Notes under the pieces: generated by a model
Told to the model about the DNA's origin: nothing
Database searches by the model: none
What the model saw: only the letters and a program-made list of their open reading frames with translations
Assembly: GCA_030649345.1 (NCBI GenBank)
Contig: JAUSKK010000029.1
Location: 5,718 to 37,717 of the forward strand
Direction of reading: 5' to 3'
Source of the DNA: Candidatus Iainarchaeum sp.
GTDB taxonomy: Archaea > Iainarchaeota > Iainarchaeia > Iainarchaeales > 0-14-0-20-34-12
Length of the DNA stretch: 32,000 bases
Made by a program: the position numbers and the translations under genes
Shown here: piece after piece, positions 1 through 32,000 of the stretch
Numbering within the stretch: position 1 is the stretch's first letter
Layout of the letters: every line of letters begins with the position of its first letter

Positions 1-617
1 AAAAAAATTCACGTGTATTGGATTGCACGGCTGCACCCGGAAACAAGACTTTGCAATTGGCCTGCAGTATGAACAATACTGGAAAGCTGGCAGTGGTGGA
101 AAAAAATAATGTACGTGCAAAATCTTTAAATTTTAATTTAAAAAAATGGAATGTACATAATGCAAAAGTTTTTGAAATAGATTTCTTAAACGCAAACTTT
201 AAAGAAAAATTTGATTTTGTTTTATTGGACGCGCCCTGTTCAAGTGAAGGCCTTGTGCGAAAACGAAAAGAGGCTTTAAAGGAATGGTCACAGGAGTTGG
301 TCAAACGAAAAAGTAAATTGCAAAAAAAATTAATTGTACAGGCATTTAATCAATTAAAAGAAAATGGAACACTCGTATATTCTGTGTGCTCTTTAAGCCC
401 AGAAGAATGCGAAGAAGTAATACATCATTTATTGGACAAACAAGAGAATGTAAAAATTGAAAAAATAAAAATTAAAGGGATCAAAATTCGAAAAGGGCTG
501 ACTTTCTATAATGGAAAAACGTTTGAACAAGAAATTGAAAATTGTGCCCGCATTTATCCTCAAGACAATGATTCACAGGCTTTTTTTATGACAAAAATAA
601 AAAAGACCGTGGATTGA
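1..617 (+). CDS. NOL1/NOP2/Sun-family RNA (cytosine-C5)-methyltransferase, 5' end cut by window edge
   Basis: The frame is open from nt 3, so the TTG at 18 is not the real start. Contains VLDCTAAPGNKT (SAM motif I), DAPCSSEG (motif IV Cys) and YSVCSLSPEE (motif VI Cys), all typical of RsmB/NSUN enzymes. Stop TGA 615-617. Confidence 0.85.
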   Translation, partial: KNSRVLDCTAAPGNKTLQLACSMNNTGKLAVVEKNNVRAKSLNFNLKKWNVHNAKVFEIDFLNANFKEKFDFVLLDAPCSSEGLVRKRKEALKEWSQELVKRKSKLQKKLIVQAFNQLKENGTLVYSVCSLSPEECEEVIHHLLDKQENVKIEKIKIKGIKIRKGLTFYNGKTFEQEIENCARIYPQDNDSQAFFMTKIKKTVD

Positions 618-691
618 ACATGACAAAAATAAGGAAAGAGTAACTGGAGATACAGTACTCAAATTAAAACAATTTGTTTCATTTCTTTCTT

Positions 692-759
692 GGCAATGAT
701 GATGTAAGTCGCGACCGATCCTTTCATCAGGAAGTGACGATTGAGTCCAAATCTGAGCC
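692..759 (+). ncRNA. C/D box sRNA (2'-O-methylation guide RNA)
   Basis: C box ATGATGA 696-702; 12-nt guide TGTAAGTCGCGA 703-714; D' CCGA 715-718; C' GTGACGA 734-740; 12-nt guide TTGAGTCCAAAT 741-752; D box CTGA 753-756. GGC (692-694) pairs with GCC (757-759) as a terminal stem. The exact 12-nt box spacing is the archaeal hallmark. Confidence 0.6.
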
Positions 760-894
760 TTCTATTTTCGTTGTATCGAGCATAGCGCAATTAAAATCAA
801 CAGATTTTAATGCACATTAAAACCAATGGTTTTAATCGCGAAGATACGACATCGTACCGCCGGCGATCTCCGGCGAATGGGTCCAAATCTGAGC
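745..894 (+). repeat. Hairpin-core mini-insertion, copy A (possible non-autonomous mobile element), with flanking direct repeat
   Basis: GTCCAAATCTGAGC at 745-758 recurs perfectly at 881-894 (19/24 identity if extended 5'). The 122-nt insert contains the palindromic core 788-839 and a GC hairpin CGCCGG-cgatct-CCGGCG (859-876) abutting the right repeat. Confidence 0.6.
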
Positions 895-896
895 AT

Positions 897-1952
897 TTAT
901 ATTAAATCCAAATTTTTACAAATCAAAAAAGGCTTACCAAAGAACACATGTACTTTCTGGGTTCCATGCAAATTACTTTCAATTCGATTTTTCAGTTCAG
1001 CATATTTTTCTTCCGGAATTTTTCCACGCAAAACAATCTTTTGAGCTTGCAATTCTTGAAGTTTTAAAATTAATTCGGCTTCAGTTTGGGTCATGCCTAC
1101 AACTTGGAAACGATTTTTAAAAAACACATTTTTCAATAACTGATTGGATGTCAAAAAATTGGGTTGAAAATAAAAAGTTTCAGGCAATTGTTTCAAGAGT
1201 TCAGAATACAATCCAGCACGGTCAATCCCAGCATGCAGTTCATACAAATAAGTTTGCAAAGATTGAGGTTTTAGAGTGATTGAAATTTTTTCCAAAGAAA
1301 TTAGTTTTTGATTTTCAGGAACCAAAACAAGCGAACATTCTGCTTGTTTAAATTTTCCAAAATATAAAGTCAAACAATTTAATTCATGCTCACGGTTTCC
1401 GCAATTAGATGAAATGTATTCTTTTTCGCAGTCCAACAAAATTTCTTCTGATTTAAATTCGCGGGAAACTTCAATTGCAAAATCAGAAATTTTTTGGGCT
1501 TGAATCCATTCAATCAAATCCAAAGTATTGGGCACAGTTTGATCTAAAGCTTTTACGCGCAAACCATTCACTCTCCGCGAGGGATCAGAAAACACTGCAG
1601 AAACTTTAAGTTTTTGTAAATCCAATTCTTCAAAGTCAGCAGAAATAAATTCAATATTTTTTCGGCCGTACACTTCCGCATTTTGTTCAGCGCATTTCAA
1701 AACTTTTTCATCTACATCTACTGCAATTACTTTTTTGCAAAACTGAGACAAAGCAATACTATCCGAACCAATTCCGCAACCTAAATCAATAATAGTATCC
1801 CCAGCCAAGCGTTGGGCTCGATACAAAGCAATTGCTTCCGGAGTGCTTTGCTGTAAACTCTCTGAGCTTGGAAAAAACATTTCTTTCGCACGCGAAAATT
1901 TTCCTTTGGCTTTATAGCGTAGATTTTTTAATTCAAATTTAGATAATTCCAT
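897..1952 (-). CDS. class I SAM-dependent methyltransferase (probable RNA methyltransferase)
   Basis: IIDLGCGIGSDS SAM motif I, VIAVDVDE motif II, and an SDPSRR motif. Start moved to the ATG at 1952 (MELSKFELK) because the 32 upstream codons of the tracked ORF translate a tRNA gene. Confidence 0.75.
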   Translation of the reverse strand: MELSKFELKNLRYKAKGKFSRAKEMFFPSSESLQQSTPEAIALYRAQRLAGDTIIDLGCGIGSDSIALSQFCKKVIAVDVDEKVLKCAEQNAEVYGRKNIEFISADFEELDLQKLKVSAVFSDPSRRVNGLRVKALDQTVPNTLDLIEWIQAQKISDFAIEVSREFKSEEILLDCEKEYISSNCGNREHELNCLTLYFGKFKQAECSLVLVPENQKLISLEKISITLKPQSLQTYLYELHAGIDRAGLYSELLKQLPETFYFQPNFLTSNQLLKNVFFKNRFQVVGMTQTEAELILKLQELQAQKIVLRGKIPEEKYAELKNRIESNLHGTQKVHVFFGKPFLICKNLDLI

Positions 1953-2003
1953 AAACAAACCAAAAACAGTTTTCAGATGAACCTTTAAAAATTGATAAAA
2001 AAG

Positions 2004-2153
2004 CGCTCTCTGCGGGAATCGGACCCGCGCCGCAACCGAACTACACAAACTTTGTCAACGATTTCTTTCTTTTTCGTCAATGTTTTTCTTTCTTTGGAAG
2101 AAAGAAAAAGGTTGTGTGACAGGGTCGCATCCTAACCACTAGACTAAGAGAGC
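2004..2153 (-). tRNA. tRNA-Asp (anticodon GUC) with a 78-nt intron at the canonical 37/38 position
   Basis: Minus strand reads GCTCTCT-TA-GTCT-AGTGGTTA-GGAT-G-CGACC-CTGTCA / intron / C-GGTTG-CGGC-GCGGG-TCCGATT-CCCGC-AGAGAGC-G. 7-bp acceptor stem; anticodon GTC (plus-strand gac at 2118-2120). Intron 2039-2116 has bulge-helix-bulge-compatible pairing (CUGU with GUAG, 3-nt bulges at both junctions). CCA is not encoded. Confidence 0.85.
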
Positions 2154-2192
2154 ATACTGTCTGTTAGTATACTATAACTTATTTAGGAATCT

Positions 2193-2200
2193 TTTTAAAA
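2193..2200 (+). promoter_or_regulatory. TATA-box-like element upstream of the thioredoxin-fold gene
   Basis: TTTTTAAAA about 26 nt upstream of ATG 2226, which is the geometry of a leaderless archaeal transcript. Confidence 0.3.
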
Positions 2201-2225
2201 CAAATTGACCATAAATTCAAATAAT

Positions 2226-2819
2226 ATGGTTCTAGCCACCAGCAGTTATAAAATACTTCAAAAAGGATCTAAAGCACCTGAATTTAGTTTGCCTGGAACA
2301 GATGGAAAAACTCATTCCTTAACTGAATTCACAGGAAAAAAAGCTTTGCTGATTGTATTCATGTGCAATCATTGCCCGTATGTTGTGCCCAAAGTGTCTT
2401 ATTTGATTGAATTACAAAACAAGTATCAAAACAAAGGATTACAAATTGTTGGAATTTCCGCAACCGATATTCAACAAGTACCCGAAGATTCTTTAGAAGA
2501 AATGAAAGTGTTTGCCAAAGAACAAGGAATAAATTTTGTTTATTTGTACGATGAAACGCAAAGTGTTCCCAAAAAATTTGGCGCAACATGTACACCGGAT
2601 CCTTTTTTGTTTAATGAAAAATTTGAGTTGGTGTATCACGGAAGAATTGATGAAGCACACAAATTAGGACATGAGCAAGCACAAAAAAATGATTTAGAAA
2701 TAAGTATTCAAGAAACTTTGGATGGAAAAAAAGTTTCTGTGCAAACCCATCCTTCTATGGGCTGCAATATTAAATGGAAGCTTGGACAAGAACCAGAGTA
2801 TTGGGATCGCCCAAAATAG
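2226..2819 (+). CDS. thioredoxin-fold thiol-disulfide oxidoreductase (AhpC/TSA-redoxin family)
   Basis: KAPEFSLPGTDGK...LLIVFMCNHCPYV has a CxxC active site in a redoxin context. No signal peptide. The first ATG is at 2226; the tracked start at 2205 is a TTG. Confidence 0.75.
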   Translation: MVLATSSYKILQKGSKAPEFSLPGTDGKTHSLTEFTGKKALLIVFMCNHCPYVVPKVSYLIELQNKYQNKGLQIVGISATDIQQVPEDSLEEMKVFAKEQGINFVYLYDETQSVPKKFGATCTPDPFLFNEKFELVYHGRIDEAHKLGHEQAQKNDLEISIQETLDGKKVSVQTHPSMGCNIKWKLGQEPEYWDRPK

Positions 2820-2828
2820 TTTTCTTTT

Positions 2829-3542
2829 TTAGTTGGATTCATTGGGCGAAGGAATGCTTTTTTTTGCAAAAAATAAAACAATTCCTAAAATGGTTGGAAT
2901 CAATGCCAAAATTATGGAATTGATCAAGAATTTATTTAATAAAATGGATAAAAATTGAGAAAGAGATGCTAAAGATTCAGAATTTGGAAATAAATTATTT
3001 CCAGAAAAAGTTAAAAGAACATAAGCTAAAGCAGAAGAAATGAGCATGGAAATTCCTGCACGCCAAAAAGTTTTCTGCAGTGTTTCAATTTTGTCTTTCA
3101 ATGAACTGGATAATAAAAGTAAAATAAATAAAATAACAATTCCAATAATAGCTAAAAATGGAAGCAACGAATTAAGTAAAACAATCCAAGAACGTGCTTC
3201 CTGCAATGTTTCCGGTTTAGCTACTTGTTCTAAAGAAAGGTTCACCGGAGTATTCGGCAAAGAAAAAGTTGGAATGACATTGGACGAACCTTTAATGTAA
3301 TGAATTAAATCTGAAATGAATTGCTTGAACGATTGTGTGAATTCTTGCTCAGAAACTACACTGGAAAGCTGAGGAACTGAAGCATAAGCTTCTTTGGAAA
3401 CTTGGCTGGAGTCTAAAGCAGAAACTACAAAAACTGGGTCTAAAAAGCTGGTTTGTGCACTATGAATCAAAACAAAGGCAGTGAAGGTCAAAGCAAATAA
3501 AGAAATAATTAAGCCTAAAAAAAAGTTTTTCACAAACGACAT
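2829..3542 (-). CDS. multi-pass membrane protein of unknown function
   Basis: 237-aa ORF with an N-terminal TM helix and several C-terminal hydrophobic helices (e.g. LPFLAIIGIVILFILLLL, ILALIPTILGIVLFF). No recognisable motif. Confidence 0.6.
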   Translation of the reverse strand: MSFVKNFFLGLIISLFALTFTAFVLIHSAQTSFLDPVFVVSALDSSQVSKEAYASVPQLSSVVSEQEFTQSFKQFISDLIHYIKGSSNVIPTFSLPNTPVNLSLEQVAKPETLQEARSWIVLLNSLLPFLAIIGIVILFILLLLSSSLKDKIETLQKTFWRAGISMLISSALAYVLLTFSGNNLFPNSESLASLSQFLSILLNKFLINSIILALIPTILGIVLFFAKKSIPSPNESN

Positions 3543-3757
3543 GAATAGTTTTAGAACGAAAAGAAATAAAAAAAGGACAAACAGTGCACTGAGTTATGCG
3601 AAGAAGGACAAACTAAGCTTGGATTCAAGTCCATAGTTTGAGTTCTGTAATTTGCACACGCAAAACAGTTAGGTTTTTAAATAACAAATAGTTATATTGG
3701 TGGGGTTCTTTTATTACTTTGCCTTTGCCAAGGCATGTAAAGTCGGGGTGAGAGAAA

Positions 3758-4180
3758 ATGAGTTTAGTTAATTTAACATTTGGAAACAGTACTTCCATTA
3801 CCAATTCCAATGGAACAGAACTAATTGAAGTCAGTCATGCAGCCGATGCTGGAACTCCAACCATTACCGGAGAACGCGGAAAAGTAAAAATTGGCCGAGT
3901 TACTGAATTTTTTGGAAGACCTGAAATTTGTATTTTAGGCGAACTCATGGAAGGAGTTATTGCAACCAATATGATGGCTGTTATTAATGATAAACGAGTT
4001 GAAGTTGCTGAATTAGAACACAAGTATGGAACCCGAGCCTTAAACAGACCTGGAACCAAAATTACGCTTATGTTAGTTGGTTTAAAAAAATACGACATCA
4101 AACAAAACGATGTAGTTGAATTTTGGCCAGCAACCCCGAAAGTCAGTAACAAACCCAAAGGAAAACTAATTATTTGCTAA
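3758..4180 (+). CDS. small protein with an EF-Tu domain-II-like beta-barrel, function unknown
   Basis: GKVKIGRVTEFFGRPEICILGELMEGVI ... ALNRPGTKITLMLVGLKKYDIKQNDVVEF resembles the translation-factor domain 2 pattern. GGTGA Shine-Dalgarno lies about 8 nt upstream of the ATG. Confidence 0.5.
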   Translation: MSLVNLTFGNSTSITNSNGTELIEVSHAADAGTPTITGERGKVKIGRVTEFFGRPEICILGELMEGVIATNMMAVINDKRVEVAELEHKYGTRALNRPGTKITLMLVGLKKYDIKQNDVVEFWPATPKVSNKPKGKLIIC

Positions 4181-4230
4181 ACCAGTTTTCCTTTTCTCAC
4201 CCCCTTTCTTTTTTCTATTTTTTAGTTATT
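4157..4230 (+). terminator. stop-codon-spanning hairpin followed by oligo-T tracts
   Basis: AAAGGAAAACT (4157-4167) is the perfect reverse complement of AGTTTTCCTTT (4184-4194). Followed by TTTCTTTTTTCTATTTTTT. Confidence 0.45.
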
Positions 4231-4355
4231 CCGCTCAAATTTATTTTTGAATTAAAGTTAATTTTAGATTTTTTTTATTTTCTAAAAAAAATAATTTCAA
4301 TTTTTAAGTTCAGTGAAAAAAGAAACAAGAGATTTGTTTTTCTAAAGTCAAAAGA

Positions 4356-4365
4356 TTTATAAATA
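4356..4365 (+). promoter_or_regulatory. TATA box (TTTATAAATA) with a purine-rich BRE-like upstream flank
   Basis: Located about 25 nt upstream of ATG 4385, suggesting a leaderless transcript. Confidence 0.35.
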
Positions 4366-4384
4366 ACGATTGTGTTTATTGTTC

Positions 4385-5233
4385 ATGGAATCTAAAGCAA
4401 CACTTTTAATTTTACTAATTATTTTGGGAATCTTATTTGGATGCACGCAAAACAATTCACCAGCCATAATTTCCGATGATCAAAATCCAATAACTGAAAC
4501 AAATCCAGACAATGGAACTTCTTCTGGAGTTTCAACCACTCAAGAAGTACCTGAAGATGTAGCTGAAGGCATTCAAATAATCAATGAAGGACTGGAACGA
4601 TCTCGCCAAGAAGAAAAAGTGGATTCAGCAGTTGCACTAAACATGAAGCAAGTACGTGAAGATTGCACTCAAGCCATTGACTTTACAGATGCAGTAGCTG
4701 AGGCTTGTGGCACTGGATTCAATAAATTAGAAGTAGACTTTGGAAATACGCCAGCAGAATATAGAGTATATGCAGGTGTCGAAACCGAGAAGTTTTTAGG
4801 AAGCCATGCCTGCAGCGATCGTTTCCGAAACGATGATGTATTTAATTCACCATCCGCAGATCCAAATGCAATAAGGTCTTCATCACCCATTGAAATTGGA
4901 ATTGCAAAATTAACTTTACCAGGTCAAACAAAATCAGCTATTGAATACATTACGAATGACCCCAACAAATTCTATTATGGTGAAAACTTAGAAGTCATAC
5001 ACCAATTTAGCATAAGCAATAACTCATCTGCAGTGGTTTTAAAAGAAGAATTCGCCAGCGTTAGAAATAACCCAGGTACTATTCGCACCAATGTATTGGC
5101 AAATAAAGGATCTTACATCGTTCTAATTGCAGGAGAAAAATACGATCACTGCATTCAATCCGATACAGGAGAAAATGACATCAGCAAAATTGAATCCTTA
5201 ACAAAAGCAATACTGGCAAAGTTACCGGAATAA
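4385..5233 (+). CDS. secreted lipoprotein-like protein of unknown function
   Basis: MESKATLLILLIILGILFGC has a signal peptide with a lipobox-like LFGC. The mature part is acidic and hydrophilic. The ATG at 4385 is preferred over the tracked TTG at 4370. Confidence 0.65.
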   Translation: MESKATLLILLIILGILFGCTQNNSPAIISDDQNPITETNPDNGTSSGVSTTQEVPEDVAEGIQIINEGLERSRQEEKVDSAVALNMKQVREDCTQAIDFTDAVAEACGTGFNKLEVDFGNTPAEYRVYAGVETEKFLGSHACSDRFRNDDVFNSPSADPNAIRSSSPIEIGIAKLTLPGQTKSAIEYITNDPNKFYYGENLEVIHQFSISNNSSAVVLKEEFASVRNNPGTIRTNVLANKGSYIVLIAGEKYDHCIQSDTGENDISKIESLTKAILAKLPE

Positions 5234-5311
5234 CGGCTAATTTGCGGTAATAACCGAATTGAAAAAAGTATGATAATAAGTAAAAAGTTTTTCGCTGGCT
5301 TAAAGAAAATT

Positions 5312-5968
5312 TTATTTCTTAAAAATAACTCCGCCTATGTCTTCGGTTAATTCTAAATTTCGAAAACCCGCATTTTTTAATTTTGTTAAAACAGTTTTCT
5401 TTAAATTTTTTCCACGAACAATTCCAGTATTGCCGGTGTAGTGAAAGCCTTGGCCTTTGGATTTGAGAACTCGAAACATTTGGAAATAAAATTTTTCCGA
5501 AAACAATTCGCTTGCAATTTTAATGCTCGGAGGATCGTGAATAATAAAATCAAAAAAATTATCTGGAAATGTTTGGATTTCTTCAAAAATATTTCCTTGC
5601 TTGAATTCAATTTTAGAATTGGAAAACAATTCTTGAGAATGCTGATTTTGTTTTGCTAAAGCAATTACGTTTTCGTCTACTTCAAAAGAATGAATTTTTT
5701 GAACAGCTGGAATTTTAGATAAATGAGTACTGACATACCCTAAACCAGTACAAGTATCTAAAATTTTCCCAAAAGGTTTGCCCAGATAGGCCACCATTTG
5801 TTTTGTGCTTTTTTCCGGATCTGTGTCTTTAATGCAATGCATTCGAATTCCGGAAATTTCCAAATACGGCCAAGTCTGAGTTTCAACCAATTTGTAATAT
5901 TTTTGAGTTTGCTCTGAAAAAAATCCAATCAAACGCTTGGGAGACTTATTATTCTTTTCTTTATTCAT
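5312..5968 (-). CDS. SAM-dependent methyltransferase
   Basis: ILDTCTGLGY (motif I), SFEVDENV (motif II), and IIHDPPS (D-P-P motif IV, typical of N-methyltransferases acting on nucleic acid or protein amino groups). Confidence 0.75.
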   Translation of the reverse strand: MNKEKNNKSPKRLIGFFSEQTQKYYKLVETQTWPYLEISGIRMHCIKDTDPEKSTKQMVAYLGKPFGKILDTCTGLGYVSTHLSKIPAVQKIHSFEVDENVIALAKQNQHSQELFSNSKIEFKQGNIFEEIQTFPDNFFDFIIHDPPSIKIASELFSEKFYFQMFRVLKSKGQGFHYTGNTGIVRGKNLKKTVLTKLKNAGFRNLELTEDIGGVIFKK

Positions 5969-6031
5969 ACAAAAACTATATATAGGAGAAACTCTAAAAA
6001 GTATACGAAAGGATAGCTTGAGAGTGAATTT

Positions 6032-9000
6032 GTGAATAAATTTGAAAAAATTATTTTTATCAGCGTACTTTTAATTCTTTTAACTTTTTCAGTAAATGCT
6101 GGAACTGCAAATTATATTTCAACTATTTCGTGTGTTGGCGGACAAGAATCTCAGTGTTATTCTTCAACAGCAATTGGTTCAACTGATTGTAGTGGAGATG
6201 GTTGTTCAACTGTTTGTAAAGATGGAACTTATAAATATGGTCCAGGAACAGCCGGAGGTTCAGGCTGGATGGATTGTGTAAACAGCAGTGGTCAACCAGT
6301 TGCTGATGGAGCTACTGGATTGTGTGCTTGGGAAAGTATTGGAAGCTGTGCACAAGACGGACAAGTATTCAATACTTCTTCAACAGGATATTGTTCTTCT
6401 GGCTGGGGTTGTGTCTATGATCAAACAGTTACATTAAGCAATACTTGCCAAGATGGGTATACTGCAACCAGTTCATGCACTTACAAAAAAAGAGTTTCAT
6501 CTGCTTATCCAAATCAAACAACGTGTACACCAGCAACGCCCAGTTGTGCAGGTCATGAATGTTCTTCAACTAATTTAAGTTTGTGTACCAGTGAAAGTAC
6601 TTGTGAAACTACAGGATCAGCCAATTGGTGTCAAACAGGATATACATCATACACTTGTCAAACAGCAGCTTGTGCAACTTGTAGTTCAAGTAATTTAAGT
6701 GCATGCTATACCAATAGTGCGTGCACCAATGCAAGCGGATATTGGAATACTACAACCAACACATGCAGTGCTCAAACGCAAAGCAGTTGTACTTCAAGCG
6801 GAAAATATTGGTGTCCAAATGCTACAGGAACCAATGAATGTCAATCTACAACTTGTACTACAAGTACATGCACGGCCAGTACTCCACAGCATTGCAGTAC
6901 AACAACCAATTGCTCAAATGTAGGTGCTGTTTGGTGTGAGTCAACTCATTTATGTTATGCTTCAGGATCACAACCTTCTAATTGCAGTTCTGGAGAATGT
7001 TCAACTACCAGTGTTACCCCTTGTGTCAGCCAAGGAGATTGTACAAGTGTAGGCGGAATATGGTGTTCTGCAACCAATAATTGTAAAACCACTCAAGCTG
7101 AATGCACTCAATCTATTTCTTGTGTTCCAGGAAGTAGTCCAGCTTGTACCACAAGTGCTGAATGTTCAACTGCTTCAGGATATTGGTGTTCTACCTACAA
7201 TCAGTGTTATATTAATTCCAGTGGCTGTCCAAGTGCAGGCAGTTGTGATACTAGCAATCGATATGCTTGCACAAGTTCCAGTACCTGCAATACAGCTGGC
7301 GGAACATGGTGCAGCATAGAAAGCACTTGTTTTAATCCAAATGAAAATTATTGTTGTTCTAATACCAACTTAACTGGTTGTGAAACAGTAGATAGATGTA
7401 CTCAAATTGGCGCAGGATATTGGTGTGCCAGAAATAATACTTGTGTTAGTAGTTCCAGTCAATGTACAAATACTTCAACATGCTCTTCTTCAGATTATTA
7501 TCAATGCAATGATTCAACAGGATGTTCTAGTATTGGTGGAACTTGGTGTCCAACTACGGCAACCACAGTAGCGTATTGTAGTTCTCCTGGTCAATCCTGT
7601 ACTACAATTGGAATGTGTGGAAATAGTTCATGCAATGTAGGAGAAACAGCAGGTACTTGCCCAAACGATTGCAATGAAAATACATCAAATTATTGTTCTG
7701 TTAATAATCCAGGTGGATGCAAAGAACCAGGTACTTGTACAAGCATAGGTGGAACCTGGTGTCCTCAAACCAACACAGCTCCTGCAGGATGCGCCCCTCC
7801 TGGAATAACGTGTCAGCAAGGCCAGACTTTTTGCGGAAATTATGTTTGTGAAACTGGAGAAACTCAGTATTCTTGTTCTACAGATTGTGGAAACCCTAAA
7901 GAACTTGTTTGCCCGCCAAAAGACAAAATAGAATATGAAAAAAAGTCCTGTACAGCCAATAAAGGAATTGGAAAAATTTACATGGCACCGGATGGATGCG
8001 AATATTTTTCATGTGATTATTCTACGCGAACCACTTGTCCAACTGGCGATGATGAACGAAAAGCAATTGATTCTTGTAAAAACGATGGACAAGATTGGGT
8101 TTTCAATTATTATGGAAATTGTAAATTTGTAGAATGTTTACATAAAACAGTTTGTGCCAGCAAAGAAGATTTGAAAGCCACTCAAAAGAAATGTGAGAGT
8201 TTAGGTTTAGGATATTATTATTCAAGTGATTATCAAGGCTGCCCCAATATTCAATGTAAGCAGCAAGATTTCAAAGTTGTTCCTCCAACACCTGCTCAAT
8301 GCAGAACAGAATACGATGCCTATTCAGGATATAGATATGTATGTGATACAACTCAAAATACTTGCCCTAGTTTAGATAGTCAAGCAGACTCTAAACGGAA
8401 ATGTTATGATAGCGGCGGAAGACCTGATATTGTAAAAGGGCCCTCTGGTTGTGAATATTATACGTGTAACTTTGGAGAAGACAATTCGTATTTCTTTGAT
8501 TATCAAGGATGTCCTTCAGGAGAAGAATTACAAAAAACAGTGAATCAATGCAATGAAGAAGGAAAAGAAGTATTTACAGAAATTGGATTAAATGGTTGTA
8601 AGAATGCAAAATGTGTAGAGCCAGGAACAGTTGAACAAAAAACAGAAGATGCTTGTATAGGATTACCCATTGAAAAATATAAAGAACAAAAAAGCGCTTG
8701 TGAAAATCAAGACGGAATATTTGTAGAAAAATGCAGTGCCTATGAATGTATTTCTAAAAGCGATATTGGAAAATGTGAAAGCATTGAACCTGAAAAAGCA
8801 GTGTATGAAAAATGCGCAGCTAAAGGCGGAGAATTAATTGTTCGAAGAGATGACAATAAATGTCCTGTATTTATTGAATGTGTTGGGCGAAATGAAGTAG
8901 CTGAATTTGAAGATACAGAAGTCACTGACACGATTGGAGCAGCTCAAGCTTTAGAAATTGTATTTAATTTAGAAAAACTAAATTTAATTTTAGATAAATT

Positions 9001-9682
9001 AGAACGACAAACTGAAGAATTAAAAACATATTATGAAAGCGTTGGAAATACAGAAAATGTTGAAAGATTTGTCCGAGTAAAAGCTATGTTTCAGGCAGCC
9101 CAGCAAGAAGTTGAATCCATTAAACAATATTTGGCAGACAATGCAGATAATTTAACGATTGAAAATTTAAAAGACATTAAAACAAAAGTCAAATATATCA
9201 AAAAAGGAGTATTGAAAGATATTTTATATGTCATGCTGGCCAAAGAACCTAAACCAGCAACCAGCACAGGAACAGATATTAAAAATTGTGAAGAAAGTGA
9301 ACAATGTTTTGTCAGCAATTTAAGAGTTTGCCAGAAAGCATTTATGGAACATACTGAAGTTGGATTTTCTGGGAAAATTGAAATTACAGGATTGGAAGAA
9401 AACAAATGCAATGTAAAAGCTGCTGCAAATTATCAAGGAGAAAGTTATGAAATGGGCTGTGCATTTGACAATTATCCATTTGCTGATTTGAACCCGGAAA
9501 GCATGCAAAAATATTGTTCTGGCACATTAATTGAAAAAATGAAAAAAGAAGGAATTCGGACAGAGCAACCTACTAGCCCAGAATCAACTGCAGCAAGTAC
9601 TACGGATGAAAAAAAAGACATTAATGATCCATTAACAGGAGAACCATTGGTAAATCCAGCAGACAACAGTGAGGGAATTTAA
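6032..9682 (+). CDS. giant secreted Cys/Ser/Thr-rich modular surface protein (1216 aa), no membrane anchor
   Basis: GTG start preceded by AGAGTGA (Shine-Dalgarno-like). Signal peptide ends in VNA. Contains nine C-x7-C-x5-C-x3-G-[GA]-x-W-C modules, two CGN..C..GE..C..DC modules, seven C-x12-C-x11-16-C-x4-C modules, a coiled-coil segment and a C-terminal Cys domain. Many N-x-S/T sequons. Confidence 0.8.
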   Translation: MNKFEKIIFISVLLILLTFSVNAGTANYISTISCVGGQESQCYSSTAIGSTDCSGDGCSTVCKDGTYKYGPGTAGGSGWMDCVNSSGQPVADGATGLCAWESIGSCAQDGQVFNTSSTGYCSSGWGCVYDQTVTLSNTCQDGYTATSSCTYKKRVSSAYPNQTTCTPATPSCAGHECSSTNLSLCTSESTCETTGSANWCQTGYTSYTCQTAACATCSSSNLSACYTNSACTNASGYWNTTTNTCSAQTQSSCTSSGKYWCPNATGTNECQSTTCTTSTCTASTPQHCSTTTNCSNVGAVWCESTHLCYASGSQPSNCSSGECSTTSVTPCVSQGDCTSVGGIWCSATNNCKTTQAECTQSISCVPGSSPACTTSAECSTASGYWCSTYNQCYINSSGCPSAGSCDTSNRYACTSSSTCNTAGGTWCSIESTCFNPNENYCCSNTNLTGCETVDRCTQIGAGYWCARNNTCVSSSSQCTNTSTCSSSDYYQCNDSTGCSSIGGTWCPTTATTVAYCSSPGQSCTTIGMCGNSSCNVGETAGTCPNDCNENTSNYCSVNNPGGCKEPGTCTSIGGTWCPQTNTAPAGCAPPGITCQQGQTFCGNYVCETGETQYSCSTDCGNPKELVCPPKDKIEYEKKSCTANKGIGKIYMAPDGCEYFSCDYSTRTTCPTGDDERKAIDSCKNDGQDWVFNYYGNCKFVECLHKTVCASKEDLKATQKKCESLGLGYYYSSDYQGCPNIQCKQQDFKVVPPTPAQCRTEYDAYSGYRYVCDTTQNTCPSLDSQADSKRKCYDSGGRPDIVKGPSGCEYYTCNFGEDNSYFFDYQGCPSGEELQKTVNQCNEEGKEVFTEIGLNGCKNAKCVEPGTVEQKTEDACIGLPIEKYKEQKSACENQDGIFVEKCSAYECISKSDIGKCESIEPEKAVYEKCAAKGGELIVRRDDNKCPVFIECVGRNEVAEFEDTEVTDTIGAAQALEIVFNLEKLNLILDKLERQTEELKTYYESVGNTENVERFVRVKAMFQAAQQEVESIKQYLADNADNLTIENLKDIKTKVKYIKKGVLKDILYVMLAKEPKPATSTGTDIKNCEESEQCFVSNLRVCQKAFMEHTEVGFSGKIEITGLEENKCNVKAAANYQGESYEMGCAFDNYPFADLNPESMQKYCSGTLIEKMKKEGIRTEQPTSPESTAASTTDEKKDINDPLTGEPLVNPADNSEGI

Positions 9683-9978
9683 TGACTGAAAAAGAAACTA
9701 AATCCAAAGAAGGAATTTTAGACAAAAAAATGAATCTAAGCTTTAGCATGAGCCATATTATTATTGCAGTTTTATTATTGGCAGTTATTTCATTGGCTTA
9801 TGTTTTAATAACAAATCCCAATGCATTCAAGCAAAGCTTGGAGCGAACAGCTTTAGAAAATGAAACTGTTAATCCTGTAACCACAGAACAAGAAGCCAGC
9901 CAAGCCATTACAGGAATTGGACAAGACATTAAAGGATTAAGTTCTACTTTAGATGAAATTGATCAAAGCTTGGGTTAA
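9682..9978 (+). CDS. single-pass membrane protein, translationally coupled to the upstream giant protein
   Basis: TAATG stop/start overlap at 9680-9684. One TM helix (IIIAVLLLAVISLAYVLI) followed by a helical, charged tail. Confidence 0.6.
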   Translation: MTEKETKSKEGILDKKMNLSFSMSHIIIAVLLLAVISLAYVLITNPNAFKQSLERTALENETVNPVTTEQEASQAITGIGQDIKGLSSTLDEIDQSLG

Positions 9979-9992
9979 GTAAAGTCAATGTA

Positions 9993-10000
9993 TTTATAAT
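9993..10000 (+). promoter_or_regulatory. TATA box (TTTATAAT)
   Basis: Ends 22 nt upstream of ATG 10022. May be an internal promoter within the surface-protein operon. Confidence 0.3.
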
Positions 10001-10021
10001 AGAAAATACTTGAGTACTAGA

Positions 10022-12910
10022 ATGAAAAAGTTAATCTTATTTTTTTTAATTCTATTAGCTTTGCCTGCTTTCTCAGTTTATGAAATTGTAAATCAAACAT
10101 GCACCAGCACACAACAAGGAAGTTTTACACAGGCTAATTTGTTATTGGAAACTTCAGACAGTTATTTTTTAACCTCTGATAAAAATGTATACCAGGCTCC
10201 AAAAATAGCAATAGGTACTTGGACTTTGAAAGGAAGTATTCCGTATCGAATTACTCAATTGGTAAATGATCCTGCTACAAATACTTTGTATGCCGCTGGA
10301 ACTCCTGCCAATGATGGCTGGAATTTTTATACCTACAAGTCAGTAGACCAAGGGGTTACTTGGACGCTAGTCGGCACGCCGATTAATAGTTTGAATTATT
10401 TTTTATTTTACAGAGTAAATTCATTAAATGCCAGTAATGGATTCAACAAAATTTATTCCTTAGCCGGAGTCCCTCTTCAATGGTATGAGATTGCCAGCTT
10501 GGAAGAAGGAACACAAATTCGGGCAATTACATCCGGCAATTTTCAAGAGCATGCAGTAGGCTACAAGAATAATATTGGAACTTTGTATTCAGGACCATTT
10601 CTTAACCAGTTAACAGCCCGCGGTTCTTTGCCGGAAAATGAACAGCCTTGGGGTGATGCTTTGGGATTTTATGATGGAAACTTGTTTATGATTACCCAAA
10701 ACAATGAAGGAAAAGGTTCTGTTTTTAGGTCAATGAATTCAGGAAATACTTGGGAAAAAGTATTCACGCAAGACATGGCTTTCACTGAAATTGCCGGAAA
10801 ACCTGAAACTGGAATAAATGTTTTGGCAAGCAATGGAAATATTTTTAGATCCTGGAATGGAACCACATGGATTAGTTTGGGAACTTCTGGATTTTCTCCC
10901 ATGGGTGAATTGTTATCTCCGGAAGCGGGAAATTATTTATTGGCAGTCATTACTGGAAGATTGAATCAAGTAATATGCAATGCTTGGCCTATGTTGAAAG
11001 TAAAACAAAAAAATATTTCCGCAGCACCTGGAGCTACAGTAACTTTGGATGTTTCAGATTCTACAGATTTAGAAAATCATACAATTCAATACACTTGGAA
11101 TTTTTCTAGCGGACCCCTAGGAGCGCCAGCGCCTGTTTTGAATAATTCAGCCACAGCAATTGCAACTGCAATTATGCCTAACCAAACTGGAGAATATTTT
11201 TTTGAAATTAGATTAAAAGACAACGGAAGTCCAGCAATTCTGCCAGCCCAAGGCAGTGCAGATTTAATTACAGTTACAGTTCAAGAAAATCAAGCTCCAA
11301 CAGCAAATGCGGGCCCAGATATTCAATGCACAATAAATCAAAATTGCACAGTGCAAGGAATTGGAACAGATCCAGAAAATCAGTCTTTAGAATATAATTG
11401 GAATTTGGCACTGAATTCACCTCAAGGCCCAATTCAAACTGTCGGAGCAGAAGATCAAACAAATTATACTTTTACCGCAGCTCAAATTGGGACTTATATT
11501 TTAACTTTTGCAGTTACAGATAATGCCAATCAAACTGCAAAAGATCAAGTAACGATCACAATGGTTTCAGATCAAGTCAATCACGCGCCCATAGTAAATG
11601 CTGGACCTGATGTACTTTGTGTAATTAATGAAGAGTGTACTTTAGTTGGACAAGCCAGTGATCCAGATAATGATGAATTAAATTATTTCTGGACACCGGA
11701 AGTTATGCCAGGCAATGCCATCCCAGCACAACCACCCATTAGTCTTACTTTAGTGTTTACAGCAAACACAATTGGAAATTATACATTTAAATTAACTGCA
11801 CAAGATCGAGAAGATTTAGATGACCCGAACTTATTGGAAGCCAGTGATACAGTTAATGTAATCATGTTTGCCAGTCAAGAAGAATTAGAAGCAGCCAATC
11901 AAGTGCCTATAGCGAATGCAGGAGTCAATCAAATTGTACACACAGGAGAAATTGTTCAATTAAATGGAAATCAAAGTTCAGATCCAGAAGGACAAACAAT
12001 AAATTATGCTTGGACTCAAGTCAGCGGACCTTTAATTACAATTCAAAACGGAAATCAAATGCTTGCAAATTTTACTCCAACTCAAATTGGAACTTATGTG
12101 TTTCGATTAAGTGTTACAGATTCTTTGGAAGCCAGTGCCAATGATGATATTAGTATTCAGGTATTGGAACAAATTTCTGGAACACAAACAGTCTGCGGAA
12201 ACAATGTATGTGAAGAAGGAGAAAATGTTGTCAGCTGTGCGTTTGATTGTGAAATTAATTCAAGCGGAGAAAGACCAGGATTTAGTGTTCCTTTTGCGCG
12301 CGCAGGAAGAGATCAAAATGTAGAAGAAGGAGATTTTGTGATATTGGATGGAAGTACAAGCTCAGATGCAGATGAACAAGCACTGGCTTTTGAATGGGAA
12401 CAAACCAGCGGAGAAACTGTAGCCATTATTAATGCAGATCGAAGTAAAGCAATTTTTGTAGCAGGAGAAACAGGAACAGAATATGAATTCAAATTAACAG
12501 TCACAGACGAATCCGAAAATACTGCAACTGATTTAGTTAAAGTCAAAGTAGAAACTGTGACAGCTCGAAGAACTACCGGCAGCGGACAAAACCCAACAGA
12601 TACTACAGTAAATGCAGGAAACACTTTAGGAAATACATGCAGTGGAACTGTGTGTTTAGGATTTTGTTATTCAGGACAAGGAATATGCTGTACAGACGGC
12701 TGGCATTCGAATACTGAAACATGTCAAGAGTCTGGAGCACTTCCAATTGGAAACAATGTTGATTTTAATTTAGGAACTGGAGGAATGCCTGATTTTCTAA
12801 GCTCTCCGATTTTTTTAATATTAACTGCAGTTTCAATTTTAGGCGGAATTATTGCATGGTTCTTGAAATTTAGAAAAAAAGAACCCTATCAAAAAAAGCA
12901 AGCTATTTAA
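10022..12910 (+). CDS. membrane-anchored surface protein: BNR/Asp-box beta-propeller-like region, five PKD-like Ig domains, Cys stalk, C-terminal TM
   Basis: Signal peptide MKKLILFFLILLALPAFS. Asp-boxes SVDQGVTW and SMNSGNTW. Repeated NAGPD/NAGVN...(Y/F)xW...G.Y.F.L.V.D PKD-like units (nt ~10997-12559). CGNNVCEEGENVVSCAFDC module. TM IFLILTAVSILGGIIAWFL followed by KFRKK. Confidence 0.8.
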   Translation: MKKLILFFLILLALPAFSVYEIVNQTCTSTQQGSFTQANLLLETSDSYFLTSDKNVYQAPKIAIGTWTLKGSIPYRITQLVNDPATNTLYAAGTPANDGWNFYTYKSVDQGVTWTLVGTPINSLNYFLFYRVNSLNASNGFNKIYSLAGVPLQWYEIASLEEGTQIRAITSGNFQEHAVGYKNNIGTLYSGPFLNQLTARGSLPENEQPWGDALGFYDGNLFMITQNNEGKGSVFRSMNSGNTWEKVFTQDMAFTEIAGKPETGINVLASNGNIFRSWNGTTWISLGTSGFSPMGELLSPEAGNYLLAVITGRLNQVICNAWPMLKVKQKNISAAPGATVTLDVSDSTDLENHTIQYTWNFSSGPLGAPAPVLNNSATAIATAIMPNQTGEYFFEIRLKDNGSPAILPAQGSADLITVTVQENQAPTANAGPDIQCTINQNCTVQGIGTDPENQSLEYNWNLALNSPQGPIQTVGAEDQTNYTFTAAQIGTYILTFAVTDNANQTAKDQVTITMVSDQVNHAPIVNAGPDVLCVINEECTLVGQASDPDNDELNYFWTPEVMPGNAIPAQPPISLTLVFTANTIGNYTFKLTAQDREDLDDPNLLEASDTVNVIMFASQEELEAANQVPIANAGVNQIVHTGEIVQLNGNQSSDPEGQTINYAWTQVSGPLITIQNGNQMLANFTPTQIGTYVFRLSVTDSLEASANDDISIQVLEQISGTQTVCGNNVCEEGENVVSCAFDCEINSSGERPGFSVPFARAGRDQNVEEGDFVILDGSTSSDADEQALAFEWEQTSGETVAIINADRSKAIFVAGETGTEYEFKLTVTDESENTATDLVKVKVETVTARRTTGSGQNPTDTTVNAGNTLGNTCSGTVCLGFCYSGQGICCTDGWHSNTETCQESGALPIGNNVDFNLGTGGMPDFLSSPIFLILTAVSILGGIIAWFLKFRKKEPYQKKQAI

Positions 12911-12933
12911 ACAATAAAGTTCTCTTTGTATAA

Positions 12934-15900
12934 ATGAATTCAAACAAAATTTTGCTTTTTTTAGTCTTAATTTTTTCAATCCAAACAGTTCAAGCTCAAT
13001 GGACTGAAACCACACCTTTGCCTTTAACTGGAATGACAATTGGAAGAGATATCACACGAGCCAGTGATGGCACTTTGTATGTTGGAGGAGACGGCATTCG
13101 TGTTTATAGTGCCAACAGCAATGGAACTTCTTGGACAGATACTAGCGTACTTGGAACAGTTGCATTTAATGCATTGGCCGCCGGTGATTCTGGAAACATC
13201 TATGCATTAACTGGAACAGCAGCAGGAAGTGGGATTCATAGATACAATGGAACAACTTGGACAACGCTTAAAACATTTGACAATATTTCCAGTGCCAATG
13301 ACATAGTCTACGTTGGAAACAATACATTGTATTTTTCTTATTTTAATGATGTAAATCGTTCAACGGACGGTGGAGTGAACTGGGCTTCAACTGGGTTGGT
13401 TACAGCATTGGGTGGAAGTGCTTCATCGTATTCAGTGCAAGATTTAGATTACGATGAAACTGGAGCAATATATGCTGTAGTGCAAAGATTTGCTCCAACT
13501 CAAGCTGAAGTTTGGAGATACAATGGAACAACTTGGACACAAGTAGCTGCTCTGTTAAATTATTCTTCTTCAAGAATTTTGGCTCACAAAGAAGGTTCTG
13601 CACCAACTCAAGTTTTTATTAATAATAATACAATTTTACTCAAAGGAAGTGGTGATGGCGCATTAACTTTCAGTGAAATAAAAACATTTACAAACTCAGT
13701 TCAAAAAATTTACAGATTAAGTGATGGAAAAATTACAGTTTTAGAAGGAGTTAAAGTATGGCGTTCAGCCAATGCAGATTCAGATATTATTGCTGGAGCA
13801 ACATTTAATGATTTGGGAAATGTTCGAAGTACAGGAACTGCTGGTGGAATAACCCAATCCGCCAACGGAAATTTATATGTTCTGGCCTATTGGCTGGGCG
13901 CAGGAGGAAGCAGTAATTTTGAATCCGGTGTTTATTATTTTGGGTCAGCACCGCCACCCAGCCAAGTTTGTGGAAATGGAACTATTGAAAGTCCAGAAGT
14001 ATGTGATGGAGCTAATTTAAATTCTCAAACTTGTTCCAGTCAAGGTTTTGCTTCTGGAACTCTGGCATGTAATGCCAATTGTTTAGGATTTAATACTTCT
14101 TCATGTGTTTCAAATCCTGTTTGTGGAAATAGTGTATGTGATGCTGGAGAAACCAGTGTAAATTGCTCCATGGATTGTGGCCCAGCTTCAACAACACCCA
14201 AAGCTTGCTGTACCAATCAAGATTGTAGTACTAGCCAAATTTGCAATCCCAGCAATCAAAGATGTGAAACAAAAACTGGAACTTCTTGTACCAGCAGAGC
14301 CAATTGTCCTGCAGGCCAAAGTTGTGTTTCTGGAATTTGTGGAAACAGTACTTCAACAGATCCAAACCGAACAGGACAAGGAACCAATTGTAATGGAAAT
14401 AATGGAATTTGCCCAATTGGATATTATTGTTCTCCTGTAACTGACACTTGTGTTCCAGGAGCAGTATGTTCAACATCATCTACAGACATGAATAATCATA
14501 CGTGTCCGCAAACTTGTGCAACTGTAACAGAACAAGGATACAGTACTACATCTACAACTTGTTTATCACAATCTTGTATTCCGACTTTTTCAACTCAAAA
14601 CATTCCGAATGGACCAGTTCAATGTTGTGGAATCAATTGTCAAACTGGACAAATTTGCGGAAGTAATGGAACTTGTCAAAACAGACAAAGATGTTCTTTA
14701 CCAGCAGACTTTATTGGAGGAACTGGAAGCACAACAGGACCTTCATGCGCAACAGATACAACTTGCGCAACAGGATATAGTTGTCAAACTGGATTTTGTA
14801 GATTAGCACCTGATTGCCCAACAGGAAATACTTGCGGACAAGACAGATATTGTGCGCCTTCAAGTGCTCCAGTTTGTCCTGGATCACAAGAGTGTGAAAG
14901 TCCATGTCAAAGATACGATACTGGGTTAGGTCAATGTGTGCAAGATAATTCTTTGCCTACTTGTTCACCTGGAGAAATTCAATGTTGTTCAGACAGTCAA
15001 TGTGGTTCAACGCAAGTATGTGTTCCAGATGGAAGTTCTACTGGAATTTGTCAAGAAAGAACTACTTTAACAGCATGTGAAAGTCAATCCAGTTACCAAG
15101 AAATAACATGTACCACCAATGCAGATTGTGCAGGACATGGAATAAATCCAATTTGTAATACTGCAAACAATAAATGTTATAATAAAACAGGAACAACTTG
15201 CAGTCCAGGAGATACAACAAGAGGTTGTAGTCCGAATACAGAATGTTTAGAAAATTATTGTTCAACCCCAAGTCTAGAAATGGTACCAACACAAGGTTCT
15301 TGTGCACCTGGAACAACTTGTGCAACCTCAGGTCCAAATCAAAATTTATGTGTTCCTTCTGGAACAATTTGCCCCAGTTCAGGAAATACTTGCCCAATTC
15401 CAGAAACTCCAATCAACAATGTATGTTTTACCTGCCAAGGAGAAAATTGTACAATTACTGACAGTATTGAATGTCCTACAACAGGACAAACACAAGCAGG
15501 AAGTATTTGCAATACAGACACAGATTGTTCATATTACGAAAGTTGTAATATTCAAACCAATGTTTGCCAAACTTTAGCATGCACAGGCACAGAAGTACCA
15601 GTCAATCACCGGTGTATTCCTGGCAGTGATTTTTGCCAAGATGCAACACTCAGAGAATTGGAAAGAATTATTGAAACCAATACAACCAATAGTGAAGTAA
15701 CCAGTTTACTGGAACGATTGCAGACAGAAATAGCTGCAGGAAATATAGGACAAGCACAGAATACTTTGCAAAAAATTATTGAAAAATTACCTGGAACTCA
15801 AGGAACAGATACCATTACTTTATTGCGGGAAGCCAGAACACAATTGGAAGCAGGAAATGCAGGACAAGCTCAAGCCATTTTACAAAGAGCAGCCCAGCAA

Positions 15901-16023
15901 AGCGGAGTGGTTAGCTCAGAACAATTTTCCAACCAGCAGCAAATCCAAAATGTATTGTACGGAATCATCGGAGTTCTGACTGCAGTTATTGGAGCATTGG
16001 CCTTCTTGTATTACAAAAAATAA
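12934..16023 (+). CDS. membrane-anchored surface protein: BNR-like propeller, ~550-aa Cys-knot repeat region, helical repeats, C-terminal TM
   Basis: Signal peptide ends in VQA. STDGGVNW Asp-box and YNGTTW repeats. CGNGTIESPEVCDGAN... and CGNSVCDAGETSVNCSMDC modules. Many C-x3-(D/N)C-x2-6-C-x4-8-C units. Tandem ...EAGNxGQAQ..LQ helices. TM VLYGIIGVLTAVIGALAFLYY followed by KK. Confidence 0.8.
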   Translation: MNSNKILLFLVLIFSIQTVQAQWTETTPLPLTGMTIGRDITRASDGTLYVGGDGIRVYSANSNGTSWTDTSVLGTVAFNALAAGDSGNIYALTGTAAGSGIHRYNGTTWTTLKTFDNISSANDIVYVGNNTLYFSYFNDVNRSTDGGVNWASTGLVTALGGSASSYSVQDLDYDETGAIYAVVQRFAPTQAEVWRYNGTTWTQVAALLNYSSSRILAHKEGSAPTQVFINNNTILLKGSGDGALTFSEIKTFTNSVQKIYRLSDGKITVLEGVKVWRSANADSDIIAGATFNDLGNVRSTGTAGGITQSANGNLYVLAYWLGAGGSSNFESGVYYFGSAPPPSQVCGNGTIESPEVCDGANLNSQTCSSQGFASGTLACNANCLGFNTSSCVSNPVCGNSVCDAGETSVNCSMDCGPASTTPKACCTNQDCSTSQICNPSNQRCETKTGTSCTSRANCPAGQSCVSGICGNSTSTDPNRTGQGTNCNGNNGICPIGYYCSPVTDTCVPGAVCSTSSTDMNNHTCPQTCATVTEQGYSTTSTTCLSQSCIPTFSTQNIPNGPVQCCGINCQTGQICGSNGTCQNRQRCSLPADFIGGTGSTTGPSCATDTTCATGYSCQTGFCRLAPDCPTGNTCGQDRYCAPSSAPVCPGSQECESPCQRYDTGLGQCVQDNSLPTCSPGEIQCCSDSQCGSTQVCVPDGSSTGICQERTTLTACESQSSYQEITCTTNADCAGHGINPICNTANNKCYNKTGTTCSPGDTTRGCSPNTECLENYCSTPSLEMVPTQGSCAPGTTCATSGPNQNLCVPSGTICPSSGNTCPIPETPINNVCFTCQGENCTITDSIECPTTGQTQAGSICNTDTDCSYYESCNIQTNVCQTLACTGTEVPVNHRCIPGSDFCQDATLRELERIIETNTTNSEVTSLLERLQTEIAAGNIGQAQNTLQKIIEKLPGTQGTDTITLLREARTQLEAGNAGQAQAILQRAAQQSGVVSSEQFSNQQQIQNVLYGIIGVLTAVIGALAFLYYKK

Positions 16024-16033
16024 TTCCAGCATT

Positions 16034-16657
16034 ATGCCTAATTCTAATTTAGAAAAATATGCTTATGGAATTTTAACTAGAAATAATTCCCTGCGGGAAT
16101 ACGAATTTTTTTTATCCAACATCAGCTCAGAACTTTCATTGCAAGAACTGATAAAAGAATTTTTAAAAACCAGAAAAAAAGTACGATTACTGGATTTAGG
16201 TTCTGGAGAAGGACAGGCTTTAAAAGAATTAAAAAATTTATTCAAAAATCAAATTGAAACTATTGGAATGGATTTATTGAATAGCCCAAAAGAAAATTTT
16301 GATCGGTTTATTTTAGGAAATATTTTGGAAAAAGAATTTCCAAAAGAATGCGATATTATTTTAGGCTTCCGTTCACTGCATGAAATAGGAAATATTGAAA
16401 AAAATTTGGAAAAAATCTCTCAAGCACTAAAAATTGGCGGCTTGGCTTTTTTATCCATACGCATCCAAGACTCGCACAATGGAGTTATGCAATGGATTGG
16501 AAAAATAATTGAACAGGATTTAAAATTTTTGCAAAAAATCATTCAACAAAAAGAATGGAAAAATATGAAAATTCAAGGATATACAGTAAATGTAAAACTA
16601 GAAACTGCAGAAAGCATTACCAGTGGAGTGAACTTGATTTTGGTTCGAGTGCAATAA
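16034..16657 (+). CDS. class I SAM-dependent methyltransferase
   Basis: LLDLGSGEGQAL motif I. The ATG at 16034 is chosen because the tracked TTG start at 15989 overlaps the upstream gene. Confidence 0.7.
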   Translation: MPNSNLEKYAYGILTRNNSLREYEFFLSNISSELSLQELIKEFLKTRKKVRLLDLGSGEGQALKELKNLFKNQIETIGMDLLNSPKENFDRFILGNILEKEFPKECDIILGFRSLHEIGNIEKNLEKISQALKIGGLAFLSIRIQDSHNGVMQWIGKIIEQDLKFLQKIIQQKEWKNMKIQGYTVNVKLETAESITSGVNLILVRVQ

Positions 16658-16706
16658 ACAGAAAGAGTTTAAAAAATAAAGGTTACAATTACTAGAAGGA
16701 GATTAT

Positions 16707-17879
16707 ATGGGCAAAATATACGATGTGGCAGTCATTGGAGCTGGACCAGCTGGAGCCAGTGCAGCCAAAAACAGTGCACAATTAGGACTGGAAACTATAT
16801 TATTGGAAGAACATACAAGCATCGGAGAACCCGTGCATTGCGGAGAATGCTTATCTGAGTACGCTACACAAAATATTGGAATCAAATTGCCTAAAGAAGT
16901 AATTTCTTTAGATGTAAAAGGAGTTAAAGTAATTTTTCCAGATGGAACAGATCGAAATGTTTCCGAACCAGGCTATGTTTTAGAAAAACACCTATTTGAA
17001 CAATGGCTAGCTAGTGAAGCTGAAAAATTGGGAGCATATATTTCTTTGGATTCCAAAGTTACTGAATTAGAACGCAGGCAAGGATTATGGAATTTAAAAG
17101 CCAAAGACAAAGAAATTCAAGCCAAAATTGTAATTGATGCTTCTGGAGTGCAGGCAGTTACTTCTCGTTTTTTGGGAATCAATCAACGTTTCCAAAGTGT
17201 GGTGGGAATGCAGTATGAAATGCAGGAAGTAGAAACCACAGGATATTTAGATTTTTATTTATGGCCAGAATTAGCACCCGAAGGATATTTATGGGTAATT
17301 CCAAAATGCAATCAAAGAAGCAATGTAGGTTTAGTAACCACACAAATGAATAAAGCCAAAACATATCTGGATCAATTCACAAAACGAATTGGGGTAGATG
17401 GAAAAAAGATTAATAAAACATTTGGCGGAATGATTCCAGCCTCAGGTCCTTTGAAAAATACGTTTGCGGAAGGATTAATGTTGGTTGGAGATGCCGCAGG
17501 ATTCACCAGCCCTTTGTTTGAAGGAGGAACTCAGTTGTCTTTAAAGTCCGGACAATTTGCAGCTCAAGTAGCCAAACAAGCTGTTGAAAAAAATGATTTA
17601 AGTGCAGAACAATTAAGCCAGTATAAAAAATTGTGGTTTCCTGAATTTCCGAATTATGAAAAATTAATTGACGGCAGAGAAAAATTGTATAAATTTTCAG
17701 ATGTTGAATTGAGTCAAATGGCAAAAATCATGCCTATGGAATTAGGAACTTTAAGTTTTTTCCAAAAAATAAATGTTGGATTCAATGTTTTAATCAAGCA
17801 TCCGCATTTTTTTAAGAAAGGATTTATGCCGGCTATGCAAGCATTTGAATATTCTAGAGCTAAATTTTACGGCTGGTAG
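16707..17879 (+). CDS. geranylgeranyl reductase family flavoprotein (archaeal lipid saturation)
   Basis: YDVAVIGAGPAGASAA FAD dinucleotide-binding motif and a GDAAGF motif. Length about 390 aa. GGAGA Shine-Dalgarno upstream. Confidence 0.85.
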   Translation: MGKIYDVAVIGAGPAGASAAKNSAQLGLETILLEEHTSIGEPVHCGECLSEYATQNIGIKLPKEVISLDVKGVKVIFPDGTDRNVSEPGYVLEKHLFEQWLASEAEKLGAYISLDSKVTELERRQGLWNLKAKDKEIQAKIVIDASGVQAVTSRFLGINQRFQSVVGMQYEMQEVETTGYLDFYLWPELAPEGYLWVIPKCNQRSNVGLVTTQMNKAKTYLDQFTKRIGVDGKKINKTFGGMIPASGPLKNTFAEGLMLVGDAAGFTSPLFEGGTQLSLKSGQFAAQVAKQAVEKNDLSAEQLSQYKKLWFPEFPNYEKLIDGREKLYKFSDVELSQMAKIMPMELGTLSFFQKINVGFNVLIKHPHFFKKGFMPAMQAFEYSRAKFYGW

Positions 17880-18474
17880 TAAGGCAATTTTGAATAAGTG
17901 TTTTATAATCTAATTTTTTTTCTTCCGATTCAATTACAGATAAAATTGCTTGCGTATTGGGATGCTTGCTTCCTAAAATATCACAGCTTTCCGGGCCAAT
18001 CGAAATTTCGTAGGTGCCGATTTTTTTTGCAATCTGAATAATTTCTTCTTTATCTAAAGCCAAAACAGGACGAAGCAAAGGAATATGAATCGCGGATTGG
18101 ATTACGGACAAATTGGCTAAAGTTTGACTGCTGACTTGCCCTAAACTTTCGCCAGTCACTAAAAAAGAACAATTTTCTTTTTCAGCTAAATATTCTGAAG
18201 TTTTCAACATAAAGCGTTTCATTAAAACAAAGTATAAACCATGCGCACATTGTTTGGCTAATTCTTCAAAAGCTGGACTGGCATTCAAAACAATTAATTT
18301 TGAAAAAGTTAATTTTTCGCAGACATCTTTGCATTTGTCTTCAGGGTTTCTTCCAATAAATTTGCTGGCAAAATGAACTGCAATAATTTCAAAATTTTGC
18401 TGTTGAGCTAAAAAACCTGCAACTGGGCTGTCAATGCCTCCAGATAAAAGCAACAAAACGCGTATTTTAGGCAT
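17860..18474 (-). CDS. thiI: stand-alone ThiI-like PP-loop ATP pyrophosphatase domain (tRNA 4-thiouridine synthase family), no THUMP domain
   Basis: SGGIDSPVA PP-loop, GESLGQVSSQTLANL and RPVLALDKEEI motifs of ThiI. Only 204 aa. The 3' end overlaps the convergent reductase gene by 20 nt. Confidence 0.7.
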   Translation of the reverse strand: MPKIRVLLLLSGGIDSPVAGFLAQQQNFEIIAVHFASKFIGRNPEDKCKDVCEKLTFSKLIVLNASPAFEELAKQCAHGLYFVLMKRFMLKTSEYLAEKENCSFLVTGESLGQVSSQTLANLSVIQSAIHIPLLRPVLALDKEEIIQIAKKIGTYEISIGPESCDILGSKHPNTQAILSVIESEEKKLDYKTLIQNCLTTSRKI

Positions 18475-18565
18475 ATATTAAAGTTATTCGACAAAAAGTA
18501 TAAAAAAACAGTTAGAAAAACGAAAGATTAAGAGAAAATAAGTTGGAAAAGGCAAGCGAAACTCA

Positions 18566-18573
18566 TTTATATT
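18566..18573 (+). promoter_or_regulatory. TATA box (TTTATATT)
   Basis: About 24 nt upstream of ATG 18597. A second TATA-like CTTATATAG lies at 18582-18590. Confidence 0.3.
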
Positions 18574-18596
18574 GCCACTAACTTATATAGGACACT

Positions 18597-21077
18597 ATGA
18601 CGCATAACCAAAAATTCTTAATTAGTTTAGCTATTTTAGTAGTTTTGTTTTCTTTGACTGCTTTGGCTCAAGATCAACCACCTGTAGAAGGAGGAGATAC
18701 ACCACCAACAGATCAAGGACCACCGCCAACAGATCAACCACCAATTGAGGATCATCCACTGGAAGGCGGAGAACAACCACCTGCAGATCAACAAAGACCA
18801 CCTGAAGGACAGAATCCTGAAGGAGACCCTAATTACAGACCACCAGAAGGACAAGGGCCTTATCCAGGACAAGATGGACAACAACCTCCATTTGATCAAG
18901 GAAGACAACCTGAAGGACAAAATTTTCAAAGACCAACTACAGGCCCAGGTAACTGTCAAGGACAAGAACAATGCCAATTATATTGTGGAGTACACCCAGA
19001 GGAATGCCAACAATGGGCTGGCCAACAAGGAGTTCAAAGACAAGGCCCAATGAATGGAGGCCAAGGCTATGGATCTGAAAGAAGATCCGGCGGAATTGGT
19101 GGACCTCAATGTGGAACACCCGAAGAATGTAGAGGTTTAGCTCAAGAATTTGGTGTTGCAAATAGTATTGGAGTACGAACAGGACCTAGCGGATGCACCA
19201 GTGAAGAAGAATGTAAAAAAATATTTGATGAAAACCCACAAGAAGTTAGGCAATGGGCTCAACAAAATGGAATGATTGAACACAAGGGACAATTTATTGA
19301 AGCACGCGCCGGACCCGGCGGATGTTCAAGTCCAGAAGAATGTATGACTTATTGTAGAGAAAATCCAGAATCCTGTGATCAATTTGCTGGAAGAAGAGGA
19401 CAAGGATTTGAACAAGCATTTAATAAAATTGAACAAAGAGATCAACGAAAAGAAATGCAACAAGAGCGCAGAAAAGAAATGCGATTTGAAGGAATTCCAC
19501 GCGAAATAATTGAAGCTGGAGCAGAAACAGAATTTGTTCAAATGATGGCAGCCATGGCTAAATTCAGAACCCAGCGATTGCTAACTGAATTGGATAAAAT
19601 GGAAGAACGCATTTCATTGGCTGGAACAGAATTAGGAATCCAAATCGATGGAAGCAAATTTTCAGAAATGAAAACAAAAATTGAAACTGCATTAAATGAT
19701 TTAGGAAATGTAACCAATGCAGAAGAAGCCAATGCAAAAATGAAAGCTTTCTTTGAAATCATGGAAGGACCCAATGGAGTTCAAGGAGTATTTGAAAACT
19801 TTGGACAACAAATGCAAGAAAAAGTACAAGTATTGTTTGATGAAAAATTCAAACGAATGCAAACATTGCAAGAACAAATGAAAAACAAAGAACAAGAATG
19901 TAGAACTGCTGGAGACCAAATGAGACAACAACAAGAACAAAATATGCAGCAGCAAAGACAACAACAAGATGAACAGTTTAGAACTCAGGATGAAGAAAGA
20001 AGAAGACAATACGAAGAACAAATGAGAAATCAACAAGGACAATACCCTCAAGGCGGAGATCCAAATTATAGACCACCAGAAGGACAAGGACCTTACCCAG
20101 GCGATGGTGGACAGTACCCTCAAGGAGGAAGTTATCCTGAAGGAAGCATGCCACCAGAAGGCGGAGATTATCAGCCACCTCCAGAACAACCACCAGCCAG
20201 CAATGCAACTGCTCAACCAATTGTAATACAATTGCAAGAATTTCCAGGACCTCAAGGACCTGGCCCCAATGATTTCGGCGGAGGCTTTCCAGACGGACCC
20301 ATGAACGGCGGTCCTTATGACAGCGGACAAGGATTTGGCGGACCTCAAGGACCCGGCGGATTTGGAGATGGAGAAATGCCAGCAGCTTGTCAAGAAATGC
20401 AAACACTTGGAACTGAAATGCAAGCTATTGGAGAAGAAATGAAAGCTTTAGGAGAAAAAGTACAAGGCGTATTTGGAAAACCTGAAGACCATGAGCAAGA
20501 CTTTGAAGAAGAGCCTTTGCCTCCTGAATTAATTGAACAGCAAGCGCAATTGTTCATCAAAGTATTTGATTTCAAATTCAATGGAATCAAACAAAAACGA
20601 GATGAAATTGCAGGCCAAGGATTCGATGTAAAAGAATTCGATGAATTAATTGCATGGATTATTTCCAGAAAAGAAGAAGGACTCAGAATTATTCGTTCTG
20701 GAGATGAAGAAAAAATGGATGAATTCTTCAATAGCATGGGAGATTCTCAATTTGACTGGGAAGATAGAATCCGAGATTCTATTGCACGACAACAATTGGA
20801 AAAACAAATTTCCAAAGTTGAAGAATTTTTACCCAAAGCCCAAGAAGCCATTAATGCAGGAAAAGAACGAGGTTTAGATACCAGTGACTTGGAAGAAATT
20901 TACGGGGAATTGAAAGGATTGGTTGAAAATGCACGTGCACAATTAAGCCAAGGAAAAGAAATTTCTCTGCAAGATTTCAGACTACAATTACGAGAAGTGT
21001 ATCTGAATTTCCGAGAAGAATGGGTTAGCTTACGAGAAGAAGCTGCAAGAACAGGATTAATTGTACTGGCAAGGTGA
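18597..21077 (+). CDS. secreted Pro/Gln/Gly-rich protein with four G-C-x-(S/T)-x-E-E-C modules and long coiled coils
   Basis: Signal peptide ends in ALA. Low-complexity PPxDQ/PEGQ tracts. Modules GNCQGQEQCQLYC..., GPQCGTPEEC..., GPSGCTSEEEC..., GPGGCSSPEECMTYC... Heptad-rich Q/E/R/M central and C-terminal parts. Confidence 0.75.
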   Translation: MTHNQKFLISLAILVVLFSLTALAQDQPPVEGGDTPPTDQGPPPTDQPPIEDHPLEGGEQPPADQQRPPEGQNPEGDPNYRPPEGQGPYPGQDGQQPPFDQGRQPEGQNFQRPTTGPGNCQGQEQCQLYCGVHPEECQQWAGQQGVQRQGPMNGGQGYGSERRSGGIGGPQCGTPEECRGLAQEFGVANSIGVRTGPSGCTSEEECKKIFDENPQEVRQWAQQNGMIEHKGQFIEARAGPGGCSSPEECMTYCRENPESCDQFAGRRGQGFEQAFNKIEQRDQRKEMQQERRKEMRFEGIPREIIEAGAETEFVQMMAAMAKFRTQRLLTELDKMEERISLAGTELGIQIDGSKFSEMKTKIETALNDLGNVTNAEEANAKMKAFFEIMEGPNGVQGVFENFGQQMQEKVQVLFDEKFKRMQTLQEQMKNKEQECRTAGDQMRQQQEQNMQQQRQQQDEQFRTQDEERRRQYEEQMRNQQGQYPQGGDPNYRPPEGQGPYPGDGGQYPQGGSYPEGSMPPEGGDYQPPPEQPPASNATAQPIVIQLQEFPGPQGPGPNDFGGGFPDGPMNGGPYDSGQGFGGPQGPGGFGDGEMPAACQEMQTLGTEMQAIGEEMKALGEKVQGVFGKPEDHEQDFEEEPLPPELIEQQAQLFIKVFDFKFNGIKQKRDEIAGQGFDVKEFDELIAWIISRKEEGLRIIRSGDEEKMDEFFNSMGDSQFDWEDRIRDSIARQQLEKQISKVEEFLPKAQEAINAGKERGLDTSDLEEIYGELKGLVENARAQLSQGKEISLQDFRLQLREVYLNFREEWVSLREEAARTGLIVLAR

Positions 21078-21081
21078 AAGA

Positions 21082-21300
21082 ATGAATAAAATGATGACAG
21101 GAATGGTAATTGGTTTAGTTTTAATTTTAGTTTTAGCTGGGTGCACTGCACCTGCAGAAGAAAGAAAAGGAATTGATAAATTTAATGAACCGTTACCAGA
21201 CTTAGATGATGACGATGGAGCTACAGACGTCAACATTGACTTAGATTTAGGATCTATCGCCAACCCAATCCCAGGCAGTCTTTCAACAGGACAAGAATAA
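21082..21300 (+). CDS. small acidic lipoprotein, coupled to the upstream gene
   Basis: MNKMMTGMVIGLVLILVLAGC has the lipobox LAGC. An AGGTGA Shine-Dalgarno overlaps the stop codon of the upstream gene. Confidence 0.55.
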   Translation: MNKMMTGMVIGLVLILVLAGCTAPAEERKGIDKFNEPLPDLDDDDGATDVNIDLDLGSIANPIPGSLSTGQE

Positions 21301-21309
21301 AAAAATAAT

Positions 21310-22404
21310 TTATTTTTGTAAAAAAACAGTTTGAGTTGGAAAAGCAAATTGAATTCCTGCTTTTTCAAACTCTTCTTTTATTTTCATATTCACTTCATGC
21401 TTTACTTGTTTCCAATTTTGAACATCCACAATCGGAATAACCACTTGCAAGTTTAAAGAAAATTCTTTAAAATCCAAAAAATTAGCTTGCGCATCTGGAG
21501 CATTGCATTTTGGATGCTTTCCAATTACAGTTAAAACAATGCTGCGTGCTTTTTCTAAATTAACATTGCTGGTAGAATAAGTTAAACCCAATTCCAAAAA
21601 TTCTTTTCGGATTTTTGTTCTGGATAAATTAATAATTTGAGCACTGGCAATTTCGCTATTGGAAACAGTAACTAGAAAATTATTTCGATTCCGAATTCGG
21701 GTATACCGCAAGCCAATTTCTTCTACTTTGCCTGAGACAGATTTGTCTCCAAGTTCAATATTGTCTCCGACAAAAAAAGGCTTGGATGTAAAAATACTTA
21801 AGCCGCCAAACATATCGGCAATGGTTTTTTGTGCAGCAAAAGCAAAAGCCAAGCCGCCAATTCCTAAACCAGCAATCAATGCAGTTACATCGTATCCAAA
21901 TGACGAAACAATCATTAGCAAGGCAATCAGAATTACAAAAACTTTCGATAACCTTTGGATTAATGGAACCAATTGATCATCCAATTCGCTTTTAGTTTTT
22001 GCAGTCAAAGGTTTAACAAAATGAGTTACAATCGAGTCAATGATTTGTAAAACAACTCGGACAGCAAACAAAATTCCTGCAATAGAAAGAATTTTGTAAA
22101 AAGTATTTGAAACAAATAAATCTTGAATTTCTAAAAACTGAAATCCAACATACAAGCTTAACAAGATACAAAAATAAAAAACAGACTTGCCTGCAATTTC
22201 AATAATGGCATCATCAAATTGGTTTTCGGTTTTGGCTGCTAATTTTGCACCGTAATGTTTCAGCCAAAAAGTTAAAACTTTGCCAACCACAGCACCGGCT
22301 AAAATAACTGCAAAAAAAACCAAAAAATGATAAACTGAAATTCCAAAAGAAGATTGATTTAACAGATTTTCGAAATTAACTTGCAAAACATTAAAACCAG
22401 CCAT
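21310..22404 (-). CDS. mscS: small-conductance mechanosensitive channel (MscS family)
   Basis: N-terminal TM helices followed by DMFGGLSIFTSKPFFVGDNIELGD..GKVEEIGLRYTRIRN..N..V.VSNSEI, the MscS beta-domain signature. ATG at 22404; an alternative TTG lies at 22419. Confidence 0.85.
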   Translation of the reverse strand: MAGFNVLQVNFENLLNQSSFGISVYHFLVFFAVILAGAVVGKVLTFWLKHYGAKLAAKTENQFDDAIIEIAGKSVFYFCILLSLYVGFQFLEIQDLFVSNTFYKILSIAGILFAVRVVLQIIDSIVTHFVKPLTAKTKSELDDQLVPLIQRLSKVFVILIALLMIVSSFGYDVTALIAGLGIGGLAFAFAAQKTIADMFGGLSIFTSKPFFVGDNIELGDKSVSGKVEEIGLRYTRIRNRNNFLVTVSNSEIASAQIINLSRTKIRKEFLELGLTYSTSNVNLEKARSIVLTVIGKHPKCNAPDAQANFLDFKEFSLNLQVVIPIVDVQNWKQVKHEVNMKIKEEFEKAGIQFAFPTQTVFLQK

Positions 22405-22426
22405 AAATAGTCTCTTCAACCTAAAA

Positions 22427-22512
22427 CTATTTAAAATCGCTTGATTTGCGATTTTAAAAACTTCAAAATTGAATGCAATTTTGAATCTATTTAAAATCCA
22501 GTGGATTTTAAA
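22427..22512. promoter_or_regulatory. array of three AT-rich perfect palindromes in the mscS / rpoH divergent intergenic region
   Basis: TTTAAAATCGC (22430-40) pairs with GCGATTTTAAA (22448-58). CAAAATTG (22464-71) pairs with CAATTTTG (22476-83). TTTAAAATCCA (22490-22500) pairs with TGGATTTTAAA (22502-12). The 12-nt direct repeat CTATTTAAAATC occurs at 22427 and 22487. Confidence 0.45.
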
Positions 22513-22725
22513 AATTTTAAAACTAAAAGTTTACAGTTTGTTTAAAAATGCCAAAAAACATATTTATTGGAGGTATTTGTCCGAAAACAGTGGTGCTGAA
22601 ACTGAGTATTCGCACAGTCTAAGTAAACCTAAGTTTAAGTCAAGCACACGGGTTGTTTTAAATTTCTTTCTATTATTAGTATATTAGTTCGAATTGGTAA
22701 GCTTGTTTTTTCCGAGGAATTTTAA

Positions 22726-22959
22726 GTGGCTATAAAAATCGATACTCATAATCTTGTTCCAAAGCATGTTATAATGCCTAAGGAAACACTTTCTGAGCTT
22801 TTATCTAAACTGCAAGTGGATAGCACTGAGCAATTACCGATTATTTTACGAAACGATCCATCCATTAAACGATTAAAGCCAGAAAAAGGCGATATTATTA
22901 AAATCAGCCGAAAAAGCCTGACTGCTGGAAGTTATACTTATTATAGGGTTGTGCGATGA
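22726..22959 (+). CDS. rpoH: DNA-directed RNA polymerase subunit H (Rpo5)
   Basis: HNLVPKHVIMPKETLSELL...LP.I...DP......GDIIKI.R.S...G.Y.YYR.V. GTG start with GAGG Shine-Dalgarno. ATGA overlap with rpoB''. Confidence 0.9.
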   Translation: MAIKIDTHNLVPKHVIMPKETLSELLSKLQVDSTEQLPIILRNDPSIKRLKPEKGDIIKISRKSLTAGSYTYYRVVR

Positions 22960-24422
22960 CTGATAAATGGCCTTTATTGGATTCCTATTTCAGGACCAAA
23001 AGCTTTGTAGACCAAGAAATTGCTAGTTTTGACCAATTTGTAGAAGAAAAAATGCCTGAAATTTTGGAAGAAAACAAAGAAATTGCCCCAAAAATTGAAG
23101 AAGTTCGAATTGAATTAAGCGACATTGAAGTATTAAAACCTAGAATTATTGAAGTCGATGGTTCGCCTAGAAATGATTTTTATCCAGTAGAAGCAAGATT
23201 GCGAAACAGAACCTATTCTGGTCCTTTGTATATTACTATGAAATTGTACAGAAGAGATGTAGAACAAGATGTACGCCGAACGTATATCGGGGAATTACCC
23301 ATTATGACCAAATCTAAGTTATGCTGGTTAAATGGAAAAACCGAAGATGAATTAATTGGCTTAGGCGAAGACCCAATGGACTTTGGCGGATATTTCATTA
23401 TTAATGGAGCAGAAAAAGCATTAATGACTCAAGAAGTTTTATCCAGTGACCGAGTTCTAATTTCCAAAACAGGCAAAGATGATGTACGTGCTGAAGTGAT
23501 TAGTACTCGCGGTGCCTTCAAAGGAAAAGTTAGTGTCAACAGAAAAAACAATGGTTCTTTGAGTGTAAGCTTTCCAGCCAGTCCAAAAAAATTACGTTTA
23601 TTTGTTTTAATGAAAGCTTTGGGTTTGGATACTAAAGAAAAAATAATGAATGCTTTTACTCCAGGAAAAGAAATTGAAAACGATATTTTAGTAAATTTAG
23701 AAAGCTTGGATGTAGAAAGTGTAGAAGATGCTTTAGATCGAATTGGAAAATATGTTGCACCCGGACAAGTTATTGATTATAGATTAAGAAGAGCGCAAGA
23801 AATTTTAGATGGATTCTTATTACCCCACATTGGTCAAACCAAAGAAGACAGACTAGCTAAAGCGTATTATTTGGGAATGATGGCCAGCAAAGCAGTTGAA
23901 CGATACCATGGCTTACGTGAAGAAGATGACAAAGATCATTATGCCAACAAACGTTTAGAATTAAGTGGAAAATTAATGGAACACTTATTTAGGTATGCTT
24001 TCAAATATTTAATTAAAGACTTAAAATTCCAAATTGACAGAACTATTACCCGAAGAAGAAAATTAAACATTAGCACTATTGTTCGACCGGATGCCATTAC
24101 TGAAAGAATTCGGTTTGCTATGAGTACAGGAAACTGGATTGGACGAGCTTCCGGAGTTAGTAAATTTATGGATCGAGTCAATTACTTGAGTCCTTTAACC
24201 GATATGCGAAAAATTAAAAGTTCATTAAACAAAAACAGAGAATTATACGAAGCCAGAGATGTTCATGGAACTCACTGGGGACGAGTTGGAGCAATTGAAA
24301 CACCCGACGGCCCAAATTGTGGTTTAGTAAAAAATTTAGCCATTTTAGCTCGAGTAACTACAGATTCCAAAATTTTACCAGTTGAAGAATTATTAAAATC
24401 TAGAGGAGTAAAACTAGAATAA
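22956..24422 (+). CDS. rpoB2: DNA-directed RNA polymerase subunit B'' (Rpo2N)
   Basis: N-terminal half of RNAP subunit B: FGGYFIINGAEKAL, HYANKRLELSG, THWGRVGAIETPDGPNCGLVKNLA. Confidence 0.95.
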   Translation: MTDKWPLLDSYFRTKSFVDQEIASFDQFVEEKMPEILEENKEIAPKIEEVRIELSDIEVLKPRIIEVDGSPRNDFYPVEARLRNRTYSGPLYITMKLYRRDVEQDVRRTYIGELPIMTKSKLCWLNGKTEDELIGLGEDPMDFGGYFIINGAEKALMTQEVLSSDRVLISKTGKDDVRAEVISTRGAFKGKVSVNRKNNGSLSVSFPASPKKLRLFVLMKALGLDTKEKIMNAFTPGKEIENDILVNLESLDVESVEDALDRIGKYVAPGQVIDYRLRRAQEILDGFLLPHIGQTKEDRLAKAYYLGMMASKAVERYHGLREEDDKDHYANKRLELSGKLMEHLFRYAFKYLIKDLKFQIDRTITRRRKLNISTIVRPDAITERIRFAMSTGNWIGRASGVSKFMDRVNYLSPLTDMRKIKSSLNKNRELYEARDVHGTHWGRVGAIETPDGPNCGLVKNLAILARVTTDSKILPVEELLKSRGVKLE

Positions 24423-24513
24423 GGAGAGGGTCAGGATTACCCTAAAACTGGGGAGAACCTTGGTTCTCCGCGGTTTGGAATTATTAAAATCTAGAGGAGT
24501 CAAATTAGAGTAA
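24387..24513 (+). repeat. 36-nt direct repeat of the rpoB'' 3' end bracketing a 55-nt GC-rich double-hairpin insert (copy C)
   Basis: 24387-24422 versus 24478-24513 is 33/36 identical. Insert 24423-24477 carries hairpins AGGGT-7nt-ACCCT (24427-43) and GGAGAACC-TT-GGTTCTCC (24452-69). Confidence 0.7.
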
Positions 24514-24514
24514 A

Positions 24515-24552
24515 AAAATTATATTGATTAAAGAAAATTATATTTAAAGAAA
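24515..24552 (+). promoter_or_regulatory. tandem 19-nt TATA-like repeat upstream of rpoB'
   Basis: AAAATTATATT(GA)TTAAAGAAA at 24515-36 and AAAATTATATTTAAAGAAA at 24534-52. The second TTATAT lies about 30 nt upstream of ATG 24575. Confidence 0.3.
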
Positions 24553-24574
24553 AATATTTGTGTTGTGAAAATGT

Positions 24575-26404
24575 ATGAGTAAAGAAGGATTACGAGAAAA
24601 AGCTAAAGTCTACATTAATGGAAGACTAATTGGATTCCATGACAAACCATTACAGTTAACCAAAGACATTATTGGATCTAGAAGAATCAGCCAAATTGAT
24701 TCACAAATTAATGTAGCCTATGATGAAAAAACAAACGAAGTTTACATTAATTCTGATTCAGGCCGAGTACAAAGACCAGTCATTGTAGTTGAAAATGGAA
24801 AATCTAAATTAACCGAAGAAATTGTCAAAAAATTACAAAAACAAGAACTCAACTGGAATGACTTAGTGGAAAAAGGAATTATTGAATACTTGGATGCAGA
24901 AGAAGAAGAAAATGCATACGTGGCCATTGATGATGAAAGCATTACAGCAGAACATACCCATTTAGAAATTAATCCAATTGGAATTGAAAGTATTATTACC
25001 AGCATGATTCCTTACTTAGAACACAACATGGCTGGAAAAGCATTGCATGGAGCCAAAATGTTCAAACAAGCTGCCGGCATTAGCTACGTGAATCCAAAAT
25101 ACAGAATGGACACAGAAGGATACTTACTTTATTATCCTCAAAAAGCTTTGGTTAAAAGCAAGACCATGGACTTGTTAAAAATGGATGTACGCCCGCAAAG
25201 TCAAAATTTTGTGGTAGCCATTATGCCTTTTTATGGATGGAATGCATTTGATGCAGTAGTCTTGAACCGAGGGGCTGTAGAACGCGGATTGGGAAGAATG
25301 GCTTATTATAGAACTTATGATGCAGTACAAAAAAGATATCCAGGCGGACAAAAAGACAAATTTGAAATTCCAACCGAAGAAACTGTAGGATACTTAGGAG
25401 CAGAATATTACAAATCTTTAGGCGAAGACGGTTTAGCTGAAGTAGAAGCTAAAGTAGATGGAAAAACTGCAGTTATTGGAAAAACCAGTCCTCCGCGATT
25501 TTTAGAAGAAGTCTCTGAATTTGGAGTAGTAAAAGAAAAACGAAGAGAAGCTAGTGAAACTGTACGAAAACAAAAATCAGGACATGTAGATGAAGTCATT
25601 ATCACCGAAGATTTAGATGGAAGTATTTTGGCTAAAATTAAAGTTCGAAGCGACATGATTCCAGAAGTAGGAGACAAATTCAGTTCACGACACGGACAAA
25701 AAGGAGTTGTGGGAGCCGTCATTCCAGAAGAAGACATGCCATTTACTCAAGATGGAATTAAACCAGACTTAATGTTAAACCCGCACTCAATTCCAAGCCG
25801 TATGACAGTAGGACACTTATTGGAAATGTTGGCCGGAAAAGCCAGCAGTATGCAAGGAGAACAAATTGATGGAACACCCTTCAATAATGTTCCTTTAAGT
25901 GAATTGAAAAAAATGTTAAAAGAACATGGTTTACGCGAAGATGGAAAAGAAATTTTCTACGATGGAATTACTGGAGAACGAATTGAAGGAGAAATTTTCA
26001 CAGGAGTTGTTGCTTACAGAAGATTGTATCACATGGTAGCTCACAAAATGCAAGCTAGAAGCCGAGGACCAGTACAAATTTTAACACGACAGCCAACCGA
26101 AGGAAAAGAAAAAGAAGGTGGCCTAAGATTTGGTGAAATGGAAGCCGAAACTTTAGTTGGACACGGAAGCAGTATGTTATTGCATGAAAAAATGATTGAA
26201 GACTCAGACAAAGTTACTGAATTGGTTTGTGAAAAATGCGGAATCATTGCAGTCAACGACAAAATCAGAAACAGAAAATACTGCCAAGTCTGCGGAAGTA
26301 CCAAAGTCTATCCAGTGGAAATGAGTTATGGTTTCAAATTAATGTTAGATGAATTAAAAGCATTGGGAATGTATCCTATTTTGCATTTGCGAGACAAGGT
26401 GTAA
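24575..26404 (+). CDS. rpoB1: DNA-directed RNA polymerase subunit B' (Rpo2C)
   Basis: C-terminal half of subunit B: GDKFSSRHGQKGV, PDLMLNPHSIPSRMTVG, LRFGEMEAETLVGHG, and a C-terminal Zn ribbon CEKCG...CQVCG. Confidence 0.95.
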   Translation: MSKEGLREKAKVYINGRLIGFHDKPLQLTKDIIGSRRISQIDSQINVAYDEKTNEVYINSDSGRVQRPVIVVENGKSKLTEEIVKKLQKQELNWNDLVEKGIIEYLDAEEEENAYVAIDDESITAEHTHLEINPIGIESIITSMIPYLEHNMAGKALHGAKMFKQAAGISYVNPKYRMDTEGYLLYYPQKALVKSKTMDLLKMDVRPQSQNFVVAIMPFYGWNAFDAVVLNRGAVERGLGRMAYYRTYDAVQKRYPGGQKDKFEIPTEETVGYLGAEYYKSLGEDGLAEVEAKVDGKTAVIGKTSPPRFLEEVSEFGVVKEKRREASETVRKQKSGHVDEVIITEDLDGSILAKIKVRSDMIPEVGDKFSSRHGQKGVVGAVIPEEDMPFTQDGIKPDLMLNPHSIPSRMTVGHLLEMLAGKASSMQGEQIDGTPFNNVPLSELKKMLKEHGLREDGKEIFYDGITGERIEGEIFTGVVAYRRLYHMVAHKMQARSRGPVQILTRQPTEGKEKEGGLRFGEMEAETLVGHGSSMLLHEKMIEDSDKVTELVCEKCGIIAVNDKIRNRKYCQVCGSTKVYPVEMSYGFKLMLDELKALGMYPILHLRDKV

Positions 26405-26406
26405 AC

Positions 26407-29019
26407 ATGTTACAGAAAAAAATTGACAATATTGAATTCAGAATCTTAAATCCTGAAATGATTCGAAAAATGAGTGCCATTGAAATCAAAACAGCAGAAA
26501 CCTATGACCGAGATGGATATCCTATGGAAGAAGGATTAATGGATTCACACTTAGGAGTCATTAACCCAGGATTAAGATGTAAGACTTGCGGACAAAAAAT
26601 GAAAGAATGCCCAGGTCACTTTGGAAGCTTTGAATTGGTTCGACCAGTAACGCATGCTAAATTTAGCAAAAAAGTTGAAACAGTATTAATGTTAACTTGC
26701 AAAGATTGTGGAAGAATTTTATTAAAAGAAGAAGATCAAGCCAAAGTACGCGCAGGAAATTACAAAGGAGAACTATTAATTAAAAAAGTAAAAACACGAA
26801 GTACTAAAATCAAAAAATGCCCGTACTGTCAAGCCAAACGACCCAAGCCCAAATTAGACAAGCCAACCAATTTTTACTTAGACAAAGAAAGAATTTACCC
26901 ACATGCAATCCGAGAATGGTTAGAAAAAGTACCAGACACAGATTTAGAATTATTGGCATTTAATCCAAAAATTATCCGACCCGAATGGTTAATACTAACA
27001 GTCATGCCAATCCCGCCTATTACAATTCGACCCAGTATTACTTTAGAAACTGGAATTAAAAGTGAAGATGACTTAACGCACAAATTGGTGGACATAGTTC
27101 GAATTAATCAAAGATTAAAAGAAAATATTGATGCTGGAGCACCTCAATTAATTATTGAAGATCTCTGGGATTTATTGCAATACCATGTAACTACTTATTT
27201 CGATAACCAAATTGCAGGAGTTCCTCCATCGAAACACAGATCTGGCCGAGCTTTAAGAACAGTGGTGCAAAGATTGAAAGGAAAAAAAGGAAGATTCAGA
27301 TACAACTTAACTGGAAAAAGAGTTAATTTTGCAGCTCGTTCAACTATAAGTCCAGATCCATTTATTTCCATTAACGAAGTAGGAGTTCCAGAAGGAATGG
27401 TTCGAGATTTAACTTTATCCGAATTGGGAACGGAATGGAATTTGAAACGATTAAAGAAAACCATTGCAGACGGATATGTTTTATCTGTAGTGCGACCGGA
27501 TGGACGAAGAAAAATTGTTACACCCGAAACCATGAAAGAAATTGAAGAAGAATTAGCCGTAGGCTACAAAATTGAACGCCAATTATTAAACGGAGATATT
27601 GTTTTATTCAACCGACAACCTTCCTTGCATAGATTAAGTATGCTGGCTCACCGAGTCAAAATCTTGCCTGGAAAAACTTTGCGATTAAATCCAATTGTAT
27701 GTAAACCTTACAACGCAGACTTTGATGGAGATGAAATGAACTTACATGTTCCTCAAACCGAAGAAGGAAAAACAGAAGCATTGGAATTAATGCTGGTACA
27801 AAATCAAGTTTTAAGTCCAAGATACGGAATGCCAATTGTCATTTTGGATGAAGATGGAATTTCTGGATCCACAGTATTAACTTTAGACACCACAGAATTG
27901 GATCGAGAAACTGCTTACCGGTATTTTTACGAAATGGGAATCAAAGAACTTCCAAAACCAGACCGGGGAAATAAATATTCCGGAAAATTAATTTTCTCCC
28001 AATTATTACCCAAAGATTTGACTATGAAATATAGATCTAAAATGTGTACAGTGATTCAAAAAGCAGACGCAGATTATGAATGCAAAGGAGATAAATGCCC
28101 GCACTGTGTAGAAATTGTTAACGGTGAATTGGTACGCGGAGTAATTGATGATTATTCTTTAGGTGAAGGAAAAGGAAAACTAGTATACCATTTAGCTAAA
28201 ACTTACGCGCCTGAAATATTGGAACAATTTTATTACAAAATTAACCGAGTCATTTCAGATATTTTAACCAAACGAGGAATGACAGCTTCATTGGATGAAT
28301 ATGAAATTAATGAAGAAACTCAAAAGTTTGTTGAAAAAGCAGTTAAAGAAGGATTAACTGAAGCAGAAAAATTAGTGGAACAATACAGAAAAAAAGACTT
28401 GCAATTATTGCCTGGAAGAACTTTACAGCAAAGTTTCGAAATGCAAATGATGATGAATGCTCTTCGAGTGAAAGAAAAAGCTCAAAAGAAAATATTGAAA
28501 GAAAAACTAGGAATGGTATTAAACGAGAAACCAAAATTAAACACAGTTTTGATGATTATTGCCGGAGCTCGTGGAAGCAGTTTAAATTTAATGAATATGG
28601 CTGGATTCTGGGGCCAAGTAGCTGTACGTGAAGGAAGACCCAAACGAGGATTTAGAGGCAGAACTTTGTCTTTATTCAAACGAAACGATGTAGGAGCCAT
28701 AGCCCATGGGTTTGTTCAAGGAAACTTTATGAGCGGAATGAATGTCACAGAATACTTTTTCCACGCCATGGGTGGAAGACAAGGAGAAGTAGACACCGGT
28801 GTTTCCACCAAAGTTTCAGGATACTTATACCGTAGACTGGCTAATTCCTTAAAAGATTTAAGTGTCAAAGGAGACTTAACAGTTAGAACCAGTGATGGAA
28901 AAATTATGCAATACTTATACGGAGAAGACGGAGTATTCCCCATGAACAGTAAAAAAGGAGAAGCTGTAGACATGGATGAATTGTACGAAAAATTAAACGA
29001 AAAGGAGAAGAAAAAATGA
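26407..29019 (+). CDS. rpoA1: DNA-directed RNA polymerase subunit A' (Rpo1N)
   Basis: CKTCGQ..ECPGHFG zinc motif; [11 protein letters not shown]; catalytic [24 protein letters not shown] junction with rpoB'. Confidence 0.95.
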
Positions 29020-30233
29020 CTGCCGGCAAAAAAAGCAAAATCAAAACAAAGAAAATAGTCGAAAAAGCAGTTGTTGAAACCAAACCAGTGGAAGTCCCAG
29101 AAGTAGAAACTGGAAAAGAATGGGAACAATTGGGCGTTCCAAAATCGGTTTGGAAAACTGTAGAAAAATTCTCTGAAGCCAAAAAATTAAGCGAAAGCGA
29201 TGTCAAAAAATTAATGCAATTGGCCAAACAAGAATACGATAAAACCGTCGTCGAAGTCGGGGAAGCTGTAGGAATTGTTGCAGCTCAAAGCTTGGGAGAA
29301 CCTGGAACACAGTTAACACTTAGAACAAAACACTTTGCAGGAGCAGCTGAAGTATCCGTTGGATCTGGAATTCAAAGAGTGGAAGAAATTGTAGACGGAC
29401 GAAGCAAAGCAAAGTATCCCAGTATGACTATTTATTTAGCCGAAGATGTACGAAAAAACAAAAATGCTACTGAAGAATTTGCCAACTCATTATTGGATGT
29501 ACGATTGCGAGACATTGTTCAAATGGACGAAGACTTCAAAGAAAAATTTATTGTCTGGCAATTAAACGATGAACGAATGGCTGAAAACAAAATGGATGCT
29601 GGAAAAATTATTAAAAAAATTGAAAAATTAATTCCTAAAAAAGTAGAAGTAGTCAAACGAGGAACTCGCATTACATTCAATTTTTCGAAAAGAGCTCAAT
29701 TAAAAGATATCCGAAAATTAATGCTGAAATTATTAAAGAAACGAATCAGCGGAGTATCCAATATTGAAACTGTGATTGTCACCAAAGACAAAAAAGACGA
29801 ACCAGTCATCAAAACTAGGGGATCTAATTTGAAAGCAATTTTGCGAAAACGAGAAGCAGATCCTGTTCGAACCATTACCAACGATTTAGAAGAAATTGCC
29901 AAAGTATTGGGAATTGAAGCAGCTCGAACTATGGTAGTCAAAGAATTATATGGAACCTTAAAAGACAACAATATTTCAGTTGATGTACGGCATATTTTGC
30001 TTTTAGCTGACTTAATTACCTTCAGCGGAGAAATCAAAGGAACTGTCAGAACTGGAATTATGCGAGACAAAGCATCTCCATTTGCTAAAGCCAGCTTTGA
30101 AGAAACAGTTAAACATTTATTGGAAGCAGCATTCTATGGAGAACGTGAAGAATTAAAGGGTGTTGTAGAGAATATTATTGTAGGCCAACCGATTAAAGTC
30201 GGAACCGGCACAGTTGAATTAATCATGAAATAA
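29016..30233 (+). CDS. rpoA2: DNA-directed RNA polymerase subunit A'' (Rpo1C)
   Basis: [28 protein letters not shown] (trigger-loop region). ATGA overlap with rpoA'. Confidence 0.95.
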
Positions 30234-30243
30234 GGTGTAAAAC

Positions 30244-30597
30244 ATGGAATACGATGCAGGAAAAGAGATTCGCAGAGCTGTAGACACAGGAAAGGTTCTT
30301 TTTGGAGAAAAAGAATCTAAGAAAAGCGTTTTAAATGGTAATGGAGAAATAATTATTGTAAGCAGTAATCTTTCAAGTTCAAAAAAAGAACAATTGCAAT
30401 ATTTTGCAAAATTAGCAAGTATAGCTTACTTTGAATTTGATGGCACTGGAACAAAATTAGGTTCTGTTTGCGGAAAACCGTTTGCCATTTCAACCATGGT
30501 GATTCAAGATACAGGAAAAAGCAGTATCTTGAAAGCAGTCACTGAAACGGCAACTCAAAAACCAACTGCAAAAAAGAAAGCAGTTCGGAAAAAATAA
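30244..30597 (+). CDS. rpl30e: ribosomal protein eL30 (L30e) with a Lys-rich C-terminal tail
   Basis: IRRAVDTGKVLFGEKESKKSVLNGNGEIIIVSSN pattern. Position after rpoA'' is the conserved archaeal order. Junction cassette AAGGTGTAAAACATG nearly matches the one at 26397-26409. Confidence 0.85.
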   Translation: MEYDAGKEIRRAVDTGKVLFGEKESKKSVLNGNGEIIIVSSNLSSSKKEQLQYFAKLASIAYFEFDGTGTKLGSVCGKPFAISTMVIQDTGKSSILKAVTETATQKPTAKKKAVRKK

Positions 30598-30624
30598 TTA
30601 ACAGCAAATGGAGCAATTTGTCAG

Positions 30625-31029
30625 ATGCTAAAATTAACAAAAGATGAATTGCAGTACATGAATGCCTTTCAAGCCTTTACAGGTGTGATGGCACGCGATT
30701 GTGTTATACTAGACGACACAATTGTGTTTGTAGTCAAAGAAGAAGAAGTAGGAAAAGCGATTGGAAAAAATGGACAAAACGTAAAAAGTTTAAGCAATCG
30801 AACCAAGAAAAAAATCCAAATCATACCCTACTGCAAAGAAATTGAAACATTTATTCGACAAGTTTTCAGAGAAAACAAAATCGAAACAGTCACACGACAA
30901 GACCAAGAATTGATTGTAACTACCAACAATGCAGATAAAAAGAAAATATTACAAAACAAATGGAAATTTTTAATAATAAAAGAAGTAGCAAAAAGAAATT
31001 ATGAAATTGAAAACATTAAAATAAAATGA
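30625..31029 (+). CDS. nusA: archaeal NusA-like KH-domain transcription termination/antitermination protein
   Basis: GKAIGKNGQNVKSL (KH GxxG motif), about 134 aa, in the conserved position between rpl30e and rps12. Confidence 0.8.
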   Translation: MLKLTKDELQYMNAFQAFTGVMARDCVILDDTIVFVVKEEEVGKAIGKNGQNVKSLSNRTKKKIQIIPYCKEIETFIRQVFRENKIETVTRQDQELIVTTNNADKKKILQNKWKFLIIKEVAKRNYEIENIKIK

Positions 31030-31090
31030 TGAGGAAACATTGATTATGAATTCGAAATTGAAAATTTTAAAATTCCAGGAGGAATTTTAA

Positions 31091-31519
31091 ATGGCCAGAG
31101 GAGAATTTGCAGCACGACAATTAGAAAGTGTGCGACAAAAATGGCGATGGAAAGACCCCTACTATAAATCCAGAGCATTGCGGCATAACGTAAAATACGA
31201 TTTATTGGAAGGATCCCCTCAAGCACGAGGCATTGTCTTAGAAAAACGCGGAGTTACAGCACGACAGCCCAATTCAGGTATTCGAAAATGTGTACGCGTT
31301 CAATTAACCAAAAACGGAAGACAATTAACTGCATTTGCGCCTAAAGATGGAGCCATTAAATTTATTGAAGAACACGACGAAGTCATTGTAGAAGGATTGG
31401 GTGGACGAAAGAAAGGATCTCCTGGAGATTTATGGGGAGTGAAATACAAAGTCATTAAAGTCAACAACCAATCCTTGCAAAGTCTTCGAACTGGAAAGAT
31501 AGAAAAGGTTAAGAGGTAA
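31091..31519 (+). CDS. rps12: ribosomal protein uS12
   Basis: [25 protein letters not shown] and [23 protein letters not shown] Shine-Dalgarno upstream. Confidence 0.95.
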
Positions 31520-31656
31520 TGGAAATAATTCAGTGCTGCTGAATGAAATGAAGCACAATTAAAACGAACAAGTTTTAATGTGCATTAAACCAAAGGTTTA
31601 ATCGCAGCACAACACACCAACCAGGTTATGGTTGAAAAGGTAAAGAGGTAATGGAA
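31502..31656 (+). repeat. Hairpin-core mini-insertion, copy B, bracketed by a 23-nt direct repeat spanning the rps12 stop and rps7 start
   Basis: GAAAAGGTTAAGAGGTAATGGAA (31502-24) versus GAAAAGGTAAAGAGGTAATGGAA (31634-56) is 22/23 identical. The insert has the core 31556-31605, homologous to 788-839. An outer stem pairs GTGCTGC (31533-39) with GCAGCAC (31604-10). Hairpin CAACC-7nt-GGTTG abuts the right repeat. Confidence 0.65.
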
Positions 31657-32000
31657 TTGAATAAAACAGAAAACGTACAAACACCTGCAGAAACCACAAC
31701 CAGTGTGGAAAAAGTCACTGAATCCGTAGTGACTGAAACCAAAACTGTTGTCAAGCCAACAAAAAGTTTTAATGTAAAATTGTTTGACAAATGGAGTTCA
31801 GAAGGAGTTCAAATCAATGACTTAAGTTTAGTGCGCTATGTTTTATTGGACTCAAAACGAATTCCAATTACTTATGGAAAATATTCTAAAAAAGCATTCC
31901 AAAAATCTCAAATGAGTATTGTAGAACGTTTGATTAACAAAATTATGCGATCTGGTCAAGGAAAAAGAAAATTATCCGGAAAGTATATTCGCGGACGAGG
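31651..32000 (+). CDS. rps7: ribosomal protein uS7, 3' end beyond the window, with an N-terminal extension of about 45 aa
   Basis: ATG overlaps the TAA of the second rps12-end copy (TAATG) and follows a GAGGT Shine-Dalgarno. KLFDKWSSEGVQINDLSLVRYV...MSIVERLINKIMRSGQGKRKLSGKY matches archaeal S7. Absent from the ORF track only because no stop codon falls inside the window. Confidence 0.85.
   Translation, partial: MELNKTENVQTPAETTTSVEKVTESVVTETKTVVKPTKSFNVKLFDKWSSEGVQINDLSLVRYVLLDSKRIPITYGKYSKKAFQKSQMSIVERLINKIMRSGQGKRKLSGKYIRGR

Follow-up and report, generated by a model that had tools for sequence, protein, structure and literature searches.

A gene-less, hairpin-ended insert that duplicates the 3' end of a C/D box sRNA in Iainarchaeota: a probable non-autonomous mobile element with counterparts across the phylum

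Genomic context and the sRNA locus

The analysed stretch (hereafter the window; 32,000 nucleotides from a Candidatus Iainarchaeum sp. contig) is AT-rich (34-36% GC) and encodes an S12 protein identical to the S12 of an NCBI "Candidatus Diapherotrites archaeon" MAG. At its left end lie genes for RNA methyltransferases, a C/D box sRNA and a tRNA with an intron, and the operon rpoH-rpoB''-rpoB'-rpoA'-rpoA''-L30e-NusA-S12-S7 extends over 22.7-32 kb. The tRNA gene, tRNA-Asp(GUC) (2004-2153, - strand; Rfam match of 44 bits, missed by ARAGORN), carries at the canonical 37/38 position an intron of ~75 nt with a textbook bulge-helix-bulge (UGCGACC.cugu.CAC.acaa / uugu.guag.UUC.GGUUGCG), which is unrelated to the inserts described below. 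A 215-nt spacer between divergent genes (3543-3757) folds at -42 kcal/mol and contains a T-arm-like GGATTCAAGTCC, with no credible Rfam match. Three very large secreted/surface proteins (PKD/Ig domains, Cys-rich repeats) and a Pro/Gln/Gly-rich repeat protein (6032-16023 and 18597-21077) account for the close direct repeats of the window other than those treated here.

The features of the sRNA locus are:

692..759, + strand: C/D box sRNA, the host gene (box layout read from the sequence; Rfam C/D matches sub-threshold)
692-694/757-759: terminal stem GGC/GCC of the sRNA
696-702: C box AUGAUGA of the sRNA
715-718: D' box CCGA of the sRNA
734-740: C' box GTGACGA (GUGACGA) of the sRNA
753-756: D box CTGA (CUGA) of the sRNA
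738..761, + strand: left direct repeat, made up of the sRNA's functional 3' portion (last bases of the C' box, D guide, D box, terminal stem) and 2 nt beyond it
762..873, + strand: inserted element of 112 nt (AU-rich left part, outer stem, two AT hairpins, linker, GC hairpin)
770-777/843-850: outer stem of the insert, from its fold
791-810 and 816-836: two AT hairpins of the insert, within the core 784-839
858-875: GC hairpin of the insert, overlapping the first two bases of the right repeat
874..897, + strand: right direct repeat, in which the sRNA 3' end persists as a relic that departs from the left copy at 3 positions, one of them being the lost last stem base
897-1952, - strand: convergent methyltransferase gene, whose stop codon (897-899) adjoins the right repeat

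With its C, D, C' and D' boxes, guides of ~12 nt (two, of 12 nt each) and a terminal stem, 692-759 qualifies as a C/D box sRNA, and the Rfam C/D models match it below their gathering scores (best: sR1, E=0.0016). A preliminary description of this DNA had reported an exact 14-mer, GTCCAAATCTGAGC, at 745-758 and 881-894 (offset 136), and had interpreted the insert between the copies as duplicating the 3' end of a C/D sRNA. Both statements held: the repeat extends to 24 nt (CGATTGAGTCCAAATCTGAGCCTT at 738-761 versus CGAATGGGTCCAAATCTGAGCATT at 874-897; 21/24 identical, 14 exact), and its left copy lies inside a well-formed sRNA. The left repeat leaves the sRNA intact, the right repeat being a leftover copy. 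The GC hairpin placed before the right repeat at 859-876 does exist, but its position is 858-875 (one base off) and it overlaps the repeat by two bases. The insert folds with an MFE of -41 kcal/mol (z = -2.8) and is the most structured intergenic region of the window (-0.30 kcal/mol/nt at a GC of 0.42).

As the right repeat adjoins the stop codon of the methyltransferase gene, the spacer between the sRNA and the methyltransferase must have been essentially nil before the insertion. The sRNA end having thus abutted a convergent stop codon, only an insertion that duplicated the junction could have spared both genes. No empty site was found for this locus, because synteny has been lost in the relatives (where homologues of the flanking methyltransferase are not syntenic), and the Logan contig with the nearby redoxin gene stops near the tRNA, before reaching the sRNA.

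Two further bracketed inserts in the window

Gene ends are duplicated around an insert at two other sites, both in the RNA polymerase and ribosomal-protein operon:

24387..24513, + strand: third bracketed insert, at the rpoB'' end, bracketed by 36-nt repeats
24387-24422 and 24478-24513: the 36-nt rpoB'' repeats (33/36 identical; all 3 differences synonymous)
24423-24477: rpoB'' insert of 55 nt, GC-rich, with a hairpin at 24445-24476
31502..31524, + strand: left repeat of the sister copy, at the rps12 end (TAA overlaps ATG)
31525..31633, + strand: sister element of 109 nt, between rps12 and rps7
31533-31539/31603-31609: outer stem of the sister element, from its fold
31552-31605: core of the sister element, from alignment to 784-839
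31618-31634: terminal hairpin of the sister element, from its fold
31634..31656, + strand: right repeat of the sister copy, supplying the ribosome-binding site and start codon (31651) of rps7

The rps12|rps7 repeats differ at a single position (GTT -> GTA, synonymous). The sequence of the rpoB'' insert is unrelated to those of the other two, and the layout is the same, its hairpin ending 1 nt before the right repeat. We take insertion together with duplication of the gene end as shown.

Close exact repeats of 14 nt or longer number six in the window, three of them being the gene-end brackets; a first-order Markov model of its sequence predicts 0.23. Two of the three window inserts recur in an independent Logan assembly: that at rpoB'' in full (contig L002 spans it) and that at rps12|rps7 with identical sequence, up to the right repeat. 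The Logan contig L001 (SRR13727527) ends at window position 31635, 2 nt into the rps12|rps7 right repeat, an end that could reflect a branch in the assembly graph (e.g., alleles with and without the insert).

The lack of a transposase gene in the window, as previously asserted, was borne out, and no integrase, reverse transcriptase or Cas1 was found to be encoded there either. Searches with Rfam 15 of the window, all three inserts and 7 related loci returned no match to any insert, even at permissive thresholds.

A shared core with a conserved fold

The sRNA-locus and rps12|rps7 inserts had been proposed to form a repeat family on the basis of ~43 matches over 52 columns, with the caveat that this likeness might vanish under a shuffled-composition test. 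Realigned, the cores (784-839 vs 31552-31605) are identical at 46/56 columns, and their local score of 58 lies ~18 sd above that of 2000 dinucleotide shuffles (15.2 +/- 2.4, max 27). In both folds an outer stem encloses two AT hairpins, and is followed by a 7-nt linker and a 6-bp terminal hairpin that overlaps the right repeat by 1-2 nt. The outer stem is perfect in both copies and different in sequence (GUUGUAUC/GAUACGAC at the sRNA, GUGCUGC/GCAGCAC at rps12|rps7), and the AT hairpins show three compensatory base pairs together with compensating one-base indels, which fall, as first described, on opposite arms and leave perfect stems of 9 bp and 8 bp. The two inserts, which are the most structured intergenic regions of the window, are thereby established as members of one family whose structure has been conserved.

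We stress that this family is known from two copies only. No other match to either insert exists within the window, nhmmer and blastn recovered no further core in 1.28 Mb of relatives, and the exact core pattern gave 0 matches in viral, genome and metagenome collections. A relaxed pattern of the second hairpin gave 0 matches in viral contigs and 6 in metagenomes, all of them chance occurrences inside unrelated coding sequence; the hairpin of the rpoB'' insert likewise had 0 matches in viral contigs. These searches exclude the rest of the source genome, and the low copy number of the 784-839-type core is the main weakness of the family.

Absence of the two operon inserts from relatives

Across 80 related loci the gap from rps12 to rps7 usually measures between -1 and ~30 nt, often with a TAATG overlap, and close relatives have junctions of 0-20 nt throughout the same operon. 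The rps12|rps7 insert is derived, since the junctions of the two closest relatives (S12 identity 83% and 82%) measure 5 nt and 23 nt, respectively. When the element and one repeat are removed in silico, a relative-like TAATG stop/start overlap is restored. The two inserts at protein-coding genes (i.e. rps12|rps7 and rpoB''|rpoB') were thus demonstrated to be absent from relatives.

Two observations on the same operon are set apart from these results. L010 and L013 carry purine-rich, A-rich spacers of 50-280 nt at nearly every junction, which lack obvious hairpins or repeats and represent a different kind of spacer expansion. The S7 protein of the window has an apparent N-terminal extension of ~43 residues (31651-31790; MELNKTENVQTPAETTT...) relative to close relatives starting with MTKVFGKW, and a comparable or larger gap precedes the conserved S7 start in several further Iainarchaeota clades.

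The same architecture across Iainarchaeota

By scanning for close direct repeats, searching for shared motifs and scanning for C-terminal peptides, we found the bracketed architecture (gene junction, hairpin-rich insert of 37-116 nt, junction copy) ~17 times in ~14 other Iainarchaeota genomes, and its recurrence across the phylum is thus demonstrated:

Close-repeat scan: L014 (three sites), L026, L050, L008, L079, L023, L047, L074
Shared-motif search: L075 (two sites)
Peptide level: L078, L010, L035, L039

The affected genomes come from assemblies of many different studies. A downstream copy of the last eight residues plus stop codon follows 10 of 2782 ORF ends, versus 0 in the reversed-sequence control. 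The repeats range from 14 to 55 nt, varying even within one genome; those of L014 and L050 are perfect (17-55 nt, with the 55-nt repeat in L050). In L014 (2821) and L023, gene starts or promoters are duplicated, and some elements of L077 and L065 lack any repeat. In none of 15 elements was the best terminal inverted repeat better than in shuffles. Between the end of the last hairpin and the right repeat the median distance is 0 nt, between the left repeat and the start of the first hairpin it is 12 nt, and all elements are in sense orientation relative to the flanking genes.

Element sequences are lineage-specific: those of one genome resemble each other at different targets (the window, L014, L075, L077), and the same gene end bears unrelated elements in different genomes. 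Colonisation is heavy in L075, L077 and L014, while L003-L009 are compact. Among relatives sharing the same EF-2 tail, tail duplicates occur only in L035 (~7880-8050) and L039 (~13615-13760), as arrays in which the EF-2 end (..WQFFLE*) appears three times in a row with related ~30-nt hairpins between. EF-2 is a classic casposon target, and by analogy these arrays bring to mind a mini CRISPR array or an attachment site used repeatedly in tandem.

A 5' motif, GCGAAC-RRA-GTGAGC, is common to elements of L014, L023, L065, L075, L077 and L008. The members of this superfamily are intercistronic, sit at most junctions of the RNA polymerase and ribosomal-protein operon, and combine the 5' motif with a hairpin whose internal loop is GA/GAA and with a 3' hairpin. 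The following loci were delimited:

L075: 1583-1690, 3159-3227, 5037-5126, 9851-9960
L077: 1444-1556, 3357-3465, 9895-10000, 11084-11255
L065: 1928-1990

In L075, L065 and L077 the 3' hairpin carries a Shine-Dalgarno sequence (GGAGGUGA) shortly before the next start codon, so these elements may be co-opted ribosome-binding sites. The motif resembles the left part of the rps12|rps7 copy weakly, and for this reason we claim no homology between the window family and the superfamily.

Divergence between the repeat copies

Codons were compared over the coding parts of ten repeat pairs that had been found by nucleotide seeding. Seventeen of the 23 differing codons are silent and 6 non-silent; random substitution yields 20% silent differences, and 17 silent ones were reached in 0 of 20000 randomisations. 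The silent differences include stop-to-stop changes and Leu CTC/CTT versus TTA/TTA. A peptide identical or close to the original, stop codon included, can still be read from the downstream relic in 7 pairs, and in 5 an identical block of 16-24 nt is followed by a tail that has diverged up to the stop codon, a pattern that is partly an effect of the seeding of the repeat search.

Mostly synonymous differences are not what a simple duplication followed by neutral decay of the relic predicts. They may indicate that the relic was converted from functional tails of insert-free alleles in a recombining population, or that one copy was brought in by the element or by a foreign allele, possibilities that the data do not separate.

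Comparison with known systems

The preliminary judgement that no described family fits was upheld by the lack of Rfam matches, terminal inverted repeats and a bulge-helix-bulge motif. Like MITEs, the elements are small, non-coding and structured, occur between genes in several copies per genome, have direct target repeats on both sides and rely on an enzyme that is supplied from elsewhere; unlike MITEs, they have asymmetric ends with a single terminal hairpin, and repeats of variable length (14-55 nt) instead of the fixed 2-10 nt. A MITE was rejected on two grounds, no element having terminal inverted repeats (0/15) and no short fixed-length duplication being present. With the bacterial, RAYT-mobilised REP/BIME/REPIN sequences they share GC-rich hairpins in the extragenic spaces of operons, lineage specificity and possible effects on mRNA. 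REPs are not known to make a target duplication, whereas the present elements are archaeal, have target duplications and lack a known RAYT. The MITE-like C/D sRNAs of Pyrobaculum calidifontis differ from the inserts in having inverted repeats and in lying far from genes (PMC6009581).

Archaeal integrated elements target the 3' ends of genes (EF-2 included), restore the reading frame with their own sequence, and have attachment sites of 8-69 bp that are reused in tandem (PMC6563490). The likeness to such attL/attR elements, casposons at EF-2 among them, lies in the 3'-end repeats, the restoration of the gene by the upstream copy, the tandem reuse of sites and the EF-2 target (PMC6563490). The inserts satisfy the defining condition of attL/attR, namely direct repeats that reproduce the target gene's 3' end and leave that gene restored. 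The integrated elements measure kilobases and encode an integrase or casposase, whereas the inserts are 37-116 nt long, gene-less and found at many targets per genome; a site-specific integrative element fails for want of an integrase and of a single preferred target, one family occurring at several. Casposons have fixed duplications of 14-15 bp and terminal inverted repeats, neither of which is seen in the Iainarchaeota elements. A CRISPR mini-array or casposon was likewise rejected: the repeats are local gene ends that differ per locus (14-55 nt), and neither cas genes nor terminal inverted repeats were found.

Long target duplications of variable length are produced by insertion sequences of the IS1634/IS1549 type and by target-primed (SINE-like) retroposons, the latter having a defined 3' end and a variable 5' part. 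Insertion sequences of the IS1634 type are bacterial, 1.5-2 kb long and equipped with inverted repeats and a transposase, unlike the inserts, which also differ from retroposons in lacking an A-tail. We know of no type of target-primed retrotransposon in archaea. Double-hairpin elements and GC clusters of fungal mitochondria are tiny, GC-rich, made of two or more hairpins, scattered in an AT-rich compact genome and apparently mobile; they are organellar rather than archaeal, and long gene-end duplications are undescribed for them.

Three further candidates were set aside. A palindromic element (PATE) derived from IS200/IS605, which should have subterminal hairpins at each end, no target duplication and a TnpA in the genome, does not agree with a hairpin at the right terminus only, the presence of long duplications and the absence of TnpA from the window (the rest of the genome being outside the scope of the search). 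For an archaeal bulge-helix-bulge intron, nothing spans the rpoB'' or rps12|rps7 inserts and the sRNA locus offers only a weak AU/GU match, the same search having recovered the tRNA-Asp intron as a positive control. A VR/TR pair of a DGR, for which repeats of ~100 nt or more with changes at template adenines would be expected next to a reverse transcriptase, was rejected: whichever copy is taken as template, adenines are not singled out among the differences, the short repeats belong to housekeeping genes, and the window encodes no reverse transcriptase; most DPANN reverse transcriptases belong to DGRs (PMC8632793). The element resembles a MITE/REP-like extragenic element and leaves the scars of an integrative element, and it fails defining features of each.

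Origin of the inserts

The absence of the protein-gene inserts from relatives, the wide occurrence of the architecture with lineage-specific sequences and the mainly synonymous repeat differences are additions to the preliminary description. On balance, we think it probable that the sRNA-locus region is a gene-less, non-autonomous mobile element of ~112 nt, inserted at the 3' end of the C/D sRNA with duplication of ~24 nt of the target. Such an element is inferred to move within the genome to new gene junctions, where (in very compact genomes) only those insertions whose duplication spans the gene end would survive. We infer that the duplication is made from the target at each insertion, because the element occupies multiple targets within the genome, and it could arise through cuts a variable distance apart or through recombination across a short identical stretch. 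With duplications so variable in length, a fixed-stagger transposase and a Cas1-type ruler are both disfavoured. The element has a fixed polarity, running from a variable AU-rich left part through a structured core to a GC hairpin with its foot on the right repeat. Polarity and orientation bias together point to recognition of the terminal hairpin in single-stranded DNA or RNA, putatively by a trans-acting enzyme that the window does not encode. An IS200/IS605-type TnpA, suggested earlier as a recombinase that recognises hairpins, does not by itself explain long target duplications. Against the mobile-element reading stand the mere two copies of the core, the missing empty site for the sRNA, the lack of a candidate enzyme or of a known prokaryotic transposition chemistry with these features, and the mostly synonymous differences between repeats; moreover, the strict sense orientation could instead indicate a function at the RNA level.

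The duplicated tails could alternatively have arrived with the element. Under this view the mobile unit, 91-143 nt long and perhaps a circle or a concatemer, would include a gene end of its own and integrate where a short identical block allows a single crossover; part of the left repeat would then be element-borne, and the right repeat would be the displaced native end. The mostly synonymous differences (including the stop-to-stop and the Leu changes), the identical block followed by a diverged tail in five pairs, the tandem tail-insert-tail-insert-tail arrays at the EF-2 end of L035 and L039, and the similar behaviour of archaeal integrated elements at gene 3' ends (PMC6563490) would all suit such an attachment-site-like integration. 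We nevertheless hold it to be unlikely: element sequence tracks the genome and not the target, so that tails would need re-acquiring at every new target; no integrase lies nearby, a free form of 91-143 bp is unprecedented, and the block-plus-tail pattern owes part of its weight to search seeding. An immobile hairpin could also have been left by horizontal allele replacement, in which a foreign upstream gene recombined in with its own hairpin spacer and an illegitimate far join at the hairpin foot left the native end as a relic. This would account for synonymously diverging tails, for hosts that are highly conserved genes and for hairpin feet placed exactly at the junction (as expected if exonuclease trimming stops at a stable hairpin). 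It would also require donors that already carried the same element behind both the sRNA and rps12, and it leaves unexplained the perfect 17-55-nt repeats (L014, L050), the duplicated gene starts or promoters (L014 2821, L023) and the multi-copy families within a genome, which makes it improbable in our estimation.

A functional RNA, i.e. a cis-acting or small RNA serving as a processing, stability or translational-operator module in operon transcripts, with incidental repeats, would be consistent with the compensatory changes in a conserved fold, the strict sense orientation and the Shine-Dalgarno sequence of the 3' hairpin in L075, L065 and L077. Such a function is hard to reconcile with closest relatives that lack the element at the same junctions, with repeats far beyond chance and with a copy that lies behind an sRNA and opposite a convergent gene, a setting in which an operon role is hardly meaningful; no Rfam family matches either, and we see only a slim case for it as the primary explanation. 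Later co-option of a mobile element for an RNA role remains possible. Chance similarity or an assembly artefact is effectively refuted: a single close repeat of 14 nt does arise in ~21% of simulated windows, but three gene-end brackets in one window, the margin of the core score over the shuffles, the agreement of an independent assembly and the recurrence of the pattern in assemblies from many different studies cannot be dismissed in this way.

Implications

We know of no prokaryotic transposition chemistry that joins duplications of 14-55 nt to a single terminal hairpin without any terminal inverted repeats. Since long variable duplications, a single terminal hairpin and strict orientation fit no known chemistry, the enzyme responsible for the movement of the mobile element favoured here could be new, and the mobility mechanism behind it has a real chance of being novel too. 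More speculatively, and as a possibility that we put forward only tentatively, the Iainarchaeota (DPANN) may harbour an undescribed class of gene-less, hairpin-ended micro-elements of 37-116 nt that insert at gene ends with long variable duplications, maybe travelling as tiny units with a gene-tail copy included, or via a hairpin-recognised RNA or single-stranded intermediate. We found no description of such elements in the literature. If true, this would constitute a mode of micro-element mobility outside MITEs, REPs, insertion sequences, casposons and integrase-borne elements.

DPANN genomes are tiny and densely packed, leaving almost no landing room for mobile DNA. An element that always duplicates the junction into which it inserts would show how a parasite can settle in essential operons (RNA polymerase, ribosomal proteins, EF-2), even where stop and start codons overlap, and leave its host alive. 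The relic gene tails would, in addition, record past alleles, and their synonymous divergence would offer a handle on recombination in uncultured populations.

Follow-up and report, generated by a model that had tools for sequence, protein, structure and literature searches.

The junction between rpoB'' and rpoB' in the DNA analysed here (a stretch of 32,000 nucleotides, hereafter the window) carries an insertion of about 91 bp that is specific to this lineage, in which a G+C-rich hairpin segment lies between two copies of the rpoB'' 3' end, and the same layout recurs elsewhere in the window and in another Diapherotrites genome. We favor, with a probability of roughly 60%, the reading that a foreign hairpin module entered the junction with a long target duplication. 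The split rpoB and S12/S7 junctions are among the tightest and most conserved gene boundaries of archaea, and both are altered here. The features of the rpoB''/rpoB' junction (site 2) and of the two other sites are collected in Table 1.

Table 1. Features of the three sites, with coordinates given as positions in the window.
Feature	Position	Strand	Description
Probable C/D box sRNA	692-758		Left of site 1; its 3' part is the left repeat copy; Rfam match sub-threshold
Site 1	738-897	+	24-nt repeat 738-761/874-897 (21/24) with a 112-nt insert between
rpoB''	22956-24422	+	RNA polymerase subunit B'', 488 aa, ends ELLKSRGVKLE-TAA; ORF with Pfam Rpb2 domains 1-3
36-nt repeat, left copy	24387-24422	+	Functional rpoB'' 3' end including the stop; GTA, CTA and GAA at the differing positions
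Insert of site 2	24423-24477	+	55 nt, G+C-rich, missing from related genomes
GGAGAGG motif	24423-24429	+	5' end of the insert, directly 3' of the TAA stop
Hairpin A	24427-24443	+	AGGGT/ACCCT 5-bp stem, 7-nt loop CAGGATT
Hairpin B	24445-24476	+	Outer stem AAACTG/CGGTTT around the perfect palindrome GGAGAACC-TT-GGTTCTCC
36-nt repeat, right copy	24478-24513	+	Non-coding, +1 frame relative to rpoB''; ancestral-type GAG before TAA
A+T-rich spacer before rpoB'	24514-24574	+	61 nt; internal tandem duplication of about 21 nt, TATA-like runs
rpoB'	24575-26404	+	609 aa; MSKE start as in relatives
Site 3	31502-31656	+	23-nt repeat (22/23) over the S12 stop/S7 start, with a 109-nt insert between

The rpoB'' product is a 100% match to a protein from a 'Ca. 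Diapherotrites' (DPANN) MAG. The two 36-nt copies of the gene end agree at 33 of 36 positions and start 91 nt apart, and both spell ELLKSRGVKLE followed by a stop, since the three differences between them (GTA/GTC, CTA/TTA and GAA/GAG) are all synonymous. When repeats were scored at +1 for a match and -3 for a mismatch, this pair reached 24, against 9-15 for the best short-range direct repeats in eight shuffles of the window. A first-pass annotation, made from the sequence alone, had reported this gene-end duplication, its synonymous-only differences and a 152-nt gap from the end of rpoB'' to the start of rpoB'; the repeat stands above every shuffle, and the codons and gene coordinates agree with what was claimed.

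The source is a metagenome-assembled genome, and a duplication of this kind might be produced during assembly, which we regard as very improbable here. The Logan assembly of run SRR13727527 (L001), which may share reads with the MAG, is identical to the window over 22905-27297. Three positions tell the copies apart, and they share no exact word longer than 23 nt, making a k-mer collapse artefact unlikely, and analogous structures are present at sites 1 and 3 and in another genome (L023). Strain-level empty or filled alleles were sought by exact-protein look-ups of RpoB'' and S12, which matched the same sample only.

In five related Diapherotrites species (L002, L005, L021, L022 and L027), which share 72-78% RpoB'' identity with the window, rpoB'' and rpoB' are 4-8 nt apart and a single gene end is present. 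These short gaps imply that the site is empty in the relatives and that the window carries the lineage-specific insertion, so that the inspection of orthologous junctions for empty sites, suggested by the first-pass annotation, yielded five of them. RpoB'' identity reaches only 77-78% even in the closest of these relatives, which limits what they reveal of the ancestral junction, including the 61-nt spacer, and weighs against the preferred reading. The internal repeat of the spacer scores 34 by local alignment. The spacer was also considered as a decayed third copy of the gene end and rejected, its alignment to the gene end scoring 13, below the shuffle mean (17).

A further relative (L023; 74% RpoB'' identity) has a comparable structure at a different gene. 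Here 34 nt of the NusA gene end are duplicated around a 66-nt insert that matched no known RNA family, and a G+C-rich hairpin adjoins the right copy. The right copy encodes DYGFEDIRIR-stop as compared with NYGFEEVRIR-stop, with conservative or synonymous changes only and an intact stop.

Within the window, the layout of repeat, insert, hairpin and repeat had been claimed to recur at 745-894 and 31502-31656, and we see it at 738-897 (site 1) and 31502-31656 (site 3). The site-1 repeat scores 12, which by itself is at chance level, and what makes it credible is solely the homology of its insert with the one at 31525-31633. The two homologous inserts represent one conserved three-way-junction element, distinct from the insert of site 2; homology with the latter could not be demonstrated, the common part being the apex of an AACC..GGTT hairpin only. 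The S12/S7 gap that is occupied at site 3 measures 0-5 nt in relatives. A Logan contig (L011) breaks off exactly at the right repeat of site 3. Neither insert matched a known RNA family, the core of the element was found in no viral contig, and a scan for this core in a genome collection that does not include the source MAG returned only L010.

Although the DNA around it has a G+C content of 33-36%, the site-2 insert is G+C-rich, and its predicted fold has an energy of -24.5 kcal/mol (z = -2.9), with 1 of 200 shuffles equally good. The hairpins begin 4 nt 3' of the rpoB'' stop. The double hairpin described earlier is present, as a 5-bp stem with a 7-nt loop followed by a longer hairpin whose perfect 8-bp core is the palindrome at 24452-24469. 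The ends of the insert (GGAGAGG... and ...GCGGTTTG) do not form inverted repeats, and Rfam returned chance-level matches only over 24380-24580, the best of which (E = 0.049) scored 20.7 bits where the gathering score is 48.5. Two candidate identities were discarded. For an archaeal bulge-helix-bulge intron, the fold of 24375-24525 gave two internal hairpins only, with weak flank pairing (z = -1.24); the BHB geometry (two 3-nt bulges with a 4-bp helix between, at the excision boundaries) was absent as assessed by eye rather than with a dedicated BHB scanner. For a MITE or IS-derived element, inverted termini were absent from all three inserts in the window, and the duplications, which in such elements are short and of fixed length, measured 23, 24 and 36 nt.

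Further copies of the insert were searched for in several collections. None was found within the window, and no second complete 55-nt insert turned up when JGI metagenomes and IMG/VR were scanned for exact patterns, which counts against an inserted module. The JGI scan with GGGGAGAACCNNGGTTCTCCGC, a query made more restrictive by its GG prefix than the viral form of the module allows, gave one chance match, in a contig of 69% G+C, and the INPHARED phages gave nothing relevant. An exact search for hairpin A (GGGTCAGGATTACCCTAAAAC) in viral contigs gave no match.

Hairpin B, on the other hand, has counterparts in viruses. An 18-22 nt core of this hairpin is identical in 24 IMG/VR contigs, the identity extending over 19-22 nt in L013, L015, L016, L018, L019 and L020, and two composition-matched control palindromes had zero matches in IMG/VR. 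From the viral contigs we defined a module family, consisting of a stop-adjacent GGAGAGG and a GGAGAACC-NN-GGTTCTCC hairpin; the palindrome served as the query for this family and hence is not independent evidence of membership. The GGAGAGG motif lay outside the first search pattern, and it was present upstream of the hairpin in 8 of the first 8 matches and in 26 of 26 viral instances, with a stop triplet no more than 4 nt upstream of it in 18 of 19 distinct instances. At site 2, TAA is followed immediately by GGAGAGG (24420-24429), exactly at the 5' boundary of the insert. The distance from GGAGAGG to the hairpin is 3 nt in 23 of the 26 viral instances, the other three having 10 or 19 nt, as against 22 nt at site 2, where the spacing contains hairpin A, which the viral form does not have; this discrepancy is a point against the preferred reading. 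On sequence grounds, the comparison supports the view that the site-2 insert is foreign-looking and resembles a conserved, stop-adjacent hairpin module of viral contigs.

Some of the viral copies are located in diversity-generating retroelements (DGRs). In at least three phage loci that were examined in full (L038, L039 and L043), the target gene ends in a 110-nt variable repeat (VR), the module comes 0-33 nt after this VR, and it is followed by a template repeat (TR; 85-88% identical), an Rfam RT-18 RNA and an RVT_1 ORF; an RT-18 RNA is also found downstream of the module in L029 and L033. This raises the question of whether site 2 might itself be a DGR-like pair, with the rpoB'' end as the VR analogue, then the hairpin, then a TR analogue, either as the relic of a retroelement or served by an RT in trans. 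The likeness consists of the position at a gene 3' end, the stop-adjacent GGAGAGG with its GGAGAACC/GGTTCTCC hairpin, and the direct repeat of the gene end; inverted repeats downstream of the VR are a conserved requirement of DGRs (PMC3240598), and DGRs are known to occur in DPANN archaea (PMC4372165). In contrast, no RT (RVT_1), Avd or RT-18 RNA was detected in the 32-kb window, the junction has no G+C-rich IMH, and the repeat, at 36 nt, falls well short of about 110 nt. The mismatches are also not adenine-specific, in that none of the three differences falls on an adenine of the right copy, the putative TR, which has C, T and G at these positions, while over all repeat pairs the right copy has A at 6 of 14 differences, equal to the compositional expectation. 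Hypermutation of an essential, housekeeping RNA polymerase subunit would be implausible, and the module is found in at least six contexts that are not DGRs. We therefore consider a DGR-like origin of the pair quite improbable. Direct repeats do not flank the viral copies that lie outside DGRs, indicating that the module is not always accompanied by a duplication, which also speaks against the insertion reading.

The first-pass annotation had argued that synonymous-only divergence is not what the decay of an in-situ duplication would give. This argument does not hold under a fair null, which assumes purifying selection on copy 1 and drift of copy 2: the probability that a given difference is synonymous is then 0.37-0.48, and three out of three are expected with P of about 0.05-0.11. 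Pooling five repeat pairs gave eight synonymous and four conservative non-synonymous differences, for which P is about 0.03-0.06, in a pool that includes repeats under Shine-Dalgarno (SD) constraint. Codon use gives a direction to the changes. In all four GVKLE-stop relatives with a tight junction the last codon is GAG, which forms the GGAG SD site of rpoB', while the genome of the window uses GAA in 98% and GAG in 2% of cases, suggesting that copy 2 retains the ancestral codon and that copy 1 changed synonymously after losing its SD role. This polarity, from ancestral GAG to derived GAA, accounts for the synonymous pattern.

A rival idea is that the DNA entering the junction carried with it an rpoB'' end of another lineage, by a Campbell-type event or by homology-facilitated illegitimate recombination, so that the copies would differ as orthologues do. 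Such an origin would fit the three synonymous differences of site 2, the presence in copy 2 of a codon that is rare here and universal at that position in relatives, the similarly conservative right copy of the L023 NusA end, and the pooled differences. The P values above, however, leave little that needs such an origin, and GAG is predicted equally well by a native ancestral sequence. The window contains no integrase or recombinase, the insert is much too short for coding, and the sRNA, rpoB'' and S12/S7 targets would each require a separate captured copy. An element-borne copy is thus unlikely in our estimation. The first-pass annotation's proposal of an inserted element stands for the insertion and its foreign look, given the empty sites and the viral match, while a gene-end copy carried by the element is not needed.

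Replication slippage or template switching could also repeat a gene end, if a hairpin was already present downstream and the nascent strand, having copied gene end and hairpin, paired anew upstream and replicated the gene end a second time. Site 2 has weak junction microhomology (...GGTTTG/GAATTA against ...AGTTGAA/GAATTA), and junction regions of the operon turn over rapidly in some relatives, with a gap of 40 nt in L023 against 59 nt in L024, a relative 97% identical to it, and with A-rich expansions in L028. A tandem duplication, however, predicts the order gene end, hairpin, gene end, hairpin, and only one hairpin block is present. No junction microhomology is seen at sites 1 and 3, and slippage leaves the arrival of the hairpin unexplained, which makes this origin unlikely.

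If the preferred insertion reading is right, a small foreign module (GGAGAGG and the GGAGAACC/GGTTCTCC hairpin, with an extra internal hairpin) would have landed directly after the rpoB'' stop, and the final 36 bp of the target would have been duplicated in the event, as if staggered breaks about 36 bp apart had been filled in. The left copy would have remained the real gene end and drifted synonymously to preferred codons, since its GGAG was no longer required as an SD site for rpoB', and the right copy would be a young non-coding relic that retained the ancestral GAG. The stem-loops may now serve only as a 3' structure in the mRNA, uncoupling B'' and B', and the A+T-rich 61 nt may supply the start signals of rpoB', conceivably as a promoter. 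It weighs against this scheme that Pfam searches of the ORFs tested found no mobility gene (integrase, RT or other) in the window, and that we found no enzyme known to make target duplications of 23-36 bp.

Known elements resemble the sites in part. Insertion sequences of the IS1634/IS1549 type have long, variable target duplications, terminal inverted repeats and a transposase; long, variable direct repeats are present here too, but the inserts are without inverted termini or conserved ends. Integrative elements with tRNA-type att sites, as well as fungal mitochondrial mobile ORFs and hybrid genes, carry a copy of the 3' or C-terminal end of the target gene, and these elements are kilobases long and encode an integrase or endonuclease. 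The double gene end and the preserved reading frame are shared with site 2, whereas only 55 nt lie between its repeats and the window contains no such enzyme. Mitochondrial double-hairpin elements (DHE) are small, dispersed and hairpin-forming. Together with bacterial REP/BIME sequences, the repetitive hairpin-forming elements of mitochondria (PMC2800124) resemble the site-2 insert as short, G+C-rich inserts of one or two hairpins in compact A+T-rich genomes, in intergenic or intra-operon positions and with lineage-restricted presence. They differ in being multi-copy within a genome, the site-2 insert being single-copy so far in the sequence searched, and in that target duplications of 23-36 bp have not been described for them.

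The closest parallel may be insertion with long target duplication (ILTD; Nobusato/Furuta/Kobayashi, PMC2853133), in which kilobase restriction-modification units are inserted in bacteria and, in some cases, the repeat overlaps a gene 3' end; no archaeal case passed that screen. As at site 2, there is no transposase, integrase or terminal inverted repeat, the direct target duplication exceeds 30 bp, and a related genome has a single copy of the target, although the relatives here share only 72-78% RpoB'' identity. The cargo is different, being a non-coding hairpin module of 55-112 nt, and the host is a DPANN archaeon. The present case would extend ILTD to archaea and to tiny non-coding cargo, and it indicates that even the core operons of a reduced DPANN genome tolerate small non-coding insertions, on condition that the duplication covers the stop and ribosome-binding signals that overlap.

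The site-2 insert links an archaeal chromosome with a hairpin module known otherwise from viral genomes, where it also takes the position of the retrohoming hairpin in phage DGRs. A retroelement link, if true, would provide a testable route for the origin of DGR template/variable repeat pairs, and without that link the junction would still be a clean marker of lineage-specific remodelling. The comparison of the copies also gives reason for caution, in that a proper null is needed before synonymous-only differences are interpreted where one copy is functional and the other a relic. A broader generalization seems to us improbable at present, namely that small, structured non-coding modules insert at gene ends across Diapherotrites, duplicating a 23-36 nt stretch of the gene or sRNA that lies upstream, and that such insertions, in view of the place of the hairpin module between VR and TR in phage DGRs, could seed DGR target/template pairs or reflect hairpin-directed, RT-dependent integration. 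If true, this would be a mode of mobility not described before in archaea. Two types of module can be distinguished, the virus-type GGAGAGG hairpin and the three-way-junction element, and in each a hairpin adjoins the right copy of the repeat.

At the rpoB''/rpoB' junction (site 2), the 3' end of rpoB'' is followed, at an offset of 91 nt, by a second copy of itself (36 nt, 92% identity by the repeat finder), and either copy encodes ELLKSRGVKLE and a stop, with three differences that are all synonymous. Reading of the sequence, the repeat finder and translation all bore out this duplication, as described in the first-pass annotation, and the 55-nt insert between the copies does fold as the two hairpins proposed there (-24.5 kcal/mol, z = -2.9). 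The repeat pair scores 24 (+1/-3), compared with 9-15 for the best 30-400 nt direct repeats in eight shuffles of the window. Positions 22905-27297 are identical in an independent Logan assembly of run SRR13727527, which may share source reads with the MAG. Both rpoB halves lie within the usual rpoH-B''-B'-A'-A''-L30e-NusA-S12-S7 cluster, and RpoB' of the window has a 4-residue insertion after MSKE relative to its relatives.

Locations of features in the window and in related Diapherotrites contigs (L010, L023, L024, L028)
Feature	Location	Strand	Details
RNA polymerase B''	22956-24422		Rpb2 domains 1-3
RNA polymerase B'	24575-26404		Rpb2 domains 4-7
Site 2, copy 1 (gene end)	24387-24422		GAATTATTAAAATCTAGAGGAGTAAAACTAGAATAA
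Site 2, copy 2	24478-24513		GAATTATTAAAATCTAGAGGAGTCAAATTAGAGTAA
Site 1	738-897		24-nt repeat, 21/24; 112-nt insert
Site 3	31502-31656		23-nt repeat, 22/23; 109-nt insert
C/D box sRNA, probable	692-758	+	GGCAATGATGA...CCGA...GTGACGA...CTGAGCC
Three-way-junction element	770-874; 31533-31633		~80-105 nt
Three-way-junction element	L010 1693-1756; L023 17300-17415 and about 5350-5470
Further junction remodelling loci	L023 18230-18400, 11440-11510; L024 4020-4105; L028 11440-11670, 13490-13680, 16300-16580

The window RpoB'' is identical to a 'Candidatus Diapherotrites' MAG protein, and the next relatives have only 77-78% identity. The operon was compared in eight further species, and the empty rpoB''-rpoB' sites that the first-pass annotation had proposed to seek in orthologues were found in five of them (L002, L005, L021, L022 and L027), with junctions of 4-8 nt and a single gene end, so that the 152-nt gap of the window is derived. 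In the other three the junction is expanded, to 40 nt in L023, 59 nt in L024 (a 97%-identical relative of L023) and 199 nt of A-rich sequence in L028; junction expansion is thus recurrent in the group yet lineage-specific. Long A-rich low-complexity spacers separate all the rpo genes in L028, and rpoB'' ends of the 'KKL*' type look as if they arose from 'KL*' ends by an old 9-nt duplication. The 61-nt A+T-rich spacer before rpoB' was ruled out as a further decayed copy of the gene end, and may carry rpoB' start signals.

The synonymous-only divergence had been taken as an argument against decay in situ, and for an inserted element that brought its own copy of the rpoB'' end. If only copy 2 drifts, the peptide and stop survive three random changes with P = 0.011-0.028. 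However, under a fair null, in which copy 1, as the working gene end, accepts synonymous changes only (synonymous fraction 0.23-0.32), each difference is synonymous with a probability of 0.37-0.48, giving three of three at P = 0.05-0.11, and the argument does not hold. All four tight-junction relatives ending in GVKLE* have CTG/TTG GAG TAG/TGA at this position, with GGAG 9-10 nt before the rpoB' ATG, forming its Shine-Dalgarno (SD) site. Codon bias in the window's rpo and r-protein genes is extreme (GAA 237 vs GAG 4, or 98% vs 2%; TTA 62% vs CTA 4%). Since the relatives use GAG there and the window genes prefer GAA, copy 2 keeps the ancestral SD-constrained GAG; copy 1 changed from GAG to GAA after the SD role was lost, and GTC to GTA is likewise a shift to the preferred codon. 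With two changes explained by codon polarity, only one chance-synonymous difference is needed, and an element-borne copy of the rpoB'' end is improbable and not required.

The site-2 insert has no second copy within the window and no Rfam match. A metagenome scan for its hairpin, with a prefix that could not match the viral form described below, gave a single chance hit. When viral contigs were scanned with the hairpin core and two flanking bases, eight contigs were recovered, all with GGAGAGG 3 bases upstream of the hairpin and, usually, a stop triplet immediately ahead of GGAGAGG. A second scan, requiring GGAGAGG, a gap of 1-31 nt and the hairpin, found 26 instances in 24 contigs; two composition-matched control palindromes recovered no viral contigs. 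The viral module consensus (IMG/VR loci L013-L020 and L029-L044) is a stop triplet, GGAGAGG, 3 nt and GGAGAACC-WW-GGTTCTCC. At site 2, the step from TAA to GGAGAGG falls exactly on the insert's 5' boundary, and is followed by a 22-nt gap (hairpin A) and then GGAGAACC-TT-GGTTCTCC-GCGG. Because GGAGAGG and the stop adjacency were absent from the first search pattern, and the chance of both as seen at site 2 is an estimated ~1e-4 (31/4^7 x 3/64), the insert is placed in the module family; from ~30 shared bases and its position, we regard it as a probable variant member with an extra internal hairpin. In giant-virus MAG contigs, an asparagine synthetase gene carries the module at its 3' end, antisense and in tandem arrays that add ENQGSPHLSSS repeats to the ORF. 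No flanking direct repeats were found around the module in at least four further viral contexts.

In three phage loci (L038, L039 and L043), a large ORF ends in a 110-nt variable repeat (VR), with the module 0-33 nt beyond it. Next come a template repeat (TR) of 85-88% identity and the Rfam RT-18 RNA; an RVT_1 ORF is also downstream in L043, and RT-18 lies downstream of the module in L029 and L033 too. The first three loci are diversity-generating retroelements (DGRs), with the module at the position where retrohoming needs a hairpin (PMC3240598). The order of gene end, module and gene-end copy at site 2 parallels VR-module-TR, and DGRs are known from DPANN archaea (PMC4372165), but a DGR-like target/template pair is an improbable reading of site 2, since there is no RT within the window, the repeat is 36 nt rather than about 110 nt, and the putative template (copy 2) has adenine at none of the three differences. 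Over all repeat pairs pooled, the right copy has A at 6 of 14 differences, which is the base-composition expectation.

The claim that the same layout recurs at two more sites also stood. Homology links the inserts of sites 1 and 3 but does not extend to the site-2 insert. The 3' part of a probable C/D box sRNA (sub-threshold Rfam matches to several archaeal C/D families; best sR1, E = 1.3e-3) forms the site-1 left copy, and the insertion duplicated the 3' guide and box D of this sRNA. The site-3 repeat takes in TAATGG, where the S12 stop overlaps the S7 start, and therefore the S12 end, the S7 GAGGT SD site and the ATG are all kept; the S12/S7 gap is 0-5 nt in relatives. Both sites hold a three-way-junction element, in which an outer stem of 7-8 bp and a 12-18 nt internal loop on the 5' side accompany two adjacent perfect hairpins (apices AAUC..GAUU and AACC..GGUU); an extra small hairpin abuts the right repeat. 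Five copies were found in three Diapherotrites genomes (the window, L010 and L023), all in the orientation of the neighboring genes and each between imperfect direct repeats. Between the A+T-rich window copies and those of L023 (51% G+C), both bases differ in eight stem pairs, and pairing is lost in none. The element has no Rfam counterpart and was absent from the viral contigs scanned. It is conserved, structured and apparently mobile, and its copies show that the site-2 layout is part of a wider process. Directly downstream of the site-3 right repeat, S7 has an in-frame, T/V/E-rich N-terminal extension of ~40 residues after Met-Glu relative to its relatives (31651-31775). The independent Logan contig L011 (window 30692-31635) stops 2 nt inside this repeat, which could be a repeat-induced or polymorphism-induced assembly-graph break.

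An event of the site-2 type is present between NusA and S12 in L023, where the gene end ATTACGGTTTTGAGGAAGTAAGAATACGGTGAAA has a downstream copy ATTACGGTTTTGAGGATATAAGAATAAGATGAAA (34 nt, 100 nt apart, 66 nt intervening), a G+C-rich 12-bp hairpin directly 5' of the right copy, and a third, partial copy as well. The duplications are 23, 24, 34 and 36 nt long, with a hairpin abutting the right copy every time, and the inserts have no inverted termini or conserved ends. Among described patterns, insertion with long target duplication (PMC2853133) comes closest, and staggered breaks followed by fill-in are a proposed route. Slippage at the hairpin predicts a second hairpin block, but site 2 has only one, and we reject or at least down-weight it. 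A BHB intron at site 2 is unsupported, since folding the insert together with its flanks gives no BHB geometry.

At 31003-31091 in the window, the NusA/S12 gap is 61 nt, compared with 1-8 nt in four tight-junction relatives. A 20-nt NusA-end repeat (18/20, a chance-level score) here precedes an 11-bp hairpin, which has the GGAGG SD site of S12 in its loop and reaches as far as the ATG. Upstream of rpoH (22430-22512) are three consecutive perfect hairpins of 10-11 bp, of the TTTAAAATC type, and such arrays have seven hairpins in a row at L010 1551-1750 and three at L005 8226-8309. ARAGORN misses a tRNA gene at 2004-2153 (minus strand; Rfam 44.4 bits), whose ~80-nt intron has a 12-bp hairpin (2083-2109) similar to the first of the L010 array. 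Between ThiI and an MscS-like gene, an 826-aa ORF (18597-21077) is rich in Q/P/G low-complexity internal repeats of several direct-repeat families, and relatives have unannotated proteins of 800-900 aa at homologous positions.

Follow-up and report, generated by a model that had tools for sequence, protein, structure and literature searches.

Small intergenic repeat elements such as MITEs, REP/BIME, ERIC, RUP and Correia-type elements are about 100 nt long, non-coding and rich in hairpins, occur in more than one copy per genome and lie just 3' of genes inside transcription units, where they are tolerated in operons; REP/BIME sequences are extragenic GC-rich palindromes in such positions, which are mobilised by RAYT, reach a high copy number and share a conserved 5' tetranucleotide, with a RAYT gene in the same genome. 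MITEs are bordered by terminal inverted repeats that match those of a parent IS and by short target-site duplications (TSDs) of fixed length, and REP elements have no TSD. In Campbell-type att duplications, which affect tRNA, tmRNA and protein genes (integrase-less CIME-type derivatives included), the direct repeats consist of the 3' end of the target gene, which is restored, the inserted side supplying a replacement gene end; the repeat stops at the gene end and the differences between its copies are compatible with function. In the str operon of E. coli, the S7 translational operator, a structured region of about 100 nt that binds S7 and mimics its site on the 16S rRNA, sits in the rpsL-rpsG intercistronic site between the S12 and S7 genes. 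Finally, homology-facilitated illegitimate recombination (HFIR), which combines one homologous anchor with one illegitimate join, is reported for naturally transformable bacteria and for E. coli conjugation (PMC3240628), and the literature searched contained no description of it in archaea or DPANN.

Here, we analyzed a 32,000-nt stretch of DNA of Candidatus Iainarchaeum sp. (referred to as the window), in which the genes for S12 and S7 are separated by a non-coding insert with junction sequence on both of its sides. The features at this junction are the following:

31091..31519, + strand: rps12 (S12, 142 aa; in the ORF list, Pfam PF00164), ending with EKVKR and the stop codon inside junction copy 1
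31502..31524, + strand: junction copy 1, GAAAAGGTTAAGAGGTAATGGAA, with the final 5 S12 codons, TAA and the overlapping ATG GAA
31519..31542, + strand: predicted mini-ORF MEIIQCC-stop, opened by the ATG of copy 1, its stop just 3' of the 5' strand of P1
31525..31633, + strand: insert (element copy A), 109 nt, non-coding; P1 31533-39/31604-10, P2 31553-83, P3 31584-602, P4 31618-34
31551..31607, + strand: conserved double-hairpin core (P2+P3) of copy A, 82% identity over 56 nt to 784-839
31628..31651, + strand: predicted, putatively functional mini-uORF MVEKVKR-stop, beginning in the P4 loop, running through copy 2 and ending in TAATG with the S7 start
31634..31656, + strand: junction copy 2, GAAAAGGTAAAGAGGTAATGGAA, with an S12-tail remnant, GAGGT and TAATG; S7 start codon at 31651
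31651..32000, + strand: rps7 (S7), cut by the contig end; codons 1-43 (31651-31779) form a T/E/V/K-rich extension, conserved LFDKW from 31780

The original prediction, which was made from the sequence, had placed S12-stop/S7-start sequence on both sides of the insert, and this duplication is indeed found exactly at 31502-31524 and 31634-31656. The repeat comprises 23 nt and matched the window twice, as compared to 0 matches in 100 dinucleotide shuffles, and the sole difference between its copies, GTT/GTA, is, as had been proposed, synonymous for Val in the S12 frame. We could also validate the predicted use of the two copies. S12, which is 100% identical to an NCBI 'Candidatus Diapherotrites' S12, uses copy 1, where the protein is complete and its C-terminus is the same as in relatives; the ATG of copy 1 opens only the 7-codon mini-ORF, and the ATG at 31651 in copy 2 opens the S7 frame, the same start being given in the NCBI annotation (P0121), in which this S7 is labeled 'hypothetical protein'. 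Both genes are in this way preserved by the duplication, copy 1 retaining the normal end of S12 and copy 2 providing the start of S7. Duplicated tails and mini-ORFs of this kind can mislead gene callers.

The proposed separation of the two genes by about 110 nt agrees with the 109-nt insert but missed an N-terminal extension of S7, owing to which the conserved part of S7 begins as far as 251 nt from the S12 stop. This extension is of low complexity and comprises 41-43 codons; homologues align only to the last ~63-65% of the S7 query, with one of them reaching 82%. Similar extensions are present in many relatives of the clade, and the codon-usage score is +0.54 per codon in frame vs -0.83 and -1.24 off frame. 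Because the extension is common in the clade and coding-like, we conclude that S7 does start in copy 2. Such N-terminal extensions of S7 are a clade feature of note for ribosome biology. The translation of S7 would no longer be coupled to the termination of S12, and S7 would initiate at copy 2, where GAGGT is located only 1 nt from the S7 ATG, or by re-initiation after the 7-codon uORF ending in TAATG.

Folding of the insert recovered all of the structural features that had been predicted, i.e. a 7-bp outer stem, a palindromic core and a hairpin running into the right repeat. The outer stem P1 is formed by GTGCTGC (31533-39) and GCAGCAC (31604-10), P2 and P3 span 31553-31583 and 31584-31602, and P4 (CAACCA/TGGTTG, 31618-31634) reaches 1 nt into junction copy 2. 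The fold z-scores were -4.1 (RNA, + strand), -4.9 (RNA, - strand) and -5.4 (ssDNA), and no shuffle was as stable. Codon-usage scoring revealed no coding-like frame in the 109 nt, Rfam 15 returned no family for the insert at gathering or permissive thresholds, and blastn against plasmids and phages gave nothing credible. Exact-pattern scans for the insert found none in GTDB representative genomes, JGI metagenomes and IMG/VR; the genome and metagenome collections do not contain the source MAG. A K-turn, C/D or H/ACA identity was rejected, as no consistent boxes were visible by eye, and a pseudouridylation pocket is argued against by the conserved P3 pairing. We also rejected an archaeal bulge-helix-bulge intron, since both repeats are unpaired in the folds and, being purine-rich, cannot pair together; a genuine intron-containing tRNA is present in the window at 2004-2153.

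With regard to assembly support, the left junction and the whole insert are confirmed by Logan contig L001 (second assembly, run SRR13727527), which is identical over 30692-31635, but the right junction comes from the MAG contig alone, which ends ~350 nt further on, as L001 stops 2 nt into copy 2. The end of L001 at this point, the location of the feature 350-500 nt before the end of the contig (P0121 being 'partial') and the resemblance of the copy differences to strain SNPs could point to an assembly artefact, i.e. serial traversal of a strain bubble or a chimeric join close to where the contig ends. However, the longest exact run common to both junction copies is 14 nt, which is below typical assembly k-mer lengths and therefore too short to cause an assembly join; the k-mer length of the Logan assembly is 31. 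Moreover, the 109-nt insert is unique sequence that real reads would have to join to a tail at either end, copy 1 together with the insert is confirmed by L001, a further Logan contig confirms an analogous duplication in the window (RpoB'', see below), and the same architecture is present in MAGs of other studies, some of them made with other assemblers (related loci L017, L061, L029 and L050). An artefact is thus extremely unlikely.

Comparison with related S12-S7 junctions supports an insertion, as had been proposed: the insert is absent from ~155 of them, and in the three closest S12 loci the two genes are 5-23 nt apart. It is well supported that a tight S12-stop/S7-start junction, ...AGGTAATGGAATTGAAT..., was the ancestral state. 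By contrast, the view of this junction as a highly conserved TAATG overlap could not be maintained, since non-coding spacers in the clade range from 0 to ~130 nt; the TAATG overlap is present in L033 and L060 only, and many lineages have oligo-T and TATA-like spacers. S12 tail duplications were found in the window, L017 and L061, which also have the three longest non-coding S12-S7 spacers, and L047 and L061 form a clean empty/filled pair for the analogous insert. The three cases belong to different sub-clades, in each of which the nearest relatives have short gaps, and are on these grounds regarded as independent events. A common origin of the three inserts was rejected, as their similarity is not significant (p about 0.09-0.4), and the motif ACGAAC..GCATTAAA, shared by the window and L017 only, was treated as chance. 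No additional duplicated S12 junction was found among 75 further metagenome S12-S7 junctions.

The insert is not a single case at a special junction: it has a second copy at 759-877, and similar tail duplications are found at three other gene ends in the window and at seven in other genomes. The features around this second copy are the following:

692-759, + strand: C/D-box sRNA upstream of copy B, with sub-threshold Rfam matches to archaeal C/D sRNAs (sR1, E=0.002; also sR46, sR14 and sR44)
738..761, + strand: site-B tail repeat copy 1, the 3' end of the sRNA (guide end, D box, terminal stem)
759..877, + strand: element copy B, 119 nt; P1' 770-777/843-850, core 783-841, P4' 858-863/870-875; fold z = -3.2
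874..897, + strand: site-B tail repeat copy 2, 21/24 identical, abutting the stop of the converging gene 897-2048(-)

Like copy A, copy B is flanked by a repeat of its own, a 24-nt duplication of the 3' end of the C/D-box sRNA. A covariance model (R1) scored copy B with 84.8 bits and copy A with 82.3 bits, with everything else reaching at most 17 bits on the model strand, so that the copy number of the element within the 32-kb window is two; in 645 kb of related loci the model found nothing. Compensatory changes between the two copies are located in P2 and P3, and the pairing of P1 and P4 is kept although the sequences of these stems are unrelated. Neither copy has terminal inverted repeats, and their ends are unrelated and not conserved. 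With both empty sites and another copy present, the refuting condition given with the original prediction does not hold. It is well supported that the insert is a small, non-coding, hairpin-rich repeat element, with copy A between S12 and S7 and copy B after a C/D-box sRNA.

The location of copy A is analogous to that of the E. coli S7 operator. A selected cis-acting RNA, such as an S7/S12 autoregulatory operator, an element for processing or stability of the operon mRNA or a promoter inside the operon by which S7 would be uncoupled from S12, with the duplication kept as the S7 initiation region, would be in line with the very low folding energy, with the pairing of P1 and P4, which is strongly conserved between A and B independently of sequence, with the uORF ending in TAATG together with the S7 start, and with a TATA-like TTTAAT ~50 nt upstream of the S7 ATG. 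In contrast to the E. coli operator, however, the element is lineage-specific, recently inserted, missing from all ~155 related junctions including those of the closest relatives, and has its homologue at an unrelated locus, after a C/D-box sRNA and facing a converging gene, where an S7 operator would make no sense. In addition, it has no Rfam match, and the inserts of L017 and L061 at the same junction are unrelated in sequence; the window contains no 16S rRNA. A selected cis-acting RNA appears improbable. The insert matches no known RNA family and appears to be neither an assembly artefact nor an S7 operator.

We identified 10 tail duplications in all, which include those of the sRNA, RpoB'', NusA and S12 in the window and about 6-7 in other Iainarchaeia: L017 and L061 (S12), L029 and L042 (S7), and L050 and L077 (RpoA''). 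The two further cases in the window are:

24387..24513, + strand: RpoB'' tail duplication (Pfam Rpb2 domains), ELLKSRGVKLE-stop at 24387-24422 and 24478-24513, with a 55-nt GC-rich hairpin insert between
31003..31073, + strand: NusA tail duplication, GAAATTGAAAACATTAAAAT at 31003-22 and again with 2 differences at 31054-73; period 51; also in Logan contig L001

The independent Logan contig L166 is identical across the RpoB'' duplication from end to end, and all 3 differences between the RpoB'' copies are synonymous. Within the window, 3/23 protein genes are affected, all of them in the conserved RNAP/ribosomal-protein operon. The duplicated part consists of the terminal 17-37 nt of a conserved gene with its stop, arranged around a hairpin-rich insert of 26-119 nt. 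P4-type GC hairpins, which resemble the palindromes of REP/BIME, are present in 7/10 inserts, and in 7/10 the end of a hairpin is located 0-1 nt from copy 2; in L048, a related hairpin directly follows a stop codon.

Two properties of these repeats are of particular relevance to their origin. First, the differing codons between tail copies are mainly synonymous, namely 14 vs 4 non-synonymous (p=4e-6 against 25% and 1.3e-3 against 40%). The differences extend to the last sense codon, and three 36-nt tails encode a perfect peptide plus stop despite 3-5 nucleotide changes, which was the case for 0/2198 control ORF ends. Second, the similarity ends 0, 0, +1, 0, +3, +2 and +5 nt beyond the stop codon, and this boundary at the stop holds even where a spacer of 30-60 nt follows. 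The stop of copy 2 is kept in 7/9 coding cases and lost in L017 and NusA, and non-synonymous changes are found in copy 2 of L042 and L077. The decay in these four cases indicates that copy 2 is not under long-term selection.

The synonymous bias and the retained stops of copy 2 could reflect decoding of both tails, with a ribosome hop or RNA processing across one period and termination at the copy 2 TAATG, by which S12-S7 coupling would be preserved. The combination of matched codons with a stop codon and a hairpin behind copy 1 is also reminiscent of T4 gene 60. Yet copy 2 has decayed in L017, NusA, L042 and L077, known bypass gaps are shorter than the tail-repeat periods of 91-138 nt, the repeats are too rich in purines to provide the exon-exon helix of a bulge-helix-bulge, a motif that is absent from the folds, and at the sRNA and RpoB'' there is no coupling to a downstream gene that could be preserved. 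We regard decoding of both tails as most implausible, and programmed translational bypass as in T4 gene 60 or mitochondrial byp was rejected for S12, which is complete at copy 1 with the C-terminus of its relatives. Likewise, an account of the duplication by selection only fails at the sRNA and RpoB'', where no downstream gene needs copy 2. A VR/TR pair of a diversity-generating retroelement (DGR), in which the two copies differ at TR adenines and an RT is nearby, was rejected as well, as copy 2 has adenine at 2/7 differences checked (window S12, RpoB'' and L029), the repeats are only 17-37 nt long and no adjacent RT gene is present. The same applies to CRISPR-like off-target spacer integration, since insert sizes of 26-119 nt do not fit the spacer ruler.

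In L061, the S12-S7 insert can be aligned for ~120 nt to the intergenic region that separates NusA from S12 at this locus, with 76% over 74 nt in blastn. This alignment would fit a tandem duplication of the upstream intergenic region together with S12, after which most of the second S12 would have been deleted and its tail left beside S7, and a period of two functional gene copies would explain the synonymous differences. However, the window insert is unrelated to both the NusA-S12 spacer and the S7 5' region, its homologue is located 30 kb away beside an sRNA, and the end of the repeat at the stop would be unexplained where the downstream spacer is long, which makes such a duplication very unlikely. 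A tandem duplication of the junction and the S7 5' region was likewise rejected, as the global alignment of the insert with 31657-31775 gave a z of 0.28 and local similarity was limited to a single match of 18 nt, AAGTTTTAATGT.

The presence of homologous copies at two unrelated loci, both of them with a flanking repeat of their own, is a classic transposition signature, and the family-within-genome patterns (A and B in the window, and the pair of related copies in L061) fit intragenomic mobility better than import. According to a MITE-like scenario, a non-autonomous element would have moved in trans by long, variable staggered cuts or target-primed reverse transcription, with the 17-24-nt repeats representing TSDs, and only insertions with a duplication spanning the S12-end/S7-start overlap would survive. 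In line with this, the element is small (109 and 119 nt), non-coding, present in two copies within 32 kb and structured as RNA or ssDNA, each copy is flanked by a repeat of local sequence, the same junction gained inserts independently in three lineages, and the S12 repeat has only one difference and extends beyond the stop codon. Unlike MITEs, however, the element has no terminal inverted repeats and no conserved ends, and whereas TSDs are short and of fixed length in MITEs and lacking in REP elements, its class has flanks of variable length (17 to 37 nt) that end at stop codons and show mostly synonymous differences. A staggered cut, which is blind to sequence, would not end at the stop before a spacer of 30-60 nt, and a non-exhaustive scan of the ORFs of the window revealed neither a transposase nor a reverse transcriptase. 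We therefore consider MITE-like transposition possible but rather unlikely.

The mostly synonymous differences and the boundaries at stop codons point to recombination between diverged alleles. Judged from the sequence, we favour recombination that would have joined the gene end and 3' flank of a diverged allele to the resident junction over a target duplication by a transposase. A diverged allele or lineage would supply a DNA segment (or cDNA) with the S12 3' end and the downstream hairpin element, and this segment would enter the resident chromosome by recombination that uses homology in the gene; on the other side, an illegitimate join would connect the base of the terminal hairpin of the element to the resident sequence 18 nt before the S12 stop. 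The outcome would be two allelic tails, of which copy 1 is attached to the insert and copy 2 retains the original S7 start. We regard this origin of the repeat element and the S12 tail duplication, with the join at the base of the terminal hairpin as its putative mechanism, as tentative and just short of probable. The S12 case alone, with a single difference and a repeat reaching 5 nt past the stop, cannot separate recombination from target-site duplication; a donor lineage with S12 followed by the element and without duplication was not found in the related loci or the scanned collections. The clustering of the join points 17-37 nt upstream of stops can be accounted for only by argument, i.e. 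by a detection floor together with instability of longer repeats. Homologous recombination is reported to shape populations of Diapherotrites (PMC5905446).

Among the described systems, the element class resembles small intergenic repeat elements, and the tail duplications look more like recombination scars than like classic transposon footprints. Similar to att duplications, the direct repeats are made of gene 3' ends, a replacement gene end is present on the inserted side so that the product stays intact, the repeat stops at the gene end and the copy differences are compatible with function; in contrast to Campbell-type integration, the inserts are non-coding, only 26-119 nt long and without an integrase, and the repeats differ at every site without a shared att core. 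At least 6 targets (S12, S7, RpoB'', RpoA'', NusA and the sRNA) also distinguish these cases from the action of one site-specific recombinase. HFIR would give an anchor in a conserved gene, a foreign 3' flank and a join without homology, which would match the allelic tails and the enrichment in conserved genes, but a regular join at the base of a hairpin is not among its defined features. We consider it unlikely that Iainarchaeia (DPANN) have an undescribed way of moving small hairpin modules as units of tail (17-37 nt), stop and 3' hairpin, inserted beside the resident gene end by short-homology recombination with a terminal-hairpin join. If they do, the unit might be a DNA copy of a processed transcript's 3' end, and the insertion would be homology-guided and self-restoring, able to colonise overlapping coupled junctions without harm to either gene.

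Given a duplication of the junction, a tight, coupled ribosomal-protein junction in a streamlined DPANN genome can accept a structured insertion. This junction is one example of a broader pattern, in which tails of conserved genes for information processing are duplicated around hairpin inserts. The duplicated arrangement may persist because it leaves both genes undamaged and because such short repeats are poorly suited to deletion by homologous recombination. If recombination between diverged alleles is the correct reading, tail scars would represent natural markers of gene flow in uncultivated archaea.

The window covers the last 32 kb of a 37.7-kb contig belonging to a Candidatus Diapherotrites (Iainarchaeia, DPANN) MAG and contains near its end the following gene:

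31091-31519, + strand, S12, C-terminus EKVKR*, stop codon TAA

The 23-mer GAAAAGGTTAAGAGGTAATGGAA, which spans the S12 stop and the S7-type start (31502-31524, copy 1), recurs at 31634-31656 (copy 2) with the single change GTT>GTA; it has no further occurrence in the window, and two matches were found in no dinucleotide shuffle. Indeed, the repeat, the fold and the ORF MEIIQCC* opened by the ATG of copy 1 were all re-found, which confirms the original prediction of a junction duplicated around a structured insert. The 109 nt between the copies form an outer stem P1 (31533-39 paired with 31604-10), which encloses two hairpins, P2 and P3, while a fourth hairpin, P4, reaches 1 nt into copy 2. The z-scores for folding were -4.1 (RNA, + strand), -4.9 (RNA, - strand) and -5.4 (ssDNA), and the codon-usage score identified no coding-like frame in the insert. 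The Logan assembly of run SRR13727527 includes a contig that is identical over 30692-31635, i.e. the left junction and the entire insert. This contig ends at 31635, after the first 2 nt of copy 2, a hint of strain variation or low coverage in the 5' part of S7. Since the longest identical run common to both copies is 14 bases, the repeat itself is unable to cause an assembly join. The right junction is supported by the MAG contig only, with about 350 nt remaining to the contig end. We conclude that the junction duplication with its insert is a real feature. The S7 protein of this contig is annotated at NCBI as a 'partial' 'hypothetical protein' of 117 aa, and the contig ends inside S7 (31996-32000).

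In the closest relatives (S12 79-83% identical), the S12-S7 gap amounts to 5, 23 and 5 nt, and the insert was absent from all of the 160 further S12 loci fetched. The junction, which had been regarded as strongly conserved, turned out to be variable in this clade, with oligo-T runs and TATA-like boxes in the spacers of many lineages. The S7 N-terminus reads M-x-K-[IL]-F-D-K-W in relatives; in the window, the conserved residues begin at about 31772-31780, 251 nt past the S12 stop, and are preceded by 41-43 extra codons after the copy 2 ATG, rich in T/E/V/K. Of some 155 related loci, about 45 have roughly 90 nt or more (maximum 364 nt) separating the S12 stop from the conserved S7 N-terminus, and those inspected mostly carry comparable in-frame low-complexity extensions from at or near the S12 stop, with a TAATG overlap in L033 and L060. 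In frame, the window extension has a codon-usage score of +0.54 per codon (genes: 0.65±0.20 in frame, -0.94 off frame). Together with the non-coding insert, the related extensions and the codon usage support, at the sequence level, that S7 starts in copy 2 and that the extension represents real coding sequence, so that the ancestral junction was most likely ...AGG TAA TG GAA TTG AAT..., as originally proposed. Extensions of this kind (K/E/T/A/P/V-rich, low-complexity, about 30-120 aa) occur widely within a single large clade of Iainarchaeia:

31651-31779 of the window, and related loci L028, L033, L038-L042, L050-L085 and L104-L163: low-complexity S7 extensions

Upstream of S12, three further loci from other genomes show perfect or near-perfect direct repeats of 18-28 nt with periods of 48-53 nt (L082 2326-2391, L149 1330-1396, L090 1382-1470), possibly promoter, operator or hairpin units arranged in tandem.

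A low-stringency self-search of the window revealed a second copy of the element (copy B, 759-877; the S12-S7 insert is copy A). The P2+P3 cores are 82% identical over 56 nt and include compensatory changes, and a covariance model scored the two copies at 84.8 and 82.3 bits, compared to at most 17 bits elsewhere in the window on the model strand. Copy B has an outer stem, GUUGUAUC/GAUACGAC, and a GC-rich 3' hairpin, CGCCGG/CCGGCG, which occupy the relative positions of P1 and P4 but are unrelated to them in sequence. This maintained pairing shows that structure is important in this family of elements, either as RNA or as ssDNA. A direct repeat of 24 nt flanks copy B (738-761 and 874-897, 21/24 identical) and corresponds to the 3' end of an sRNA at which the element is inserted:

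692-759, + strand, probable archaeal C/D-box sRNA (sub-threshold Rfam matches sR1, sR46, sR14, sR44)

Its boxes are C AUGAUGA, D' CCGA, C' GUGACGA and D CUGA, with guide spacings of 12 nt and a terminal stem GGC/GCC. Relative to the upstream gene with the repeated tail, copies A and B are oriented alike. A 535-nt, very AT-rich, gene-free stretch upstream of rpoB'' (22420-22955) contains repeated GATTTTAAAAA units at 22450 and 22504 and gives weak matches to the core model (17 bits).

Nothing in the analysis points to a dedicated function of the insert, which is absent from relatives, has a homologue adjoining an sRNA and has no Rfam match. Coupling of S7 to S12 termination is presumably lost, but it could be restored by a short upstream ORF:

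31628-31651, + strand, 7-codon uORF MVEKVKR*, ending in TAATG with the S7 start

The GAGGT lies 1 nt from the S7 ATG, compared to GGTG or GGAGG 5-8 nt upstream in other window genes. Since the insert lacks any run of five or more T, read-through transcription is likely.

In a systematic scan of S12 tails, significant duplications were restricted to the window, L017 and L061 (the latter two with 17-nt repeats, period 100), which also have the three longest non-coding S12-S7 spacers. The three loci belong to separate sub-clades, and the gap is short in the nearest relatives of each; L047 provides a clean empty site for the L061 insert, and the three inserts show no significant mutual similarity. 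The insert in L061 is similar to the spacer between NusA and S12 at the same locus. A different hairpin-rich intergenic element is present there in two related copies, one upstream and one downstream of S12 (2367-2483 and 2900-3021), and a decayed repeat of the NusA tail may flank the upstream one. A general scan of gene ends identified further tail duplications:

24387-24513, + strand, RpoB'' tail, 36 nt, period 91, with a 55-nt GC-rich hairpin insert
31003-31073, + strand, NusA tail, 20 nt, period 51
L029 (36 nt) and L042 (22 nt), S7 tails
L050 (36-37 nt) and L077 (21 nt), RpoA'' tails

The gene for RpoB'', the split RNA polymerase subunit B'', has its last 12 codons, stop included, in duplicate, and the two versions differ by 3 synonymous changes; a 61-nt AT-rich spacer separates the duplication from the B' gene, and an independent Logan contig (L166) spans it with zero mismatches. 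The NusA 3' end EIENIKI recurs 51 nt downstream as EIENFKI, shortly before the Shine-Dalgarno sequence of S12. Only 3 of the 23 protein genes in the window are affected, all three in the RNAP/ribosomal-protein operon. Two different genomes share, at 89%, a small palindrome rich in GC, TGCGCGTGAACCG..CGGTTC (L042 3858-3883 and, on the opposite strand, L048 387-413); similar to REP sequences, it lies directly 3' of a stop codon in each.

Codons differing between copy 1 and copy 2 comprise 14 synonymous and 4 non-synonymous cases, and neutral divergence of a fresh duplicate is disfavoured because its differences would not be mostly synonymous. The three 36-nt tails perfectly keep peptide and stop despite 3-5 nucleotide differences; a reversed-sequence control for such tails gave 0 matches in 2198 ORF ends. 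Similarity ends 0, 0, +1, 0, +3, +2 and +5 nt past the stop codon, even with a 30-60 nt spacer following, which argues against a sequence-blind staggered cut, since this would not end at stop codons. Long target duplications made by a MITE-like element appear less likely to us than recombination, even though within-genome families (copies A and B; the two copies in L061) are expected from transposition; taken by itself, the S12 case (one difference, boundary at +5) cannot separate transposition from recombination. The copy differences extend to the last sense codon, and since they lie within 4 nt of the homology end, later allelic replacement of copy 1 alone would be insufficient. The feature is best classed with small intergenic repeat elements, with a gene-tail duplication that is unusual and recurrent, and the properties of this duplication point to inter-allelic recombination. 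Joining of two diverged alleles is the simplest reading of the duplications, albeit a tentative one. Copy 1 and the insert would stem from one functional allele, and copy 2 and the downstream DNA from another, diverged one, the two being joined through homology on the side of the gene and by an illegitimate join at the base of the hairpin; 7 of the 10 inserts have a hairpin whose end is 0-1 nt away from copy 2. The proposed product is like that of homology-facilitated illegitimate recombination; equivalently, it would be a unit that, in the manner of integrative elements, brings along a replacement for the gene end. Conserved genes would be preferred targets, as they offer homology across lineages, and repeats of 17-37 nt would persist as poor deletion substrates because they are short. 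In some cases, copy 2 shows decay, with the stop gone in L017 and NusA and non-synonymous changes in L042 and L077. A donor lineage for the S12 and element unit was not found among the related loci searched.

Two other features of the window were recorded, the first of which had no ARAGORN call and overlaps the predicted start region of an ORF on the - strand (897-2048):

2004-2153, - strand, tRNA with an intron of about 80 nt at the anticodon loop, which reads GUC (Rfam 44.4 bits)

The second, an ORF of 826 aa on the + strand (18597-21077), is mostly made up of Q/P/G-rich internal repeats (families D1, D2, D4, D6, D7, D16 and D18).
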